DNA from: an uncultured Sphingorhabdus sp.
GTDB taxonomy: Bacteria; Pseudomonadota; Alphaproteobacteria; Sphingomonadales; Sphingomonadaceae
NCBI GenBank assembly: GCA_964591835.1
Contig: CAZQBS010000008.1
Coordinates: 1,959 to 65,958 of the forward strand
Length of the DNA stretch: 64,000 bases
Direction of reading: 5' to 3'
The position numbers and the translations under genes were made by a program. Positions 1 through 64,000 of this stretch are shown here, one piece after another; position 1 is the stretch's first letter; each line of letters starts with the position of its first letter. The notes below the pieces were generated by a model. It saw nothing but the letters and a program-made list of their open reading frames with translations, was not told the DNA's origin and ran no database searches.

Positions 1-768
1 GTCCATTCCGACTTTCTGGGCGGCGCGCAGCCGGTGTCGTCGTCGGCGACCACCGCACCCGGCGATGCGCATACCGCCGAAGGCAAAAAGCCCTATGTTG
101 AGGCACGCGCGCTTGGAAATTCCGAGATTCCCCGCGTGATTGCCGACTATGTTCACGCGGCGAAGAACGCGATTGCCGCCGGTTTTGACGGCGTGCAGAT
201 CCACGGCGCGAACGGTTACCTGATCGACCAGTTCCTGCGCGACAATAGTAATTTCCGCACCGACGAATATGGCGGCTCGATCGAAAATCGAATCCGGCTT
301 TTGCGCGAAGTTACCCAAGCCGTTGCCGACGCGATCGGCGCAGACCGTACCTCGGTCCGCCTGTCCCCTAATGGCGAAACGCAAGGTGCCGACGACAGTA
401 ATCCGGTTGCGTTGTTCACCGCCGCTGCCGCCGCGTTGCAGGAGATTGGCATCGCCTTTCTCGAGCTGCGCGAAGTCAAAGACTATGGCGATTTCGGCCG
501 CACCGACGTGCCGCGTGTCTCGCCTGAAATACGCAAAGTGTTCACCGGACCGCTGGTGCTAAACCAGGAATATACCAAGGAACTGGCCGACGAAGATCTG
601 GCATCGGGCCTCGCCGACGCGATTAGTTTCGGGCGGCCCTATATCAGCAACCCCGATCTCGTCGAACGGCTTCGCACCGGCGCGGAATTGACGCCTGACA
701 ATTACCGCACATGGTACTCGCCGGGCGGTGAGGGCTATACCGATTATCCTGTGCTGGAGACGGTTTAA
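1..768 (+). CDS. Old Yellow Enzyme family alkene reductase (NemA-like), 5'-truncated by the window edge
   Basis: Motifs AGFDGVQIHGANGYLIDQFL, NxRTDEYGGSIENR and FGRPYISNPDL. The frame is open from base 1 (VHSDFLGG...), so the true start lies upstream. Confidence 0.9.
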   Translation, partial: VHSDFLGGAQPVSSSATTAPGDAHTAEGKKPYVEARALGNSEIPRVIADYVHAAKNAIAAGFDGVQIHGANGYLIDQFLRDNSNFRTDEYGGSIENRIRLLREVTQAVADAIGADRTSVRLSPNGETQGADDSNPVALFTAAAAALQEIGIAFLELREVKDYGDFGRTDVPRVSPEIRKVFTGPLVLNQEYTKELADEDLASGLADAISFGRPYISNPDLVERLRTGAELTPDNYRTWYSPGGEGYTDYPVLETV

Positions 769-829
769 CTGCGCGATTGACGTCCCCCGTATCGCGGCGC
801 AGAATATAGCTGCAAAAGCGGTTCGGGGG

Positions 830-2743
830 ATGGCCAGTATGCAGAAACACTACAAGCTGCTGGCAGCAAGCTTCATTGCATTATTGATCGCCGGTTGCGA
901 CCGCGCCGATCCAAAATCGATGTTCGGCGAACGCGACAAAAACAAGGTCACCGAAACCGCTTATCCCGAGAATGTCTATTTCGGCGACACGCATCTGCAT
1001 ACTTCGAACTCGTCCGACGCCTTCGCCTTTGGCGTGCGGCTCGGGCCCGAAGAGGCGTTGCGCTTTGCCAGCGGTGAAGAAGTCACCGCAACGATGGGGA
1101 TGAAAGCCAAGCTGTCACGCCCGCTCGATTTCCTTGTCATCGCAGACCACTCGGATGGTCTGGCGTCGCTAAAGACCATTCACGACGCGCCGCGTTTCAT
1201 GTTGCGCGACCCGTTGCTGGAACGCTGGCACGATGAATTGCAAAAGGGCTCCGAAGCATCTGCGCGCGTCGCCCGCGAACTCATCGACCGCTTCTCGCAG
1301 CGGACGCTTCCTGCCGCCATGATGGACCCCAAGGCCAATGCCGAGCGTACCAAGGATGTCTGGAGCGAGCATGTTTCGATTGTCGAACGCTATAACCAGC
1401 CGGGCAAATTCACCGCCTTCTTGGGATTCGAATATACGCTGACGCCGAAGGGCGACAACCTGCACCGAGTCGTCATCCTGCGCGATGGCAAGGACAAGGC
1501 GGACAAGGTGCTGCCTTATTCGTCGTTGATCGGGACCAGCGCCGACATGCTGTGGGATTATATGGATGGTTATGAAAAGGCCACCGGCGGCAGGATGCTG
1601 GCGATCCCGCATAACTCGAATCTCTCCAATGGCCTGATGTTCCAGCTAACGATGCCCGGCGGCGGACCGATGACCGCCAAATATGCACGTCGCCGCTCGG
1701 CGCGTGAGCCGATAGCCGAGGCGACCCAGATCAAGGGCGATAGCGAATCGCATCCCTTCCTGTCGCCCAATGACGAGTTCGCCGGTTACGGCACCGCTGG
1801 TTGGGATATCGGCAATCTCGACAATTCGGTGAAGAAGACCAACGACATGCTGGCGGGGGATTATGTCCGCGAGGCGCTGAAGCGCGGACTGCTTATCGAG
1901 CAGCAAACCGGGGTAAATCCTTACAAGCTCGGGATGATAGGTTCGACCGACAGCCACACCGGGCTGGCGACGGGCGATGAGGACAATTTTTTCGGCAAGT
2001 TTGCGCTGAACGAACCAGGTGCCGAACGGTCATCGCGGCCGCAATCATTGGGCACCCAACACGCGCAGCGTTTCGGCTGGCACTATCTCGCGGGCGGTTA
2101 TGCCGCTGTCTGGGCGACCGCCAACACGCGCGCGGCGATCTTCGACGCGATGATGCGGCGGGAGGTCTACGCGACCACCGGCCCGCGGATGATCGTGCGC
2201 TTTTTTGGCGGATGGGATTTTGCCGATGCAGACCTGAACGGCAATTTGGTCAAGGCCGGATACGCGCGCGGTGTGCCCATGGGCGGCGACCTGAAGCCGG
2301 GAAGCGGCGCGCCTCGTTTCATGCTGTCCGCACTCAAGGATCCGATGGGTGCCAATCTCGACCGGGTTCAGATCGTCAAAGGCTGGGTCGATGGTTCGGG
2401 GAGGCTGCAAGAGAAGGTGTTCGACGTTGCGTGGAGCGATGCCGATAGCCGGAAGATCGGTTCCGACGGCAAGCTCGCTCCCGTTGGCGACACCGTCGAT
2501 ATCGCAAAGGCCAGCTACACGAACAGCATCGGCGATCCAGAGCTGCGGACGGTATGGGCCGATCCGGAATTCGACTCCGGGGTGCGGGCGTTTTATTATC
2601 TGCGCGTGCTCGAAATCCCGACACCGCGCTGGGTGCTTTACGATGCGCTCCGTTATGGCGCGAAGTTGCTGCCCGATACGCAGCTAAAGGCACAGGAGCG
2701 CGCTTACTCGTCGCCGATCTGGTATAATCCCAAGATAAGGTGA
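830..2743 (+). CDS. DUF3604-family PHP-like metallohydrolase, predicted lipoprotein
   Basis: YFGDTHLHTSNS, VIADHS, LAIPHNSNLSNG, IGSTDSH, YATTGPR and ERAYSSPIWY motifs; lipobox LLIAGC. Start taken at ATG 830 (or 839) after GGGG. Confidence 0.75.
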   Translation: MASMQKHYKLLAASFIALLIAGCDRADPKSMFGERDKNKVTETAYPENVYFGDTHLHTSNSSDAFAFGVRLGPEEALRFASGEEVTATMGMKAKLSRPLDFLVIADHSDGLASLKTIHDAPRFMLRDPLLERWHDELQKGSEASARVARELIDRFSQRTLPAAMMDPKANAERTKDVWSEHVSIVERYNQPGKFTAFLGFEYTLTPKGDNLHRVVILRDGKDKADKVLPYSSLIGTSADMLWDYMDGYEKATGGRMLAIPHNSNLSNGLMFQLTMPGGGPMTAKYARRRSAREPIAEATQIKGDSESHPFLSPNDEFAGYGTAGWDIGNLDNSVKKTNDMLAGDYVREALKRGLLIEQQTGVNPYKLGMIGSTDSHTGLATGDEDNFFGKFALNEPGAERSSRPQSLGTQHAQRFGWHYLAGGYAAVWATANTRAAIFDAMMRREVYATTGPRMIVRFFGGWDFADADLNGNLVKAGYARGVPMGGDLKPGSGAPRFMLSALKDPMGANLDRVQIVKGWVDGSGRLQEKVFDVAWSDADSRKIGSDGKLAPVGDTVDIAKASYTNSIGDPELRTVWADPEFDSGVRAFYYLRVLEIPTPRWVLYDALRYGAKLLPDTQLKAQERAYSSPIWYNPKIR

Positions 2744-2746
2744 GCG

Positions 2747-3235
2747 CTATTCCGCCTCGATTTCGGCAAGGATCGGATCGGGATCGGCAATCCCCATCAA
2801 GCGCCGCATGGCGAGGCGCGCCAGCCGTTGTGTTTCGACCTTGCGCCGTGCTGCCGCCAGCGGCACCAACGCCGCAGGTCTGGCAATCTCGGCATCATAG
2901 GCGTCGGCGATTATCAATCCGGCGCGTTCGGGAAGAAACGCATCGCCTTCGAACGGCTTCACGTCGAAACCGGCGGGCACCGCCCAGAAGAAGCGATCGC
3001 AATAATCGAGATATTCGGGCCATTTTTGGTCGCCGAGCAAATCGGCGCGCGCGCACTTGATCTCCACAATGATGATCTCGCCCTTCAGGTTGATCCCCAT
3101 CAGATCGGCGCGCCTATGGTTACGCAAACCGACTTCGGGCTGGACCATGATCTGGTTGCGCAGGAACAGCCGCGAGACGCCGCGCGCGACCGACGGTGCG
3201 CCTGTGAATAATTCGATCAACGGGTTGCTGGCCAT
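2747..3235 (-). CDS. mmcB: MmcB-family DNA repair endonuclease (PD-(D/E)xK fold)
   Basis: RRADLMG, IVEIKCARADLLGDQKWPEYLDYCDRFFWAVP, GLIIADAYDAEI; an SOS box lies directly upstream. Confidence 0.85.
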   Translation of the reverse strand: MASNPLIELFTGAPSVARGVSRLFLRNQIMVQPEVGLRNHRRADLMGINLKGEIIIVEIKCARADLLGDQKWPEYLDYCDRFFWAVPAGFDVKPFEGDAFLPERAGLIIADAYDAEIARPAALVPLAAARRKVETQRLARLAMRRLMGIADPDPILAEIEAE

Positions 3236-3247
3236 CGCCAAGCGATA

Positions 3248-3262
3248 GAACAGGAAGCGAAC
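3248..3262 (-). promoter_or_regulatory. LexA (SOS) box, alphaproteobacterial GTTC-N7-GTTC type
   Basis: The + strand reads GAAC-aggaagc-GAAC, 12 nt upstream of the mmcB ATG. mmcB is SOS-regulated in Caulobacter (established knowledge). Confidence 0.85.
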
Positions 3263-3265
3263 AAA

Positions 3266-3293
3266 ATAAAGGCCTCAAAATCGAAGCCTTTAT
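3266..3293 (-). terminator. Possible intrinsic terminator after the cell wall hydrolase gene
   Basis: ATAAAGGC...GCCTTTAT inverted repeat with A/T runs on both sides; the loop is long (12 nt). Confidence 0.4.
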
Positions 3294-3316
3294 CTTTTTA
3301 ACTGTTCAGCGGGCAA

Positions 3317-4039
3317 TCAGCGGTAGAAAACGTGATTGTCCACTGTGCCGAGACGGGTCAAACGCCAGCCCGGCGAAACCCGTCGCGCGTGAAAGAACAA
3401 TGCGCCTTCGACCGGGCTTTTCCAGCTGTTGGTCAGCGCAATTTTGCTAATCGCGACGGCATTCCGCCAGTTATTACCCCCGGTATCGATCCGCGGCATC
3501 CTGCCACCGCGCACGAACGAGAACTGGCTTTTTTGGTACACCACACCGCAGAGCGAAGATGCAAAGCGACCCGACTTGGCGCGCGCCATCACGACGCGAG
3601 CAACAGCCAACTGACCGGGGAGCGATTCGCCCTTCGATTCGAAATAGACGGCACCGGCGAGGCATTGCTCCTCGGCGTTCAGCGCGTCATCGGTGTCCTG
3701 AATCCGGACCAGTTCGGCCAGCGACGAAGCCGACATCGTGTCTGGGCTTTCGTCGGTCACATCGGTGCTATCCAAGTCCATGACCGGACCGCCGCCATTA
3801 CCGGGGGTGAAGATGATATCGCCGTTATCGGAAAGTTTCGCCGCTACCTTGCCTTCCTTGGCAAGCTGGGCGGTGTTCTCATCGGCGGCCAGCTTCGCTG
3901 CATCGACGACGATCGTATTGGCGCTAAGCGCAGTGCTTTGGTCATTGCCAAAGGCAAAACCCGGATCGGCGGTGATGACTGCTGAACCGAGGGTAACAGA
4001 AATGGCCGCGACAGTCGCAGCCTTCAAAAATTTCGACAT
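3317..4039 (-). CDS. SleB-family (Hydrolase_2) cell wall hydrolase with signal peptide
   Basis: CLAGAVYFESKGESLPGQLAVARVV, LCGVVYQKSQFSF, ALFFHA and HVFYR motifs. Confidence 0.88.
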   Translation of the reverse strand: MSKFLKAATVAAISVTLGSAVITADPGFAFGNDQSTALSANTIVVDAAKLAADENTAQLAKEGKVAAKLSDNGDIIFTPGNGGGPVMDLDSTDVTDESPDTMSASSLAELVRIQDTDDALNAEEQCLAGAVYFESKGESLPGQLAVARVVMARAKSGRFASSLCGVVYQKSQFSFVRGGRMPRIDTGGNNWRNAVAISKIALTNSWKSPVEGALFFHARRVSPGWRLTRLGTVDNHVFYR

Positions 4040-4186
4040 TTAACAAGCAATTTACTGCGGCGGCACCAGCAGACAGGCATGTGTCCTAATTATACGGCCT
4101 GTCATTTGTTGCATCCGACTCGCGTGTTTGCCCCGGGCACCCCTTTTAGTAACCCGCGTTGCAACCTTCGCTACTCAGCTATCCGG

Positions 4187-4214
4187 CATTTATTGTGCAG
4201 TGCAACATTGTCAA
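4187..4214 (-). promoter_or_regulatory. Putative sigma70 promoter for the cell wall hydrolase gene
   Basis: The minus strand reads TTGACA-N16-TAAATG, about 150 nt upstream of the ATG. Confidence 0.4.
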
Positions 4215-4555
4215 TAGGAGGAGGCCAAAAGTCCGTTCAACCGTTCTGGCGATGCGACGTCCAGTTCGATTACCCATAAATCCGGGTCACGCTCGGCTCG
4301 TTTTTGCCACAAAGCAGCGATATCTTCTTCGGTTGCGGAACTTTTAGGATCGGTCGTTTGCCACGTCAAACCGCCGTCGAGCGAGGGAAAGCGTTCGTAA
4401 AGTGCCGGATTTTGACCGCGAACGAGGCCGATCACCATGATGGCGCCGGCTATCGGATCGCCCTTTCGCAACACCACCGCAAAATCGCCCCCGGCCTGCG
4501 CCAGCCGGATAAATGCCGAGACCTGGACTGCGCTGGCGAGCCGTGGCTCGATCAA
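4211..4555 (-). CDS. DUF1491-family protein
   Basis: RLASAVQVSAFIR, GGDFAVVLRKGDPIAGAI and RAERDPDLWVIELD match the family pattern; overlaps the ptsN stop by 4 nt. Confidence 0.75.
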   Translation of the reverse strand: MIEPRLASAVQVSAFIRLAQAGGDFAVVLRKGDPIAGAIMVIGLVRGQNPALYERFPSLDGGLTWQTTDPKSSATEEDIAALWQKRAERDPDLWVIELDVASPERLNGLLASSY

Positions 4556-5019
4556 GCTGCGTCGCGCTCCTCGGGCAGCATCAACAGCGCGAACATCGCG
4601 TCGGCGTCGGCCGCTCCGCGGAGCTGGCTGCGAAACTTTTCGTCGCGGAAAAGCCGCGAGATTTCAGCCAAAGCGCGAAGATGCGAGGCACCGTCTTGCG
4701 CTGGCGAGATCAGAGCACAGACCAGATCGACCGGTTCATCGTCGACTGCGTTATATTCGACAGGCTTTGCCAGCCTGGCAAAAACCGCAACGGGCATATC
4801 GATACCGGTGACCTTGCAATGCGGGATTGCGGTTCCACCGCCAAAGCCAGTCGGCCCAAGCCGTTCGCGCTCGACGAGACCCTCGTGCACGGCACTGGCA
4901 TCGACCGCATAATTTTCTGCCGCTATTGCCGAGAGTCGTAAAAGCAGGTCGGATTTACCCGATATATGCACGTCCGCAACAATGGCCCCTTCAACGAGCC
5001 TGGAAGAAATTCGAATCAT
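4552..5019 (-). CDS. ptsN: PTS IIA-like nitrogen regulatory protein
   Basis: ERERLGPTGFGGGTAIPH with the phospho-His, DDEPVDLV and HLRALAEISR; follows hpf. Confidence 0.85.
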   Translation of the reverse strand: MIRISSRLVEGAIVADVHISGKSDLLLRLSAIAAENYAVDASAVHEGLVERERLGPTGFGGGTAIPHCKVTGIDMPVAVFARLAKPVEYNAVDDEPVDLVCALISPAQDGASHLRALAEISRLFRDEKFRSQLRGAADADAMFALLMLPEERDAA

Positions 5020-5108
5020 ATCCCGTTATTATGCGACCGGCTGGATACCGAGAGGCAAACCCCAAATGTTTGAATGAATTTACGAAATTTTATAAATGAA
5101 GCCGAATT

Positions 5109-5684
5109 CTAAGGTGCCGATTTTGGTTCAACCCACCCGATCGTGCCATCTTCGCGGCGGTAAACCATATTATGCCTGCCAGTTCCAGTGTTTTTGAACA
5201 GCAAGGCAGGCGTGTTGCGCAAATCCATCAGCATGACGGCATCGGATACCGTCGATTCGGGGATATCGACGCTCATTTCGGCGACGATTACCGGAGCATC
5301 GGGCGAAGCGTCCTCTGTTTCAGCGGTGCGGCCGTCGAAAACAGTATAAGCAGCCTCTTCGGCTTTGAGCGCATGCGCCGACTGGCTGTGGCGGTCTTGC
5401 AACCGCCGCATGTAACGGCGCAACTGCTTTTCGATTTTATCGGCAGCGCGGTCCAGAGCGATATGCGCGTCCTGCGCCTCCCCACTGCCTTTCAGCACAA
5501 GCCCCTGCATCACATGCATTACGATATCGCTCGTAAAACCGTCATGCGGTCCGCGCCCGAAGGTTGCCTGCGATGACAGCGCCTTGGAGAAATATTTATC
5601 GGCAATTCCGGACAGCCGCGTCTCGACATGACCTTGCAGCGCTTCGCCGGTTTCCACCTGATGCCCTGAAACCCTGATATCCAT
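5109..5684 (-). CDS. hpf: Ribosome hibernation promoting factor, long HPF
   Basis: MDIRVSGHQVETGEAL, AADKIEKQLRRY and C-terminal EDGTIGWVEP. Confidence 0.9.
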   Translation of the reverse strand: MDIRVSGHQVETGEALQGHVETRLSGIADKYFSKALSSQATFGRGPHDGFTSDIVMHVMQGLVLKGSGEAQDAHIALDRAADKIEKQLRRYMRRLQDRHSQSAHALKAEEAAYTVFDGRTAETEDASPDAPVIVAEMSVDIPESTVSDAVMLMDLRNTPALLFKNTGTGRHNMVYRREDGTIGWVEPKSAP

Positions 5685-5701
5685 AGCCAGTCTCCTTGTT
5701 G

Positions 5702-6406
5702 TCAATTGGTCCGTTCGGCGTCGAGCCAGAGTGCATCCCTGATATCGGCGATAAACGCGCGATGCCGTTCGAACTCGGCTTCGCTCGCACGATGCGGGCG
5801 CGGTTCGCGATAGGGTCTGGATGTCTGGATGAGGGTAGTCGTACCAAATTCAATGACGTTCGTCTCCGTGTCGTTAACCAGGCCAAGCCCGATCTGGCGA
5901 CCACCGGTAAGTTCAATGTACAGATGCGCCAGAAGTTCCGCATCGAGCAGCGCGCCGTGTTTGACACGGTGGCTGCGGTCGATGCCATAGCGCGTGCACA
6001 AGGCATCGAGCGACAGCTTCGCCCCCGGATGCCGCACCCGCGCCAGCGCAACAGTATCGACCATCCGGTCCATCGCAATTGGCGGACGCCCGCATTTCTG
6101 CAGTTCGCTGTTGAGGAAACCGAAATCGAAGCTGGCATTGTGCGCGACCAGCGGACAAACGCCCAAAAACGCGATCAACTCGTCGGCCTTTTGCGAGAAA
6201 AACGGCTTGTCGGACAAGAACTTGTCCGAAAGCCCGTGCACGTTTTCGGCGGCGGACGGCATCGGCCGTTCGGGATTGAAATAGGCGTGGTAGACGTTGC
6301 CGGTCATCACCCGACCAACCATTTCGATGCATCCTATTTCCACCATCCGGTCCCCTGTCAGGGGATCAAAGCCGGTGGTTTCGGTGTCGAAGATTATCTC
6401 ACGCAT
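5702..6406 (-). CDS. dnaQ: DNA polymerase III epsilon subunit
   Basis: DEDDh motifs DTETTG, VAHNASFD and HGALLDAELLA; LYIELTGGRQ. Confidence 0.95.
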   Translation of the reverse strand: MREIIFDTETTGFDPLTGDRMVEIGCIEMVGRVMTGNVYHAYFNPERPMPSAAENVHGLSDKFLSDKPFFSQKADELIAFLGVCPLVAHNASFDFGFLNSELQKCGRPPIAMDRMVDTVALARVRHPGAKLSLDALCTRYGIDRSHRVKHGALLDAELLAHLYIELTGGRQIGLGLVNDTETNVIEFGTTTLIQTSRPYREPRPHRASEAEFERHRAFIADIRDALWLDAERTN

Positions 6407-6436
6407 CCTGAGTCGGATATTGGCCTGTTTTGTGGA

Positions 6437-7036
6437 TTACGCAAGGGCTGCGCGCAAGCTTTTGACAAGATGGCGCACTTGACCCTGCGTTTCGGCCAGA
6501 CTGCCGCCGGTGTCGATGACATGGTCGGCGCGCGCGCACTTGTCGGCATCGTTCATTTGCAGCGCTAATATATGTTCAAAGCGGTCGGTTGTCATGCCGG
6601 GGCGAGCAAGCACGCGTCCGCGCTGGACGGGTGCCGGGGCCGACACAACAACGGTGACATCGACCGCCGCGTGACCGCCTTTTTCAAACAGCAATGGGAT
6701 GTCGAAGAGCACGATGTCTTCGTTTTCGTGCTCCACCAGAAACTTCTCGCGGTGTCGGGCGACGGCCGGATGGATGATCGCCTCCAGCTTGGCCAGCCGG
6801 TCACGGTCGCCGAGCACCGCAGCCCCCAGCGCTTTGCGATCCACTCCGTCATGGCCGGTGCTGCCGGGAAACGCCGCCTCGATTTCGGCGACAAGTTCGC
6901 CGCCTGCTGCCTGCAGGTTGTGGACCGAAGCATCGGCATCGAAGACGGGTATGCCTTCATCAGCAAACATCGCCGAAACGGTCGATTTGCCCATGCCGAT
7001 CGAGCCGGTCAGGCCGATGACCAGCGGCTTTTTCAT
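6437..7036 (-). CDS. coaE: Dephospho-CoA kinase
   Basis: [13 protein letters not shown]-loop, DADASVH, LEAIIHP and DIPLLFE. Confidence 0.95.
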
Positions 7037-7842
7037 GCCAGCAACTTCGCGCGTAATTCGTCTTCGCCATCATCGGGCGGCGCGACACCGAAGAACAGTT
7101 CAAAGGCAATAGCCGCCTGTCCGACAAGCATTTCGAGGCCGTCAACGGATTCGAGGCCGCGCGCGCGCGCGGCCCTAAGTAGCCCTGTCTCTATCGGTGC
7201 ATAAACAAGATCGTAAACCAAGGCATCCTCCGGCAATGGCGACAGGTCGAGCCGCAGCGGGTCTTGGCCCTTCATCCCAAGCGGGCTGGCATTGACCAGC
7301 AACGCGGCCTCCGGCAACCGCGCGTCGAACGGAAGCACGCGGCCCTTCAAACCGAAATGCGCGAGCAGGCCTGCACCGCGCAGCGCGTTGCGCGCCATTA
7401 TGACGACCTCCCCGACATCGGCCTGCGCAAGTGCGAACAGCACCGCGCGCGCCGCGCCACCCGACCCGACGACGATTGCGGTTTCACCGACCAGAGGCAG
7501 ATCGGCAATCGGTCCGTAAAAGCCACCGGCATCGCTGTTTGTGCCGGCGAGCTGACCTGCCTTATCGCGAAAGACCACGTTGATCGCACCAATCGAGTGA
7601 CGGACATCGCCCGGATCGGCGACATGATCGAGTGCCGCAATCTTGTGTGGAATGGTGATGTTGCACCCGCGCCATGCCGGGTCTTCGCGGCGCCCGGCGA
7701 AATAATCGGCAAGCTTCTCCGGCGCGATGTCGCAAGCTTGATAGCGCGCGACGATGCCCAGCCGGTCGAGCCAGAACTGGTGGATGAGGGGTGATTTGCT
7801 GTGGCCGATCGGGTGCCCGATTACGTCTGCATAAGGGATCAT
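7033..7842 (-). CDS. aroE: Shikimate dehydrogenase
   Basis: [36 protein letters not shown] and GLEMLVGQA. Confidence 0.93.
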
Positions 7843-8432
7843 ATCTGCAGCATCCCGCGAACCCGCAAATAGTCAAGCACCGGTAGCAGTGGCAGGCCGA
7901 TGATCGTGAACTGGCTTCCGGATACAGCGGAAAACAGCTGCGCGCCTTCGGCCTCGATGCGGTAACAACCAACACAGTGCCGGATCTGCTCCCAATAGCG
8001 CGCAACATATTTTTCGATAAAGTCCTCGCTCAGTACCCGCATCGTCATTTGCGCGGTATCGACAGTCCGCCACGCCGGCATACCGGCCTCACAAATCACG
8101 GCGGCGCTCACCAGCCGGTGAGTCGATCCCGACAGCATTTCCAGATGGGCCATCGCATCATCTGGGCCTTTCGGTTTGTCCAGAAACTTGCGGTCGGCGG
8201 TTACCAGAATCTGGTCGCAACCCAGCACGAGGTCGCCTGGAAATTTGCGCGAAATTTTGGCGGCCTTCGCCTCGGCCAGCGCATCGGCAATGTCGCGGGG
8301 CGTGGCCCCTTCACCGACGAGGCTATTTTTGATGCTATCCTCGTCAACCGTCGGCCGATGCGCTTCGAGCTCCACCCCAGCCGCACGCAGCATCGCCAGC
8401 CGACCTGCGCTCCCGGAAGCAAGGATGATCAT
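7839..8432 (-). CDS. maf: Maf-family nucleoside triphosphate pyrophosphatase
   Basis: IILASGSAGR, LAEAKA, LVLGCDQ, LDKP and VGCYRIE...FTIIGLPL. Confidence 0.9.
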   Translation of the reverse strand: MIILASGSAGRLAMLRAAGVELEAHRPTVDEDSIKNSLVGEGATPRDIADALAEAKAAKISRKFPGDLVLGCDQILVTADRKFLDKPKGPDDAMAHLEMLSGSTHRLVSAAVICEAGMPAWRTVDTAQMTMRVLSEDFIEKYVARYWEQIRHCVGCYRIEAEGAQLFSAVSGSQFTIIGLPLLPVLDYLRVRGMLQI

Positions 8433-9262
8433 GCCGGTTTGACCTGCGCCAGCTCGCGTTCGTTGAACAGGTTGATGATCGCAGCCGCTGATTCCTCGAT
8501 CGAGCGACGGGTCACATCTAGCACCGGCCAGTCATTATCGGCAAACATCCGCCGCGCAGCGGCCACTTCCGCCTTGACCTTTTCTTCATCGACATAATCG
8601 GTATCGGGCGCCTGGTTCAATGACAACAGCCGGTTACGGCGGACCTGAATCAGGCGGTCGGCGCTGGTCACAAGGCCGACAACCAGCGGATGCCTAAGCG
8701 TAAACAGATGCGGCGGCGGCGGCGATTCGGGGACGATGGGAATATTGGCGGTCTTGAAGCCGCGATTGGCAAGATAGATGCTTGTCGGCGTCTTCGACGT
8801 TCGTGAAACCCCAGCCAGCAATATGTCGGCTTCCTCCCAGTTCTGCGAATTGAGGCCGTCGTCATGCGCGATGGTGAACTGGATCGCGTCAACGCGGGCG
8901 AAATAGGCCGCGTCCATCACATGCTGGCGACCAGGCCTTGCCTTTGCTTCCTGGCCGAACATGTTGGACATCGCGTCGCTGACCGCATCGAGCGCCGCCA
9001 CAGCGGGCAAGCCCAGCGCGCGGCACCGGGTTTCGAGCTTTCGCCGCGTGTCGCGGTTGACCAGCGTAAACAGCACCAGCCCGGGGTTCGCGGCGACATC
9101 GACCATGATCCGTTCGAGATGCGTTTCGGAGCGGACCATCGGCCAGAAATGCTTGACCACATCGTCAACGGCGTCGAACTGGGCGAGAGCGGCCTTTGCG
9201 ATATTTTCCAGCGTTTCGCCGGTGGAGTCGGAAAGCAAATGCAGATGGAAGCGTTGGGTCAC
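8429..9262 (-). CDS. Pyruvate phosphate/water dikinase regulatory protein (DUF299 kinase/pyrophosphorylase)
   Basis: HLLSDSTGETL, AHDDG and GVSRTSKTPTSIYLANRG. GTG start at 9262 chosen because the longer ORF runs through the origin. Confidence 0.9.
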   Translation of the reverse strand: MTQRFHLHLLSDSTGETLENIAKAALAQFDAVDDVVKHFWPMVRSETHLERIMVDVAANPGLVLFTLVNRDTRRKLETRCRALGLPAVAALDAVSDAMSNMFGQEAKARPGRQHVMDAAYFARVDAIQFTIAHDDGLNSQNWEEADILLAGVSRTSKTPTSIYLANRGFKTANIPIVPESPPPPHLFTLRHPLVVGLVTSADRLIQVRRNRLLSLNQAPDTDYVDEEKVKAEVAAARRMFADNDWPVLDVTRRSIEESAAAIINLFNERELAQVKPA

Positions 9263-9560
9263 CCCGCAACCTTGTTGGCAGGCTGGGGATAAATCAAGGG
9301 ACAAATATAGGGCGGTCATTGCGTCCCCGCTACCAGCGATTCGCTGCTCGATTCGGCCACAGCCTGTCCACATGGGCAAAGCGCCGTCCACAGCCTGTGA
9401 ATAACGGGGACAGGCCGATGCGAATCGTGGAGTCAATGTGGAGCAAGCGATTTGTCGCTGTTGGCAATTTTCGCAAAAGCTTTTAGGACCGGGCTTTTCC
9501 ACGTTCCATCATCTTTCATCATCCTATTTAATAATATATATTTTGATTGGACTTGCCTCG
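9263..9560. other. Probable chromosomal replication origin (oriC)
   Basis: Lies between the DUF299 gene and hemE, as in Caulobacter Cori. DnaA-box-like 9-mers at 9284 (TGGGGATAA), 9364 (CTGTCCACA), 9384 (CCGTCCACA), 9396 (TGTGAATAA), 9437 (TGTGGAGCA) and 9495 (TTTTCCACG). GANTC sites at 9338, 9350, 9422 and 9430. A 20-nt pure A/T run at 9525-9544. Confidence 0.8.
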
Positions 9561-10592
9561 ATGCCAGCGCCTGCGCCGAAGAAATTGCTCAACGTCCTGA
9601 AAGGCAATCGGGAAGCGGTTCCGCCGGTGTGGCTGATGCGTCAGGCTGGGCGCTATCTCCCCGAATATCGCGCACTTCGCGCCGTAAAAGGCGGATTCCT
9701 CGAGCTCGCTTATGATAGCGACTGTGCCGCGGAGATTACCTTGCAGCCGATCCGGCGTTTTGGTTTTGACGGCGCGATCCTGTTTTCCGACATTCTCGTT
9801 ATCCCGCACGCGATGGGGCAGGATCTGTGGTTCGAAACCGGTGAGGGGCCAAGGCTTGCACCGCCGCTGTCGGGCCATGATTTCAAGAAACTCTTGCCCG
9901 CACCCGAGCGGCTCGATCCGGTATTTGAAACCGTCCGCAAAGTTGCGGCTGCGCTGCCACCCGGGACCACCTTTCTGGGCTTCGCTGGAAGCCCGTGGAC
10001 GGTCGCTACCTATATGGTTGCGGGTCAGGGTAGCAAGGACCAAGCCGACGCACGGCGCATGGCCTACGGGCATCCTGAGCGCTTCGGTGAACTGATCGAC
10101 CGGATCATTACCGCGACGGTCGAATATCTTTCCCGGCAGATCGAAGCAGGGGTCGATGCTGTGCAGTTGTTCGACAGCTGGGCAGGGTCATTGTCGCCAG
10201 CGCAGTTCGACCACTGGGTGATCGCGCCTAATGCGAAAATCGTCGCGGCATTGAAAAAGCGGCATCCCGATGCTCCGATCATAGGTTTTCCCAAAGGTGC
10301 CGGTGGCAAGCTGCCAGCCTATGCGCGCGAAACCGGGGTCGATGCCGTTGGCATCGATGAAACCGTCGATCCGGTCTGGGCGAACGCGAACTTACCAGCC
10401 GGGATGCCCGTTCAGGGAAATCTCGATCCGTTGGCATTAATTGCGGGAGGGGCGGCGCTTGAAAGTGCCGTAGAGCGGATACTCGCCGCCTTTGCCGACC
10501 GTCCGCATATCTTCAACCTTGGCCATGGTATATTGCCCGACACCCCCATTGAACATGTGGAAAAGCTGCTTACTCTGGTCCGCAAGGGATAA
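9561..10592 (+). CDS. hemE: Uroporphyrinogen decarboxylase
   Basis: PVWLMRQAGRYLPEY, ILFSDIL, GSPWTVATYM, QGNLDP and FNLGHGI. Confidence 0.96.
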   Translation: MPAPAPKKLLNVLKGNREAVPPVWLMRQAGRYLPEYRALRAVKGGFLELAYDSDCAAEITLQPIRRFGFDGAILFSDILVIPHAMGQDLWFETGEGPRLAPPLSGHDFKKLLPAPERLDPVFETVRKVAAALPPGTTFLGFAGSPWTVATYMVAGQGSKDQADARRMAYGHPERFGELIDRIITATVEYLSRQIEAGVDAVQLFDSWAGSLSPAQFDHWVIAPNAKIVAALKKRHPDAPIIGFPKGAGGKLPAYARETGVDAVGIDETVDPVWANANLPAGMPVQGNLDPLALIAGGAALESAVERILAAFADRPHIFNLGHGILPDTPIEHVEKLLTLVRKG

Positions 10593-10611
10593 GTGACTCG
10601 AGTATCCATTA

Positions 10612-11055
10612 ATGACGGAAATTATTGCTTTGCTCTATTACTGGCTCAAATCGGCCCATATCATTTTCGTGATTTTCTGGATGGCCGGACTTTTCATGCT
10701 TCCGCGTTTTCTGGTATATCATCAGGAAAGTGCAGAAGGCTCCGAGGAATCCGCCAAATGGGTCGAGCGTGAAGCAAAGCTCATCAAGATTATCCTCAAT
10801 CCCTCAATCGGTGTGGTTTGGCTGATCGGTCTGGCTTTGGCCTGGCACATCGGCGCAATGCAGGAAGGATGGTTCCACATTAAGCTGCTCTTCGTACTCG
10901 GCCTTTCCGCTTATCATGGCTGGATGATCGGTTACTCCAAAAACCTGGCCAAGGGTGAGCGGACGCTGACCGGAAAGCAGCTGCGACTTTTCAACGAAGT
11001 GCCCGGGATAGCCGCTGCCATCATCGTGGTGCTGGTAGTGGCCAAGCCGTTTTGA
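10612..11055 (+). CDS. hemJ: Protoporphyrinogen oxidase HemJ (CopD family)
   Basis: KSAHIIFVIFWMAGLFMLPRFLVYH and RLFNEVP; directly after hemE. Confidence 0.88.
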   Translation: MTEIIALLYYWLKSAHIIFVIFWMAGLFMLPRFLVYHQESAEGSEESAKWVEREAKLIKIILNPSIGVVWLIGLALAWHIGAMQEGWFHIKLLFVLGLSAYHGWMIGYSKNLAKGERTLTGKQLRLFNEVPGIAAAIIVVLVVAKPF

Positions 11056-11061
11056 ACGGGT

Positions 11062-11090
11062 TTGACAATTTGCAGACATAAGCCTAGTCA
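11062..11090 (+). promoter_or_regulatory. Putative sigma70 promoter of rho, followed by a C-rich leader of about 130 nt
   Basis: TTGACA-N17-TAGTCA. The leader contains the C-rich, G-poor stretch ccttaccatctccaacc. Confidence 0.45.
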
Positions 11091-11225
11091 ATCCGCCAAG
11101 CCCGTCCTGGGCGTGAGGCGCGACCTTTCACAACAACCGCGCCACCGACCTTACCATCTCCAACCGGTTGCCTTTCTGAAACCGGCTGTCATTTCGGGCC
11201 CAAGGCCCATCAACGGAATAAATTT

Positions 11226-12482
11226 ATGCATTTGAAAGAGCTGAAAAGCAAGAACCCCGCCGACCTCGTGTCGATGGCCGAAGAGCTCGGTGTCGAAGGC
11301 GCCTCAACGCTTCGCAAACAGGATCTGATGTTCGCGATCCTGAAAGAACTTGCTGACGATGGCGAGCAGATCATGGGTCTGGGGACGATCGAAGTGCTGC
11401 CCGACAGCTTCGGCTTCCTGCGTTCGCCCGAAGCGAACTATCTCGCCGGTCCAGACGATATCTATGTCTCGCCCAACATGGTTCGCCAGTTCGGGCTTCG
11501 TACCGGCGACACTGTCGAAGGTGAAATCCGCGCACCCAAGGATGGCGAGCGCTATTTCGCGCTGACCAAGGTCATGCAGGTTAATTTCGACGATCCCGAA
11601 GCGGTACGCCACCGCGTCAATTTCGATAACCTCACGCCGCTTTATCCCGACGAGAAGCTGACGCTGGATTCGCTCGACCCAACGGTCAAGGACAAGTCGG
11701 CGAGAGTCATCGACATCGTCTCGCCGCAGGGCAAGGGCCAGCGCGCGCTGATCGTGGCCCCGCCGCGGACAGGTAAAACCGTGCTTTTGCAAAATATCGC
11801 AAAGGCTATTACCGATAACCATCCCGAAGTGTTCCTGATCGTTCTTCTGATCGACGAGCGGCCCGAGGAAGTCACCGACATGCAACGCAGCGTGAAGGGC
11901 GAGGTTGTTTCCTCGACCTTCGACGAACCAGCCACCCGCCACGTGCAAGTCGCCGAAATGGTCATCGAAAAGGCCAAGCGCCTGGTCGAGCACAAGCATG
12001 ACGTGGTGATCCTGCTCGATTCCATCACCCGCCTCGCGCGCGCCTACAACACCGTCGTGCCCAGCTCGGGCAAGGTGCTGACCGGCGGTGTCGATGCCAA
12101 CGCGCTGCAACGCCCCAAGCGCTTCTTCGGTGCGGCGCGGAACATCGAGGAGGGCGGTTCGCTCTCGATTATCGCAACCGCTCTCATCGACACCGGCAGC
12201 CGCATGGACGAGGTCATCTTTGAAGAATTCAAGGGCACGGGTAACTCCGAAATCGTGCTCGACCGCAAGGTTTCCGACAAGCGCATCTTCCCGTCGCTCG
12301 ACGTCGGCAAGTCGGGCACGCGCAAGGAAGAGCTGCTGGTCGAGGGCGACAAGCTCAAGAAAATGTGGGTGCTTCGCCGTATCCTGATGCAGATGGGCAC
12401 GGTTGACGCTATGGAGTTCCTGCTCGACAAGATGAAGGATTCGAAGACCAACGAAGACTTCTTCGATTCGATGAATCAGTAA
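11226..12482 (+). CDS. rho: Transcription termination factor Rho
   Basis: [50 protein letters not shown] and EEFKGTGN. Confidence 0.98.
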
Positions 12483-12497
12483 GCAATAGGGCCAAGC

Positions 12498-13226
12498 ATG
12501 TTCGAATTTCTGATTGCCACCGCATCAACCGCCACCTCGCTCGGCGGTCCAGCCGAAATCTGGGCCGCCATCGTCAAGGATTTCTCCAACATCACCGAAC
12601 CGGCCGCCTTTGCCGCGTTCGTTCAGGTGTTGCTGATCGATCTCGTGCTGGCTGGCGACAATGCGATCGTTGTCGGTGCCCTGGCAGCAGGCCTCCCGCC
12701 CGAACAGCGCAAGAAGGTCATTCTGATCGGTGTTCTGGCGGCTTTGGTGCTGCGCATCGTCTTCGCGTTGATGGTCAGCTGGCTGCTCGGCATTGTCGGG
12801 CTGGTACTGGCGGGCGGTCTGCTGCTGCTCTGGGTGGCATGGCGCATGTACCGCGACATCAAGGGCCATGCAGGCGAATCCGCTGGTTCGCCCGAAATCG
12901 CCGGTGATGAACATTCGGGCGTGAAGTCGTCAAAGACCTTCGCCGGTGCGGCATGGGGCGTAGCCGTCGCTGACGTCTCGATGAGCCTTGACAACGTCCT
13001 CGCCGTCGCAGGTGCAGCGCGCGATCATCCCGGCATACTCATCGTCGGCCTGATTTTCGCCGTCGCCTTGATGGGCATCGCCGCCAACATCATCGCACAG
13101 TATATCGAACGCTACCGCTGGATTGCATGGGTCGGGCTGGTTGTGATCGTCTATGTGGCGGGCAAGATGATCTATGAAGGCTGGAACGAAGTGCAACCGG
13201 TGCTGCTGGCCTTTGCGGGGATGTAG
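12498..13226 (+). CDS. TerC/YjbE-family integral membrane protein
   Basis: IDLVLAGDNAIVV and ADVSMSLDNVLAVAG; multiple transmembrane segments. Confidence 0.88.
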   Translation: MFEFLIATASTATSLGGPAEIWAAIVKDFSNITEPAAFAAFVQVLLIDLVLAGDNAIVVGALAAGLPPEQRKKVILIGVLAALVLRIVFALMVSWLLGIVGLVLAGGLLLLWVAWRMYRDIKGHAGESAGSPEIAGDEHSGVKSSKTFAGAAWGVAVADVSMSLDNVLAVAGAARDHPGILIVGLIFAVALMGIAANIIAQYIERYRWIAWVGLVVIVYVAGKMIYEGWNEVQPVLLAFAGM

Positions 13227-13228
13227 TG

Positions 13229-13257
13229 AAAAAGGCTCCTTTTTCAGGAGCCTTTTT
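13229..13257. terminator. Bidirectional intrinsic terminator
   Basis: AAAAAGGCTCCT-ttttc-AGGAGCCTTTTT between convergent genes. Confidence 0.85.
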
Positions 13258-13259
13258 CT

Positions 13260-13970
13260 TTAGAACAGATGCTCCGCGAAAAACGCCGCCGTCCTCGAAT
13301 CCGCCAACTCCGCCCCAGCATCATCGCGCCGGTTGCCCATTTCGGTAGCGAAGCCGTGGTCCAAGCCGGCATAATCGTGCAGCGTCACCTTCGGGTGGCC
13401 GTCCAGCCCGGCATGGATCGCGGTTTGCGCCTCGGGTCCGACAAAATGGTCGGCGGTCGGAATGTGGAGCATCAGCGGTTTGGCGATGGAGTGGGTCTCG
13501 TTCAGCATCTGGTCGATCATCACGCCGTAATAGCCGACCGAGGCGCTGATATCCGTCCGCGCCGCGGCCATGTAAGCTAGGCTGCCGCCCAGGCAATAAC
13601 CGACGCAACCGACTTTCTGCACAGGCTCATGCCCGGCCAGCCCGCCGCGAATGGCATGGATGACCGCCTCGATATCCTTCACCCCGTCATTCGCGTCATA
13701 TTGCCCGAAATAGCCGAATGCCTCCTGCAATTCGGCCTCGACATCGGGGTTGAGTTCTACGCCGGGGGCAAAGCGCCAGAAAATGTCGGGGGCGACTGCG
13801 AGATAGCCGTCCGCCGCCAGCCGGTCGCATTTCTGTCGGATACCGGCATTGACGCCGAAGATTTCGGGGATAACGATGATCGCTGCCTTGGCCGCTTCGG
13901 CCGGTGAAGCTATATATGCCGGTAACAGGGCGTCCTCGCCCAGCGCGCTGATTTTGACCGTCTCACCCAT
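13260..13970 (-). CDS. Dienelactone hydrolase family protein
   Basis: IPEIFGVNAGIR, VGYCLGG nucleophile motif, YAGLDHGF. Confidence 0.9.
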   Translation of the reverse strand: MGETVKISALGEDALLPAYIASPAEAAKAAIIVIPEIFGVNAGIRQKCDRLAADGYLAVAPDIFWRFAPGVELNPDVEAELQEAFGYFGQYDANDGVKDIEAVIHAIRGGLAGHEPVQKVGCVGYCLGGSLAYMAAARTDISASVGYYGVMIDQMLNETHSIAKPLMLHIPTADHFVGPEAQTAIHAGLDGHPKVTLHDYAGLDHGFATEMGNRRDDAGAELADSRTAAFFAEHLF

Positions 13971-14060
13971 TTCCTGTTCCTTTTTTGCGGCAATTGCTTG
14001 ATTCGCCTTTGTCACTATACTGGCCTTCATGCTGAGGAAAAGGAAGGAGGGCGCGGCCCC

Positions 14061-14321
14061 ATGAAGATGAATATCGAGATCGACTGTTCGCCCGAAGAGG
14101 CGCGCGCATTGCTGGGGCTGCCCGATGTGACCAAAGCGAACGAGGCCTATGTCGAGAATGTCACCAAACTTATGAAGGGCGCTGGCGGGATCGAGCAGCT
14201 TCAGGAAATAGGTAAGCAGATCGCGCCGATGGGGCAGATGGGACTCCAGTTGTTCCAGCAACTCATCGAGAGCGGTGCAAAAGCAGCTTTTTCGGGCATT
14301 AACCCGAAGGACAAGAAATAA
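14061..14321 (+). CDS. Small conserved protein (DUF6489-like)
   Basis: MKMNIEIDCSPEEARALLGLPDV; RBS AAGGAGG upstream; precedes mnmE. Confidence 0.65.
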   Translation: MKMNIEIDCSPEEARALLGLPDVTKANEAYVENVTKLMKGAGGIEQLQEIGKQIAPMGQMGLQLFQQLIESGAKAAFSGINPKDKK

Positions 14322-14330
14322 TCAGACCCG

Positions 14331-15626
14331 ATGAGCACCGCTGACACGATCTTTGCGCTGTCGAGCGGTGTGCCACCGGCGGCAATTGCGATAGTCCGGA
14401 TCAGCGGGCCAGCGGCATCCGATGCGGTGCGGGCGCTGGCGGGGCGTTTGCCCTTGCCGCGAAAGGCCTCGCTTACGACTTTGCGCAATCCGGCGGACGG
14501 TTCATTTCTCGATCGTGCCTTGCTCCTTATCTTCGTCGGCCCCGACACTGCGACCGGAGAGGATCTGGCCGAGCTGCATCTGCACGGCGGTCGCGCTGTG
14601 GTTCGTGCGGTCGAGGCTGCACTTTCGGAATTGCCCGGACTACGCCGCGCCGAACCAGGCGAGTTTACCCGCCGTGCGTTCACCAATGGCCGGCTGGATC
14701 TGAACGAGGCCGAAGGGCTGGCGGATTTGCTGTCCGCAGAAACCGAATGGCAGCGCCGCGCAGCGGGTGCAATGATGGGCGGTGCGTTCAGCGCGGCGGT
14801 CGAGGAGTGGCGGCAGGAAGTACTTCGGCTGTCTGCATTGACTGAGGCAGAGCTCGACTTTTCCGATGAAGGCGATGTCGGATTGCAGAATAATAGCGCT
14901 ATATCAGATAGTTGTATCATGCTTCATGACGTCATACGGGTACTCTTGACAGCCCCACCGGCTGAGAAATTGCGCGACGGATTGCGCGTCGTGCTGGGCG
15001 GACCGCCCAATAGCGGCAAGTCAACATTGCTGAATGCACTGGTGGCGCGCGAGGCGGCAATCGTGTCTGATATCGCTGGAACCACGCGCGATATGATCGA
15101 GGTTCCGGTGGCGCTTGAGGGGATCCCGCTCCTGTTTATCGATACCGCCGGGCTTCGCGAAGCGACCGACGACCGGATCGAAGCGATGGGCATCGAACGA
15201 ACTCAACATGCAATGGCTGGTGCCGACATGATATTGTGGCTGGGCAAAGAGGGTGAGGGACCAAGTCACCCACAACTTGTTGAAGTAGAAGCGAAAGCCG
15301 ATGATCCAACCCACTTGGCTAAGAGCAATCCGGCTTTTCGTGTTTCCGCAGTCAGCGGTCACGGGATGGCCGAGCTGGTGCGCGAAATAATCGACCGCGC
15401 AAAAATCCTATTGCCTCCGCCCGACCTGTTCGCTGTCAACCAGCGCCAGCGGCTATTGCTTGCCAAGACCGCCACCACGTTGGTCGAGGCTGCCGACTCA
15501 AAGGACTGGCTCATCGTCGCCGAACATTTGCGACAGGCGCGGCTGGCGCTCGATGCCCTGACCGGAAGAGCGCATACGGAGGAGATGCTCGACATGTTGT
15601 TCGGAAGATTCTGCGTCGGAAAGTAG
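14331..15626 (+). CDS. mnmE: tRNA modification GTPase MnmE
   Basis: DTIFALSSG, GEDLAELHLHGG, GPPNSGKSTL, IAGTTRD, DTAGLRE and FGRFCVGK. Confidence 0.96.
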   Translation: MSTADTIFALSSGVPPAAIAIVRISGPAASDAVRALAGRLPLPRKASLTTLRNPADGSFLDRALLLIFVGPDTATGEDLAELHLHGGRAVVRAVEAALSELPGLRRAEPGEFTRRAFTNGRLDLNEAEGLADLLSAETEWQRRAAGAMMGGAFSAAVEEWRQEVLRLSALTEAELDFSDEGDVGLQNNSAISDSCIMLHDVIRVLLTAPPAEKLRDGLRVVLGGPPNSGKSTLLNALVAREAAIVSDIAGTTRDMIEVPVALEGIPLLFIDTAGLREATDDRIEAMGIERTQHAMAGADMILWLGKEGEGPSHPQLVEVEAKADDPTHLAKSNPAFRVSAVSGHGMAELVREIIDRAKILLPPPDLFAVNQRQRLLLAKTATTLVEAADSKDWLIVAEHLRQARLALDALTGRAHTEEMLDMLFGRFCVGK

Positions 15627-15628
15627 CG

Positions 15629-15644
15629 CGTTTCACGTGAAACA
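15629..15644. promoter_or_regulatory. parS site, one mismatch to consensus
   Basis: CGTTTCACGTGAAACA between mnmE and mnmG. Confidence 0.9.
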
Positions 15645-15656
15645 CACCGGCCCGCT

Positions 15657-15685
15657 TTGACCCGGCGCCGGGCTTGCGCTATGCG
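15657..15685 (+). promoter_or_regulatory. Putative sigma70 promoter of mnmG, probably leaderless
   Basis: TTGACC-N17-TATGCG ending 7 nt before the ATG at 15693. Confidence 0.45.
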
Positions 15686-15692
15686 CGCCGGC

Positions 15693-17579
15693 ATGGGTCA
15701 GGACTTTGACATCATTATTGTAGGCGGCGGTCACGCCGGGACCGAAGCGGCAGCGGTTGCGGCGCGGATGGGCGCCCGCGTGGCGCTGGTGAGTTTCGAC
15801 CGCGACACCATCGGGGCAATGTCTTGCAACCCCGCGATTGGCGGGCTGGGCAAAGGCCATCTGGTGCGCGAAGTCGATGCCTTTGACGGGCTGATCGCGC
15901 GCGCGGCAGACGATGCCGCTATTCACTACCGGATGCTTAACGGGTCGAAAGGCGCTGCGGTGCAAGGTCCACGAATTCAAGCAGACCGACGGCTTTTCAA
16001 AGCATCGATCCAAAAGCAATTGGTCGAACAAGCCAATCTTACGATCATTGAGGGCGAGGCCGCAGCGTTGCAGTTTGCATCGGGAAGCGCCAGCAAAGTA
16101 GCGGGCCTCGAGCTTGCGGATGGCACCACTCTCGTCGCGCCCGCAGTGATTCTGGCCACTGGCACCTTTCTCGGCGGAAAGCTGTTCCGTGGCGAGGAGC
16201 GTCTGGTTGGCGGAAGGATCGGCGAGTCGTCTGCGTTGAAGTTGGCCGAGCAGATTCGCGGAAGCGGTCTGCCGATGGCGCGACTTAAGACCGGTACGCC
16301 GCCGCGTCTCGATGGCCGCAGTATCGACTGGTCCCGGCTTGAGGTTCAGCCATCGGACGATAGCGACTGGACGATGTCGGCGATGACAGCCCGGCGCCAT
16401 GTGCCGCAACTGGCCTGCGCAATAACGCGGACCAATGCGCGGACGCATGACATCATCAGGGGCGGGCTCGACCGGTCGCCATTGTTCGGCGGAGACATTG
16501 CCGGGCAGGGGCCGCGCTATTGCCCGTCCATCGAGGACAAGATTTTCCGCTTCGGCGACCGCGACGGGCATCAGGTTTTCCTCGAGCCTGAGGGGCTGGA
16601 CAGCCACCTGATCTATCCCAATGGTATTTCGACATCGCTGCCCACAGATATCCAGGAAGCGATGGTCCGCTCGATGGCGGGGTTGGAAAATTGCGAGATC
16701 GTCGTACCGGGTTACGCGGTGGAGTACGACCATATCGATCCGCGCTCCCTCGATTCGACGTTGGCGGTGCGCGGGTTCACGGGACTTTACTGCGCCGGGC
16801 AGATCAACGGAACCACCGGATATGAAGAGGCTGCTGCGCAAGGGCTGATCGCCGGGATGGCCGCGGCGTGTAAAGCGCTGGGCGGCGATATGCCCGCGAT
16901 CGACCGCTCGAACAGCTATATGGCGGTGATGATCGATGATCTGACATTGCAGGGTGTCACCGAGCCTTACCGTATGCTGACGGCGCGCGCCGAATACCGG
17001 CTCCGGCTGAGGGCTGACAATGCTGCGACCCGGTTGACCGGTATGGCGATAAGCGCTTGCGCAGTCGGAGCGGAACGCAGCGCAGTCTTTGACGCGCGGC
17101 AAAGCGCCAAGGCGGCGCTTGAGGCCGAGCTTAATATTGCGTTCAGCGCCGAGCGGTTGATTCGGTCGGGCATAGACGTCAAGCGCGATGCGGGAAAAAT
17201 GCGGCTTTATGAATGGCTGCGCTATCCGACTGTGGATGTTGCGCAATTGCTGGCTGTTTCACGTGGAACTACTGAGGAAGCGTCGTTCGACCGGACGTTG
17301 GTTGCGGAAATCGAGCAGGACGGTCGATACGCACCCTATCTCGAGCGGCAGGAAGCAGAGATACGCGACATAGCGGCAAATGAGCGAATCGCATTGCCCG
17401 ATGCCCTGAGCTACCGTGCCGTAGCCGGCTTATCGAACGAGATGGTCGAACGCCTCGAAGCCGCGCGTCCTGAAAACCTCGGCGCAGCGGCGCGGGTGAG
17501 GGGGGTAACTCCAGCAGCGCTCGCGGCGATATTGGTCCACGCCAAGCGCGCCAATCCCGCAACCGATCTCGCCGCATGA
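15693..17579 (+). CDS. mnmG: tRNA uridine-5-carboxymethylaminomethyl synthesis enzyme MnmG (GidA)
   Basis: [40 protein letters not shown] and [17 protein letters not shown]. Confidence 0.97.
17255..17270. promoter_or_regulatory. Degenerate parS site inside mnmG
   Basis: TGTTTCACGTGGAACT, two mismatches, encoding VSRGT. Confidence 0.7.
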
Positions 17580-18217
17580 CCGAAGGCGAAGCGCAGGCAT
17601 GGCTGCAGTCTCGTTTCGATGTTTCACGTGAAACAGGTGAGCGGATAGAGACCTTCATCGTATATCTCCTGCGCGAAGCGGCAAGCCAGAACTTGATTTC
17701 CGCTTCAACACTGGGCCAGATATGGAGTCGCCATATCGTCGATAGCGCGCAGCTGCTGAAACTGGTGCCGCCGCAAATGACCGACGGCGAATGGCTGGAT
17801 TTGGGGTCGGGGGCGGGGTTTCCCGGGATCATCATTGCGCTGTTAAGTGATTTCAAAGTCACATTGGTCGAATCGCGGAACAGGCGGATCGACTATTTGC
17901 AGCGTGCTGTGGCTATGCTTGGCCTTGAGGATCGTGTGACGGTGGCGGGAATGCCGTTGGAGCGCCTCGAAACTGCCCCATTTTCGGTCATCTCCGCCCG
18001 TGCCTTCGCGCCATTGCCGCGCTTGTTCGCGCTTGCTGCGCGATTTTCCACAGATAAGACAATCTGGCTGTTACCAAAGGGTCGAAATGCGGATAAGGAA
18101 TGGCAAGAGGTTCAACCGGCCTGGACCGGAGATTTTAACATCGAACCCAGCGTAACCGACGCCGAATCGGGAATATTGGTCGGACATCTGTCCGCAACGA
18201 GGCAAAAAGCGCGATGA
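17576..18217 (+). CDS. rsmG: 16S rRNA m7G527 methyltransferase RsmG (GidB)
   Basis: [31 protein letters not shown] and LLPKG. Confidence 0.95.
17620..17635. promoter_or_regulatory. Perfect parS site inside rsmG
   Basis: TGTTTCACGTGAAACA, encoding DVSRET. Confidence 0.92.
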
Positions 18218-18993
18218 TTCGTATTGCCATAGCAAATCAGAAAGGCGGGGTAGGCAAAACCACGACCGCGATTAACCTCGCGACCGCGCTTGCCGCCAGC
18301 GGCTGGCGCTGTTTGCTGATCGACCTGGACCCGCAGGGTAACGCGTCGACGGGACTCGGCCTCAAGCAGGTTGACCGCGTGCACAGCAGCTACGATTTGC
18401 TGCTCGGCGATGCTTCGTTGAGCGATGCCGCAATCCCGACGCTAATTCCCGGCCTCGATATCATCCCCGCTACGGTAGATCTGTCGGGGGCCGAGGTCGA
18501 GCTGGTTGAATTCGAGGACCGCACCCACCGCTTGCAGGTGGCGTTCGCTAAATCGACGCGCGATTGGGACATTTGTCTGATCGATTGCCCGCCTTCTCTG
18601 GGGCTGCTGACAATCAATTCGATGATCGCGGTCGATTCGGTGCTGGTGCCCTTGCAGTGCGAATTCTTTGCGCTTGAGGGATTAAGCCAGTTACTACAGA
18701 CAGTTGAGCGCATCCAGAAACGCTTCAATCCAAACCTTTCGATCATGGGTGTGGCGCTTACGATGTTCGACCGGCGCAACCGGTTGACTGACCAAGTTGC
18801 CGATGATGTGCGTTCCTGTCTTGGCAATCTTGTGTTCGAAACGGTGATCCCGCGCAACGTTCGGCTTTCCGAAGCACCAAGCCACGGGCTGCCCGCCTTG
18901 GTCTACGACCACAAATGCAGTGGTTCGGAGGCCTATATCAAGCTCGCGCGCGAATTGATCGGTCGATTACCCGCCAAAGAACTCGCCGCATGA
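18214..18993 (+). CDS. parA: Chromosome partitioning ATPase ParA
   Basis: ANQKGGVGKTTT, DLDPQGNAS, IDCPPSLG and IPRNVRLSEAPSHG. Confidence 0.96.
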   Translation: MIRIAIANQKGGVGKTTTAINLATALAASGWRCLLIDLDPQGNASTGLGLKQVDRVHSSYDLLLGDASLSDAAIPTLIPGLDIIPATVDLSGAEVELVEFEDRTHRLQVAFAKSTRDWDICLIDCPPSLGLLTINSMIAVDSVLVPLQCEFFALEGLSQLLQTVERIQKRFNPNLSIMGVALTMFDRRNRLTDQVADDVRSCLGNLVFETVIPRNVRLSEAPSHGLPALVYDHKCSGSEAYIKLARELIGRLPAKELAA

Positions 18994-19922
18994 CGCCGCC
19001 CGACGAATCGGTGGAAAAGTCGCCTCTGCGCAAGAAAATGGGGCTTGGCCGCGGACTCGATGCGCTGCTGGGTGAGGCGCTTCGCGGCGAAGTCGCGCCG
19101 CAGCCTGCAAGTTTCGCAGGCAGCCAAAGCGGACAAGGCGTCGCGACACTGCCGATTGCCGACATCCACCCCAATCCCGACCAGCCGCGTCGCCATTTTG
19201 CCGAAGAGAAACTGGCCGAACTTGCGGCGAGCATATCGAGGCACGGCGTCATCCAGCCGATTGTCGTCCGCCCGCATAACGGCGCCTATCAGATCGTTGC
19301 AGGCGAACGACGCTGGCGTGCGGCGCAACGCGCGCAAATCCACGATATTCCTGCGATTATTCGCAGTTTCGACGATGCCGAAACGCTGGAAATAGCCTTG
19401 CTCGAGAATATCCAGCGGCAGGATCTGAACCCGATCGAAGAAGCGGAGGCTTACAGGAAGCTGACCGAGATGTTCGGGCACAGCGCACTGGCGCTTGCCG
19501 AGCTGGTCCACAAATCGCGCAGCCATGTTGCCAACATGATGCGGCTTCTGGAATTGCCGCCCGCGATTCGCGAACTGGTGATCGAGGAAAAATTGACCAT
19601 GGGTCATGCCCGCGCGCTTCTGGGCAGCGATGACGCAGTGCGGCTGGCGATGGTCGTTATCAAACAAGGGCTGTCGGTCAGGGCGACCGAGGCGCTGGTC
19701 AGGAAATCGCGCGCGCCGTCGGCCGGGGGGAAAGGTGCGCGGCAGGACAGTCCGGCCAATGCTGATATTCGTGCAGTCGAAACGCATCTGGGTGACCTTC
19801 TGGGGCTGAAAGTTAGCATCAACCAGAGAAATGCAACCGGGGCTGGCGCAGTCACTTTCGAATATGGCAGCCTCGATCAGCTCGACATGCTTTGCCAGCG
19901 ACTGACCGGCGAAAAATTTTAA
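18990..19922 (+). CDS. parB: Chromosome partitioning protein ParB
   Basis: GLGRGLDALL, NPDQPRR, IVAGERRWRAA and ENIQRQDLNPIEEA. Confidence 0.96.
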   Translation: MTPPDESVEKSPLRKKMGLGRGLDALLGEALRGEVAPQPASFAGSQSGQGVATLPIADIHPNPDQPRRHFAEEKLAELAASISRHGVIQPIVVRPHNGAYQIVAGERRWRAAQRAQIHDIPAIIRSFDDAETLEIALLENIQRQDLNPIEEAEAYRKLTEMFGHSALALAELVHKSRSHVANMMRLLELPPAIRELVIEEKLTMGHARALLGSDDAVRLAMVVIKQGLSVRATEALVRKSRAPSAGGKGARQDSPANADIRAVETHLGDLLGLKVSINQRNATGAGAVTFEYGSLDQLDMLCQRLTGEKF

Positions 19923-20058
19923 AGTCTCTCGGATTTTTATCGCGGCAAAGGTTCACCGGTTAACCTTTCCCGTTGGCAGTGCAGTTTATAACACATTGAA
20001 ATATATAGAGTGTGGAAAATTTAACCACGGCTGTTACCGCTTTCGACAGGCAGCCCCG

Positions 20059-20066
20059 TTAACCAT
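20059..20066 (+). promoter_or_regulatory. CtrA half-site-like motif upstream of the DUF4402 subunit gene
   Basis: TTAACCAT at 20059; related TTAACCAC at 20021 and TTAACCTT at 19960 in the same AT-rich intergenic region. Confidence 0.4.
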
Positions 20067-20159
20067 CCCGAAAAGCTAAACCTTATGATTCGCTGTGCAT
20101 AAGCGATGATGAATGCAGTGGGGCATTCCAATCTGCTTTTGTCATGAAGGACCAGAATT

Positions 20160-20648
20160 ATGTTGAATAAGAAAATTGCTCTGCTGGGCGCGGCCGTCGC
20201 TGCTCTGGCATCGACCGGCGCCAATGCCGCAACGCAAACCGCAACTGCGGAAGTCGATATCATCGCTGCTGTTACCTTGACGCAGGATCTCGGGCTCGAC
20301 TTTGGCGTTGTTGCATCGAGCGCCGCTGCCGGCACCGTTACCCTGCCGACCGGATCGGACACACGTACATGCTCGGCTTCAGTGACTTGCGTCGGTACCG
20401 CACAGCGCGGCCAATTTACCGTAAGCAATGCAGCCAGCGGCTACAACGTTGCCATCACCGTTCCGGCATCGACATCGCTCATCGGCCCGGGCACCGCGAT
20501 GAACCTGTCGCTGGTTCCTTCGATCACTGGCTTCACCTCGACCGGTGCAGCGGTTGTGTTCAACGTCGGCGGCACATTGTCGGTTGGCGCCAACCAGGTC
20601 GCTGGCACTTATACCGGCACCTATAACGTTTCGGCCGACTATCAATAA
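20160..20648 (+). CDS. DUF4402-family secreted protein, probable fimbrial subunit
   Basis: Sec signal (…TGANA|A), LDFG motif, one Cys pair, C-terminal AGTYTGTYNVSADYQ with penultimate Tyr; RBS GAAGGA. Confidence 0.7.
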   Translation: MLNKKIALLGAAVAALASTGANAATQTATAEVDIIAAVTLTQDLGLDFGVVASSAAAGTVTLPTGSDTRTCSASVTCVGTAQRGQFTVSNAASGYNVAITVPASTSLIGPGTAMNLSLVPSITGFTSTGAAVVFNVGGTLSVGANQVAGTYTGTYNVSADYQ

Positions 20649-20685
20649 GCCGATCTGCGCCTAACCGGCGCGATACGAGACCGTT

Positions 20686-20719
20686 AAACCCCCGAAGGTG
20701 TCAAGCTTTCGGGGGTTTT
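20686..20719 (+). terminator. Intrinsic terminator after the subunit gene
   Basis: AAACCCCCGAA...TTCGGGGGTTTT hairpin followed by a U-run. Confidence 0.75.
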
Positions 20720-20728
20720 CTCGTGCCG

Positions 20729-20747
20729 TTAGCCGGTTGGTAACCAT
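20729..20747 (+). promoter_or_regulatory. Degenerate CtrA-like site upstream of the chaperone gene
   Basis: TTAG-ccggttg-GTAA-CCAT, two mismatches to TTAA-N7-TTAA. Confidence 0.35.
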
Positions 20748-20820
20748 ATTCTGCCACGGTGCAGTGGTGGACCAGTGCGGCTTTTACAGCCGTGCGCCTA
20801 ATATGTGGATGGGAATATCG

Positions 20821-21666
20821 ATGCGCAAACTGCTTGCAAAAGCTTGGCCGAACTCTGTCGGCCGGATGGCTATGGCTACGACCATATTGGCGGCAATGCC
20901 CCTCATGTCGGCGCAGGCCGCCGGCGACCTCTTGATCGCCCCAACGCGGATCGTGCTCGATGGCCGTCGCGGCACCGAGGTCATCCTGAACAATATCGGC
21001 AATGAGGAAGCGACCTACCGGATCACGCTCGAGCTTCGCCGGATGAACGACGAGGGTCGACTCGAGGACGTCGATACGGCCCGGGCAAACCCCAAGGAAA
21101 AGGCGGCGCTCGAAGTTATCCGCTACGCGCCTCGCCGCGTTACATTGCCCCCGAACCAGCCGCAGTCTATCCGAATCGGCCTGCAACCCATGGATTTGCT
21201 GCCTGACGGCGAATATCGCGCACACATGCTGTTCCGCGCCATTCCAAAGGCTCCGGCAGCAGGCACGGCGCAGGAGGCGGGCGGCGGGGTAAAAATCCAG
21301 CTCATTCCGATTTACGGTATCAGCATCCCGGTGATCGTCCGAAAAGGCAATCTGGAGGCGACGGCCGCACTGACCAATGTCCGTGTGGGCAGAGATAATG
21401 AAGGTCAGACGCTGGAATTCGATATGAGCCGGAAGGGCGATAAATCGGTGTTTGGCGAAATTCATGTGACCAAGCCCGGGCTGTCCGAGCCGATTGCGGT
21501 GGCGAAGGGCATTGCCATTTATCCCGAAATCGCCAGCCGGGGCGTATCGTTACCGCTGGCGCCCGAGATTGCGGCCAAGCTGCACGGCGAGGTGGTGGTT
21601 TCCTATTACGAAGCACCCGAAGCCGGTGGCGGGCTGATTAGCCAAGTCCGCTCGGTCCTGCCGTGA
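20821..21666 (+). CDS. PapD-like periplasmic fimbrial chaperone
   Basis: Signal peptide, LLIAPTRIVL, YAPRRVTLPPNQPQSIRI, GEYRAHMLFRAIP and YGISIPVIVR, the characteristic chaperone strand pattern. Confidence 0.72.
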   Translation: MRKLLAKAWPNSVGRMAMATTILAAMPLMSAQAAGDLLIAPTRIVLDGRRGTEVILNNIGNEEATYRITLELRRMNDEGRLEDVDTARANPKEKAALEVIRYAPRRVTLPPNQPQSIRIGLQPMDLLPDGEYRAHMLFRAIPKAPAAGTAQEAGGGVKIQLIPIYGISIPVIVRKGNLEATAALTNVRVGRDNEGQTLEFDMSRKGDKSVFGEIHVTKPGLSEPIAVAKGIAIYPEIASRGVSLPLAPEIAAKLHGEVVVSYYEAPEAGGGLISQVRSVLP

Positions 21667-21698
21667 ACTGAACGGGTTCGGGCCGGCCAGGGCCTGAC

Positions 21699-24398
21699 AT
21701 GCGCAAACTCCTCCATAAAGCCTGTAAGGCAATAGCGGTATTGGCCGTGGCGGCGGGGATCATGACGATCCCGGTCGCTTCGGCTTATGCTGCGCCGTGG
21801 CAGGCCAACGAAGACGATGCCTTGCTTTTCGATGTTCGAGTCGGCCAATGGCGTGTCGGAGACGGCGTTCGCGGCTATCAGACCGATAGTGGCGTGTGCG
21901 TCGATCTGGCCGATATTATTATCGCATTCGATTTACCCGTGCGGCTCGACAAGAAGTCGCGCCGCGCAACTGGCTGGTTGTTCGAAGAAAGCCGGACATT
22001 CACCCTCGACCGCGAAGAAAATATAGTACAAATCATGAACAAAAGTCATGCGGTCGGTCTTGGCGATATCCGCGATGTTCCAGAAGGCTGGTGTGTGGAT
22101 ACCACGAAGCTGGCGCAGTGGCTGAATATCGAGATCAACACGGACCTGTCGAACGCGCTGCTCATCATCAAGGCCGACCGCAAGCTGCCGTTTGAGCTGG
22201 CCGAAGAACGCAAGGCGCGGGTGGGCAAGTTCCGGCCTATGGCGCAATTCGACCTGAAGAGCCTGCCGCAGGCGAAAGATCCCTATAAATTCCTTCGTAC
22301 GCCTTCAATTGACGTCGTGGCGTCAATGGGCGTCAGCCGCGACAAGCGTATCGGTAACCGCTTCGATGCGCGCTACGAGATTTACGCCAGTGGCGAGATT
22401 GCCGCGGCTTCGTTCGATGCGCGGCTGTCGTCTGATGAACGCGGCGTTCCCGAACGCCTGCGTTTGCGGGGCTACAAGACCGATCCCGATGGCGGCTTGC
22501 TCGGGCCGTTGAACGCGACGCATTTTGCGGTCGGCGATGTCTCCACCAATGCGACACCGCTGGGTGCGCAAACCACTGTCGGGCGCGGTGGCTTTGTCAC
22601 CAACCGGCCATTGAACCGGACATCCAGCTTTGATCGCACCACATTCAGGGGCGAGCTGCCTGACGGCTGGGATGCCGAACTGTTCCGCAACGACCAGCTG
22701 ATCGGCTATGCCCAAAGCCGCGGCGACGGGCGATATGAATTTCTCGATGTTGCTTTGCTCTACGGCCAAAACCGGTTCGAGGTTGTCCTTTACGGTCCGC
22801 AGGGTCAAATCCGGCGCAATGTGAAGATGATCCCGGTCGGCCTCGATTCGATCCCGCCGCGCGAAATCTATTATTGGGCAGCAGTGCAGGATGCCGGACG
22901 CGACCTGATCAATCTGGATGGCGTCGAGCCGTCCGACTATCTCGGACAGCGCGGCGGTTTCGGGCTGGAACGCGGAATTGACGCTAGGACGTCAGTGGCG
23001 GGGTCTTGGTTCACCTCGATGGTGCGCGGGCGGCGGCAAAATTATCTCGAAGCCTCGGTTCGCAGAGCCATCGGGCCAGCATTGATCGAACTGGCGACGG
23101 CGGCCAATCTGTCGGGTGGCTACGCCTTGCGCGGACAGATGCTGGCGCAGGTTGGCGAAACGCTGGTCAGCGGCGAGAGCGCATGGCTGATGGGCGGCTA
23201 TCAGAGCGAACGTTACGAACGCGATCTTCGTCGCCTCAATAGCCTTTCGGTCGATCACAGTTTCAAGCTCGGGCGGCAATATCTGCCGGTCCGCGCCGAA
23301 GTCCGCTACAGCGAACGCACTGACGGCAGCAGCAGGTTGGAAATTAATTCACGATTATCATTTAATATCAAACAGATAAATACAAGCGCTGAACTGGAGT
23401 GGACAAAAGACGATAATCGCTTCGGAATCGATCCGGCATCGCGGCTCGATGCGTCGCTCAGACTGTCGGGCCGGGTGGGCGGATTGCGACTGCGCGGAGA
23501 GGCGGTCTTCGGGCTGACTGGCGACAGCGGTTTCCGCGAATCGAAGATTACCGGCGAGTGGCGCGCGGGCGAACGTTCGGATTGGCGGGTCGAGGCAGGA
23601 TATTCGGCCGGCGACAGGCGCGGCCGATTGGCTGTCGGTCACACCAGACGCTTCAAACAGTTCGCGCTGACCGGTCAGATCGAGGCCGCGAGCGACGGTT
23701 CGGTCGCGGCGACACTTGCGCTTGCATTCAGCCTCGGCCCCAATCCGCACAACGGCGGCATTCGCGTGGCATCGGCGAAGCTGGCATCCTCCGGGCAGGC
23801 CTTTGCGATCGTCTTTCAGGACGAGAATGCCGACGGCATCCGCCAAGCCAGCGAACCGGTGCAAAAAGCGGTCGAACTGACCGCCGGTCTATCCGCACGC
23901 GGCGACCCGACCGATGCCTTGGGCCGCACCGTTATCGACGGGCTGCAACCCTATGAACCCGTTCTCATCGGGATCGACGCATCGAGCCTGCCCGATCCGT
24001 TCGTCCAGCCATCAACCAGCGGCGTTGTCGTCACCCCGCGCCCCGGAGTGCCCGTGACAATCGAGTTGCCTTTGGTCGCGGCTGGCGAAATCTCGGGCAA
24101 TCTGCAACGCGAAGGCGGCAAAATGTTGAGCGGCGTCGATATCGAGCTGCTCGACAAGAGCGGACGCGTCGTCAGGACGACACGGTCGGAATATGACGGC
24201 TTCTTCCTGTTCGAATTTGTGCCTTATGGTAGCTACACGCTTCGAGTCGCCGCAGTGGCAGCGGCTGTTGTCGGCGTCGAAACACCACTCCCGGGTCTCG
24301 CCCAACTTGGCAAAGCTAAAGGCATGGTCGATCTGGGCATTGTCACCGCCAAAGCCGCGCAACGGATTGCCAGTTCGGCGCAACCGCAAGGCCCGTAG
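21699..24398 (+). CDS. Outer-membrane usher-like protein with C-terminal carboxypeptidase-regulatory-like domains
   Basis: 899 aa with signal peptide, many amphipathic beta-strands, a plug-like segment GELPDGWDAELFRN...GQNRFEVVLYGPQG and C-terminal TTRSEYDGFFLFEFVPYGSY; follows the chaperone gene. Confidence 0.65.
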   Translation: MRKLLHKACKAIAVLAVAAGIMTIPVASAYAAPWQANEDDALLFDVRVGQWRVGDGVRGYQTDSGVCVDLADIIIAFDLPVRLDKKSRRATGWLFEESRTFTLDREENIVQIMNKSHAVGLGDIRDVPEGWCVDTTKLAQWLNIEINTDLSNALLIIKADRKLPFELAEERKARVGKFRPMAQFDLKSLPQAKDPYKFLRTPSIDVVASMGVSRDKRIGNRFDARYEIYASGEIAAASFDARLSSDERGVPERLRLRGYKTDPDGGLLGPLNATHFAVGDVSTNATPLGAQTTVGRGGFVTNRPLNRTSSFDRTTFRGELPDGWDAELFRNDQLIGYAQSRGDGRYEFLDVALLYGQNRFEVVLYGPQGQIRRNVKMIPVGLDSIPPREIYYWAAVQDAGRDLINLDGVEPSDYLGQRGGFGLERGIDARTSVAGSWFTSMVRGRRQNYLEASVRRAIGPALIELATAANLSGGYALRGQMLAQVGETLVSGESAWLMGGYQSERYERDLRRLNSLSVDHSFKLGRQYLPVRAEVRYSERTDGSSRLEINSRLSFNIKQINTSAELEWTKDDNRFGIDPASRLDASLRLSGRVGGLRLRGEAVFGLTGDSGFRESKITGEWRAGERSDWRVEAGYSAGDRRGRLAVGHTRRFKQFALTGQIEAASDGSVAATLALAFSLGPNPHNGGIRVASAKLASSGQAFAIVFQDENADGIRQASEPVQKAVELTAGLSARGDPTDALGRTVIDGLQPYEPVLIGIDASSLPDPFVQPSTSGVVVTPRPGVPVTIELPLVAAGEISGNLQREGGKMLSGVDIELLDKSGRVVRTTRSEYDGFFLFEFVPYGSYTLRVAAVAAAVVGVETPLPGLAQLGKAKGMVDLGIVTAKAAQRIASSAQPQGP

Positions 24399-24420
24399 TC
24401 GAAAAATCTGCATCCGTTGC

Positions 24421-24447
24421 TGTAACCTTTGCGTTGCTGTTGCCGAA
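24421..24447 (+). promoter_or_regulatory. ECF16/SigF-type promoter
   Basis: TGTAACC-N16-CGAA, 42 nt before the cytochrome b ATG; matches the Caulobacter SigF consensus as I recall it. Confidence 0.65.
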
Positions 24448-24489
24448 CCGTCTGCGGCGGCATAGTCTGCTGCGTAAAGGGAGCAGTGC

Positions 24490-25332
24490 ATGGAGCAAAC
24501 CGATCTCAAACCCGGCGATATCATCAAACGCCACCGGCTTTCGACTCGAATCTGGCACTGGATCAACGCTGTGACGTTGCTCGTCTTGTTGATGAGCGGT
24601 CTAATGATTTTCAATGCACATCCAAGGCTTTACTGGGGCCAGTACGGCGCGAACGACGATTATGCGTGGTTGGTTATCGACGATGCCAAGAATACCGGCT
24701 TTGTCGAAATCTCCGGTGCCCGGGTGACAACGACGGGTGTGTTGGGTGTGTGGACCGACGCCGAAGGCACGATCAGGAAGCGCGCGTTTCCGTATTGGGC
24801 GACGATCCCGTCGAGCTATGATTTGCAGGCGGCACGGCGCTGGCATCTGACCTTTGCCTGGGTGCTTTCGCTGGCTTTGCTGTTCTACATAATGCGGTCG
24901 TTGTGGAACGGTCATGTCCGGCGCGACCTGCACATCCGCAAGGCTGAATGGTCGCTGCGGTATATCTGGCATGATATCAAGGAACATGCGCGGCTGCGTT
25001 TTCCTACAGGCGCGGCTGCAATGAGCTATACAATATTACAAAAAATCAGTTACATAGCCGTTATTTTCATATTGTTACCGCTGATAATCTTTACCGGCCT
25101 GACGATGTCGCCGGCAATGAACGCGGCGTGGCCTTGGCTGCTCGATATCTTCGGGGGTAGGCAATCAGCACGGTCACTTCACTTTATTGTCGCCTTTGCA
25201 CTGGTCGCGTTTTTCTTGGTGCATATCACCATGGTGGTGCTCGCCGGGCCGATCAACGAGCTTCGCTCGATGATCACGGGTCGTTACCGGCTACCCGGCA
25301 AAGTCGAAGCTGTTGAAGGAGAACCGGCATGA
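24490..25332 (+). CDS. Cytochrome b/b6-domain membrane protein
   Basis: RIWHWINA, RRWHLTFAW, LQKISY and ARSLHFI heme-ligand His positions; four TM segments. Confidence 0.85.
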   Translation: MEQTDLKPGDIIKRHRLSTRIWHWINAVTLLVLLMSGLMIFNAHPRLYWGQYGANDDYAWLVIDDAKNTGFVEISGARVTTTGVLGVWTDAEGTIRKRAFPYWATIPSSYDLQAARRWHLTFAWVLSLALLFYIMRSLWNGHVRRDLHIRKAEWSLRYIWHDIKEHARLRFPTGAAAMSYTILQKISYIAVIFILLPLIIFTGLTMSPAMNAAWPWLLDIFGGRQSARSLHFIVAFALVAFFLVHITMVVLAGPINELRSMITGRYRLPGKVEAVEGEPA

Positions 25333-26102
25333 CCGACAATCCGATCATTATGCCACGCCGCAAGTTTTTGACAGGCGCGGCGTTGGGCGGAAGCGGACTG
25401 TTGCTTTCTGGATGCGATGCCCTGACCGAAAACCCTGGTTTCCGCTCGGTGCTACGCAGCGGCGAGGTGCTGAACAAAACGGCGCAGCGTTTAATCTCCG
25501 ACCGTGCGGCATTGGCCCCCGAATTTTCGGCGAACGATATCTCGCCGACTTTCAAACCAAATGGTTCAATCAGCGGTGCGACGCCCGAATATGCAGCCCA
25601 CGTCGTCGACAAATTTGAGCGCTGGCGGTTGCGGATTGACGGCATGGTGCAACGACCGTTGTCGCTCTCGCTTGCTCAATTGACGACAATGCCTTCGCGC
25701 GAGCAAATTACCCGCCACGACTGCGTCGAGGGCTGGAGCGCGATCGGCAAATGGCGCGGCACCCCGCTCGGGATGCTTTTGAAGCAAGCAGGGTTAGCGA
25801 CCAAGGCGCGCTATATCGTGTTTCACTGTGCCGACAGCTTCGGTGCCGATCCCTATTATGAATCGATCGACCTGATCGACGCCTTCCATCCGCAAACGAT
25901 CATGGCGTGGAGCCTCAACAACACGCTTTTGCCCGTGCCGAATGGCGCGCCGCTGCGCCTCCGCGTCGAACGACAATTGGGCTACAAACACGCCAAATAT
26001 GTGATGCGCGCCGAGGCGACCGACAGCCTTGCCAAATTCTACGGCGGCAAGGGCGGTTACTGGGAAGATCAGGTCGATTACGACTGGTACGCGGGGATTT
26101 AG
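25329..26102 (+). CDS. Molybdopterin-dependent oxidoreductase, sulfite-oxidase fold, Tat-exported lipoprotein
   Basis: Tat motif PRRKFL, lipobox LSGC, HDCVEGWS with the Mo-ligating Cys, NGAPLRLRV and GYKHAKY; overlaps the cytochrome b gene by 4 nt. Confidence 0.85.
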   Translation: MTDNPIIMPRRKFLTGAALGGSGLLLSGCDALTENPGFRSVLRSGEVLNKTAQRLISDRAALAPEFSANDISPTFKPNGSISGATPEYAAHVVDKFERWRLRIDGMVQRPLSLSLAQLTTMPSREQITRHDCVEGWSAIGKWRGTPLGMLLKQAGLATKARYIVFHCADSFGADPYYESIDLIDAFHPQTIMAWSLNNTLLPVPNGAPLRLRVERQLGYKHAKYVMRAEATDSLAKFYGGKGGYWEDQVDYDWYAGI

Positions 26103-26160
26103 GCTTGCGATTCTGTCAGGTGAATGGTCAAAGCCTGTCTTCTTTCAGGGAGAGACGTAA

Positions 26161-27270
26161 ATGAAGACCCGCGCTGCCGTTGCCTTTGAAGCGAAGAAGC
26201 CGCTCGAGATTGTCGAGCTGGACCTTGAAGGACCGAAAGCGGGTGAAGTGCTGGTCGAGATCATGGCGACAGGCATCTGCCACACCGATGCCTACACGCT
26301 CGACGGCTTCGACAGCGAGGGAATTTTCCCGAGTGTGCTCGGCCATGAAGGCGCAGGCATCGTCCGCGAAGTTGGCGATGGCGTAACGTCGGTGAAGCCC
26401 GGCGATCATGTCATCCCGCTTTACACCCCCGAATGTCGCCAGTGCAAAAGCTGTCTGTCGGGCAAGACCAACCTGTGCACTGCGATCCGCGCGACTCAAG
26501 GCAAAGGACTGATGCCCGATGGCACCTCGCGCTTTTCATACAAGGGCCAGACGATCTTTCACTATATGGGCTGCTCGACTTTCTCCAACTTCACCGTTCT
26601 CCCCGAAATCGCCGTCGCCAAAATCCGCGAGGATGCGCCCTTTAACAGCGCCTGCTATATCGGTTGCGGCGTGACGACTGGCGTCGGTGCCGTCACCAAC
26701 ACTGCGAAGGTCCAGCCTGGCGACAATGTCATTATCTTCGGACTGGGCGGTATTGGCTTGAACGTGCTGCAAGGTGCCAAGATGGCCGGTGCGAACATGA
26801 TCGTCGGCGTCGACATCAATCCCGACCGCGAGGCGTGGGGCATGAAGTTCGGGATGACGCATTTCGTGAATCCGAAGGATGTCGACGGAGATATTGTTGC
26901 GCATTTGGTCGCACTCACCGACGGCGGCGCAGAATACACCTTCGATTGCACGGGGAACACCACCGTGATGCGCCAGGCGCTCGAGGCCTGCCATCGTGGC
27001 TGGGGCACGTCGATCATTATAGGTGTGGCCGAGGCGGGCAAGGAAATCAGCACGCGGCCGTTCCAGCTCGTGACCGGTCGCAACTGGCGCGGTACCGCTT
27101 TTGGCGGCGCTAAAGGGCGGACCGATGTGCCTAAAATCGTCGATCTTTACATGGATGGCACAATCCAGATCGACCCAATGATTACACATGTTCTGACGTT
27201 GGACGAGATCAACAAGGGCTTCGACCTGATGCACGCAGGCGAGAGCATAAGGAGCGTTGTTGTCTATTGA
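26161..27270 (+). CDS. frmA: S-(hydroxymethyl)glutathione dehydrogenase / class III alcohol dehydrogenase
   Basis: [31 protein letters not shown] and PFQLVTGR. Confidence 0.95.
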
Positions 27271-27329
27271 CGACCGCTATTACGCGCGCAATACGTAGCA
27301 GATTGCAACCTAACAAAAGGAGCGGGAAG

Positions 27330-27710
27330 ATGTACAGCCATATGATGGTCGGCAGCAATGACATAGCGAGATCGAAGAAATTCTACGATGCGACCTTTAC
27401 TGCAATGGGTGGACGAGCGGGTTCCGAAGACCCCAAAGGCCGTCTGATTTATGTCCATAACGGCTCCATGTTTTTGGTCACGCCGCCAATCGACGGCAAG
27501 CCTGCGACTCACGGCAATGGCTGCACGGTAGGCTTTGCGATGACCCCCGAGCAAGCGGATGCATGGCACCAGGCGGGTATAGACAATGGCGGCACAGCGA
27601 TCGAAGATCCTCCGGGCGTACGTGAAGGAGCTGGCATGAAGCTCTATCTCGCTTATCTGCGCGATCCCGATGGCAATAAATTGTGCGCGCTTCACCGCGT
27701 GGCTTCATAA
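27330..27710 (+). CDS. VOC/glyoxalase-family protein, copy 1
   Basis: HMMVGSNDIARSKKFYD and AYLRDPDGNKLC; RBS AGGAG. Confidence 0.85.
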   Translation: MYSHMMVGSNDIARSKKFYDATFTAMGGRAGSEDPKGRLIYVHNGSMFLVTPPIDGKPATHGNGCTVGFAMTPEQADAWHQAGIDNGGTAIEDPPGVREGAGMKLYLAYLRDPDGNKLCALHRVAS

Positions 27711-27722
27711 GAGAAACGAAAC

Positions 27723-28109
27723 ATGTTCACCCATATCCTGCTCGGCAGCAGCGACACCGAGCGAAGTCGCAAATTTTACGACGCGACGATGGGCGCTCTC
27801 GGCCACGCGCCATCCGCAAGCCCCGAGGGCGCCCCGCGCCATTTCTACGGTGGTTTCGGTTCGGGCGCGCTTGGTATCGGCACGCCGACGAATGGCCAAT
27901 CGGCGACTTATGCCAATGGCGGTACCACCGGGTTTGCTGCAAAGGATAAAGACGCGGTCGATGCCTGGTATGCCGCCGGTCTCGAATATGGCGGGGCTTG
28001 CGAAGGTCCGGCTGGGCCAAGGCCGAATGCACCGGGCAACAGCTACGGCGCGTATCTGCGCGATCCCGATGGCAACAAACTCTGCGCGTTCTGCCAGATG
28101 CCGGGGTGA
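27723..28109 (+). CDS. VOC/glyoxalase-family protein, copy 2
   Basis: HILLGSSDTERSRKFYD and AYLRDPDGNKLC. Confidence 0.85.
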   Translation: MFTHILLGSSDTERSRKFYDATMGALGHAPSASPEGAPRHFYGGFGSGALGIGTPTNGQSATYANGGTTGFAAKDKDAVDAWYAAGLEYGGACEGPAGPRPNAPGNSYGAYLRDPDGNKLCAFCQMPG

Positions 28110-28113
28110 TCCG

Positions 28114-28959
28114 GTGAGTCTTGAAACCGTCTCGACCAATATGGCCTTTGGCGGCGTTCAGGGTGTTTACAAGCATCGCTCAAGCGCGACGGGGACGGAG
28201 ATGACATTCTCCGTCTTCGTCCCGCCGCATGAACCCGGCTCGAAATTACCGGTGGTCTGGTATCTGTCGGGCCTCACCTGCACCCACGCCAATGTCACCG
28301 ACAAGGGCGAGTACAGGAAAGCCTGCGCCGAGTATGGGCTGATATTCGTAGCGCCGGACACCAGCCCGCGCGGCGAAGGCGTACCCGACGATCCAGAAGG
28401 TGTATATGATTTCGGGCTTGGTGCCGGTTTCTATGTGGATGCGACAGAGGTTCCGTTTGCCCGGCATTACCGGATGCGGTCATATATTGAGGACGAATTG
28501 CCCGGGTTGGTTGGCGCAAACTTCCCCGCCGATATGACGCGCCAAGGCATTATGGGCCATTCGATGGGAGGTCATGGCGCGCTGACGATTTCGCTTCGCA
28601 ATCCCGGGCGGTTCAGATCAACTTCTGCGTTCGCGCCGATTGTTTCGCCGATGAACTGCCCTTGGGGGCAAAAGGCATTGGGTGGTTATCTCGGAACCGA
28701 CCAGTCCGCTTGGGCGGAATATGATGCCTGTGCGCTGATTGCAGGCGGAGCGCGGTTGCCCCACCTATTGATAGACCAAGGCGATGCCGACAATTTCCTC
28801 ACCGACCAGCTGAAAACGCATTTGCTTGCGGAAGCCTGCCAAACCGCTGGCCAAAAGGCCATGATCCGGATGCAGCCGGGTTACGATCACAGCTATTATT
28901 TTATCTCGACATTTATGGGTGAACATCTGGCTTGGCATTTCGAGTGGTTAAACCGCTAG
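28114..28959 (+). CDS. fghA: S-formylglutathione hydrolase
   Basis: LSGLTCT, PDTSPRG, GAGFYVDAT, GHSMGGHGA and GYDHSYYF. GTG start at 28114. Confidence 0.93.
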   Translation: MSLETVSTNMAFGGVQGVYKHRSSATGTEMTFSVFVPPHEPGSKLPVVWYLSGLTCTHANVTDKGEYRKACAEYGLIFVAPDTSPRGEGVPDDPEGVYDFGLGAGFYVDATEVPFARHYRMRSYIEDELPGLVGANFPADMTRQGIMGHSMGGHGALTISLRNPGRFRSTSAFAPIVSPMNCPWGQKALGGYLGTDQSAWAEYDACALIAGGARLPHLLIDQGDADNFLTDQLKTHLLAEACQTAGQKAMIRMQPGYDHSYYFISTFMGEHLAWHFEWLNR

Positions 28960-28997
28960 CGCATTTTCTATTCCGTCGATAATGGCCTCATCGGAAC

Positions 28998-29071
28998 GCG
29001 GGTGTAGCTCAATGGTAGAGCTTTTGCTTCCCAAGCAAGTGACGAGGGTTCGATTCCCTTCACCCGCTCCA
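28998..29071 (+). tRNA. tRNA-Gly (anticodon CCC)
   Basis: GCGGGTG/CACCCGC acceptor stem, D arm, anticodon loop TTCCCAA, GGTTCGATTCC T-arm and encoded CCA; 74 nt. Confidence 0.96.
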
Positions 29072-29093
29072 AATATCCTATCGAACTTCAAAT

Positions 29094-29163
29094 GCCGTTC
29101 GGGCTGGGCTTGTCGAAGCCCGGCTTGCCTGACCTGCCCTTCGACAAGCTTAGGGCGAACGGC
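29094..29163. repeat. REP-like inverted repeat doublet, GTTCG...CTTGTCGAAG type
   Basis: 25-nt arms at 29094-29118 and 29139-29163 are reverse complements with 4 mismatches; each arm also folds on itself. Confidence 0.7.
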
Positions 29164-29210
29164 TTGTTGAAAGCTTCACCCGCCCCAGTTTTCCATTATA
29201 GCAGCGGCCA

Positions 29211-30962
29211 ATGATCCCAACTGACGTCCCTTATGTATTGCTCGATGATGCCCGCATTGCTGGCGCGTCGCCTGCCCGGCTCTATGCGAACCCTGTTGAG
29301 CGCCTCACGGCCCGGACTTCCGATGAAGTTGGGCCGCTGCTCCACGAACTGCGCTCGGCCAAGATGCGCGGGCTGCATGTCGCGGGGTTTTTGGCTTATG
29401 ATGCCGGGGCAGCGTTGCTTCCACACCTGCCAACACCTGCAAAGGGGCTGCTTGCCTGGTTCGGATTATTCGATTATTATCAGGAGCTTGATAGAGACGC
29501 CTTGCCGCCAAGTCTGCCCGACCCCGTTGGTGCGTGGCTTTCTGCGCTCTGCCCACAGATAACACGTGCCGATTATGCCAAGGCATTCGCTACGGTGCAG
29601 GAATACATCGCAGCAGGCGATATTTATCAGGCCAATCTGACCTTTCCGCTGTCGGCCGGTTATGCCGGCGACCCGCTGGCGCTGTATGCCGCACTTCGGC
29701 CGAGGGCGGCGGCAGGGTATGGCGGGGTGATCTGGACAGGGGAGCGGCATTATCTGTCGTTCTCGCCCGAACTGTTTTTTGCGCTGAAGGATCGGCGCGT
29801 CACTACCAAGCCGATGAAGGGAACAGCAGAACGGCGCGCCGACCCCGCTGCCGATGCTGCCGAAGCCGAGACACTGCGCACCGATCCCAAACAGCGCGCG
29901 GAAAATCTGATGATCGTCGATCTGCTCCGCAACGACCTGTCGCGGGTGTGTGAGGCTGGAACGGTTGCTGTCCCCGAACTATTCTATGTCGAAACCTATC
30001 CCACGGTCCACCAGATGACCTCGACGGTCACCGGAATCCTCCCGGAAAACACCGATGCGATTGACGTCATACAGTCACTGTTTCCCTGCGGCTCGATCAC
30101 CGGGGCGCCGAAGATCCGCGCAATGCAGGTCATCGCTGAGGTGGAAACTCGCCAGCGCGGTATCTATTGCGGCTCGATCGGGCGGATCGACAAAAATGGC
30201 GATGCGGCTTTCAACGTTGCGATCCGCACTTTTACCTTGTGCGATCAGACGAAGACGGTTTCATTGGCTTTGGGCTCGGGTATCGTCGCTGACTCGGATG
30301 AGGCGGCGGAGTGGGCCGAGTGTCTGGCAAAGGGGGATTTTGCAAAAGTGGAAGGTTACGGTTTCGACCTCATCGAGACGATGCGTTTCGAACCAGCGCA
30401 GGGCATATCGCGGCTGGAATTGCATCTGGAACGGATGAAAGCAAGCGCGCAGGTCTTCGGTTTCGAATTTGACCGCCACGCCGCGCGAAACCGGCTCCAC
30501 GCCGCGATATTTCATCTCGAAGCGCTTTCGAAAATCCGTTTGCTGCTTTCGAAGAGCGGGGTGGTTGCCATCGAAATACGCGCGTTGACTGATACGATTG
30601 AACCATGGCGCGTGGCTGTCGTGTCGCTTCCGGTAGCGAGCTCCGACTTTCGCCTGTGCCACAAAACCACCGACCGCGCATTTTATGATGAAGCGCGCAA
30701 CGCGTCTGGTGCGGATGAAGTCCTGTTCGCAGACGCTAATGGCTTTCTGACCGAAGGCACCATCACTGCCCTATTTGTCGAGCGCGATGGCACGCTGCTC
30801 ACCCCGCCTTTGTCGCGCGGTGCGTTGCCATCGGTCTTGCGTCGGGAACTGATCGAACAGGGTAAGGCGATGGAAGCCGATTTGCGCGCCGAAGACCTCG
30901 GAGAAAATTTCTTCATCGGCAACAGCGTTCGCGGGTTAATCGCGGCCAAACGGGTTGCGTAA
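29211..30962 (+). CDS. pabB: Aminodeoxychorismate synthase component I fused to a class IV aminotransferase/ADC-lyase-like domain
   Basis: GDIYQANLT, SPELFF, KPMKGT, ENLMIVDLLRNDL and GSITGAPK, then IETMR, HLERM, HKTTDR and LTEGT. Confidence 0.88.
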   Translation: MIPTDVPYVLLDDARIAGASPARLYANPVERLTARTSDEVGPLLHELRSAKMRGLHVAGFLAYDAGAALLPHLPTPAKGLLAWFGLFDYYQELDRDALPPSLPDPVGAWLSALCPQITRADYAKAFATVQEYIAAGDIYQANLTFPLSAGYAGDPLALYAALRPRAAAGYGGVIWTGERHYLSFSPELFFALKDRRVTTKPMKGTAERRADPAADAAEAETLRTDPKQRAENLMIVDLLRNDLSRVCEAGTVAVPELFYVETYPTVHQMTSTVTGILPENTDAIDVIQSLFPCGSITGAPKIRAMQVIAEVETRQRGIYCGSIGRIDKNGDAAFNVAIRTFTLCDQTKTVSLALGSGIVADSDEAAEWAECLAKGDFAKVEGYGFDLIETMRFEPAQGISRLELHLERMKASAQVFGFEFDRHAARNRLHAAIFHLEALSKIRLLLSKSGVVAIEIRALTDTIEPWRVAVVSLPVASSDFRLCHKTTDRAFYDEARNASGADEVLFADANGFLTEGTITALFVERDGTLLTPPLSRGALPSVLRRELIEQGKAMEADLRAEDLGENFFIGNSVRGLIAAKRVA

Positions 30963-31010
30963 TTTTTAGGGCTTCGCTAGGGCCAGCCCCGCAACTTGCT
31001 AACAAAATAG

Positions 31011-32231
<1,221 letters not shown>

Positions 32232-32259
32232 GCGCAGCTTAACCTAATAAAACGCGGCG

Positions 32260-32275
32260 TTAAGTCCGACTTAAC
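32260..32275. promoter_or_regulatory. CtrA box, perfect
   Basis: TTAA-gtccgac-TTAAC upstream of the small-ORF/msrA unit. Confidence 0.65.
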
Positions 32276-32305
32276 CGGCAACCTGCTTGAAACCTTTTGT
32301 GGCAC

Positions 32306-32332
32306 GGTAACGTATCTACCAGTGTCTGCGAA
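32306..32332 (+). promoter_or_regulatory. ECF16/SigF-type promoter, second copy
   Basis: GGTAACG-N16-CGAA, same spacing as the 24421 site, 25 nt before the ATG at 32358. Confidence 0.55.
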
Positions 32333-32357
32333 TAGGCAGCTAGAACCGAGAAAAACA

Positions 32358-32540
32358 ATGAACCGTATTTTCAACTTCGTGCGATCAGAACTGTTCCTCA
32401 GCCTTGCGGGCGGCTTCGCCCTCGGCGTTGCCGGACTGGCGATAGTCAAACCTGCAAGCGCCGATATCGGTCAGGCAGAAGCATCGATGGCGATATCGGT
32501 CGGAGCGCCTGTTTATGAAGAAATCATTCCAGCCAAATAA
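32358..32540 (+). CDS. Small (60 aa) membrane or secreted hypothetical protein
   Basis: MNRIFNFVRSELFLSLAGGFALGVAGLAIVKPASA: hydrophobic helix and AxA site. Fills the intergenic gap and overlaps the msrA start. Confidence 0.55.
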   Translation: MNRIFNFVRSELFLSLAGGFALGVAGLAIVKPASADIGQAEASMAISVGAPVYEEIIPAK

Positions 32541-33216
32541 GCTTTTACTGCGATTGCTGCCTGTCGCTGCAGCTTTCGCCTTCACCGCCGCCTGCGGCAC
32601 CGATGCCCCTTCGTTGATCGGTACAGCCGAGGCCGCCGAAGGCATCCGCATTGCTGCACCTGCCGCTCCCATCATCGAACCCAAAGGCACGCAAATCGCT
32701 GTTTTTGCAGGCGGATGTTTCTGGGGCGTCGAAGGCGTTTTCGAACAAGTCAAAGGTGTGACCAGCGTCGAATCGGGCTATTCGGGCGGGACCAAGGCAA
32801 CCGCCGATTATGACAAGGTGAGCGGTGGCGCCACTGCCCACGCGGAGTCTGTCCGCATCCGCTATAACCCCGCTTTGGTCAGCTATAACGACCTGCTTCA
32901 CATCTTCTTTTCGGTAACTCACGACCCGACACAATTGAACCGGCAGGGGCCGGACACCGGCCGCCAATACCGCACCGCGATCTTCCCTGCGAATGCTGCG
33001 CAGAAGAAGGCTGCGAGTGCTTATATCGCGCAGCTCGGCAAGGCGGGTTACTGGAAGAAACCGATTGTGACCAAGATCGAGGGCTACAGTTTCTTTCCGG
33101 CGGAAACCTATCATCAGGACTTCATGGCGAAGAATCCGCAGCATCGCTACATCGTCATGTGGGACAAGCCGAAGGTCGCCAACCTGAAGCGGCTGTTTCC
33201 CAACCGCCATCGCTGA
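32515..33216 (+). CDS. msrA: Peptide-methionine (S)-S-oxide reductase MsrA with lipoprotein signal
   Basis: FAGGCFWGVE, HDPTQLNRQGPD, QYRTAIF and AETYHQDF; lipobox TAAC. Confidence 0.92.
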   Translation: MKKSFQPNKLLLRLLPVAAAFAFTAACGTDAPSLIGTAEAAEGIRIAAPAAPIIEPKGTQIAVFAGGCFWGVEGVFEQVKGVTSVESGYSGGTKATADYDKVSGGATAHAESVRIRYNPALVSYNDLLHIFFSVTHDPTQLNRQGPDTGRQYRTAIFPANAAQKKAASAYIAQLGKAGYWKKPIVTKIEGYSFFPAETYHQDFMAKNPQHRYIVMWDKPKVANLKRLFPNRHR

Positions 33217-33846
33217 TTAGCCCCTGTAAGCGGGAATCGCCCAGCCTTTCAGGATCGCCATCGCGCGCAGAGCAAAGCCGGCGGCAGCGCTAATGATCGC
33301 GGCAGGCAACAAAGGTGCTCCGAACCATAAAAGCAGGCCGAACATGCTCGCTGCAAGTGCCGCCGCTGTGACGTAGATTTCCGGCTTCAACAAGATCGAA
33401 GGCTCGCCCGCCAGTACATCGCGAATGATGCCGCCGACGCAAGCGGTCATCACGCCCATCATCATGGCAGGAAGCAACGGCACGCCGAGCGTCAGCGATT
33501 TCCACGTCCCGAAGACCGCGTATATCGCGATGCCGATGGCATCGAACCAGTCGAGCGCGCGGGGTTTCCAGACATTTTTGGGCGTCACCCATACCAGTCC
33601 GGCAGTTACAAGGCAGGTCGCGGGAAAGCGCCAATCCTGAACCCAGAACACCGGTGCGCTGATGAGCAAATCCCGTACCGTCCCGCCACCCACTCCGGTG
33701 ACGAGCGCGAAAAAAGCGAAGGTGACCAGCGTCTGCCCACGCTGCGCCGCCGCGAGCGCGCCCGATGCGGCAAACACAGCGATGCCGAACAGATCAAGCC
33801 AGGCGATCAGGCTTGGCGCGATCTGAACCGCGTTGTCGAGCATCAC
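33217..33846 (-). CDS. TRIC/UPF0126-family membrane protein
   Basis: Duplicated GGGTVRDLL / GGIIRDVL motifs; DLFGIAVFAASGAL. Confidence 0.88.
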   Translation of the reverse strand: MMLDNAVQIAPSLIAWLDLFGIAVFAASGALAAAQRGQTLVTFAFFALVTGVGGGTVRDLLISAPVFWVQDWRFPATCLVTAGLVWVTPKNVWKPRALDWFDAIGIAIYAVFGTWKSLTLGVPLLPAMMMGVMTACVGGIIRDVLAGEPSILLKPEIYVTAAALAASMFGLLLWFGAPLLPAAIISAAAGFALRAMAILKGWAIPAYRG

Positions 33847-35237
33847 ATATGGATCGGCTTGCCCGTCACCGCCATTGCCGCTTCTTTTAGCGCTTCGGCG
33901 TGCGTCGGGTGGGCGTGGCAGGTGTAAGCGATGTCTTCCGATGTTGCGCCAAATTCCATCGCTAGTGCGGCTTCGGCGATCATCGTGCCTGCCAGTGAGG
34001 CTATGATGTGGACGCCCAGCACGCGGTCGGTTTTGGCGTCCGCGATGACTTTCACAAAACCGTCGGTGTCGCGATTGGTCTTGGCTCGGCTGTTCGCCAT
34101 CATGGGGAACTTGCCGACTTTGATCTCGCTTTTCTCTTTGGCTTCCTCTTCAGTCAAGCCGACGCTGGCGATTTCGGGATAGGTGTAGACCACGCCCGGA
34201 ATGACGTCATGGTTCACAATTCCGGTGCCGCCCGCAACGAAATCCGCTGCCGCGACGCCTTCATCTTCGGCCTTGTGCGCAAGCATGGGGCCGGGGACAA
34301 CATCGCCGATCGCGTAGATGCCGGGGACGTCGGTCTTGACATCATGACTGATCTCTATCTGCCCACGCTTGTTTGGCGTAATGCCCGCTTTGTCGAGCGC
34401 TAGGCCTTCGGTGTTGGCACGGCGACCGATGGATACGAGGACGCAATCGGCTTCTATGGTTTCGGCGGCTCCTCCCGCTGCGGGTTCGACGGTCAGCGTC
34501 GCCTTGCTACCTTTCACAGTTGCGCCGGTGACCTTGGTGCCGGTGCGTATTTCAAAGCCCTGCTTCTTGAAGATCTTGGCGGCCTCCTTGCGGACTTCAC
34601 CATCCATGCCGGGAAGGATCTGATCGAGATATTCGACCACGGTAACCTTCGCGCCAAGCCGCAGCCAGACGCTGCCGAGCTCAAGCCCGATGACGCCGCC
34701 GCCGATCACGACCATATGCTGGGGCACTTTGGGCAAGGCGAGCGCACCGGTCGAATCGACGATGACCTTCTGGTCGATTTCGACCCCCGGCAGCGGCGTT
34801 ACGCTCGAACCGGTGGCAATCATGATGTTCTTCGCGGTGTAATTCTTCCCCGCGACGTCTATGCTATTGGTCGACGCAAACGCGGCATGACCCTTCAGCC
34901 AATCGACCTTGTTCTTCTTGAACAGAAACTCGATCCCCCCGGTCAGCTCGCTCACCGCCTTGGTCTTTTCGGCGTGCATCTGCTCGAGGTTCAGCGACAC
35001 GCCTTTGAAGTCGATACCGAATTTGGCGAGCGCGCCACCGTGCGCCTCGTGATAAAGTTCGGATGCATGAAGCAACGCTTTCGACGGAATGCACCCGACA
35101 TTGAGGCAGGTTCCACCCAACGTCTCGCGGCTTTCCACGCATGCGGTTTTCAAGCCCAATTGTGCCGCACGGATCGCAGCGACATAGCCGCCGGGGCCAG
35201 CTCCTATGACGATCAGGTCATAATCTTGTTCTGCCAT
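33843..35237 (-). CDS. lpdA: Dihydrolipoyl dehydrogenase
   Basis: GAGPGGYVAA, GGTCLNVGCIPSK, GGGVIGLELG and HAHPT..EA. Confidence 0.96.
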   Translation of the reverse strand: MAEQDYDLIVIGAGPGGYVAAIRAAQLGLKTACVESRETLGGTCLNVGCIPSKALLHASELYHEAHGGALAKFGIDFKGVSLNLEQMHAEKTKAVSELTGGIEFLFKKNKVDWLKGHAAFASTNSIDVAGKNYTAKNIMIATGSSVTPLPGVEIDQKVIVDSTGALALPKVPQHMVVIGGGVIGLELGSVWLRLGAKVTVVEYLDQILPGMDGEVRKEAAKIFKKQGFEIRTGTKVTGATVKGSKATLTVEPAAGGAAETIEADCVLVSIGRRANTEGLALDKAGITPNKRGQIEISHDVKTDVPGIYAIGDVVPGPMLAHKAEDEGVAAADFVAGGTGIVNHDVIPGVVYTYPEIASVGLTEEEAKEKSEIKVGKFPMMANSRAKTNRDTDGFVKVIADAKTDRVLGVHIIASLAGTMIAEAALAMEFGATSEDIAYTCHAHPTHAEALKEAAMAVTGKPIHM

Positions 35238-35249
35238 ATTTGCGGTTCC

Positions 35250-36476
35250 TTAAAGGTCGATGAGAATGCGCGTTGGATCCTCGATCGCTTCCTTGATGGT
35301 CTTCAGCGCGGTCACCGCTTCACGGCCGTCGATCAGCCGGTGGTCGTAGCTAAGCGCCAGATACATCATCGGGCGGATGACGATTTCGCCGCCCCGCACG
35401 ACCGGACGGTCTTCAATGCGATGCAGCCCGAGTACCGCTGACTGCGGCGGGTTGATGATCGGGGTGGACATCAGCCCGCCGAACACGCCGCCGTTGGAAA
35501 TGGTAAAGGTGCCGCCCGCCATGTCTTCCATGGTCAGCGTCCCGGCTTTGGCGCGAGCGCCGAAATCGCCGATGGTCTTTTCGATCTCGGCGAAGCTTAG
35601 CTTGTCGGCGTTGCGCACCACCGGGACGACCAGGCCATTGGGTGCGCTGACCGCAACCGAGACGTCGAGATAATTGTGATAGACGATCTCATCGCCATCA
35701 ATCTGTGCGTTGACCGCCGGAATGTCATGCACGGCAAGTGCCACCGCTTTGGTGAAGAAGCTCATGAAGCCGAGTTTGACACCGTGCTTTTTCTCGAAGA
35801 GTTCTTTATATTTCTCGCGCGCTGCGATTACCGCCGACATATCCACGTCGTTGAAGGTGGTGAGCAAAGCCGCGGTTTCCTGTGCCGACTTCAATCGCTT
35901 GGCAACCGTCTGGCGCAGGCGCGTCATGCGGACGCGTTCTTCTTGGCGACCGGCGACCGCAGGGGTGGCAACCGACGTGGCCGGCGCGGGGGCAGCGGCG
36001 GGCGCACCCTTGGCTGCGGCAACGACGTCTTCCTTGGTCAGGCGTCCGTCCTTGCCGGTGCCCCTGATCTTCGACGGGTCGATGCCGAGTTCGAGCACCA
36101 TTCGGCGCACCGAGGGCGAGAGCGGGAGGTCACTATGTTCGGCAGGAGCGGCTGGCGCAGGTGCGGGCGTTGTCGCAACGGGCTGCGTTGCAGAGGCGGG
36201 GACGGCCGCCGGTGTCGGGGGGGCAGCAAGCGCGCCCGATCCGACCTCAATGCTCGCAATCACCGCACCGACATTAACCGTCGCGCCTTCCTCGACGACA
36301 TAGGCACCCATCACGCCAGCCACCGGCGAAGGCACTTCGACCGCGACCTTGTCGGTTTCAAGGCTGGCAATCGGTTCGTCGGCGGCCACCGCCTCGCCCG
36401 GCTTTTTCAGCCACTGGCCCAACGTGGCTTCGGTGATCGATTCGCCCAGCACGGGCACTTTGACTTCGGTACTCAT
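35250..36476 (-). CDS. sucB: 2-oxoglutarate dehydrogenase E2 (dihydrolipoamide succinyltransferase)
   Basis: Lipoyl motif [18 protein letters not shown] and [10 protein letters not shown]. Confidence 0.96.
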
Positions 36477-36482
36477 ATCGGA

Positions 36483-39284
36483 TCAGCCTTTTCTCTGACG
36501 GCGGATTTCGGCGCGGACATTGTGACCGAGCGCATCGGCGACCAGCGCCGCCTGTTCGGCCTGATGGCGTTTGGCAAGACCGGTTGCGGTCGCAGCAGCT
36601 GCCTTACGACCGGCATATCGCGCGCGGGTGGGCGCGGTTTTGGCCTTGGCGAGGCATTCCTCGATGAACGGATCGACGAACGACCAACTGCCCGCATTTT
36701 TGGGTTCTTCCTGCGCCCAGACAACTTCCTCGAGATTCGCCATCCGCTTCAGGCGGATCACCAGCGGTTCGCCGGGGAAGGGATAAAGCTGCTCCAGCCG
36801 GACAACCGCGGTGCTGGTGTCCCCAGCCGCATTGCGCGCTTCCATCAGGTCATAGGCAACTTTGCCCGAGCACAGCACCAGCCGCTTCACGTCGGTGTCC
36901 GCGGGCGCATTCGGGTCCGAGAGTATCCGCATGAAGTGGCTCTCGCCCTGAAAATCCTCGGCCTTCGACACCGCCAGCTTGTGACGCAGCAACGACTTCG
37001 GCGTCATCACCACCAACGGCTTGCGGAACGAGCGCGCCATTTGGCGGCGGAGCAGGTGAAAATAATTGGCGGGCGTAGTGCAGTTCGCGACCTGGATATT
37101 ATCCTCGGCGCACAGTTGCAAAAACCGTTCGAGCCGCGCGGAGCTATGCTCCGGCCCCTGCCCCTCATAACCATGCGGCAGCAACATCACGAGCCCGTTG
37201 GCGCGCAGCCATTTGGCCTCGCCAGCCGCAATGAACTGGTCGATCATCACCTGCGCGCCGTTGCCAAAATCGCCGAACTGCGCTTCCCAGAGCACCAGGG
37301 TTTTCGGTTCGGCCCCGGCATAGCCATATTCGAAGCCGAGCACGCCGAATTCGGAAAGCGGACTATCGAGTATCTCGAAACAGCCGTGCGGAAGCGTCGA
37401 AAGCGGAACATATTTCTCTTCGTTTGTCTGGTCGACCCAGACGCCGTGCCGCTGGCTGAATGTCCCGCGGCCCGAATCCTGTCCAGACAAGCGGACGCCA
37501 TAGCCTTCGGACAAGAGCGCGCCGAAGGCCAATGCCTCGCCGGTCGCCCAGTCGAAATTCTCAGCAGTCGTGAACATGGTTTTTTTGGCCTCGAGTACGC
37601 GGCCCAAGGTCGGATGGATATTGAGGCCTTCGGGCACCGTGGTCAGCGTCCGGCCAAGGCTATCGAACAGCTTTTTCGACACGCCGGTTTCGACATTACG
37701 CCGCGCGGTTTCGGGATCGGCTGGCTTGGACAGCCCCGACCAACGCCCGCCGAACCAGTCGGCCTCGTTCGCCTTGTAATCGGCGGCACCGGCAAATTCC
37801 TGTTCGAGCTGGGCTACGAAACGCGTGATATGCTCGTTCGCCCAATTGCTGTCGATCACGCCCTGCTCGGTCAGCCGCTTTGCGTAAAGCTCGGCGACGC
37901 CCGGATGCCCCTTGATGACCTTGTACATTAGCGGCTGGGTAAAGCTCGGCTCGTCGCCTTCATTATGGCCAAACCGCCTGTAGCACCACATGTCGATGAC
38001 GATGTCGCGGTGGAAGGTCTGGCGGAATTCGATGGCAATCTTGCAGGCGAAGGTAACCGCTTCGGGATCGTCGCCATTGACGTGGAAGATCGGTGCCTGA
38101 ACGCCCTTGGCGACGTCCGACGGGTAAGGCGAGGAGCGCGCGAATTGGGGTGAGGTTGTGAAGCCGACCTGGTTATTGACGATGAAGTGCAGGCAGCCGC
38201 CAGTGTTGTATCCGCGAATGCCCGAGAAACCGAGGCACTCCCAGACAATGCCCTGCCCGGCAAAGGCCGCATCGCCGTGCAGCAAAACGGGCAACACCTG
38301 CTCGTGCTTTTCAAGGTCGTCGCGCGCGGTCTGGTTGGCGCGCACCTTGCCCAATACAACCGGGTTCACTGCTTCGAGATGCGAGGGGTTGGGGACAAGG
38401 CTCATATGAACCTTGATGCCGTCAAACTCGCGGTCGGTGCTGGTGCCGAGATGATATTTCACATCGCCCGATCCGCCGACATCGTCGGGGTTGGAAGAAC
38501 CCCCCGAAAATTCGTGGAAGATCACGCGGTAGGGCTTGGCCATCACATTGGCGAGGACGTTCAACCGCCCGCGATGCGGCATGCCGTAGACGATTTCGCG
38601 AACGCCGAGCGATCCACCATATTTGATCACTGCTTCCAGCGCGGGAATCATCGATTCGCCGCCGTCGAGACCGAAACGCTTGGTGCCGACATATTTGCGG
38701 CCGAGGAATTTCTCGTACTGCTCGGCTTCGATCACCTTGGCGAGGATTGCCTTCTTGCCTTCGGGCGTAAACTGGATCGCGGCGTCCTTGCCTTCCATGC
38801 GTTCCTGCAAAAACCGCCGCTCCTCGACGTCGGAAATGTGCATATATTCAAGGCCGACCGGCCCGCAATAATTGGTACGCAAGGTTTCGACAAGTTCGCG
38901 CACCGTGGTCCATTCAAGACCGAGCGTTCCGCCGACATAGACTCGCTTGTCGAGATCGGCACCGGAGAAACCATGATATTCGGGGGTCAGGTCGGCGGGG
39001 ATTTCCTGCTTCGACAACCCCAGCGGATCGAGATTGGCCGCCAAATGTCCGCGCACGCGGTATGTTCGCACCAGCATCATCGCGCGGATGGCATCGCTTG
39101 CCGCCGCCACCGCATCGCCTTCGGCCATCGGCTTGCCGGCCGCCTTTGCCGCAGCCTTGATCTCGACCGCCATCTGCGTCGGGTCGAGCGATGCGGTCAG
39201 CTCGTCGGTGACTCCCAGCGGCCAGTTAGCGCGTTCCCAGCTAGGGCCGCGTTCGACTTCGAAATCCTGGTTTTCGATACCCAT
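36483..39284 (-). CDS. sucA: 2-oxoglutarate dehydrogenase E1
   Basis: YRVRGHL, KRFGLDGGE, GMPHRGRLN, HGDAAFAGQG and LWEAQFGDF. Confidence 0.96.
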   Translation of the reverse strand: MGIENQDFEVERGPSWERANWPLGVTDELTASLDPTQMAVEIKAAAKAAGKPMAEGDAVAAASDAIRAMMLVRTYRVRGHLAANLDPLGLSKQEIPADLTPEYHGFSGADLDKRVYVGGTLGLEWTTVRELVETLRTNYCGPVGLEYMHISDVEERRFLQERMEGKDAAIQFTPEGKKAILAKVIEAEQYEKFLGRKYVGTKRFGLDGGESMIPALEAVIKYGGSLGVREIVYGMPHRGRLNVLANVMAKPYRVIFHEFSGGSSNPDDVGGSGDVKYHLGTSTDREFDGIKVHMSLVPNPSHLEAVNPVVLGKVRANQTARDDLEKHEQVLPVLLHGDAAFAGQGIVWECLGFSGIRGYNTGGCLHFIVNNQVGFTTSPQFARSSPYPSDVAKGVQAPIFHVNGDDPEAVTFACKIAIEFRQTFHRDIVIDMWCYRRFGHNEGDEPSFTQPLMYKVIKGHPGVAELYAKRLTEQGVIDSNWANEHITRFVAQLEQEFAGAADYKANEADWFGGRWSGLSKPADPETARRNVETGVSKKLFDSLGRTLTTVPEGLNIHPTLGRVLEAKKTMFTTAENFDWATGEALAFGALLSEGYGVRLSGQDSGRGTFSQRHGVWVDQTNEEKYVPLSTLPHGCFEILDSPLSEFGVLGFEYGYAGAEPKTLVLWEAQFGDFGNGAQVMIDQFIAAGEAKWLRANGLVMLLPHGYEGQGPEHSSARLERFLQLCAEDNIQVANCTTPANYFHLLRRQMARSFRKPLVVMTPKSLLRHKLAVSKAEDFQGESHFMRILSDPNAPADTDVKRLVLCSGKVAYDLMEARNAAGDTSTAVVRLEQLYPFPGEPLVIRLKRMANLEEVVWAQEEPKNAGSWSFVDPFIEECLAKAKTAPTRARYAGRKAAAATATGLAKRHQAEQAALVADALGHNVRAEIRRQRKG

Positions 39285-39316
39285 GTTACTGCCTTCCGTG
39301 GGGAGGGGTTGGCGGT

Positions 39317-40201
39317 TTAACCTTTCAGCAACTCAGCCAATGTCCGGCCAAGATCGGAGGGTGACGGCGATACGCGAATTCCCGCCGCTTCCATCGCCGC
39401 GATCTTGCTGCCCGCGTCGCCCTTGCCGCCGGACACAATCGCCCCCGCATGGCCCATGCGCCGTCCGGGAGGGGCAGTGAGGCCAGCGATGAAACCGACC
39501 ATCGGCTTCTTGCGGCCCTTTTTGGCTTCGTCGATCAGGAATTGTGCCGCTTCTTCTTCGGCGCTGCCCCCGATTTCGCCGATCATGATGATCGATTGCG
39601 TTGCATCGTCGGCGAGGAATAGTTCGAGCACGTCGATGAAGTTGGTGCCGTTGACGGGGTCGCCGCCGATGCCGACGGCTGTGGTCTGGCCAAGCCCCTC
39701 GGCAGTGGTCTGGAACACCGCCTCATAGGTGAGCGTGCCCGAACGCGACAATACGCCGACCGATCCTTTGGAGAAAATGCTGCCGGGCATGATGCCGATC
39801 TTGCATTCACCTGGCGTCAGCACGCCGGGGCAGTTCGGGCCGATCAGCCGCGATTTCGAACCTGACAAGGCGCGTTTGACCTTCACCATGTCGAGCACAG
39901 GAATACCCTCGGTGATACAGACGATCAGCGGGATTTCGGCGTCGATGGCTTCAAGGATCGAGTCGGCGGCAAAGGGCGGCGGGACATAGACGACGCTTGC
40001 GTCCGCGCCGGTCGCCTGCTTGGCCTCGAGCACCGTGTCGAACATCGGCAGGCCAATATGCGTGGTACCGCCTTTGCCGGGAGTCACGCCTGCAACCATC
40101 TGAGTGCCATAGGCAAGCGCCTGCTCGGTATGGAAAGTGCCCGTGGCACCGGTCATGCCTTGAGTGATGACCTTGGTGTATTTGTTTACTAGGATGGACA
40201 T
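39317..40201 (-). CDS. sucD: Succinyl-CoA synthetase alpha subunit
   Basis: [23 protein letters not shown] and MGHAGA with the phospho-His. Confidence 0.96.
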
Positions 40202-40213
40202 TAAAAATTCCGT

Positions 40214-40642
40214 TCAGTTGGCAAGTTCTTTGAAAGGATTGACGACTTTTACAGCGCCATAAATCTGACCATCGTTGAGGTCTTCGCTGAACAGCGTTTG
40301 GGCGTTCAAAGCGTTGGCCGCCGCCAGCACAGCACCGTCCCAATAGGAAAGCTGGTAGCGGTCGGCGAAAGCGATACCTTCGAATACCAATTGCTGGTTG
40401 GTAGGGACAAAGTCCATTGACGCCATCATTTCGAGCCATTTCAACGCTTCGTTTTTAGGCAGCGGGACAGGGTGCAGCCTCAATGCGTTAGTGTAAAATT
40501 CCTGCATGATCTGGGCAGACATACCGAAATTGTTTTGCTTCAAAAGATCGCGGGCAACTTCCCGTTTGCCCATGTCTTTCTGAGCCTCTTGGACTGCGGC
40601 TGCGTAAAGAAAAACGTTGGTGTCGATGAAGCAGTCGGTCAT
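40214..40642 (-). CDS. PIN-domain (VapC-like) toxin
   Basis: FIDTNVFLY, QEF, SYWDGAV and FSEDLNDG acidic PIN residues; overlaps the upstream antitoxin gene by 4 nt. Confidence 0.88.
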   Translation of the reverse strand: MTDCFIDTNVFLYAAAVQEAQKDMGKREVARDLLKQNNFGMSAQIMQEFYTNALRLHPVPLPKNEALKWLEMMASMDFVPTNQQLVFEGIAFADRYQLSYWDGAVLAAANALNAQTLFSEDLNDGQIYGAVKVVNPFKELAN

Positions 40643-40878
40643 CGTTTGTGACGATCATAAGTGTCTTCGCGATTCCAACTGCTCATATCGAACCGCGCTT
40701 TAGTATTCGCGCCCAAAGCAAGTACTTCGTCGATTAATTCCTGCCGCCGTGCGGTTGTGTCAACCAAATCCTCCATATGCTTGCGGATCAAAGCGTTGAC
40801 GGTGGTCTTACGCTCCGCCGCATAAACGCGAACGCGCGCGAGTGTGTCATCGGGTATGGACAAGGTCAGATTTGTCAT
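40639..40878 (-). CDS. Ribbon-helix-helix antitoxin (DUF6364-like)
   Basis: MTNLTLSIPDDTLARVRVYAAERKTTVNALIR: beta-strand plus helix pattern; 79 aa; coupled to the PIN gene. Confidence 0.8.
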   Translation of the reverse strand: MTNLTLSIPDDTLARVRVYAAERKTTVNALIRKHMEDLVDTTARRQELIDEVLALGANTKARFDMSSWNREDTYDRHKR

Positions 40879-40892
40879 TTTTTTTCTCCACA

Positions 40893-40939
40893 TTTACACA
40901 GGATACGTGTAAAATAGAGTCGCATCTCGTTCATGTCAA
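40893..40939 (-). promoter_or_regulatory. TA-module promoter with overlapping palindromic operator
   Basis: The minus strand reads TTGACA-N17-TATTTT (40939-40911). The perfect palindrome TTTACAC-N7-GTGTAAA (40893-40913) overlaps the -10. Confidence 0.75.
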
Positions 40940-40962
40940 CGCGCCAGCACTGGGCGAACTGT

Positions 40963-41949
<987 letters not shown>

Positions 41950-41985
41950 TTATAGCGGAATTGCGGCGGCGTTACGCCGAATCGC

Positions 41986-41994
41986 TGTGGATAA
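41986..41994. promoter_or_regulatory. Perfect DnaA box upstream of mdh
   Basis: TGTGGATAA (reverse complement TTATCCACA), with a GANTC site at 41979-41983. Confidence 0.5.
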
Positions 41995-42049
41995 CAACCC
42001 ACTAAAGGCCCGAAGCCAACGCTTTTTATGATAACAGTTCGCAATAGCG

Positions 42050-42065
42050 TTAAAGGCGTTTTAAC
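42050..42065. promoter_or_regulatory. CtrA box, perfect, upstream of mdh
   Basis: TTAA-aggcgtt-TTAAC, overlapping the stop codon of the M20 peptidase gene. Confidence 0.55.
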
Positions 42066-43440
42066 CCGCCACCCGCCGCAACATTTCCATCCAGATCGGC
42101 ACCTGCCCGTGAAAGCCCTGCGCATAAACACGCTCATCGAGACCGTGAACGCCCTCTTTCTCGCCGACAATGCTCCAGTATCCGCCAAAGCCGTAAACCG
42201 GGATGCCTTGCGACCGCAGGAACGCGCCGTCGGTCGCGCCTGCCGACTGGAATGGAACTACCGGCGCATCTTTGAACCGCGTGGCAATGGCGGCCTTATA
42301 TGCTTCGGTGACTTCGTCGCGAAGCGGCGTCGGCGCGGTTTCGGGGGTTGGCGATCCTTCCACGACCGTTACCGAAACATCCGGCCCGGAAAGCAATTGT
42401 AACTGTTGGCGCACCTCCTCGACCTTCACGCCGGGAAAGATGCGGCAGTTGACGGTGGCCTCGGCTTTTTGCGGCAATGCGTTGGCAGCATGGCCTCCAC
42501 TGAGCATCGTCGCGACGCAGCGGGTGCGGGTCGAACCGGGGTCGAGCCCCTCCAGAAGGTCGGCGGTTTCGCGATCCTTCGGGTCGGCCAGAAAGCGTTT
42601 GACCAGTTCGCCATATTGCCCGTTGTCGCGTTTCGTCAGAAGTTCGTAATCCGCCCGGGTCGCATCGTTGATCATCGGTGCGAAGCGGTGACGTTCCAGC
42701 GCCGTTATCGCGCCCGCCAGCGCGTAAATCGCGTTGTCGGGACGCGGTGCGCTGCTGTGCCCGCCACGGTTGGTGGCTGTCAGCTTGTAATCGGCATAGG
42801 TCTTCTCGGCAATTTGCATGTAAAAGCTGTCTACCCGCCCGTCTGCGTAGACCGCGCCGCCGCCGGCATCACCGTTGAGCGCATATTCGGCGTCGATCAG
42901 CGTACGCCATTCGGCCGCCGCTCGTCGCGCTCCATTTCCGGTAGTTTCCTCGTCGCCGGTAAACAGCACGATGATATCGCGCGTCGGTTCGAACTTCTCT
43001 GCACGCAGATATTGCAGCGCCAGCACGATGCCGGTCAGCGCTGCTTTGTTATCGTTCGAACCGCGCCCCAGATAATAGCCGCCTTCCTCGCGGAACTTGA
43101 ACGGCGGATATTTCCAGTCGCTCTCCTTCGCCTCGACCACATCCATGTGCGCCATCAGCAGGATCGGCTTTTTGCCCGAAGGCTTGGCGGCGGGCCAACG
43201 CGCGATCAGCGTTTGGGTATTGTCATGGTCCTTGACGATGACGTTGGTGATGCCCGCCTTGCGGAATTCGGCAGTAAGCAGCGCAGTCATCTTCTTGAAC
43301 TCGGCTGTGCGGCCTTCGACCGTCGGGATTTCTACGATTTTCGCAAAGAGCTGCTTCTCCGCCGTCCGCTTTGCATCGTCTTGCGCGTGCAAAGGCGTCA
43401 GCGCCAGTATCGCCGCCGAAAGTACCAACAGTCTTTTCAT
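42061..43440 (-). CDS. M20/M25/M40-family metallopeptidase with signal peptide
   Basis: LMAHMDVV, GRGSNDNK, FTGDEET and GGHSSAP. Start MKRLL at 43440. Confidence 0.88.
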   Translation of the reverse strand: MKRLLVLSAAILALTPLHAQDDAKRTAEKQLFAKIVEIPTVEGRTAEFKKMTALLTAEFRKAGITNVIVKDHDNTQTLIARWPAAKPSGKKPILLMAHMDVVEAKESDWKYPPFKFREEGGYYLGRGSNDNKAALTGIVLALQYLRAEKFEPTRDIIVLFTGDEETTGNGARRAAAEWRTLIDAEYALNGDAGGGAVYADGRVDSFYMQIAEKTYADYKLTATNRGGHSSAPRPDNAIYALAGAITALERHRFAPMINDATRADYELLTKRDNGQYGELVKRFLADPKDRETADLLEGLDPGSTRTRCVATMLSGGHAANALPQKAEATVNCRIFPGVKVEEVRQQLQLLSGPDVSVTVVEGSPTPETAPTPLRDEVTEAYKAAIATRFKDAPVVPFQSAGATDGAFLRSQGIPVYGFGGYWSIVGEKEGVHGLDERVYAQGFHGQVPIWMEMLRRVAG

Positions 43441-43465
43441 GCCCGTCTCCCTCTTCGGCTCAACC

Positions 43466-44578
43466 CTAATGCTCGCCGTGCCCTTCTGCCAGATATTCCT
43501 CGCTCTGCATTTCCAGCAGCCGCGAGACAGTGCGATCGAATTCGAACTTTCCGTCGCCTTGCGTGTATAGTGCATCGGGCAACGCATCGGCGCTGGCGAT
43601 TAGCTTTACCTTATACTCGTAGAGCGCGTCGATCAGTGTGACAAAGCGCGCCGCTTCGTTGCGGTTGTGCGGACCCAGCACCGGGATGCCGACGATGATC
43701 ACACTATGATAGCGCCGCGCGATGACGAGATAATCCGCCGCGCCGCGCGCTTCTGCGCACAAACGCTTGAACGAAAATACCGCAACGCCCTTCAATGATT
43801 TCGGCACATGCAGCATCCGCCCACCGCCGACGTCGATTTCCTCAGACGGCACATGCGCGCGGTCCTCCGGCGGGTAATCGGTGAGGCGGAAGAAGGTTTC
43901 CGACAGCGATTTTGTTGCCTCCGGTCCATTCGGCACTAGCCAGGTCTGCGCGTTGCCAAGCCGCTCACGACGATAATCGGTGGGCCCATTGAGCGAGACG
44001 ATATCGAGCTTGTCCTCGACCAACTCAATGAACGGCAAAAACAATTGCCGGTTGAGCCCGTCTTTGTAGAGATCGCCGGGATGGCGGTTCGATGTTGTCA
44101 CCACCGTCACCCCCGTGGCGATTAGTCCCGTGAACAGCCGCGACATGATCGCAGCGTCAGCAGTATTGTTCACCACCATCTCGTCGAAGCAAAGCAACCG
44201 TACCTCGTCAGCCAGAGCATCGACCAGTGGCCGGATCGGGTCGCCCTCTTCCTTCTCCCGTTCGACTTTAAGCCGCGCATGGATATCAATCATGAACTCG
44301 TGAAAATGCGCACGACGTTTGCGTTTGATCGAGACGCAGTCGAAGAACAGGTCCATCAACATTGACTTGCCGCGCCCGACCCCGCCCCATAGATAAAGCC
44401 CGCGCGCCGGTTCGGGTTTCTTGCCAAGAAAGCGCCAGATCGTGCTGCCGCGTGGAGGAACGGCTTCAAGCTCGGCCTGCACCTTGCCGAGCGCCTGAAC
44501 CGCAGACGCTTGGTCCGAGTCAGTTTTCAACTCGCCTGCCGCAACGAGCGCGTTATATCGAAGGGTAACGCTATTCAT
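43466..44578 (-). CDS. zapE: Cell division protein ZapE (AFG1-family ATPase)
   Basis: GLYLWGGVGRGKSMLMD, LCFDE, TSNRHP and RFVTLIDALYE. Confidence 0.92.
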   Translation of the reverse strand: MNSVTLRYNALVAAGELKTDSDQASAVQALGKVQAELEAVPPRGSTIWRFLGKKPEPARGLYLWGGVGRGKSMLMDLFFDCVSIKRKRRAHFHEFMIDIHARLKVEREKEEGDPIRPLVDALADEVRLLCFDEMVVNNTADAAIMSRLFTGLIATGVTVVTTSNRHPGDLYKDGLNRQLFLPFIELVEDKLDIVSLNGPTDYRRERLGNAQTWLVPNGPEATKSLSETFFRLTDYPPEDRAHVPSEEIDVGGGRMLHVPKSLKGVAVFSFKRLCAEARGAADYLVIARRYHSVIIVGIPVLGPHNRNEAARFVTLIDALYEYKVKLIASADALPDALYTQGDGKFEFDRTVSRLLEMQSEEYLAEGHGEH

Positions 44579-44594
44579 TCCAGCGCCCATTTTG

Positions 44595-44661
44595 CTCACG
44601 CGGAGGCGCGGAGGACATAGAGGTGCAACGCCTCCCTGCGTCCTCTGCGCCTCTGCGTGAG
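44595..44661. repeat. REP-like inverted repeat, CTCACGCRGAGGCGCRGAGG type
   Basis: 22-nt arms at 44595-44616 and 44640-44661. The only two mismatches are G-T wobbles. Confidence 0.7.
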
Positions 44662-44665
44662 ATTT

Positions 44666-45118
44666 TCATCTCTTTGTCGGTTTCCTGATCGTGCCCGAGA
44701 AAGCGGCGATGCGGTTCTCGCCCTGAAGAACCAGTCCACGCATAAATAGCAGCCGCCCGGTTTCTTTCAGTAGCTCGACCTCCGCATCGAGCGGTTCGCC
44801 AATGATGCCCGCACCGATGAACTGTACCGACAGGTCGAGCGTCACCGCAGTTCCAGCTTCGATCAGCCCGAACATCCGCGACGCGCCGAACATCGCGACG
44901 TCGATGAAACCAAGCGTGACTCCGCCATGGATGGCGTTGCTCAAATTGCTGTGCGCGTGGCCGGGAAACATACGAAGCCCGGCCTTTCCGTTTCCCTCGC
45001 TCCGCACCAGCATCTTGCCGAGCACTGTACCATTGTAGCGGCTGGCATCGGTCATCTGCCATTTATGCCAACCCGGATGGTCCGGATCGGGGCTACTATC
45101 GAACGCGGGTGTGTCCAC
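44666..45118 (-). CDS. PaaI-family thioesterase
   Basis: IHGGVTLGFIDVAMF hot-dog motif, LLKETGRLLFMRG. The GTG start overlaps the sdhB TAG. Confidence 0.82.
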   Translation of the reverse strand: MDTPAFDSSPDPDHPGWHKWQMTDASRYNGTVLGKMLVRSEGNGKAGLRMFPGHAHSNLSNAIHGGVTLGFIDVAMFGASRMFGLIEAGTAVTLDLSVQFIGAGIIGEPLDAEVELLKETGRLLFMRGLVLQGENRIAAFSGTIRKPTKR

Positions 45119-45897
45119 TAGATGTGCCGTTCGGCAACCATCTTCTTGGTTTCGGCGATCGCCTTCGCCGGGTTCAAACCCTTCGGACAGGCGTTCGAAC
45201 AGTTCATGATCGTATGGCACCGATAGAGACGGAAGGGGTCCTCGAGTTCGTCAAGTCGCTCGCCGGTCATCTCGTCGCGGCTGTCGGCGAGCCAGCGATA
45301 GGCTTGCAGCAAGATTGCGGGGCCGAGGAACTTGTCCGAGTTCCACCAGTAAGACGGGCAGCTCGTCGAACAGCAGGCGCAGAGGATACACTCGTAGAGC
45401 CCGTCAAGCTTGGCGCGATCCTCGGGGCTTTGCAACCGCTCCTTGCCCGAGGGTTCGGGCGTTACCGTCTGCAACCAGGGCTTGATCGACGCATATTGCG
45501 CGTAGAAATGGGTGAAATCGGGGACGAGATCCTTGATGACCTCCATATGCGGCAGCGGCGTGATGGTGACCTCGCTCTTGCAATCTTCGATCGCGGTGGT
45601 GCAGGCGAGGCCGTTCTTGCCGTCAATATTCATCGAGCAGGAACCGCAAATCCCTTCGCGGCACGAGCGCCGGAATGTGAGCGATGCGTCCTGCTCACCC
45701 TTCATCTTGATGAGCGCATCGAGCACCATCGGTCCGCAACTGTCGGTGTCGATCTCGAAATTGTCGTAACGCGGATTTTCGCCACTATCTGGGTCGTAGC
45801 GATAAACCTTGAACTTCCTTACCGAACCACCGCTGGCCGCAGCATGGGTCTTGCCCTTCTGCACTTTGCTGTTCTTGGGAAGAAAGAAATCGGCCAT
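45118..45897 (-). CDS. sdhB: Succinate dehydrogenase iron-sulfur subunit
   Basis: [24 protein letters not shown] and [12 protein letters not shown]. Confidence 0.96.
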
Positions 45898-45952
45898 GGG
45901 AACGTCCTGTTAATCCGCTGTTGCCCGTTGCCCTAACCAAGACAGCCAACAA

Positions 45953-47290
45953 TCACAAGTCCGCAACTGCGTCAACTCGCGGTGCTTTTTTTGCAAGATG
46001 CACCCGCAGCTTGTCGATCTTGCGGCCGTCCATATCGACAACTTCGAAATGCCATCCTTGATCGACGAGCGATTCACCTTCGTGCGGGAGATGCCGCAGG
46101 ATGCTGAGAACATAGCCCGCCGCCGTCGCATAATCACGGTCCTCGGGCAGGTTGATATCCAGCGCCTCGGCCATAGCGTCGGCTGACATCGCGCCCGACA
46201 CCAGCATCGAGCCATCGTCGAGCCTGACGATATTGGGCGCGCTGCCCTGCGCCTGGTCCGAAGCAAATTCACCGGCTATTGCCGCCAGCAGATCGTTCGG
46301 AGTCACAATCCCTTCAAAATGCCCGTATTCGTCATGCACAAGCAACATCGGCACCTCGGACGAGCGCAATATTTCGAGCGCATCCATTGCATCCAACTGG
46401 TCGGATATGATTTCTGCACGCCGCATCAATATGCGGATGTCGAGCGGCTCACCCTTGATTTGCGCAGCGACAATATCGCGCGATTGCACGACACCGATGA
46501 TATCGTCCCCGTCCTCGCCAGTCACCGGCAGCCGCGTATGGAGCGAATTGACGAGTGCCTCGCGCACTTTGTCGTCCGAGGCATCGACGGAGATCCGGTC
46601 GACATCGGTTCGCGGGGTCATCACCTCGCGCACGGGCCGGTCGGCAAGCCGGACAACACCGGCGATGACCTTATGCTCATGCTCCTCGATAATACCCGCA
46701 TGGGTGGCCTCGGCAAAAACCATCCGCAGCTCTTCGGCGGTCAGGGCGTCGCGACTGTCCCGGCGAAGGCCTAGCAACCGGAAAATCAGCGAACTCGACT
46801 TATCGAGCAGCCAGACAATCGGCGCGGTGATTCGCGCCAACAGCTCCATCGGCGCGGCCATGATGACAGCAATGCGCTCGGGCGCAATCAGAGCGAATTG
46901 CTTCGGCACCAGCTCGCCCACCACCAGCGACGCATAGGTCGTCAGCGATATAACCATGCCGAAACCCAGCGTATCGGACCATTCGACCGGAACGCCCAAC
47001 GCTGCCAACCGCTGGGCAATTGGCTCTCCCAATGTCGAACCCGAATAAGCGCCATTAATAATGCCGATCAGCGTAATCCCGATCTGGACGGTGGACAAAA
47101 ACTTACCCGGATCGCGTGACAGTCTGAGCGCAGCCTTGGCGCCGCTGCTTCCTTCTTCGGCCATCGCCTTGAGCTTCGCGGTTCGCGAGGAGACAATGGC
47201 AAGCTCGGACATGGCGAACACGCCGTTCAGCGCAATCAACATCAATATCGTTGCGGCGTCGAACCAGGGAAAAGGGTGAAGAACGTCCAT
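45953..47290 (-). CDS. HlyC/CorC (hemolysin-like) CNNM-CBS-CorC protein
   Basis: FAMSELAIVSSR, LSTVQIGIT, GELVPK, VHDEYG and MDGRKIDKL. Confidence 0.9.
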   Translation of the reverse strand: MDVLHPFPWFDAATILMLIALNGVFAMSELAIVSSRTAKLKAMAEEGSSGAKAALRLSRDPGKFLSTVQIGITLIGIINGAYSGSTLGEPIAQRLAALGVPVEWSDTLGFGMVISLTTYASLVVGELVPKQFALIAPERIAVIMAAPMELLARITAPIVWLLDKSSSLIFRLLGLRRDSRDALTAEELRMVFAEATHAGIIEEHEHKVIAGVVRLADRPVREVMTPRTDVDRISVDASDDKVREALVNSLHTRLPVTGEDGDDIIGVVQSRDIVAAQIKGEPLDIRILMRRAEIISDQLDAMDALEILRSSEVPMLLVHDEYGHFEGIVTPNDLLAAIAGEFASDQAQGSAPNIVRLDDGSMLVSGAMSADAMAEALDINLPEDRDYATAAGYVLSILRHLPHEGESLVDQGWHFEVVDMDGRKIDKLRVHLAKKAPRVDAVADL

Positions 47291-47448
47291 CGGGAGAATT
47301 ACGCCATAAGGCCAAGCAGGGGCACAACGCAACAAAATGAACGAAAAATGGTTATGGTCAAAAGATGTAACACAGGGAGAGCCAATCATCTCTCGTTCAT
47401 CTTTTCAGGCGTTAAGCTGAACAGGTTTACACAAAAGGAGATGAAATC

Positions 47449-48114
47449 ATGAAAAACAATCATATCATATCGCTTGGCCTCGTTGCGGCCCTGCTTCCGC
47501 TATCGGCCTGCGTCACTGACCCCGAAACCGGCAACCGGACGATTTCCAAGGCAGCTATTGGCGGTGTTGGCGGCGCTCTTGGCGGCTATCTGCTGGGTGA
47601 CCTGATCGGCGGCAAACGCGACCGCACCGAGAAGATCGTTGGCGCGGGCATCGGTGCGGTCGCAGGTGCAGGCGTAGGCTATTATATGGACGAGCAGGAA
47701 AAGAAGCTTCGCCAGCAAACCGCCGGCACCGGTGTCAATGTTATCCGCGACGGCGACAATCTGGTGCTCGACATGCCTTCCGAAGTGACTTTTGCGGTTG
47801 ATAGCTCGACCGTACAGCCTGCTTTCCAGAATACCTTGAACCAGGTTGCGCAGACCCTGACCCAATATGAAAAAACCTATGTCGATGTGCTTGGGCACAC
47901 CGATTCGACCGGGTCGGATGCGTACAACCAAAGCCTGTCCGAACGCCGTGCTTCGTCGGTTGCTGGCTATCTGACGTCACGCGGTGTGCAGTCGGCACGG
48001 CTTGCGACCCAAGGCTATGGCGAAAGCCAGCCAAAGGCGAGCAATCTCGACGCGGCCGGCCGCGCCGCCAACCGACGCGTTGAAATCCGGCTGGTGCCAG
48101 TGACGGCGAGCTAA
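47449..48114 (+). CDS. OmpA-family lipoprotein with glycine zipper (YiaD-like)
   Basis: Lipobox LSAC, GAGIGAVAGAGVG, GHTDSTG, LSERRA and NRRVEI. Confidence 0.9.
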   Translation: MKNNHIISLGLVAALLPLSACVTDPETGNRTISKAAIGGVGGALGGYLLGDLIGGKRDRTEKIVGAGIGAVAGAGVGYYMDEQEKKLRQQTAGTGVNVIRDGDNLVLDMPSEVTFAVDSSTVQPAFQNTLNQVAQTLTQYEKTYVDVLGHTDSTGSDAYNQSLSERRASSVAGYLTSRGVQSARLATQGYGESQPKASNLDAAGRAANRRVEIRLVPVTAS

Positions 48115-49346
48115 ACGGTTAGGCCCTTGAGCAATTTGGGCAGGGCGCCGCTTTCGCCCCTCGCTTCGGCCATGAAAAAGGCCTTGGCGGGGGGCGTTCG
48201 CTGGATCAGGCTCATGCCAAGACGGCGGACGGCGGAAGCGGTTTTTCCGGGGATACCGAAGAGCCGGTTGAGGCCGTCGGTTGAGGCGGCGACCAGCGAT
48301 GTATCGACGCTGCGCCAGCGGCTGTAGCGTTCGAGCAATTGTGCGTTGCCGAGGTCAAGGCCAAGCCGAATTCCGTCGACGATCACCTCGGCCAGCGCCG
48401 CGACATCGCGCAAACCCAGATTGAGGCCTTGGCCTGCAATCGGATGGATGCCGTGCGCGCTGTCGCCGATCAGCACCAGCCGCTCGGCGGTAATCGACGC
48501 CGCGTGGTGGAAGCCTAATTTATAGGTCGATAGCGGCGCCGCCAGTTCGACTGCGCCCAATATTCCGCCCCCCGCTTTACCACCCATGGCTTTTTCAAGT
48601 TCGGCTGCGTAACCGCGCGGCGATAGCTTCAGATAAGCGGATGCATCCGCAGTATCGACCGACCAGACGATGGCCGACCGGTGTCGCCCGTCGCCATTGA
48701 CCATCGGCAGCACCGCAAACGGCCCCGACGGATAGAAAATCTCGTAAGCAGTTTGAGCGTGTGGTTTTTCGTGGAAAATTGCGCCGACCATTGCGCTGTG
48801 ACCATATTGCCAGTGAGCAATTTTTATCCCGGCCTCGTCGCGCGTCAAGCTCTGCCGACCTTCGGCGACGATCATCAAATCGGCGGTGAGTGTACTGCCG
48901 TTGTCCAACACGACTTGAGCTGCTGCGCCGTCACGGCTCTTGCTGGCGATGTTGGCGGGCATATGCAGCGTAATAGCTTCGCTGGCGTTAGCCGCCCCGA
49001 ATAATGTCTGCCGTAAAAAGCGGTTTTCAAACATCTGCCCCAGAAAACCGTCATCGGCGCTTGGCACGAAATCGAGCGCGCCGGGTTTCAAACCGTCGCT
49101 CACCCATATCCGCTCAATAGGGCAGCCGTTGCCCGCCAACGCATCGCCCAAGCCAATCGCTACCAGCATCTTCATGCTCGAACTCGAAATTGCCGAGGTT
49201 CGCCCGTCGAAACCGGCGGCGGTCATTCTGGCAGGATCGGCGCGGTCGATGACATGGCTGGTGATTCCGTGCGCGGCAAGCGCAAGCGCCTGTGTTAGCC
49301 CGATTAGGCCGCCGCCGATTATGATTACGTCCGCTTTCTGAGTCAT
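48111..49346 (-). CDS. UbiH/UbiF/COQ6-family FAD-dependent hydroxylase
   Basis: GGGLIG, DGRTSAI, GDSAHGIHPIAGQGLNLGLRD. Confidence 0.9.
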   Translation of the reverse strand: MTQKADVIIIGGGLIGLTQALALAAHGITSHVIDRADPARMTAAGFDGRTSAISSSSMKMLVAIGLGDALAGNGCPIERIWVSDGLKPGALDFVPSADDGFLGQMFENRFLRQTLFGAANASEAITLHMPANIASKSRDGAAAQVVLDNGSTLTADLMIVAEGRQSLTRDEAGIKIAHWQYGHSAMVGAIFHEKPHAQTAYEIFYPSGPFAVLPMVNGDGRHRSAIVWSVDTADASAYLKLSPRGYAAELEKAMGGKAGGGILGAVELAAPLSTYKLGFHHAASITAERLVLIGDSAHGIHPIAGQGLNLGLRDVAALAEVIVDGIRLGLDLGNAQLLERYSRWRSVDTSLVAASTDGLNRLFGIPGKTASAVRRLGMSLIQRTPPAKAFFMAEARGESGALPKLLKGLTV

Positions 49347-49462
49347 GCCGCGCTTATGGCGCATAGCGGGGGCGGGTTCAAAGCACGATTTTAGCGGTCA
49401 CGCTTGACGGCGAGTCCGCAGGGCGCGAAAAGGGGCGTATTAACCCTATAGAGCAGCATAGC

Positions 49463-51787
49463 ATGGCGTCGCGCAGTCCAAAATTGAACCCGAAAACGTC
49501 GATGGCGAACTGGCGCCAGATGATGCGGTTGTCGCTGTTGCGCAGCGGTGCGCTGATCGGCGCGGGTGCGCTCGGGCTGTTTGCGTTGTTCTTCGGGCTT
49601 GCGGTGCTGAGCTATTCGTCTGCAGACGCGGCGTTCAACAGTGCTGCTGCCAGTGTCGAGCATAACTGGATGGGGCAGAGCGGGGCGTATCTCGCCGATG
49701 CAGCTTTGTTCCTGTTCGGCCTGCCAGCAGTCCTGTTGCTGCCATTGATGCTGGTGATCGCGCGGCGTCTGTGGCGCGATGTGCCGCAGCCCCGCTGGAA
49801 GCGGCAGATGAGCCTGTGCCTGCTCGGCATGATATTGGCAGGTTTCGGCCTCGCCTACTGGCAACATGATAACGACATCGGCCTGCCAGCGGGATGGGGC
49901 GGGACCATCGCTTTGTTGCTCGATAATGGCGTGAGCATGTTGGTCGGGCAGATCGAAGGCGTGTTGCAAAGCGTGGTGCGCGTGTCGCTTATCATTGGCA
50001 GCCTGTTCGGCGGTATTGCACTGGTCATCCGGTCGCTCGAGCTCGAAGAACCGCTGTTCCGGATTCCGGCGATGTCGATGCCGAAGATTGGCGCCAGGCA
50101 TGGCGTAGTGCTCGCTCCCGACAATGACGATTACATGCCAACGCCGGTCATTGAGGCAACGCCGCCGCGCAGGCCGGTCGAGCCCGACACGCGCAAACCG
50201 CCGGTTATCGACGACCGTTCACTTGCCCCCAAAAAAGCCGCGTTCTCGACAGGTGCCAGGCAGGGTGATTTCTTTGGCAGCTACATTTTGCCGTCGCTCG
50301 AACTGCTCGATCCTCCGCCGTCGGTTCCGGTGCCCAAGCTCGACAAAGCGGCGCTTGAGGCCAATGCCCGACTGCTCGAATCGGTGCTCGACGATTTTCA
50401 TGTGAAGGGCCAGATCGTTGCCGTCCGCCCCGGACCTGTGGTGACGATGTACGAACTCGAACCAGCGGCGGGCATCAAGTCGAGCCGTGTTATCCAGCTT
50501 GCCGAGGATATCGCCCGCAACATGTCGGCGCTATCGGCGCGCGTTTCGGTTATTCCGGGGCGCACAGTGATGGGGATCGAATTGCCCAACGCGCACCGCG
50601 AACCGGTGGTGTTCCAGGAAATGGTCGGCTCAGGCGCATTCGCCGATCAAAAAGGCGCGCTTCCGATTATCCTCGGCAAGAATATCTCGGGCGATCCGGT
50701 GATTGCCGATCTTGCCCCGATGCCGCATTTGCTGGTCGCGGGGACCACGGGGTCGGGCAAGTCAGTTGGGCTGAACTGCATGATCCTGTCACTGCTCTAC
50801 CGACTGACACCCGACCAGTGCCGCCTGATCATGATCGACCCGAAGATGCTCGAGCTCAGCATCTATGACGACATCCCGCATCTGCTGTCGCCGGTGGTGA
50901 CCGAGCCGGCGAAAGCAATCCGCGCACTCAAATGGGCGGTCGAGCAGATGGAAGACCGTTACCGCATGATGTCGTCGCTGTCGGTTCGCAATCTGGCCAA
51001 TTTCAACGAGAAAATCCGCGCGGCAAAGGCAAAAGGTACGCCGCTTGGTCGCAAAGTGCAGATCGGCTACGACCCGATGACCGGCCAACCGCAATATGAG
51101 GAGGAGAGTCTCGAATACGACATCATGCCGCAAATCGTGGTGGTGGTGGACGAACTCGCCGACCTGATGATGACCGCTGGCAAAGAGGTAGAGTTTTTGA
51201 TCCAGCGGCTGGCGCAAAAGGCGCGCGCGGCGGGCATCCACCTGATCATGGCGACGCAGCGGCCTTCGGTCGATGTTATTACCGGCGTGATTAAGGCCAA
51301 CCTGCCAACGCGGATTTCCTTTCACGTGACGTCGAAAATCGACAGCCGGACCATCTTGGGTGAACAGGGTGCCGAACAGCTGCTCGGTAAGGGCGACATG
51401 CTCTATATGGCGGGCGGGCGTGGCTTGACCCGTATTCACGGGCCGTTCGTCTCCGATGACGAGGTTCGCCGTGTCGCCGATCACTGGCGCGGACAGGGCA
51501 AACCCGAATATATCCACGCGGTGACCGAAGAGCCGGAGGATGGCGGTTTCGACTTTGGCGGAATGGGCAGCGACGACAGCGAGGAAGATTCGCAATACCG
51601 CAAGGCGTGCCAGATTGTCTTCGAAAGCCAGAAAGCCTCGACCAGCTGGATCCAGCGGCAATTGCGCATCGGCTATAACAGCGCGGCTCGACTGATCGAC
51701 CGGATGGAGGAGGACGGCTTTGTGTCCGCGCCCAACCATATCGGGCGCCGTGAAGTGCTCCGCGACCGGAACGGCGATCCGGTCTGA
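49463..51787 (+). CDS. ftsK: DNA translocase FtsK
   Basis: N-terminal TM segments, PHLLVAGTTGSGKS, VDELADLM, ATQRPS and a gamma domain IGYNSAARL. Confidence 0.96.
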   Translation: MASRSPKLNPKTSMANWRQMMRLSLLRSGALIGAGALGLFALFFGLAVLSYSSADAAFNSAAASVEHNWMGQSGAYLADAALFLFGLPAVLLLPLMLVIARRLWRDVPQPRWKRQMSLCLLGMILAGFGLAYWQHDNDIGLPAGWGGTIALLLDNGVSMLVGQIEGVLQSVVRVSLIIGSLFGGIALVIRSLELEEPLFRIPAMSMPKIGARHGVVLAPDNDDYMPTPVIEATPPRRPVEPDTRKPPVIDDRSLAPKKAAFSTGARQGDFFGSYILPSLELLDPPPSVPVPKLDKAALEANARLLESVLDDFHVKGQIVAVRPGPVVTMYELEPAAGIKSSRVIQLAEDIARNMSALSARVSVIPGRTVMGIELPNAHREPVVFQEMVGSGAFADQKGALPIILGKNISGDPVIADLAPMPHLLVAGTTGSGKSVGLNCMILSLLYRLTPDQCRLIMIDPKMLELSIYDDIPHLLSPVVTEPAKAIRALKWAVEQMEDRYRMMSSLSVRNLANFNEKIRAAKAKGTPLGRKVQIGYDPMTGQPQYEEESLEYDIMPQIVVVVDELADLMMTAGKEVEFLIQRLAQKARAAGIHLIMATQRPSVDVITGVIKANLPTRISFHVTSKIDSRTILGEQGAEQLLGKGDMLYMAGGRGLTRIHGPFVSDDEVRRVADHWRGQGKPEYIHAVTEEPEDGGFDFGGMGSDDSEEDSQYRKACQIVFESQKASTSWIQRQLRIGYNSAARLIDRMEEDGFVSAPNHIGRREVLRDRNGDPV

Positions 51788-51790
51788 CGG

Positions 51791-51805
51791 TTAACACGCG
51801 GTTCA
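51791..51805. promoter_or_regulatory. CtrA-like box upstream of lolA
   Basis: TTAA-cacgcgg-TTCA, one mismatch. Confidence 0.4.
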
Positions 51806-51849
51806 ACGCGTAACGGCTAGTTGGGTGCAATCTCAAAAGGATAAAAATA

Positions 51850-52473
51850 ATGAATTTTGCAAAATACGCCCTGATGTTCGCGCCCGCCGCTTTGGTGCTG
51901 GCGATGCCGTCGAGCGCGCAAACGCAGGGCGACAAGATGGCGCGCGTTGTAGCGCATATGAAAGCGGTCCAGACGATGACCGCCAGCTTCACCCAGACTG
52001 ACCGCAAGGGCCAGACGCTTTCGGGCAAATTGCTGCTCAAACGTCCGGGCCATGTCCGCTTCGAATATCAAAAGGGTGTGCCGCTCTTGATCGTCGGCGA
52101 TGGCAAAGCGCTGACGATGGTCGATTACGAAGTGAAGCAGGTTCAGCGCTGGCCGATCCGTAACAGCCCGCTTGCCGCCTTGCTCGACCCCGGACAGGAT
52201 CTGGCGCGCTACGGCAAGCTTGTGCCGACATCGACTGATGACGTGATCAGTGTCGAGGTGCGCGATGCCAAGCGTCCCGAATTCGGGGTGATTACGATGG
52301 TGTTTGTGAAGCAGGCAGGCGCGCCGGGAGGGCTGACGCTCAACGGCTGGGTCGCGCTCGATTCGAAAAATAACCGGACCAGTATCCGACTCGGCAATGT
52401 AAAATTTAACGGAAATGTCCCTAATTCCAGCTTTACTTGGAAAGATCCGCGGCCTGTTCGCCGGAAAAGTTGA
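51850..52473 (+). CDS. lolA: Outer-membrane lipoprotein carrier protein LolA
   Basis: Signal peptide, ASFTQTD, GKLLLKRPGHVRFEY and LIVGDGK; follows ftsK. Confidence 0.85.
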   Translation: MNFAKYALMFAPAALVLAMPSSAQTQGDKMARVVAHMKAVQTMTASFTQTDRKGQTLSGKLLLKRPGHVRFEYQKGVPLLIVGDGKALTMVDYEVKQVQRWPIRNSPLAALLDPGQDLARYGKLVPTSTDDVISVEVRDAKRPEFGVITMVFVKQAGAPGGLTLNGWVALDSKNNRTSIRLGNVKFNGNVPNSSFTWKDPRPVRRKS

Positions 52474-52565
52474 GACAGGGCGACGAAGCGATGCTGAACG
52501 CCGATCAACCGCGAAGCTGAACGCGGCTGTTCATCTGGGTGACAGGAAAGTTTTGTATAAATACG

Positions 52566-52698
52566 TCATCAGCGGTTGGCAGTTTGTGTGGTTTTCCCCC
52601 CTGTTGCCCACAACGTGACGCCCGCCACTGATATCCGCGTGACGAACGCAAGCTTAGCCCTCATCCCAAATGCCCCCGGGATGAGGGCTTTGCTTTTT
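52566..52698 (+). ncRNA. Candidate small RNA: long hairpin with C/U-rich loop plus terminator
   Basis: TATAAA at 52556, an ATCAG...CTGAT-closed hairpin (52568-52632) and a 12-bp terminator stem; no convincing ORF. Confidence 0.45.
52656..52698 (+). terminator. Intrinsic terminator
   Basis: AGCCCTCATCCC...GGGATGAGGGCT followed by TTGCTTTTT. Confidence 0.8.
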
Positions 52699-52757
52699 CC
52701 ACCTTCATTGAACCACCGGCTTGCCCATGCCGCATGGCCTCTATAGGGCAGCCGCAT

Positions 52758-53564
52758 ATGGCTCAAACACTCCGCATAGCTTCCTGGAACATCAACTCGG
52801 TCCGCGCCCGTCTCGATATTGTCGAACGCTATCTCAAGGAGGATTCGCCCGACATCTTGTGCCTGCAGGAAACCAAGGTCATCGACGGTATGTTTCCCGA
52901 AGGTTTATTCCGCCAGCTCGGCTATCGCCATATGATGGTCAACGGTCAGCCGATGCACCACGGCGTCGCTATCGTCAGCAAGGTTCCCTTGCGAAACCGG
53001 CGAGTCGAGGACTGGCAGGCCAATGGCGAGGCACGGCATGTCGGTGCTGAATTCAGTATCGAGGGTGGGGCGACCGTTCGGCTGGACAACGTATACATCC
53101 CGGCAGGCGGCGAGTTTCCCGATCTGGAGAACAACCCTAAATTCGGCCAGAAGCTCGATTTCCTCGGGCGGATGACCGACTGGTCGGCAAAGCTGGACGG
53201 CCCGACGATATTGACCGGCGATTTCAATGTTGCGCCGCTCGAACAGGATGTCTGGAGCCACAAGCAACTGATTAACGTCGTCAGCCACACACCCGTGGAA
53301 ATCGACCTGCTGGCGAAATTGAAGGCCGCTGGAAACTGGGTCGATCTGGCGCGGCAGTTTGTCGATCCTTCGCAGAAGCTCTATACATGGTGGAGCTACC
53401 GCGCTCAGGACTGGGAGGCATCGGATCGTGGCCGGAGGCTGGACCATATGTGGGTGACTCCCGATCTCGAGGCCAATGCCGTATCGCACCAGGTTGACAA
53501 GAAGTGCCGGAGCTGGGGCAAGCCGTCCGACCACGCACCAATCGTCACGGAATTCGCTTTTTGA
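52758..53564 (+). CDS. xth: Exodeoxyribonuclease III
   Basis: IASWNINSVRAR, LCLQETK, GDFNVAP, YTWWSYR, RLDHMW and SDHAPI. Confidence 0.95.
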   Translation: MAQTLRIASWNINSVRARLDIVERYLKEDSPDILCLQETKVIDGMFPEGLFRQLGYRHMMVNGQPMHHGVAIVSKVPLRNRRVEDWQANGEARHVGAEFSIEGGATVRLDNVYIPAGGEFPDLENNPKFGQKLDFLGRMTDWSAKLDGPTILTGDFNVAPLEQDVWSHKQLINVVSHTPVEIDLLAKLKAAGNWVDLARQFVDPSQKLYTWWSYRAQDWEASDRGRRLDHMWVTPDLEANAVSHQVDKKCRSWGKPSDHAPIVTEFAF

Positions 53565-54622
53565 GCGAGGAGATTTCTTCCGGCGATCCCCGCCAAGCAG
53601 CGCGTGCCATCGACTCGCTTCGGCGGGGCTGGGCGATACAGGTGCAAGGGAAGCAGGGAGCCTTGGTATTGATGGCTGTTGAAACGGCGGCCGCATTTTC
53701 GGATGCATCGGCATTGTTGCTGTCGTCGAGCCGGGCGGCAACGCTCAAGCTCGCCAATCAGCGCGCCGCTGCAGATGTGGCGTTGCCGGTAATGATATCA
53801 GCGCCTGCCGAGCTCGATGCCGGACTGGCGCTCGCTATTGCCGACCCGACGCTCGATTTGCGCTATCCGATGAAGGGACCGTTTTCGGCGCTGCCGTTGA
53901 ACGACGGGGGGGCGGCGCTTGCCGCGATGGAACTGGCACGGCTGGCGGGTCTTCTACCTGCGTTTTTGGTGCACAATAATAGCAGGGATGACATCGGCAC
54001 CGTCACGCCAGCCGATATAGCCGCATTCAATGACAGCACGTCACTGCAAATTTCGGCCCGTGCCCGGTTGCCAGTGGCGGCCAACACCGATGCCGAGATT
54101 GTCGCCTTCCGCAGCGATGCCGATGCCAGCGATCATATCGCCCTGATAGTAGGCCAGCGCGACCAGAGCGCGCCTGTCGTGCGGCTGCACAGCGAATGCC
54201 TGACAGGCGATGTGCTTGGCAGCCTGAAATGCGACTGTGGCCCTCAACTGCATGAAGCGCTGCACCAGATGTCGGGTGCCAAGTGGGGCATATTGCTCTA
54301 TCTCAGGCAAGAGGGACGTGGCATCGGGTTGATCAATAAATTGCGTGCCTACGCCCTGCAGGATCAAGGCTTCGACACGGTGGATGCCAATACCCGGCTT
54401 GGCTTCGCGGTAGATGCGCGCGATTTTTCTGTGGCGGCGCGGATGCTCGATCTACTTGGCGTGAGTGAGTTCAAGCTGCTCACTAACAACCCGAACAAGG
54501 TATCGGGGCTGGAGGCCGAGGGGCTAAAGGTTATCGAGCGCCTGCCGCTCCAGATTGCCGCCAATCCCCACAACGCCGGCTACCTCGACACCAAGCGCGA
54601 CCGAACAGGGCACCAGCTCTAA
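53561..54622 (+). CDS. ribA: GTP cyclohydrolase II with a degenerate DHBP-synthase-like N-terminal domain
   Basis: VRLHSECLTGD, CDCGPQL, YLRQEGRGIGL and LLTNNP. TTG start overlapping the xth stop is assumed. Confidence 0.9.
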   Translation: MSEEISSGDPRQAARAIDSLRRGWAIQVQGKQGALVLMAVETAAAFSDASALLLSSSRAATLKLANQRAAADVALPVMISAPAELDAGLALAIADPTLDLRYPMKGPFSALPLNDGGAALAAMELARLAGLLPAFLVHNNSRDDIGTVTPADIAAFNDSTSLQISARARLPVAANTDAEIVAFRSDADASDHIALIVGQRDQSAPVVRLHSECLTGDVLGSLKCDCGPQLHEALHQMSGAKWGILLYLRQEGRGIGLINKLRAYALQDQGFDTVDANTRLGFAVDARDFSVAARMLDLLGVSEFKLLTNNPNKVSGLEAEGLKVIERLPLQIAANPHNAGYLDTKRDRTGHQL

Positions 54623-54687
54623 CCGCTTGCCAACAGGCCGCTCCCCGCAATACATAGTTATTTCAGGGTGTAAGGAACGGGGACGGT

Positions 54688-55341
54688 TTGGCAGACGCGG
54701 AGCATCGGGCACTGGTTGCAGCATGCTTTGGTTGTCCGGAGCATGAGGCGGGGCTTATTGCCGCGAATATGGTGTTGCGGCGATATCCGCACCGTGCACC
54801 GATAGCGCTTCGCGGCGATCCGTCTTCGCACCTTTATCTGGTAATCGACGGCCTGGCCTCGGCCGATCTGTTCAGTATAGACGGCCAATATGCGCAGCTT
54901 GCCGGATACGGACCCGGCGAATTGTTCGGTGCTTATCCCGAAGCGATGACGCACCGTGCCGATATCACCGCGCAGGGCGGCCTGAATGCGTTGATGATCG
55001 AAACCGACATATTGAGCGGTCTGGCAAAGCAACACGCCGCGATTGCCCAAGGTATCGCGCATATCATGGCGCGGCAGCTCGATTTGACGCTTGACCGGAT
55101 GGCGGCACGGATCGGCCTAAGCGCGACCGGACGGTGCTACCGCGCATTGCTGCAACGCTCGGACGACAATGGCTGGATAAAGCCAGCGCCGGTGCTGTCG
55201 GCACTTGCCATCGGGGTCAATACGACGCGCGAAACCGCGTCGCGCGCGCTGGCCAATCTGGTCAGGCGGGGAATTGTCGAGCGAAGCGACGCGGGGATCA
55301 GGATCGTGTCGCGGCGGATGCTCGAGGATATGGTGGTTTAG
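54688..55341 (+). CDS. Crp/Fnr-family transcriptional regulator
   Basis: cNMP-binding segment LYLVIDG...GPGELFG and C-terminal HTH TTRETASRALANL. Confidence 0.82.
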   Translation: MADAEHRALVAACFGCPEHEAGLIAANMVLRRYPHRAPIALRGDPSSHLYLVIDGLASADLFSIDGQYAQLAGYGPGELFGAYPEAMTHRADITAQGGLNALMIETDILSGLAKQHAAIAQGIAHIMARQLDLTLDRMAARIGLSATGRCYRALLQRSDDNGWIKPAPVLSALAIGVNTTRETASRALANLVRRGIVERSDAGIRIVSRRMLEDMVV

Positions 55342-55345
55342 TCGA

Positions 55346-57370
55346 CTACTCGGGGGGAGGCAATTCGCCTTCTTCCTCGTCGTTGTTCCTGCCGAGCGCG
55401 CGGTCGATAAACGCGTCGTCGAGCGGCTCGGGCTCTTGGCCATCGACCAGATTGTCATCCGGGGGAAGTGGCTGGCCCTCGATCGGCATCCCGTTCTCAT
55501 CGAGCAACAGACCTTCTTCGCCCTCCAGTGGCAATAGTTCCTCGTCTTCGAGCCGCTCGGGAAAGGTCACCTCGGTGTCGAATTTCTCGACCGGACGTCC
55601 CGACACAGCGACACGCATGAACGCCGCCCAAGCTTGCGCCGGCGCGCGTCCACCCTCAAGTCCGCCGACCGCGCGCGCGTCATCGCGACCCATCCAGACG
55701 CCGGTGGTCAGCCCGCTTGAAAAGCCGAGGAACCAACCGTCCTTATTACTGCTGGTTGTGCCCGTTTTACCCGCAACCGGCCTGCCGATATTGGCAGCGC
55801 GTCCGGTGCCAGTGGCAACCGCAGTCTGCATCAGGTCGGTCATCCCGCCCGCAACCCAGCTCTCGACCAGCTGGATCGACCGTGCGGGCTTGGCCTTGTA
55901 GATGATGTCGCCTTCGATGGTGGTGACTTTGCTGATGCCATAAGGCGAAATGCTGCGGCCCTTGGCGGCGACCGCAGCAAAGGCGCGGGTCATGTCGATC
56001 ACCCGTGCTTCGGACGTGCCGAGCACCATCGACGGCAAAGTGTTGATCGGCGTGGTGATTCCGAAGCGTCGCGCCATGTTGGCGATGCTGCTTGTCCCGA
56101 CTTCGTTGCCGATCTGCGCGGCGACTGTGTTTTTGGAATAGGCAAAGGCGGTTCGAACGGTGATCTCTCCCGCGTAATTTCCGCCGCTATTCTTCGGCTG
56201 CCAGCCGTCGATTTCCACAGGTTCGTCCACAACCTTGTCCTCAGGGCGGAAACCCGATTCGAGCGCGGTCAAGTAGACGAAAAGCTTCCACGCCGAACCC
56301 GGCTGGCGCACGGCGGTGACCGCGCGGTTGTAGTTGCTGGTGACATAATCGGTGCCGCCCACCATTGCCTTGACGGCACCGTCGCGGTCGATGGAGACGA
56401 GCGCGCCTTGCGCACCGCGCGGAGCATTTGCGGCAATGGCTGCGGTTGCCGCGCGCTGCATTTTAAGGTCGAGCGTGGTCCAGACATCGATTGGCTTTTC
56501 GGTCTCGTCGATAAGTCCGTCGAGTTGCGGCAACGCCCAGTCGGTAAAATAGCGCACACTGTCCTGCGGCGGTTCGGCGGCCATCCTGACCTGCGCGGGC
56601 TTGACCGTCGCGGCTTCAGCGGCGGTAATCATCCCCGCATCCTGCATTACCTCGACGACAACGGACGCGCGGCCAAGCGCAGCCTTGGCATCGGCCGTAG
56701 GCGAATAACGTGACGGTGCTTTTACAAGCCCGGCGATGATTGCGGCTTCGGCTAGGCTAAGCTCTTCCGCACCATGATCGAAAAATTTCCGGCTGGCCGC
56801 ATCGACGCCGTAAGCACCGCCGCCGAAATAGACCTTGTTCAGATAGAGCTCGAGAATCTGCTCCTTGGAGAATTTGGTCTCCATCGCCAGCGCGAGAACG
56901 ATCTCGCGCATTTTCCGTCCGAATTCCTTGTTGTTGTTGAGATAAACGTTGCGCGCAAGCTGCTGCGTGATTGTCGATCCGCCCTGAGTCCAGCGGCCCT
57001 CGACAAACCGGACATAGAACGAGCGGGTAATACCGATGGGATCGACGCCCGGATGCATATAATAGCGCCGGTCCTCGACCGCGACCATCGCGTCCTTCAT
57101 TTCGGAAGGCAGCTGCCTGATCGTCAGCCAGCGACCAAAGCTTGGGCCCAGTGACTGGATGACCGTGCCATCGGCGGCGCGGACACGGATCATTTGCCCA
57201 TTGGGCGAGGCCTTGAGATCTTCGAAGCTCTCTATCTCGCCGCGGGCAATGGCTACAAAAATGCCCAGAACCATGAGCAGTAATAAACCCGCTATGACGC
57301 CGATCTTCAAAAGCCGGACGGTCCAGATACGGAACGGTCCGTGTTGCGATACAGAGCTAGCGCGTGCCAT
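55346..57370 (-). CDS. Class A penicillin-binding protein (PBP1A family)
   Basis: Glycosyltransferase motifs EDRRYY, GGSTITQQL and RKMRE; transpeptidase motifs RQPGSAWK, SKN and KTGT. Confidence 0.93.
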   Translation of the reverse strand: MARASSVSQHGPFRIWTVRLLKIGVIAGLLLLMVLGIFVAIARGEIESFEDLKASPNGQMIRVRAADGTVIQSLGPSFGRWLTIRQLPSEMKDAMVAVEDRRYYMHPGVDPIGITRSFYVRFVEGRWTQGGSTITQQLARNVYLNNNKEFGRKMREIVLALAMETKFSKEQILELYLNKVYFGGGAYGVDAASRKFFDHGAEELSLAEAAIIAGLVKAPSRYSPTADAKAALGRASVVVEVMQDAGMITAAEAATVKPAQVRMAAEPPQDSVRYFTDWALPQLDGLIDETEKPIDVWTTLDLKMQRAATAAIAANAPRGAQGALVSIDRDGAVKAMVGGTDYVTSNYNRAVTAVRQPGSAWKLFVYLTALESGFRPEDKVVDEPVEIDGWQPKNSGGNYAGEITVRTAFAYSKNTVAAQIGNEVGTSSIANMARRFGITTPINTLPSMVLGTSEARVIDMTRAFAAVAAKGRSISPYGISKVTTIEGDIIYKAKPARSIQLVESWVAGGMTDLMQTAVATGTGRAANIGRPVAGKTGTTSSNKDGWFLGFSSGLTTGVWMGRDDARAVGGLEGGRAPAQAWAAFMRVAVSGRPVEKFDTEVTFPERLEDEELLPLEGEEGLLLDENGMPIEGQPLPPDDNLVDGQEPEPLDDAFIDRALGRNNDEEEGELPPPE

Positions 57371-57437
57371 TGGCGGCGGTGTTAATCACAATCGGCAGGC
57401 GTCACAAGCGCCATTCGTCTAACGCCTTTGGGCAAAC

Positions 57438-57830
57438 TCACTCCGGGTCGAATTCCAGGGATGCGCTATTGATGCAATAGCGCAATCCGTCAGGGCCGGG
57501 ACCGTCGGGGAAAACATGGCCAAGATGTCCTTCGCAAACCGCACAGCGCACTTCGGTGCGAACCATGCCGTGCGAAACGTCGCGATGTTCGGCGACGACT
57601 TCACTGTCGGCAGGGGCGGTAAAGCTTGGCCAGCCAGAGCCGCTGTCGAACTTGGTGTCCGAGGCGAACAGCGTTGTGCCGCATCCCGCGCAACGGAATT
57701 CACCCTCGCGCTTCTCGTCAGTCAGCTTGCCTGCAAATGCGCGCTCGGTGCCCGCCTCACGCAGCACATGATATTGAACCGGATCGAGTTTGGCGCGCCA
57801 TTCGGCGTCGGTCTTTTGCACTTTTTCCAT
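57438..57830 (-). CDS. msrB: Peptide-methionine (R)-S-oxide reductase MsrB
   Basis: [27 protein letters not shown] and RYCINS. Confidence 0.95.
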
Positions 57831-57851
57831 GATGTCACCTTTCGCGTTGTC

Positions 57852-57880
57852 ATGTGGGGTTTGGGGTCCTTGTGGTCAAG
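57852..57880 (-). promoter_or_regulatory. Possible RpoH-type promoter of msrB
   Basis: The minus strand reads CTTGAC-N15-CCCCACAT. Confidence 0.35.
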
Positions 57881-57889
57881 CCACCTGCT

Positions 57890-57905
57890 TTAACCGACTG
57901 TTCAC
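57890..57905. promoter_or_regulatory. CtrA-like box upstream of the orphan DUF4402 gene
   Basis: TTAA-ccgactg-TTCAC, one mismatch. Confidence 0.5.
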
Positions 57906-57930
57906 CACGTTGTGCCATTAGTGGCAGGAT

Positions 57931-58461
57931 ATGGCAGGACCAGGTCATATGCTGCGCGTCGTGGGGGCGTTGGGGCTTTTGCCGTTGCTGGTGGCAGCGG
58001 GAGACGACGTGTGCCGGTTGTGCAGCGCCTCCACGACGTCAGAACAGGGAACAATCCGACGCGAAATCCCGCTGACCATAGAAATCACTACAAAACTCGA
58101 CTTCAGTCGCGCGGCTTTGTCGGGCGCTGGCGGCGGCGCAATCGAACTTGATCCGCAGGGCGGCGGCAGGCGTGTCGATGGTGGCCTCATCGATCTCGGC
58201 GGGTCCGCTTTAGCCGGAACCGCCGTGGTCAGGGGCGAACCGGGTCGGACGGTGCGTATCGACATGCCAGTCACTGCGCGTATGACCTCGTCGAACGGCG
58301 GCGTGATCGAAATTGCCGGGATGCGCACCAATATCGGCGCTAATGCCCGTCTGGACAGCGCCGGACGGCTGGAATTTGCGTTTGGCGGTAGGTTGCTGGT
58401 TAAAAGCAATGTCTTCGGCACATTCCGCGCGCGAATACCCATTACTGCCCAATATGAGTGA
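57931..58461 (+). CDS. Orphan DUF4402-family secreted protein
   Basis: Signal peptide, CRLC motif, LDFS motif, FGGRL and C-terminal GTFRARIPITAQYE with penultimate Tyr; alternative start at 57949. Confidence 0.68.
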   Translation: MAGPGHMLRVVGALGLLPLLVAAGDDVCRLCSASTTSEQGTIRREIPLTIEITTKLDFSRAALSGAGGGAIELDPQGGGRRVDGGLIDLGGSALAGTAVVRGEPGRTVRIDMPVTARMTSSNGGVIEIAGMRTNIGANARLDSAGRLEFAFGGRLLVKSNVFGTFRARIPITAQYE

Positions 58462-59487
58462 TTAGCCGAGCCGGGCAGCAGCGCGCGCGATGCGGACGAG
58501 TTCCTCTTCCAGGATCACTTGGCCAAGGCCTTCCTTGACGGCCATCAATTTCGCCTCGATGTCGAGCAGATGGCCATTCAACCCGGACAGCCGAGCCGAC
58601 GGCCAGCGGCTGAGCTGACGGACGAAGCTGTCTGCTTCCTTATAGAATATCGAGCGCGTTGCTTTCACGACCGCGCCGGGGTTGGAACCCTGTTCGACCT
58701 TCGCACGCATTGAAGCGAGCATTCCGACCCTTCGCTGTAGCGCGCGGACAATGCGGATCGAATCAACCCCGACATCGCGCGCAGCGGCAAGTTCGATGCC
58801 GACCTTGCGCAACTCGCCGCTCATGATCTGGTTGATGAGGCCGCTGACATTCTCCTCGCCGGTTTCGGCCGATAGCGCTTCGAAAACCGCCGCTTCGACT
58901 GTCGCCGGTCGTTCGGGTGAGGCGTCATAATATAGCGCGAGCTTTTCGACTTCGGCGGCACCAAGCTTGCGGTCTTGCCCGGTGTAACGTGCAATCCGCG
59001 AAGCGAGCGCGCGGTCGAGCTTCAGGCCTTTGGTTGCTGCTGCCGCCATGATCGCCGCCGCTGCGTCGCCTTCTTCTGGCAAATAGCAGATATGCGCCAT
59101 TGCGCGCGGCGAACCCTCGGCCAGTTTGCGCAATTTGCTGGCCTTGGTCAAATTGCCTGCGGTCGCAATCACCGGGCTGCCTTCGCCCGCCATTTCGAGA
59201 AGGTTTTCGACCGCCTGCAACCCCTCTTCGCGGCGGAAACTAAGCCGCACGTAGCGTTTGTCGCCGAACAGGGACAATGCCGAGGCTTCATCGACGAGCA
59301 ATGCCGGGTCGCTTTTGATGCGCTCGCTGTCGATGTCGATGCGCTCGACGTTAGAACCCAATGCGGCGGCCATTTGCGAGGCGATATCGGCAATGGCCGA
59401 TTCGTCCTGACCGAAAATCAGGTAAAGGCGGATGTCAGGACGGGTATTCAGCGCCCCTATGAAGCTGCGCTCTTTCGGGCTGCTCAT
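58462..59487 (-). CDS. holA: DNA polymerase III delta subunit
   Basis: LYLIFGQDE, SLFGDKRYV and EVEKLALY; leuS-lptE-holA synteny. Confidence 0.88.
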   Translation of the reverse strand: MSSPKERSFIGALNTRPDIRLYLIFGQDESAIADIASQMAAALGSNVERIDIDSERIKSDPALLVDEASALSLFGDKRYVRLSFRREEGLQAVENLLEMAGEGSPVIATAGNLTKASKLRKLAEGSPRAMAHICYLPEEGDAAAAIMAAAATKGLKLDRALASRIARYTGQDRKLGAAEVEKLALYYDASPERPATVEAAVFEALSAETGEENVSGLINQIMSGELRKVGIELAAARDVGVDSIRIVRALQRRVGMLASMRAKVEQGSNPGAVVKATRSIFYKEADSFVRQLSRWPSARLSGLNGHLLDIEAKLMAVKEGLGQVILEEELVRIARAAARLG

Positions 59488-59984
59488 TCGCCGGGGGTGG
59501 CCTGCCGCGCATAGAGCGACAGGCGGGTAACGATCTGGTCGGCGACTCGCTGCGACAGATTTTCGAGCGCGCTGTTTTCGCCGGCAATCGTCGCATATTC
59601 CGATCCGACAACGTCGATACCGGAGTCCGAACAGGCGGTCGCATCGACAACCGTTGTTCCGGTCGCATTTTCGATCAATTGATAGCGCGCGCGCAGCGTC
59701 CGCCGCTCCCGGGTGATGGTGTCATCGGCGCGAACACCGAAGCCTTCGATATCGTCGTCTAGCGCCACCACCAGCCGGTAACGCGGGCCCTCCGCTCCCT
59801 CGCCGCGTAACCGGTCGTTCAGCGCAGTTCTTACAAGCCAGCCTGATTTGCCTTCGATGGGCTCGACCGAGACCGAACCGAGCGCCATCGCAACAGCTCC
59901 GGTCGAACCACCGCTATAGAGCGGCTGCAGGCCGCACGAGCCGAGCAACAGACTAAGGGCGGAAAAGACGAGTATGCGGATCAT
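59484..59984 (-). CDS. lptE: LPS assembly lipoprotein LptE
   Basis: Lipobox [10 protein letters not shown]; lies between leuS and holA. Confidence 0.85.
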
Positions 59985-62497
59985 AGAACGATATTGACCA
60001 ACCTGTCGGGCACGACGATGACCTTGCGGACCTCGGCCCCGTCAATCGCATGTTGGACTTTCTGGCTGGCAAGCGCAAGCGCCTGCAACTCGTTCTGGCC
60101 CAAGCCTTTGGCGACCGACAACGTATCGCGCAGCTTGCCCCTGACCTGAACCGCGATGGTGACTTCGCTCTCTACCAGCAACGCTGGGTCAACCTCGGGC
60201 CAAGCGGCGTTGGCAATCAGTCCTTCACCGCCCAGCTTTTCCCAGGCCTGCTCCGCCAGATGCGGGACCATCGGCGCAGAGAGCAGAACAATCGTCCGGA
60301 TTGCGGCATTACGGCTGGCGTTGGGTGCTGCTTTCTCGATCGCGTTGGCCAGATCGTAAATCTTGGCAATCGCCTTGTTGAACGCCAGCGCATCGATGTC
60401 TGCCGTTACCCCCGCAATCGCCTGATGCGTCTTGCGGTCGAGCACTGGGTCGGAGCCGTCCGCTTCGCTTGCCTGCCCGACCAACCGCCACAACCGCTGG
60501 ACGAAGCGCCAGCAGCCCTCGATACCGCTTTCCGACCATTCCAGATCGCGCTCGGGAGGACTGTCGGATAGCATGAACCAGCGCACCGCGTCGGCGCCAT
60601 ATTGGTCGACAATATCGTCGGGATCGACCACGTTTTTCTTCGACTTCGACATTTTCTCGATGCGGCCTGCTATGGCAGGCGCTCCGCTGTCGACGATGGT
60701 CCAGATATCGCCGTCGCGTTTTACCTGCTCGGGACTAAGCCAGCTTCCGTCGCCTGCCTGAAAGGTCTGGTGAGTCACCATGCCCTGCGTAAACAGCGAA
60801 GCGAAAGGCTCCTTCACGTCGATCATGCCGATATGGCTCAGCGCACGGGTCCAGAAACGAGCATAGAGTAGATGCAAAATCGCATGTTCGACACCACCGA
60901 TATACTGGCCAACGGGCAGCCATTTTTCCGCCGTTGCACGGTCGAACGGCTGGTCCTTCGGCTGGCTGGCGAAGCGGATGAAATACCAGCTCGAGTCCAC
61001 AAATGTGTCGAGCGTGTCGGTTTCGCGCCCCGCCGCCTGCCCGCATTTGGGGCAATCGACCTTGCTCCATGTTGGATGGCGGTCGAGCGGGTTGCCGGGG
61101 ATATCGAAGCTGACATCTTCGGGCAGAACTACGGGCAATTGCGCAACGGGCACTGGCACCGCGCCGCAAGCCTCGCAGTGGATGATCGGGATCGGCGTGC
61201 CCCAGTAACGCTGGCGGCTGACGCCCCAGTCGCGGAGGCGATATTGAGTCTGGCTTTCGCCCCAGCCTTCGGCCTCTGCCTTGGCGATGACGTCGGCCTT
61301 GGCCTCATCGACGGTCATACCGTTCAGGAAATGCGAATTCACGATTTTGCCGGGGCCGGTATAAGCGACATCGCCTTCGAAATCGCTGTCGTTCAGGCCG
61401 CCATCGGCCACGACACGGGTGACGCCGAGATCATATTTCCGCGCGAAATCGAGGTCGCGCTGGTCGTGAGCCGGACAACCGAAGACTGCACCGGTGCCGT
61501 AATCCATCAGCACGAAATTGGCGACATAAACGGGCAGATGCCAGCTGGCATCGAGCGGATGTTCGACCGACAGGCCGGTGTTGAAACCCATTTTCTCGGC
61601 GGTCTCGATATCCGCCGCCGTGGTCCCGCCCTTGCGGCACTGCTCGATAAACGCTTGCAATTCGGGCGCGTTTGCCGCCAATTTCTGAGCCACGGGATGG
61701 TCGGCGGCAATTGCGATAAAGCTTGCGCCGAACATCGTATCCGGACGCGTGGTGAAGACGTCGATGCCGTCGCTGGTTCCGGGAAAAGCAAAGCGGCATT
61801 TCAAACCCTGCGATCTGCCGATCCAGTTTTCCTGCATCAGCCTTACTTTGTCGGGCCATTTGTCGAGGGTGCCGAGGCCTTCGAGCAACTCTTCGGCAAA
61901 GTCGGTGATCTTCAAAAACCACTGGCTCAATTTGCGTCGCTCGACCGGCGCGCCCGAGCGCCAGCCTTTGCCGTCGATGACCTGCTCATTGGCAAGCACG
62001 GTCATATCGACCGGATCCCAGTTGACCGCCGATTCCTTGCGGTACACGAGGCCTGCCTTCAGCAGCGCGAGAAACAACGCCTGCTCATGCCCGTAATAAT
62101 CGGGCTCGCAGGTCGCCAGTTCGCGGGTCCAGTCGAAGGCGAAGCCGAGCCGCTTCAATTGAGCGCGCATGTTGGCGATGTTCTCGCGCGTCCAGCCACC
62201 GGGGTGAACGCCCTTTTCCATCGCGGCATTTTCGGCGGGCATCCCGAAGGCGTCCCAGCCCATCGGGTGCAATACTTCGTGGCCCGTCATCCGCTTGTAG
62301 CGCGCGATCACATCGCCCATCGTGTAGTTGCGGACATGGCCGATATGAATGCGCCCCGACGGATAGGGAAACATCTCAAGCACGAAGCTGCGTGGTTTGG
62401 GCGAATTGTCGTCGGCGACAAAAGTCGCCTGTTCATCCCAAATCTTCTGCCACCGCGCGTCGGCGACGTGCGGGTTGAAACGCTCCACGTCAGTCAT
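59981..62497 (-). CDS. leuS: Leucine--tRNA ligase
   Basis: [13 protein letters not shown] (HIGH), [27 protein letters not shown] and KMSKS. Confidence 0.97.
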
Positions 62498-62503
62498 AAA
62501 AGC

Positions 62504-62935
62504 CTATCCGGTGATCGCAGTCCGGCGAAGATCGCGTGCCTTGGTGAGGATGATGCCTTCGAGTTTTTGCACCGTCGCGGCGCGCAAGGGAGCGGCCACC
62601 CACTGGCCGTTCTGCGAAACTTCGCGGCTACCGGCTACGCGCAGCGCATCGGCGCGCAAATCCTGGTCGAGGATCGAGACCGTCAGCTTGACGCGCTCGC
62701 CGGGGCTTTGCGGGTTTACATACCAGTCGGTGACGATCACTCCGCCTGCCGAATCGGTCTGCACCAGCGGCATGAACGACAGCGCGTCGAGTGACGCGCG
62801 CCACAAATAGCTGTTGACGCCGATAGTCGTAACCTGGCTCGCGGCGATGTCCGCTTCGGGACGCGCCTGATTGCCACAGGCCGACAGCAGCATGGTGCCG
62901 GAGGCGAGGATGAGGGCGAGGCGGGTGAAGCGCAT
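62504..62935 (-). CDS. DUF3576-family lipoprotein
   Basis: Lipobox LSAC, IGVNSYLWRASLD and GGVIVTDWY; upstream of leuS. Confidence 0.78.
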   Translation of the reverse strand: MRFTRLALILASGTMLLSACGNQARPEADIAASQVTTIGVNSYLWRASLDALSFMPLVQTDSAGGVIVTDWYVNPQSPGERVKLTVSILDQDLRADALRVAGSREVSQNGQWVAAPLRAATVQKLEGIILTKARDLRRTAITG

Positions 62936-63152
62936 AGATTGTCCTTGGGGCTGAGCTGTATCGAAAAGTCTCTATATCGGCTTTGCTGGCTTGGGCAAGC
63001 TTTCTGGCTGCTGAACCGGCGGCAGTAGACTGCAGCCAGAACCGCAATATGTGGACCTTATGCAACAGATTGCGAAAAAACGGGTTTATTTGGCCAAAGG
63101 TCTTTTGTGACAGGCAAATCAGGCGTATATCGGTTTTCAACAGGGAGTCGAA

Positions 63153-63917
63153 TTGACCATCGTCATGGCACTAAAACGATCATTCGGGCGGAAAAACGCC
63201 ACTTTTGCCGCTGCATTGCTGGCAACGGGGTCGCTTGTGCTGTCACCGATTGTTGCCCCGGCTTTCGCCGCAAAGTCGATTGGAAAGGCGCGCACCGCTT
63301 CGCAAAGCTGGCTGGGCACCTTTACTCCTGCTGGCGTTGACAGCAAGCTGGCTGCGAAATTTGCCGCGACCACACGCAGCGATGCGCGATTCCCGTTCAC
63401 GCCAGCCGGTGCTGACACGAACCGCAGCCGCACAATGACTGTTGCGGCGCGCACCGATTCGCCGATGGCGTCCGGTGCTGTTTCGGTTCGGAATGCGATC
63501 GGAGCGATCGAGCCCGGCGCGAACAAGTCCGTCCGTCTGGCTGTCACCGATTACCGTCTGACCGCATCGCGCGGTTGGCAGGGCTTTGCTTTGCCGTCGT
63601 TGCCGAAGCTTGCGGCACAGGTGCCGGTATCCGAATTGGGCAAGGGTAGCTTCCGGCTCGACGATAAAGCCAAGAAGCCGAGCAAATTCAGCACCAATAT
63701 CAAGCTTGACCAGAATTCCGAGGTTGCGCCACCGGCTCGTGGCAGCGCAGCGGCTGGCGATTACAAGCTCGATGTCGGCGGCAGCTTTTCGATCAGCCGC
63801 AAGATCGACGTGACCGCAGGCGTCCGCTACGCCAGCGAGCGTGACCGCGTCATTCCGGCAGCCGATGACCGCAAGGACAGCGAAGCCGTCTACGTCGGCA
63901 CCAAAATCCGCTTCTAA
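63153..63917 (+). CDS. Secreted hypothetical protein with C-terminal outer-membrane beta-strands
   Basis: RBS AGGGAG before the TTG start, signal peptide, C-terminus VYVGTKIRF (beta-signal-like, terminal Phe). Confidence 0.65.
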   Translation: MTIVMALKRSFGRKNATFAAALLATGSLVLSPIVAPAFAAKSIGKARTASQSWLGTFTPAGVDSKLAAKFAATTRSDARFPFTPAGADTNRSRTMTVAARTDSPMASGAVSVRNAIGAIEPGANKSVRLAVTDYRLTASRGWQGFALPSLPKLAAQVPVSELGKGSFRLDDKAKKPSKFSTNIKLDQNSEVAPPARGSAAAGDYKLDVGGSFSISRKIDVTAGVRYASERDRVIPAADDRKDSEAVYVGTKIRF

Positions 63918-63923
63918 ATTCGT

Positions 63924-64000
63924 TTAACGCCGAAACGCATCGATGGCGGCCCAGCCGTGGACGTGTAGCGCTGCGGCTTTCCGGGCGTCCATCCCGCCGA
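63924..64000 (-). CDS. 3' end of a thiamine-phosphate-synthase-like protein, truncated by the window edge
   Basis: The minus strand reads GGMDARKAAALHVHGWAAIDAFRR*, similar to ThiE/TenI C-termini. Confidence 0.55.
   Translation of the reverse strand, partial: GGMDARKAAALHVHGWAAIDAFRR

Follow-up and report, generated by a model that had tools for sequence, protein, structure and literature searches.

A putative chaperone-usher fibre-assembly system built on a DUF4402 subunit in Sphingorhabdus and other bacteria

Background

The described systems closest to the locus reported here are the classical pili (FimA/FimC/FimD and PapA/PapD/PapC), the pili of the alternative pathway (EcpA/EcpB/EcpC, together with CFA/I and CS1), the archaic or sigma pili (Acinetobacter Csu and Pseudomonas CupE) and Caf1, the F1 antigen of Yersinia pestis. 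The ushers and chaperones of the archaic class are recognised by PF00577 and PF00345, and Caf1M and Caf1A, which are classical (gamma3, FGL), have normal Pfam matches.

A stretch of 64,000 nucleotides from an uncultured Sphingorhabdus sp. (the window) contains a cluster of three genes, none of whose products reaches the curated Pfam cut-offs that define the known chaperone-usher classes. Searches of the PDB by sequence and by profile found no pilus protein. The three genes most probably encode the machinery for assembling a chaperone-usher fibre, from a lineage that lies outside the current class-defining family models. Supported directly are the modelled folds and architecture of the proteins, chaperone homology, sequence motifs and a conserved gene order. 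The cluster is widespread, yet no paper in the searchable literature describes the system and none mentions DUF4402 (PF14352), in keeping with a preliminary description that had proposed an undescribed, non-canonical chaperone-usher-like system built on a DUF4402 subunit. Of the three components the usher alone goes wholly unrecognised by automated annotation; pipelines already give the chaperone the label 'PapD-like' and the subunit that of 'Mat/Ecp fimbriae major subunit' (the latter at JGI).

Organization and distribution of the locus

The genes are co-oriented on the forward strand, as had been described, and encode a DUF4402 subunit (20160-20648; 162 aa, signal peptide 1-23), a PapD-like chaperone with two Ig-like domains (20821-21666; 281 aa) and a putative outer-membrane usher (21699-24398; 899 aa). 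Sec signal peptides could be read from the sequence of all three (STGANA/ATQ, MSAQA/AGD and ASAYA/APW respectively). An intrinsic terminator or attenuator separates the subunit gene from the assembly genes (20686-20722, forward strand). Its strong G+C-rich hairpin (20686-20718) has a stem of 14 bp and runs into a T-rich tail (fold z = -5.2). Of 73 related loci, 53 have an equivalent hairpin with a T-run 3' of the subunit gene, compared with 5 of 207 control coding pieces. The ATG at 20821 is preferred as the start of the 281-aa protein because a longer reading from the GTG at 20698 begins within the terminator. A simple terminator scan omitted the hairpin at 20686-20718.

The approximately 100 nt 5' of the subunit ATG (20059-20159, forward strand) were far more conserved in 10 loci than the DNA beyond. 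This leader carries a TTAACC motif (20059-20064), the palindrome CTTATG..CATAAG (20082-20103), the hairpin GAATGC-AGTGGG-GCATTC (20111-20128) and an AAGGA ribosome-binding site. A hairpin with the AGUGGG loop occurred in 53 of 74 loci on at least 15 different stems, with the pairing maintained. As to expression, the sole 'RNA' run that was found had a flat, DNA-like depth.

Upstream of the cluster lie mnmG, rsmG, parA and parB, and downstream are genes for a cytochrome b561 and a molybdopterin oxidoreductase; no adhesin-like gene adjoins it, which bears out the earlier reading, as does the terminator. The order subunit-chaperone-usher was kept in all 80 of the related Sphingomonadales loci that were long enough to show it. 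The module also reaches Beta- and Gammaproteobacteria, being present in Polaromonas and Pseudoalteromonas, as well as one Desulfobacterales MAG and other metagenome contigs, and because of these occurrences the idea of a specifically alphaproteobacterial class has to be abandoned. The position beside parB, to which attention had been drawn, is real in this genome but is limited to the Sphingorhabdus/Parasphingorhabdus lineage.

The usher

By fold and architecture the 899-aa protein is predicted to be an usher. The AlphaFold2 model (pLDDT 92.2, pTM 0.80), with the strand layout taken from the DSSP string, has an N-terminal domain (aa ~37-160), a linker helix (164-178), barrel strands 1-6 (199-301), a plug in the form of a six-strand sandwich between barrel strands 6 and 7 (~305-385), barrel strands 7-24 (390-681) and two C-terminal sandwiches, CTD1 (~695-790) and the prealbumin/CarboxypepD_reg-like CTD2 (~791-885). 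The model thus bears out all three elements that had been suspected: a barrel, a plug-like segment and beta-sandwich domains at the C-terminus. In a Foldseek comparison of this model with the PDB, proposed earlier as a check, ranks 1 to 18 were all FimD or PapC (E 5e-30 to 8e-14), and these were followed by one match to the C-terminal SdrD-like domain only. A profile comparison (hhalign) of the family with four E. coli K-12 ushers gave a collinear alignment of 476 columns that takes in the plug, barrel and CTD1 (E 5.4e-5), a match only ~80-fold better than the reversed control.

A highly improbable alternative is that the gene codes for some other kind of outer-membrane transporter, unrelated to ushers (TonB-dependent-like, LptD-like or a porin) and carrying a carboxypeptidase-regulatory-like domain, and that its neighbours are unrelated periplasmic proteins. 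Such a view would fit the public annotation, 'carboxypeptidase regulatory-like' or 'collagen binding domain-containing', and the Pfam scan, which detected the C-terminal domain alone (CarboxypepD_reg/SdrD_B at 798-854, with Usher at E 0.032, below the curated cut-off). LptD, Occ porins and TonB-dependent receptors do appear further down the Foldseek list, but the best non-usher barrels begin at E 3.5e-7, as against 5e-30 for ushers, and the model also speaks against a transporter, with its 24 strands, the insertion of the plug between strands 6 and 7 and terminal domains that resemble those of ushers. The three genes are strictly linked across bacterial classes and are therefore better understood as one machine.

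The chaperone

The middle protein is, judging from profile comparison and the Pfam matches of its relatives, a PapD-like chaperone, as had been suggested. PapD_N was not listed in the Pfam scan of the window protein itself. An hhalign comparison of its family with five E. coli K-12 chaperones reached 90% probability and E 1.7e-6 over 190 columns spanning both domains, whereas the reversed control gave E 0.31. Two distant family members, which match the window chaperone at 66-148 bits, pass the Pfam PapD_N cut-off of 23 bits (26.0 and 23.2 bits). The residues invariant across the family are P41, R43, P104, R133, P170, R174, R204 and Y234. Using the chaperone anchor residues defined in PMC4654587, R43 falls at the position of FimC Arg8, R133 aligns to EcpB Arg89, the position of the classical Lys112 is a proline (P170), and R204 and Y234 lie in domain 2.

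The subunit and a second DUF4402 gene

The subunit matches Pfam DUF4402 (E 1.2e-20), with no Fimbrial, SCPU or MatB match. Its resemblance to chaperone-usher pilins lies in the modelled fold and in a C-terminal motif. The AlphaFold2 monomer has an Ig-like body (aa 39-161, pLDDT 89) preceded by an alternating N-terminal extension (aa ~24-38) to which no strand is assigned. Almost all of the best 45 PDB matches of the model were chaperone-usher pilins, the top ones being Caf1, CfaB, FimA, HdaB, CS17, CsuA/B and PapA, with the caveat that these fold matches are weak (best E 2e-3, TM 0.35-0.49). The features picked out in the preliminary description proved to be conserved among 121 close homologues, in which C71, C77 and the penultimate Y161, and also G149, are invariant and the alternating positions A28, A30, V32, I34 and V38 are invariant or nearly so. 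Gly149 and Tyr161 lie at -14 and -2 from the C-terminus and align with the C-terminus of FimA.

The sole other DUF4402 ORF within the window is an unlinked gene at 57931-58461 on the forward strand (176 aa; Pfam DUF4402 E 5.2e-14), for which the ATG at 57949, in the ribosome-binding context GGACCAG, is the likely true start. It had been put forward as a possible tip component. The connection is strengthened by 13 loci from other Sphingomonadales genera, in which a homologue (sub2) sits within the operon, directly 5' of the gene for the major subunit, but the product is a single-domain, pilin-like protein and not a two-domain tip adhesin; it is a candidate minor subunit of the same system.

Proposed assembly pathway

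We infer that the subunit polymerises by donor-strand complementation and exchange, that the polymer is located at the cell surface and that it has a role in adhesion or biofilm formation. The DUF4402 subunit would be exported by Sec and captured in the periplasm by the two-domain chaperone, whose G1 strand (VKIQLIPIYGISIPVIV) would occupy the groove that a missing seventh strand would leave in the subunit. The cleft between the chaperone domains would hold the subunit C-terminus (Gly -14, Tyr -2), with R43, R133, R204 and Y234 as candidate anchor residues. Chaperone-subunit complexes would then dock at the usher N-terminal domain, where the extension of an incoming subunit (A28-A30-V32-I34-A36-V38) would displace the chaperone strand. 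The polymer would thread the 24-strand barrel after the plug moves out, and the base of the fibre would be held by CTD1 and CTD2. The terminator 3' of the subunit gene would make the subunit transcript more abundant than that of the assembly genes, and the gene at 57931 may supply a minor subunit.

An unlikely variant is that the chaperone and the usher-like pore serve to export DUF4402 proteins which remain monomeric, or which form a short cap or surface coat and not a long pilus. The exclusively single-domain subunits and the absence of an adhesin are compatible with this, and in some distant systems the usher is linked to SPOR peptidoglycan-binding domains, which is atypical of pili. Caf1-type systems build a capsule-like coat, and in Myxococcus an archaic chaperone-usher system deposits spore coat protein U. 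However, Caf1-type coats are themselves donor-strand-exchange polymers, subunits polymerise with one another through just such features as the conserved alternating extension and the Gly -14/Tyr -2 motif, and a terminator favouring subunit excess suits a polymer.

Comparison with known chaperone-usher systems

The locus shares with classical pili the usher fold and layout, in which a plug interrupts a 24-strand barrel between strands 6 and 7 and is combined with an N-terminal domain, CTD1 and CTD2. Also shared are a two-domain chaperone, alignable across both of its domains and carrying arginine at the Arg8 position, the Gly -14 and Tyr -2 of the pilin C-terminus, and a major subunit gene that comes first and is followed by a terminator. 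It differs in that its proteins fall below the Pfam Usher, PapD_N/PapD_C and Fimbrial cut-offs, in having Pro170 at the Lys112 position, in the F1-strand arginine typical of non-classical chaperones and in the prealbumin/CarboxypepD_reg-like CTD2; it also lacks a two-domain lectin adhesin and adaptor subunits.

The likeness to the alternative pathway raises the possibility, which we regard as the less probable one, that the cluster belongs within the described non-classical classes (archaic sigma or alternative alpha) as a strongly diverged branch, and is then ordinary in kind and not a separate lineage. Both systems escape PF00577 and PapD_N: EcpC is a recognised alternative-class usher that also lacks PF00577 and has a CarboxypepD_reg-like C-terminal domain, and EcpB matches PapD_N only at E 0.017. 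The arginine shared by R133 and EcpB Arg89 is a hallmark of non-classical chaperones, the invariant Arg/Tyr pair in domain 2 is a further likeness, the usher family aligns weakly but collinearly with EcpC (hhalign, 208 columns, E 0.0019), and the JGI label of the subunit points the same way. Against this, the chaperone keeps the classical arginine at the Arg8 position and its profile fits the classical chaperones better than EcpB (E 0.008, probability 5%, not significant alone), TcfC and CooC_C domains, both present in EcpC, are absent from the usher, and a Pfam search of the subunit family gave no match to SCPU (PF05229) or MatB, even at an E value of 5. As a DUF4402 protein the subunit is neither MatB nor CblA-like, and it is accompanied by no EcpD-like large adhesin and no second chaperone. 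A separate lineage is thus the reading that we prefer.

Archaic pili resemble the system in their broad environmental distribution, small simple operons and single-domain subunits of the thin-fibre type; a non-classical carboxylate-anchor pattern is plausible in the chaperone, and CsuA/B (7zl4, 6fq0) is among the fold matches of the subunit. Unlike in the archaic class, PF00577 and PF00345 do not recognise the window proteins, the subunit has no SCPU match, even a weak one, and there is no CsuE-like two-domain tip adhesin. Subunits of the family end in an aromatic-X pair as in classical pilins, whereas CsuA/B ends on an aromatic residue, the separation from the archaic class being made by the SCPU model and by described features. 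Caf1 differs in its normal Pfam matches, and sequence identity to the subunit is only ~16%, but no other PDB structure matches the subunit model better (3dos, E 2e-3), and its system is equally minimal, with a single major subunit, a chaperone and an usher but no specialised tip adhesin.

Organisation of the gene cluster

Three co-oriented genes on the forward strand of the window, at 20160-20648, 20821-21666 and 21699-24398, very probably encode an assembly machine of the chaperone-usher type; that its product is a long pilus, as opposed to a short or coat-like polymer, is proposed with somewhat less confidence. The first gene encodes a 162-aa subunit with a DUF4402 domain, the second a 281-aa chaperone (counted from its ATG; the longer GTG start at 20698 lies inside a terminator) and the third an 899-aa usher. 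As noted in the preliminary description, which was made from the sequence alone, all three products have signal peptides; these are of the Sec type and end in ANA (subunit), AQA (chaperone) and AYA (usher). The closest public relatives of the cluster are found in Sphingorhabdus MAGs and isolates, and S. contaminans and S. profundilacus are among the cultured species with this locus. The genes mnmG, rsmG, parA and parB lie 5' of it, and genes for cytochrome b561, a molybdopterin oxidoreductase and a Zn-dependent alcohol dehydrogenase lie 3'. The location next to parB, which had been regarded as a core position, holds for Sphingorhabdus and Parasphingorhabdus, where the cluster is 3' of parB, but not for other genera (Chakrabartia, Aquisediminimonas and others). 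The cytochrome b561 and molybdopterin oxidoreductase genes directly 3' of the usher gene (24490-26102) form an MsrQ/MsrP-like pair, which occupies this place in many Sphingorhabdus loci and is absent there in Parasphingorhabdus; it is probably a conserved neighbour that is unrelated to the fibre system.

The terminator reported to divide the subunit gene from the assembly genes is indeed present (20686-20722, + strand). It is a G+C-rich hairpin of 14 bp with a T-rich tail and a fold z of -5.2, and went undetected in a simple terminator scan. Of 73 loci, 53 have a hairpin with a T-run 3' of the gene for the major subunit; the corresponding figure for control coding pieces is 5 of 207. The ~100 nt 5' of the subunit start codon (20059-20159) are conserved far above the remaining intergenic DNA and contain, on the + strand, a TTAACC motif (20059-20064), a palindrome CTTATG..CATAAG (20082-20103) and a hairpin GAATGC-AGTGGG-GCATTC (20111-20128). 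In the 53 of 74 loci that have this hairpin its AGUGGG loop is constant, and its stem, which occurs in at least 15 versions, shows covariation. The conserved region could be an operator, or a 5' UTR element with a regulatory or stabilising role. The sole Rfam match to the leader and terminator region was His_leader, at chance level.

The usher

An AlphaFold2 model of the usher, built from a 91-sequence alignment of representatives with 25-47% identity, had a pLDDT of 92.2 and a pTM of 0.80. According to this model the protein is a 24-strand barrel with a plug between strands 6 and 7. An N-terminal alpha/beta domain (aa ~37-160) and a linker helix are followed by six long barrel strands (aa 199-301), the plug (aa ~305-385, with a six-strand sandwich at 313-380), the remaining eighteen long strands (7-24; aa 390-681) and two C-terminal sandwiches, CTD1 (aa ~695-790) and CTD2 (aa ~791-885). 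This predicted layout is the architecture of FimD and PapC, and it bears out the barrel-like protein with a plug that had been postulated. Foldseek comparison of the model with the PDB gave FimD or PapC, either full length or as the translocation domain, at all of ranks 1-18 (E 5e-30 to 8e-14); rank 19 was a match of the C-terminal SdrD-like domain only, and the best non-usher barrels (Occ porins, LptD and TonB-dependent receptors) followed from E 3.5e-7. A TonB-dependent receptor, which has 22 strands and an N-terminal plug, was considered and rejected, since the plug of the model lies in mid-barrel and the strands number 24, and since ushers reached E 5e-30 in Foldseek and such receptors only ~E 1e-5.

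At the level of sequence profiles the evidence for usher homology is only modest. Alignment of the usher family with four E. coli K-12 ushers by hhalign gave E 5.4e-5 over 476 collinear columns comprising plug, barrel and CTD1 (reversed control 0.0041). The only match accepted by Pfam was the C-terminal CarboxypepD_reg/SdrD_B-like domain, and PDB sequence and profile searches with the usher likewise found nothing beyond the SdrD-like C-terminal domain. The Pfam Usher model (PF00577) scored 13.5 bits (E 0.032) with the window usher, compared with a cut-off of 27.1, and matched 1 of 46 diverse members of the family, at 0.006. Public names for the protein are accordingly varied: 'carboxypeptidase regulatory-like', 'collagen binding domain-containing' and 'hypothetical'.

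Some distant usher homologues in the comparison loci have fused or flanking SPOR peptidoglycan-binding domains (L084:5887-9936, L090:3066-6836, L087:2308-2793 and 7610-8248), which suggests that some lineages tether their usher to the cell wall; to our knowledge no such tethering has been described for ushers. Cu_amine_oxidN1-like N-terminal parts were found in 9 of the 46 family members.

The chaperone

Searches with the window chaperone returned no significant match in Pfam (PapD_N included), NCBIfam or the PDB. Chaperone-like genes adjoining distant usher homologues match it at 66-148 bits, and two distant relatives exceed the PapD_N gathering score of 23, with 26.0 and 23.2 bits; among Sphingomonadales chaperones PapD_N gave weak hits only, in 5 of 28. 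When a 20-sequence family alignment was compared by hhalign with FimC, YadV, SfmC, ElfD and YcbF of E. coli K-12, the match (90%, E 1.7e-6) extended over 190 columns and both domains, with E 0.31 for the reversed control. On these profile comparisons the middle protein is a two-domain PapD-like chaperone, as had been proposed from its sequence.

Residues invariant over the diverse family include P41, R43, P104, R133, P170, R174, R204 and Y234. In the hhalign alignment R43 occupies the position of FimC Arg8, and the position of Lys112 is taken by P170. The EcpB counterpart of R133 is Arg89, according to a local alignment that is weak (E 0.008). An Arg on the F1 strand (CsuC/EcpB Arg89) was described by Pakharukova et al. 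(PMC4654587) as the most characteristic trait of archaic and alternative chaperones, in which this residue acts with one Arg and one Tyr from domain 2 to anchor the subunit carboxylate. Candidates for the Arg/Tyr pair are R204 and Y234, both located in domain 2; the alignment of Y234 with EcpB Tyr169 is found only in an extended part of low confidence. The chaperone therefore appears to mix classical and non-classical signatures, though the alignments behind this view are weak.

The subunit

DUF4402 is recognised in the subunit by Pfam at E 1.2e-20. The AlphaFold2 model (pLDDT 89) is an all-beta sandwich that begins at residue 39, and residues 24-38, the 15 aa after the signal peptide, are assigned no strand in the monomer. 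Within this segment the alternating positions A28, A30, V32, I34 and V38 are invariant or nearly so in 121 close homologues, and C71, C77, G149 and Y161 are invariant in the same set, so that the alternating N-terminal strand, Cys pair and penultimate Tyr first remarked upon are conserved features. Counted from the C-terminus, G149 is at position 14 and Y161 at position 2. PapD-like chaperones recognise classical pilins by such a motif, a Gly 14 residues from the end with a penultimate Tyr, and the Gly/Tyr motif is largely kept across distant and diverse DUF4402 proteins.

Foldseek matches to the subunit model were weak (E 2e-3 at best, TM 0.35-0.49), and the first 45 were almost all chaperone-usher subunits: Caf1, CfaB, FimA, HdaB, CS17, CsuA/B, PapA, PapH, FimI and DraD. 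The best local match of the subunit family to 13 K-12 pilins by hhalign was the C-terminal stretch, aligned end to end with FimA, at E 0.004 (reversed control 0.33), which is not significant alone. Judged by fold and motif the subunit looks like a chaperone-usher pilin. Pfam Fimbrial (PF00419) did not match it, PDB sequence searches with the single subunit and chaperone were without a match, and no pilus protein emerged from PDB profile searches, whether the alignments were of close homologues or moderately diverse. Two other kinships of DUF4402 were examined and rejected: that with SCPU (PF05229), suspected from a resemblance in motif, gave no hit with 16 diverse DUF4402 proteins even at E 5, and that with MatB, a label used by JGI, found no support in Pfam scans or in hhalign comparison with EcpA.

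A second DUF4402 gene and probable additional subunits

A second, unlinked DUF4402 gene (57931-58461, + strand; Pfam E 5.2e-14) had been put forward as a component encoded elsewhere. In Chakrabartia, Aquisediminimonas and further genera its homologue directly precedes the gene for the major subunit. From this arrangement it is probable that the ancestral operon contained a pair of subunit genes and that the 57931 gene is part of the system, in agreement with that proposal. The GGACCAG ribosome-binding context that it has in common with the major subunit gene falls after the first ATG (57931-57965), and the true start is therefore probably the ATG at 57949 (MLRVVGALG..., 170 aa). The TTAACC motif also occurs 5' of this gene. 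An exact-sequence look-up of its product gave no match, and no DUF4402, chaperone or usher genes were found in the window beyond it and the cluster.

Three comparison loci carry an extra gene of 135-245 aa between the DUF4402 genes and the chaperone gene (L083:4205-4936, - strand; L092:5300-6037, + strand; L086:2928-3335, + strand). The products have no Pfam hit and end in the subunit-like C-termini ...VTYN, ...IIYN and ...VAFN (...V.V.[YF]N). These proteins are probably subunits that have become larger or have diverged, and may be adhesins of the system; the window contains no counterparts.

Distribution

The usher family comprises 4650 clusters at 50% identity (E ≤ 0.001), and species-representative genomes contain 599 or more stretches that match it. 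The order subunit-chaperone-usher was found in all 80 fetched Sphingomonadales loci, wherever the contig was long enough, and the cluster recurs in seven distant contexts. A restriction to the Alphaproteobacteria, as originally envisaged, does not hold: the module of one to three DUF4402 genes, chaperone and usher is also present on a Polaromonas plasmid, on large Pseudoalteromonas replicons, in a Desulfobacterales MAG and on several metagenome contigs.

On one metagenome contig (L088:10941-17282) a Tad/Flp pilus locus (TadE, two T2SSF and T2SSE) adjoins the DUF4402 module, placing two fibre systems side by side. A near-identical organism was found in soil, groundwater, watershed, sediment and freshwater metagenomes. 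The public sequencing run X2, labelled 'METAGENOMIC RNA-Seq', contained 84% of the sampled words of window 20000-24500. Its depth over window 18000-26500 was flat and DNA-like at ~5x, in genes and intergenic stretches alike; the run is effectively DNA and carries no information on expression.

Proposed mechanism of assembly

The mechanism best supported, and most likely, is the standard chaperone-usher cycle. The subunit would be exported by Sec, and its fold completed by the G1 strand of the chaperone, which would also anchor the subunit C-terminus. The complex would then dock on the N-terminal domain of the usher, the N-terminal extension of the next subunit would replace the chaperone by donor-strand exchange, and the fibre would be extruded via the unplugged barrel. 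The terminator after the subunit gene would set the subunit in excess over the assembly proteins, and the 57931 product may be a minor component, such as an initiator, cap or terminator.

Relationship to known chaperone-usher systems

Surveys and classification schemes for chaperone-usher fimbriae generally take recognisable usher sequences as their starting point. The suggestion that the system is undescribed agrees with the searchable literature, in which DUF4402, PF14352 and IPR025514 are not mentioned and no link between chaperone-usher systems and Sphingomonadaceae is made. Automated annotation already gives fimbrial hints for the chaperone and subunit, and none for the usher. Should the proposed mode of action be correct, a surface-fibre system common among freshwater, groundwater, soil and marine bacteria has been overlooked. 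The proposal provides DUF4402 with a function that can be tested.

The window proteins are without Pfam matches to Usher, PapD_N or Fimbrial of the classical class (FimA/FimC/FimD, Pap), to SCPU of the archaic class (Csu, CupE), or to MatB, TcfC or CooC_C of the alternative class (EcpA/EcpB/EcpC), and NCBIfam yielded nothing useful. The system appears to work like a chaperone-usher pathway yet falls outside the family models of every described class, the archaic class being judged by such models. Comparisons by hhalign with single E. coli sequences (FimC, EcpB, FimD and EcpC) were underpowered and became informative only with small alignments of K-12 paralogues. EcpC and EcpB are likewise invisible to the classical Pfam models: in the E. 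coli K-12 ecp locus (L001:1308-4527) EcpC has no Usher hit at E ≤ 1 and EcpB reaches only E 0.017 with PapD_N. Since these proteins are equally unseen, failure in Pfam is not evidence against the mechanism, and their poor scores mean that Pfam-based screens under-detect a known chaperone-usher class.

The same escape from classical models would suit a deep branch inside the non-classical (archaic or alternative) classes, an affiliation that is a serious though less likely alternative; the MatB, TcfC and CooC_C hits that are features of EcpA and EcpC in the alternative class are absent from the window proteins and their families. It is tentatively suggested instead that the system could be a fourth deep chaperone-usher lineage ('DUF4402 type') beside the classical, alternative and archaic classes, widespread in environmental Proteobacteria and Desulfobacterota and missed by usher-based censuses. 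Such a lineage might be characterised by its own pilin family, by a chaperone combining an Arg at the Arg8 position with a non-classical two-domain carboxylate anchor, and by an usher that is missed by family models and has SPOR domains fused or flanking in some lineages. The machine itself involves no new principle and can be recognised as a variant of a pathway that is already well understood.

Follow-up and report, generated by a model that had tools for sequence, protein, structure and literature searches.

A cytochrome b–molybdoenzyme gene pair behind an ECF16/SigF-type promoter motif is a candidate MsrPQ-like module for envelope repair

Introduction

Could a cytochrome b gene followed by the gene of a small molybdoenzyme (Mo-enzyme) encode a second way of repairing oxidised methionine in the bacterial envelope, and under which regulator would it stand? 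To our knowledge, MsrPQ is the sole known system that draws on the respiratory chain for such repair in the Gram-negative envelope. ECF16/SigF systems rank among the main sensors by which bacteria detect hypochlorite and similar oxidants. The two genes considered here lie behind a promoter motif of this type in the 64-kb stretch of DNA that was analysed (the window), and a second motif precedes a small ORF and msrA in the same stretch. The Mo-enzyme family is large, with more than 8000 clusters at 90% identity matched, among the matches listed, and about 237 clusters at 50% identity scoring E <= 1e-30, and it is annotated merely as 'molybdopterin-dependent oxidoreductase' plus 'cytochrome b'. 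The literature searched contains no description of the cytochrome b and Mo-enzyme pairing, its coverage being incomplete and so not proof of novelty, and no biochemistry for the Mo-enzyme family. We favour, at somewhat better than even confidence, the reading that the pair is an MsrPQ-like envelope repair module under ECF16 (SigF/NrsF) control, with parts that differ from those of MsrPQ.

Results

Two ECF16/SigF-type motifs in the window

The SigF of Caulobacter has a YedY homologue under its control and recognises GTAACC-N16-CGAA (PMC3511200); the published ECF16 consensus reads (T/C)GTAAC-N17-CGAA (PMC3511200, PMC8315932), and Msr genes are recurrent in ECF16 regulons (PMC8315932, PMC3420878, PMC4436054). 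An earlier note on this DNA had named the Caulobacter site, as TGTAACC-N16-CGAA, and the presence of Msr genes in these regulons, and had placed one such motif ahead of the cytochrome b gene and another ahead of the small-ORF/msrA unit; the papers agree with these statements, and both motifs are where the note put them (Table 1), the first read directly and the second recovered by a scan of the window. The cytochrome b-side motif is the same as the experimentally defined SigF/BcrS sites (PMC3511200, PMC8315932), so that the operon has the (T/C)GTAAC-N17-CGAA element of an ECF16 regulon member upstream of it, and it ends 43 nt 5´ of the cytochrome b start, with transcription predicted to begin at ~24453-24456. 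The msrA-side motif, which has G instead of the consensus T/C before GTAAC, ends 26 nt before the small-ORF ATG, with a predicted start at ~32338-32341.

Table 1. Features of the two motif-bearing loci, in window coordinates
Feature	Position	Strand	Basis or remark
ECF16/SigF-type promoter motif TGTAACC-N16-CGAA	24421..24447	+	-35 24421-24427, -10 24444-24447; matches published consensus
Shine-Dalgarno-like AGGGAG	24478..24483	+	6 nt 5´ of cytochrome b ATG (24490); read from sequence
Inner-membrane cytochrome b, 280 aa, PF01292 (prokaryotic cytochrome b561 / FdnI-HyaC-PhsC type)	24490..25332	+	E 5.8e-23
Tat-exported, lipid-anchored (predicted) molybdoenzyme, 257 aa, PF00174	25329..26102	+	Pfam and sequence motifs
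Second ECF16/SigF-type motif GGTAACG-N16-CGAA	32306..32332	+	Window scan
Small ORF, 60 aa, N-terminal hydrophobic segment ending PASA	32358..32540	+	Called as 60-aa gene in near-identical strain L001
Exported MsrA, 233 aa, probable lipoprotein	32515..33216	+	PF01625 E 2.6e-55; TIGR00401

Scanning both strands of the window for GTAAC-N17-CGAA gave three matches, at 24422-24447 (+), 32307-32332 (+) and 25262-25287 (-), against a chance expectation of 0.22 per window in 100 shuffles, none of which reached three. The minus-strand match, antisense in the cytochrome b gene and within codons for a conserved MITGRY peptide, was rejected as chance. A one-mismatch scan of the intergenic DNA of the window returned two extra weak matches, one before an aminotransferase gene at 31026 and one near 4265-4290.

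The two remaining matches might themselves be chance or decayed remnants, with the cytochrome b and Mo-enzyme genes expressed from an unrecognised promoter or by transcripts running on from the 899-aa gene upstream, and without co-regulation with msrA. Such read-through is possible, given that no terminator was found between the 899-aa gene and the cytochrome b gene, upstream of the motif. This account also draws on the clearly non-functional third match and on the content of the window, in which phmmer with RpoE, and with the SigF and NrsF proteins of two orthologous loci (L047, L062), found no ECF sigma or NrsF gene. However, the window is ~94% coding, and both plus-strand matches fall in the 6% that is not, on the coding strand, at promoter-like distances and ahead of envelope redox-repair units. 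Neither of the intergenic regions that hold them has a sigma-70-like promoter or a terminator. The sequencing runs that contain the locus, two sets labelled RNA-Seq among them, consist of assembled metagenome contigs with flat depth, which show no transcription starts.

Pairing and promoter conservation in orthologous loci

Among 80 orthologous loci, the cytochrome b and Mo-enzyme genes are adjacent in all 78 that extend upstream of the Mo-enzyme gene, and natural fusions join the two proteins in a single chain with an internal twin-arginine motif (P0123, P0227). Because no other neighbour is common to more than 13 of the 80 loci, the pair is a self-contained module. GTAAC-N17-CGAA occurs 22 times on both strands of 879 kb, and 13 of these occurrences lie within 300 nt before the cytochrome b gene, a search space of 21.6 kb. 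Three more precede the operon in L047, L062 and L078; a motif 538 nt upstream in L032, with no plausible Met-rich ORF between, was left uncounted. The exact motif thus stands ahead of the operon in ~16 of 76 loci (about one fifth), an enrichment of roughly 100-fold, and of the 20 instances tied to the operon, 17 have the Caulobacter form GTAACC.

Nearer to the window the record is mixed. In the near-identical strain L001 (cytochrome b 99.6% identical), the -10 element reads TGAA instead of CGAA, and in the nearest clade (L005-L008) the cytochrome b gene directly follows parB without a motif, both of which suit the view that the window motifs do not work. The closest msrA relatives, which lack the exact motif, point the same way. 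The msrA-side motif is identical in L001, and the nearest relative, L085, has CGTAAC at the same position but CGGG as its -10. Against this stand the enrichment before orthologous operons and the occurrence of the same motif before exported msrA genes in 5 of ~70 other contigs, and we consider non-working motifs distinctly unlikely. Under the ECF16-controlled reading, which we prefer, we infer that the cytochrome b-side promoter is used in this organism; the shared motif is the evidence that this operon and msrA may be co-regulated.

A PF01292 cytochrome b joined to a YedY-like Mo-enzyme

The cytochrome b and Mo-enzyme genes overlap by ATGA. The membrane partner matches PF01292 and DUF4405 only, scoring 82 bits against a PF01292 gathering threshold of 30.1, and neither PF01794 nor an MsrQ model matched it at E up to 0.01. 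It has four TM segments (residues 21-45, 120-139, 177-212 and 225-258), and His23, His119, His231 and His245 are at least 95% conserved across 73 orthologues, so that score, helix number and haem-ligand histidines all place it in PF01292. We propose that it is a quinol-linked electron donor.

The Mo-enzyme begins with a twin-arginine motif, MPRRKFL, whose arginines (residues 10-11) are invariant in the alignment, followed by a lipobox, LLSGC, with Cys29 as the candidate lipidation site; the lipobox together with Asp30 at +2 suggests an enzyme anchored in the membrane rather than soluble. HDCVEGWS occupies residues 130-137, and the Mo-ligand Cys132 lies in RHDCVEGWS. PF00174, in the sulfite-oxidase fold, is the only Pfam domain, and Pfam detected no dimerisation domain in the 257 residues.

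Several comparisons place this protein nearest to MsrP. Its best NCBIfam match is MsrP (NF003767), at 93.2 bits against a cut-off of 207, so that it is not a member, and since it falls under this curated cut-off (93 vs 207 bits) its substrate may differ from that of MsrP. YedY (1XDQ) is the best solved relative by sequence (1e-17), the family profile gives YedY 4e-21 vs SorA 4e-11, and the structural model is closest in fold to YedY 1XDQ/1XDY (E 1e-13). That AlphaFold model has a mean pLDDT of 71 and is poor over the N-terminal 95 residues, which also align poorly with YedY. Cys132 aligns with YedY Cys102, and RHDCVEGWS with YedY RMRCVEAWS. The Mo-enzyme thus has the sulfite-oxidase-fold Moco domain and the short CVExWS Cys loop, without a dimerisation domain, that characterise MsrP, and its partner is not a PF01794-type MsrQ. 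We propose that it is a sulfoxide reductase subunit.

A fold shared with sulfite oxidase (PF00174) raises the alternative of a periplasmic dehydrogenase for sulfite or a related sulfur oxyanion, delivering electrons to quinone by way of the di-haem cytochrome b. PF01292 cytochromes are able to run in both directions, the JGI annotation of the partner reads 'thiosulfate reductase cytochrome b subunit', and the Caulobacter authors once proposed a role in sulfur metabolism for the SigF-dependent YedY (PMC3511200). The Mo-enzyme does match the sulfite dehydrogenase models, but weakly and far under their cut-offs (SorA 56.8 vs 600, SorT 27.3 vs 570, SoxC 47.3 vs 420 bits), and the family profile favours YedY by 10 orders of magnitude. 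A length of 257 aa leaves no space for a dimerisation domain, the Cys loop is YedY-like and lacks the insertion seen in sulfite dehydrogenases, and the genes adjoining the Mo-enzyme encode the cytochrome b and an alcohol dehydrogenase rather than a cytochrome c partner. The linkage to Met-rich peptides and SigF/NrsF described below likewise has no obvious sulfite logic, and we regard a sulfite dehydrogenase as improbable.

A small ORF and an exported MsrA behind the second motif

The small ORF, for which no Pfam or family match was found, overlaps the msrA start by 26 nt; in L085 a homologue (65% identity over 48 aa) also lies upstream of msrA. MsrA has the active site GCFWG and lacks C-terminal recycling cysteines. 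Its N-terminal signal carries FTAAC, whose Cys is kept, as LATAC, in the nearest relatives, and N-terminal export signals are present in all of the MsrA relatives. The lipobox that the earlier note had assigned to MsrA agrees with its signal and with the conserved Cys of its relatives, and the same is true of that note's account of the Mo-enzyme: the Tat motif, the lipobox, the length of 257 aa and HDCVEGWS were all found.

Linkage to sigF-nrsF and to Met-rich exported peptides

In three of the orthologous loci (L047, L062, L079) sigF-nrsF (PF06532) adjoins the cytochrome b–Mo-enzyme pair, and it does so again in 4 of the 5 NrsF relatives that were checked, across four distinct neighbourhoods. 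Signal-peptide proteins containing 13-30% Met are encoded beside the pair and on its strand in L039, L047, L055, L062, L079, L165 and L166-168, and in most of these loci their genes sit between the promoter and the cytochrome b gene. In several unrelated contexts the order is ECF16 promoter, Met-rich exported peptide, cytochrome b, Mo-enzyme, sigF and nrsF, a cassette logic that parallels Azospira mrpX-yedYZ and Brucella bcrXQP (PMC8315932, PMC4436054). Carriers in culture include Phyllobacterium lublinensis 2063 (L062), which has the complete cassette, Sphingosinicella terrae KCTC 52780 (L031), Novosphingobium naphthalenivorans NBRC 102051 (L081) and Sphingomonas sp. PAMC 26605 (L065). Orthologues of the pair are thus tied in other genomes to the sigma/anti-sigma pair or to its promoter. 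The window proteins share 55-61% (Mo-enzyme) and 46-50% (cytochrome b) identity with the cassette versions, and no Met-rich peptide gene was found in the 64-kb window, so that the copy there is not a cassette of the MrpX/BcrX type.

The pair might also be controlled by ECF16 and yet act on something other than protein methionine sulfoxide, as a stress-induced periplasmic detoxifying reductase instead of a protein repair enzyme; candidate substrates are free Met-SO, other S- or N-oxides, oxidised cysteine species, and a chlorine or chromium oxyanion. Consistent with this, the score is well under the MsrP equivalog cut-off, the N-terminal 95 residues match YedY poorly and have low model confidence, and many loci, that of the window included, are without a Met-rich peptide. 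Chromate, cadmium and copper also elicit ECF16 responses, and these systems govern unrelated cargo, bufferin operons for example. In contrast, at least seven distinct loci have a Met-rich exported peptide in the operon, pointing specifically to methionine chemistry, and the nearest characterised relative is MsrP. We judge a different substrate unlikely, and take the presumed substrate to be protein methionine sulfoxide.

Discussion

On the directly established motifs, gene structure, family relations, conserved residues, gene linkage and promoter enrichment, the pair is probably an undescribed alternative to MsrPQ that repairs oxidised methionine in the envelope. The earlier note had put forward a distinct MsrPQ-like system, and promoter recurrence, linkage to sigF-nrsF and Met-rich peptides, and kinship with MsrP/YedY all lend support to that proposal.

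In the mechanism that we propose, oxidant, chlorine or metal stress would cause the 6-TM anti-sigma factor NrsF to let go of the ECF16 sigma factor. RNA polymerase would then start a few bases past the CGAA of TGTAACC-N16-CGAA, giving a transcript of the cytochrome b and Mo-enzyme genes, and the second motif would give a transcript of the small ORF and msrA. The Mo-enzyme would gain its molybdenum cofactor in the cytoplasm, be exported as a folded protein by Tat and be lipidated on Cys29, with the Asp at +2 probably keeping it on the outer face of the inner membrane, where it would dock on the four-helix di-haem cytochrome b. We infer the direction of electron flow as being from the quinol pool, through the cytochrome b and across the membrane, to the Mo centre, which would reduce methionine sulfoxide in periplasmic proteins and, in relatives, would also act on a sacrificial Met-rich peptide from the same operon. 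Thiol-dependent repair of Met-S-sulfoxide would come in addition from the exported MsrA lipoprotein.

There is an even chance that the pair represents a third architectural class of periplasmic Met-sulfoxide reductase, in which a PF01292 di-haem cytochrome b would relay quinol electrons to a lipid-anchored Mo-enzyme and which would have arisen as an unrelated cytochrome took the place of MsrQ. With the Met-rich peptide and SigF/NrsF, it would make a mobile, self-contained anti-hypochlorite/oxidant cassette, widespread in Alphaproteobacteria and present in some Beta- and Gammaproteobacteria, of which the window would hold a stripped-down copy in one regulon with an exported MsrA. From the genomic evidence the Mo-enzyme family gains a regulator and a function that is specific and can be tested, and an unrelated haem protein may link its Mo subunit to the quinone pool. 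These points matter for the powering of MsrP-type enzymes, for the prediction of ECF16 regulons and for annotating many genomes of Sphingomonadales and Rhizobiales.

Comparison with known systems

The membrane partner resembles the FdnI, HyaC and PhsC cytochromes, all of PF01292 with four TM helices and four histidines that are spaced by 14 residues in TM4, and its pattern of His23, His119, His231 and His245 is similar to that of FdnI-type di-haem cytochromes. It differs from them in scoring far under all of their equivalog cut-offs, in a long periplasmic loop between TM1 and TM2, and in having as partner one small Mo subunit without an Fe-S subunit.

The haem-Moco fusions of the Sco3746 type, which are inserted jointly by Sec and Tat (PMC5449189), likewise combine a multi-TM haem b domain, a twin-arginine motif and an extracytoplasmic Moco domain, and P0123 and P0227 are members of the present family fused in this way. 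The window system consists of two separate genes instead of a fusion, and its Mo subunit is predicted to be anchored by lipid rather than by a fifth TM helix. SorAB, SorT and SoxCD have the Moco-binding fold and cysteine ligand in common with the window Mo-enzyme, which is without their dimerisation domain, cytochrome c partner and Cys-loop insertion.

The closest parallel is MsrPQ (YedYZ), in which a Tat-exported Mo-enzyme of the sulfite-oxidase fold, without a dimerisation domain, is likewise encoded next to a haem b partner in the inner membrane. MsrQ is a haem b protein of the ferric-reductase-domain family (PF01794). The window partner is instead a PF01292 four-TM di-haem cytochrome b, and the window Mo subunit is shorter (257 aa vs about 320-334 aa for MsrP) and, with Asp at +2 of its lipobox, probably membrane-tethered, whereas MsrP is soluble. 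Both Mo-enzymes have the Cys-loop signature CVE(A/G)WS. Versions of MsrPQ under SigF/ECF16, namely Azospira suillum yedY1Z1-mrpX, Brucella bcrXQP and Caulobacter CC2748, share their promoter type with the window pair, and relatives of the module sit with a Met-rich exported peptide and sigF-nrsF.

Promoter motifs in the window

The earlier note had placed an ECF16-type motif, TGTAACC-N16-CGAA, before the cytochrome b (cytb) gene and a second, GGTAACG-N16-CGAA, before a small ORF and msrA. Both were confirmed (see table), ending 43 nt and 26 nt, respectively, before the start codon. The Caulobacter SigF recognition sequence that the note gave also agrees with published sites, which had been located by 5'-RACE, with GTAACC-N16-CGAA as the search pattern (PMC3511200); the Brucella BcrS site of bcrXQP was mapped as TGTAAC/GCGAAA, and the ECF16 consensus is (T/C)GTAAC-N17-CGAA (PMC8315932). 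On both strands of the window, we observed GTAAC-N17-CGAA three times against 0.22 expected from shuffles, none of which gave three matches. Coding sequence takes up about 94% of the window, yet two of the three matches are intergenic and on the coding strand. The third, also found in the near-identical strain L001 (GCA_040384025.1), falls antisense in cytb within the codons of a conserved MITGRY peptide and was set aside as a promoter, probably being a chance match. Simple scans detected no sigma-70-like promoter or terminator in either motif-bearing intergenic region.

Coordinates of features in the window
Feature	Position	Strand	Remarks
DUF4402 protein	20160-20648		between parB and cytb
322-aa protein	20698-21666		no family; between parB and cytb
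899-aa protein	21699-24398		C-terminal CarboxypepD_reg/SdrD_B-like domain; between parB and cytb
Intergenic region	24399-24489		3' of 899-aa surface-protein-like gene, 5' of cytb
ECF16-type motif	24421-24427, 24444-24447	+	TGTAACC, 16 nt, CGAA
Ribosome-binding site	24478-24483	+	AGGGAG; before ATG at 24490
cytb (280 aa)	24490-25332	+	PF01292 (prokaryotic cytochrome b561, 82 bits) and DUF4405 only
Third motif match	25262-25287	-	antisense in cytb
Molybdoenzyme (257 aa)	25329-26102	+	PF00174 only (sulfite-oxidase family molybdopterin-binding domain)
Gene cluster	26161-28959		directly 3' of molybdoenzyme
tRNA-Gly(CCC)	28998-29071
Second motif	32306-32332	+	GGTAACG-N16-CGAA; six kb downstream, before 60-aa ORF/msrA
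60-aa ORF	32358-32540	+	N-terminal hydrophobic segment; between motif and msrA
msrA	32515-33216	+	N-terminal signal, FTAAC lipobox-like sequence
Second DUF4402 gene	57931-58461

These matches bear on the possibility that the source genome has no working ECF16 promoter. Searches of the window gave no ECF sigma, NrsF anti-sigma or Met-rich peptide gene. In L001, positions 5530-5610, corresponding to window 24400-24490, carry TGAA for CGAA at the -10 and one extra T upstream of cytb (a 1-nt insertion), and the msrA-side motif is the same as that of the window; the TGAA may reflect natural variation of the promoter or a faulty assembly. The nearest clade (L005-L008) has cytb immediately after parB and lacks the motif there. 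Given the excess of matches over shuffles and the recurrence of the motif in relatives, we consider a non-working promoter unlikely.

Since parB and cytb are adjacent in L005-L008, the block between them in the window looks inserted; its genes may serve a surface fibre or pilus-like structure. The genes directly 3' of the molybdoenzyme encode a class-III-type zinc alcohol dehydrogenase, two small glyoxalase-fold ORFs and an esterase (PF00756), resembling a glutathione-dependent formaldehyde detoxification cluster.

The 60-aa ORF shares 26 nt with the start of msrA, is not methionine-rich, gave no family match and is conserved in L085, the nearest relative with the small ORF, which has CGTAAC at the same position and CGGG as the -10. 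N-terminal export signals were present in 80/80 MsrA relatives and the cysteine of the lipobox, which the note had already reported, is kept in the nearest ones; of about 70 contigs, 5 have the exact motif in the roughly 130 nt that precede msrA. Three Msr genes are under Bradyrhizobium EcfF (PMC3420878), bearing out the note's statement on Msr genes in ECF16 regulons; because such control is already known, the msrA part of the finding is ordinary.

Related loci and sigF-nrsF cassettes

One genome per species was scanned, yielding 80 loci, mostly in Sphingomonadales but also in Rhizobiales, Burkholderiaceae and Steroidobacteraceae. A cytb homologue was directly 5' of the molybdoenzyme gene in all 78 loci reaching upstream, and no other neighbour was common to more than 13 of the 80. 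Among the 72 loci with enough upstream DNA, 13 have the exact motif ≤300 nt 5' of cytb, such that 13 of the 22 occurrences in 879 kb (both strands) fall within the 21.6-kb pre-cytb search space. The motif precedes the operon in three further loci (L047, L062, L078), and 17 of 20 operon-associated motifs (those loci and L164-L166) have GTAACC, as in Caulobacter.

Some 30-55 nt ahead of cytb, five Sphingomonas loci (L035, L040, L045, L046, L061) have a conserved near-match, (T/A)G(C/T)(A/C)AC-N17-CGAAGG, whose common core is ACTGCCTA(G/T)AGCGAAGG; this near-match may be a diverged ECF-type promoter. Separately, a divergent PF01613 flavin-reductase-like gene adjoins cytb in seven Sphingomonas-type loci (L023, L038, L042, L045, L075, L078, L080; about 4500-5350, minus strand), recalling the flavin reductase Fre, which is reported to supply electrons to MsrQ.

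Several loci join the pair to its putative regulators. In L047 and L062, the order is promoter, small Met-rich signal-peptide protein (MxxDAMK-type repeats), cytb and molybdoenzyme, with ECF sigma and NrsF (PF06532) genes directly adjoining; in L079, a peptide with 26% Met is encoded just 3' of the molybdoenzyme gene and sigF-nrsF is adjacent, and Met-rich ORFs lie immediately 5' of cytb in L039 and L055. Starting from the regulator led to the same arrangement: of five NrsF relatives, four belong to a (small ORF or DUF1223)-cytb-molybdoenzyme-sigF-nrsF series, in four different neighbourhoods. TGTAACC-N16-CGAA leads three of the four cassettes (L164, L165, L166-168), with no exact match at the front of the L170 cassette, and two (L165, L166-168) encode peptides with 17-19% Met. 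Features were also noted at L165 1746-2465, with the ECF16 motif directly 5', and at L170 1968-2654. Over full length, the window proteins are 55-61% (molybdoenzyme) and 46-50% (cytb) identical to those of the cassettes. The fifth, more distant NrsF relative (L171 1880-5639) is beside a bufferin-type operon (BufA1, MbnB-like, HvfC_N, DoxX), the arrangement of Caulobacter; ECF16 pairs therefore have at least three cargo operons: bufferin, MrpX-MsrQP and the cytb-molybdoenzyme cassette.

The molybdoenzyme and cytochrome b

The two genes overlap at ATGA. As the note had stated, the translated molybdoenzyme has a Tat motif, a lipobox and HDCVEGWS. The last of these occupies residues 130-137; in the N-terminus, MTDNPIIMPRRKFLTGAALGGSGLLLSGCD, the twin-arginine motif comes before a lipobox whose +2 residue is Asp. 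All 52 relatives compared keep the RR motif and Cys29, and nearly all keep Asp30; conservation is also strong in the C-terminal GGYWED..Y.WYAGI. The top curated model was MsrP (93 bits, below the cut-off of 207), ahead of SorA, SoxC and SorT (57, 47 and 27 bits; cut-offs 600, 420 and 570). The top solved relative was E. coli YedY/MsrP 1XDQ (E 1.2e-17, single sequence), and a family-profile search gave E 4e-21 for 1XDQ versus 4e-11 for SorA. Cys132 aligned to the YedY Mo ligand Cys102, in a loop (RHDCVEGWS) similar to YedY RMRCVEAWS and without the insertion present in sulfite dehydrogenases. The AlphaFold model (mean pLDDT 71; core 100-235 good, N-terminal 95 residues poor) had YedY as its nearest fold neighbour (E 1e-13), then SorA and sulfite oxidase. 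A sulfite:quinone dehydrogenase, the reading to which the SorA and sulfite oxidase similarities would point, is thus very unlikely.

The cytochrome has four hydrophobic segments, and His23, His119, His231 and His245 are ≥95% conserved across 73 orthologues. The helix-4 histidines are spaced 14 residues apart, the distance usual in FdnI-type di-haem cytochromes b. The protein scored far under the equivalog cut-offs for hydrogenase, formate dehydrogenase and thiosulfate reductase cytochromes, and family and model searches gave no MsrQ-type match.

Comparison with known systems

Two relatives, P0123 (571 aa) and P0227 (476 aa), are single-chain fusions of a PF01292 cytochrome and a Mo domain of the same family as the molybdoenzyme. 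In place of the lipobox they have an internal twin-arginine motif and a hydrophobic helix, which makes them candidates for dual insertion by Sec and Tat, recalling known dual-inserted haem-Moco proteins (PMC5449189). A literature search, incomplete in coverage, found no paper on the cytb-molybdoenzyme pairing.

Published ECF16 regulons take in the YedY homologue CC2748 in Caulobacter (PMC3511200) and yedY1-yedZ1-mrpX under Azospira SigF (PMC4436054). With its molybdoenzyme nearest YedY/MsrP and paired with a haem protein, the window pair resembles MsrPQ in outline. We lean towards an MsrPQ-like module for envelope repair under ECF16 control, with a PF01292 di-haem cytochrome b in the place of MsrQ and a Mo lipoprotein from a separate YedY-like clade. 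The same ECF16 control with a different molybdoenzyme substrate would accord with the score below the MsrP cut-off; beside the Met-rich peptides and the kinship to MsrP, the nearest characterised relative, it appears rather unlikely. Relative to MsrPQ itself, the Mo subunit comes from another clade and the haem subunit from another family.
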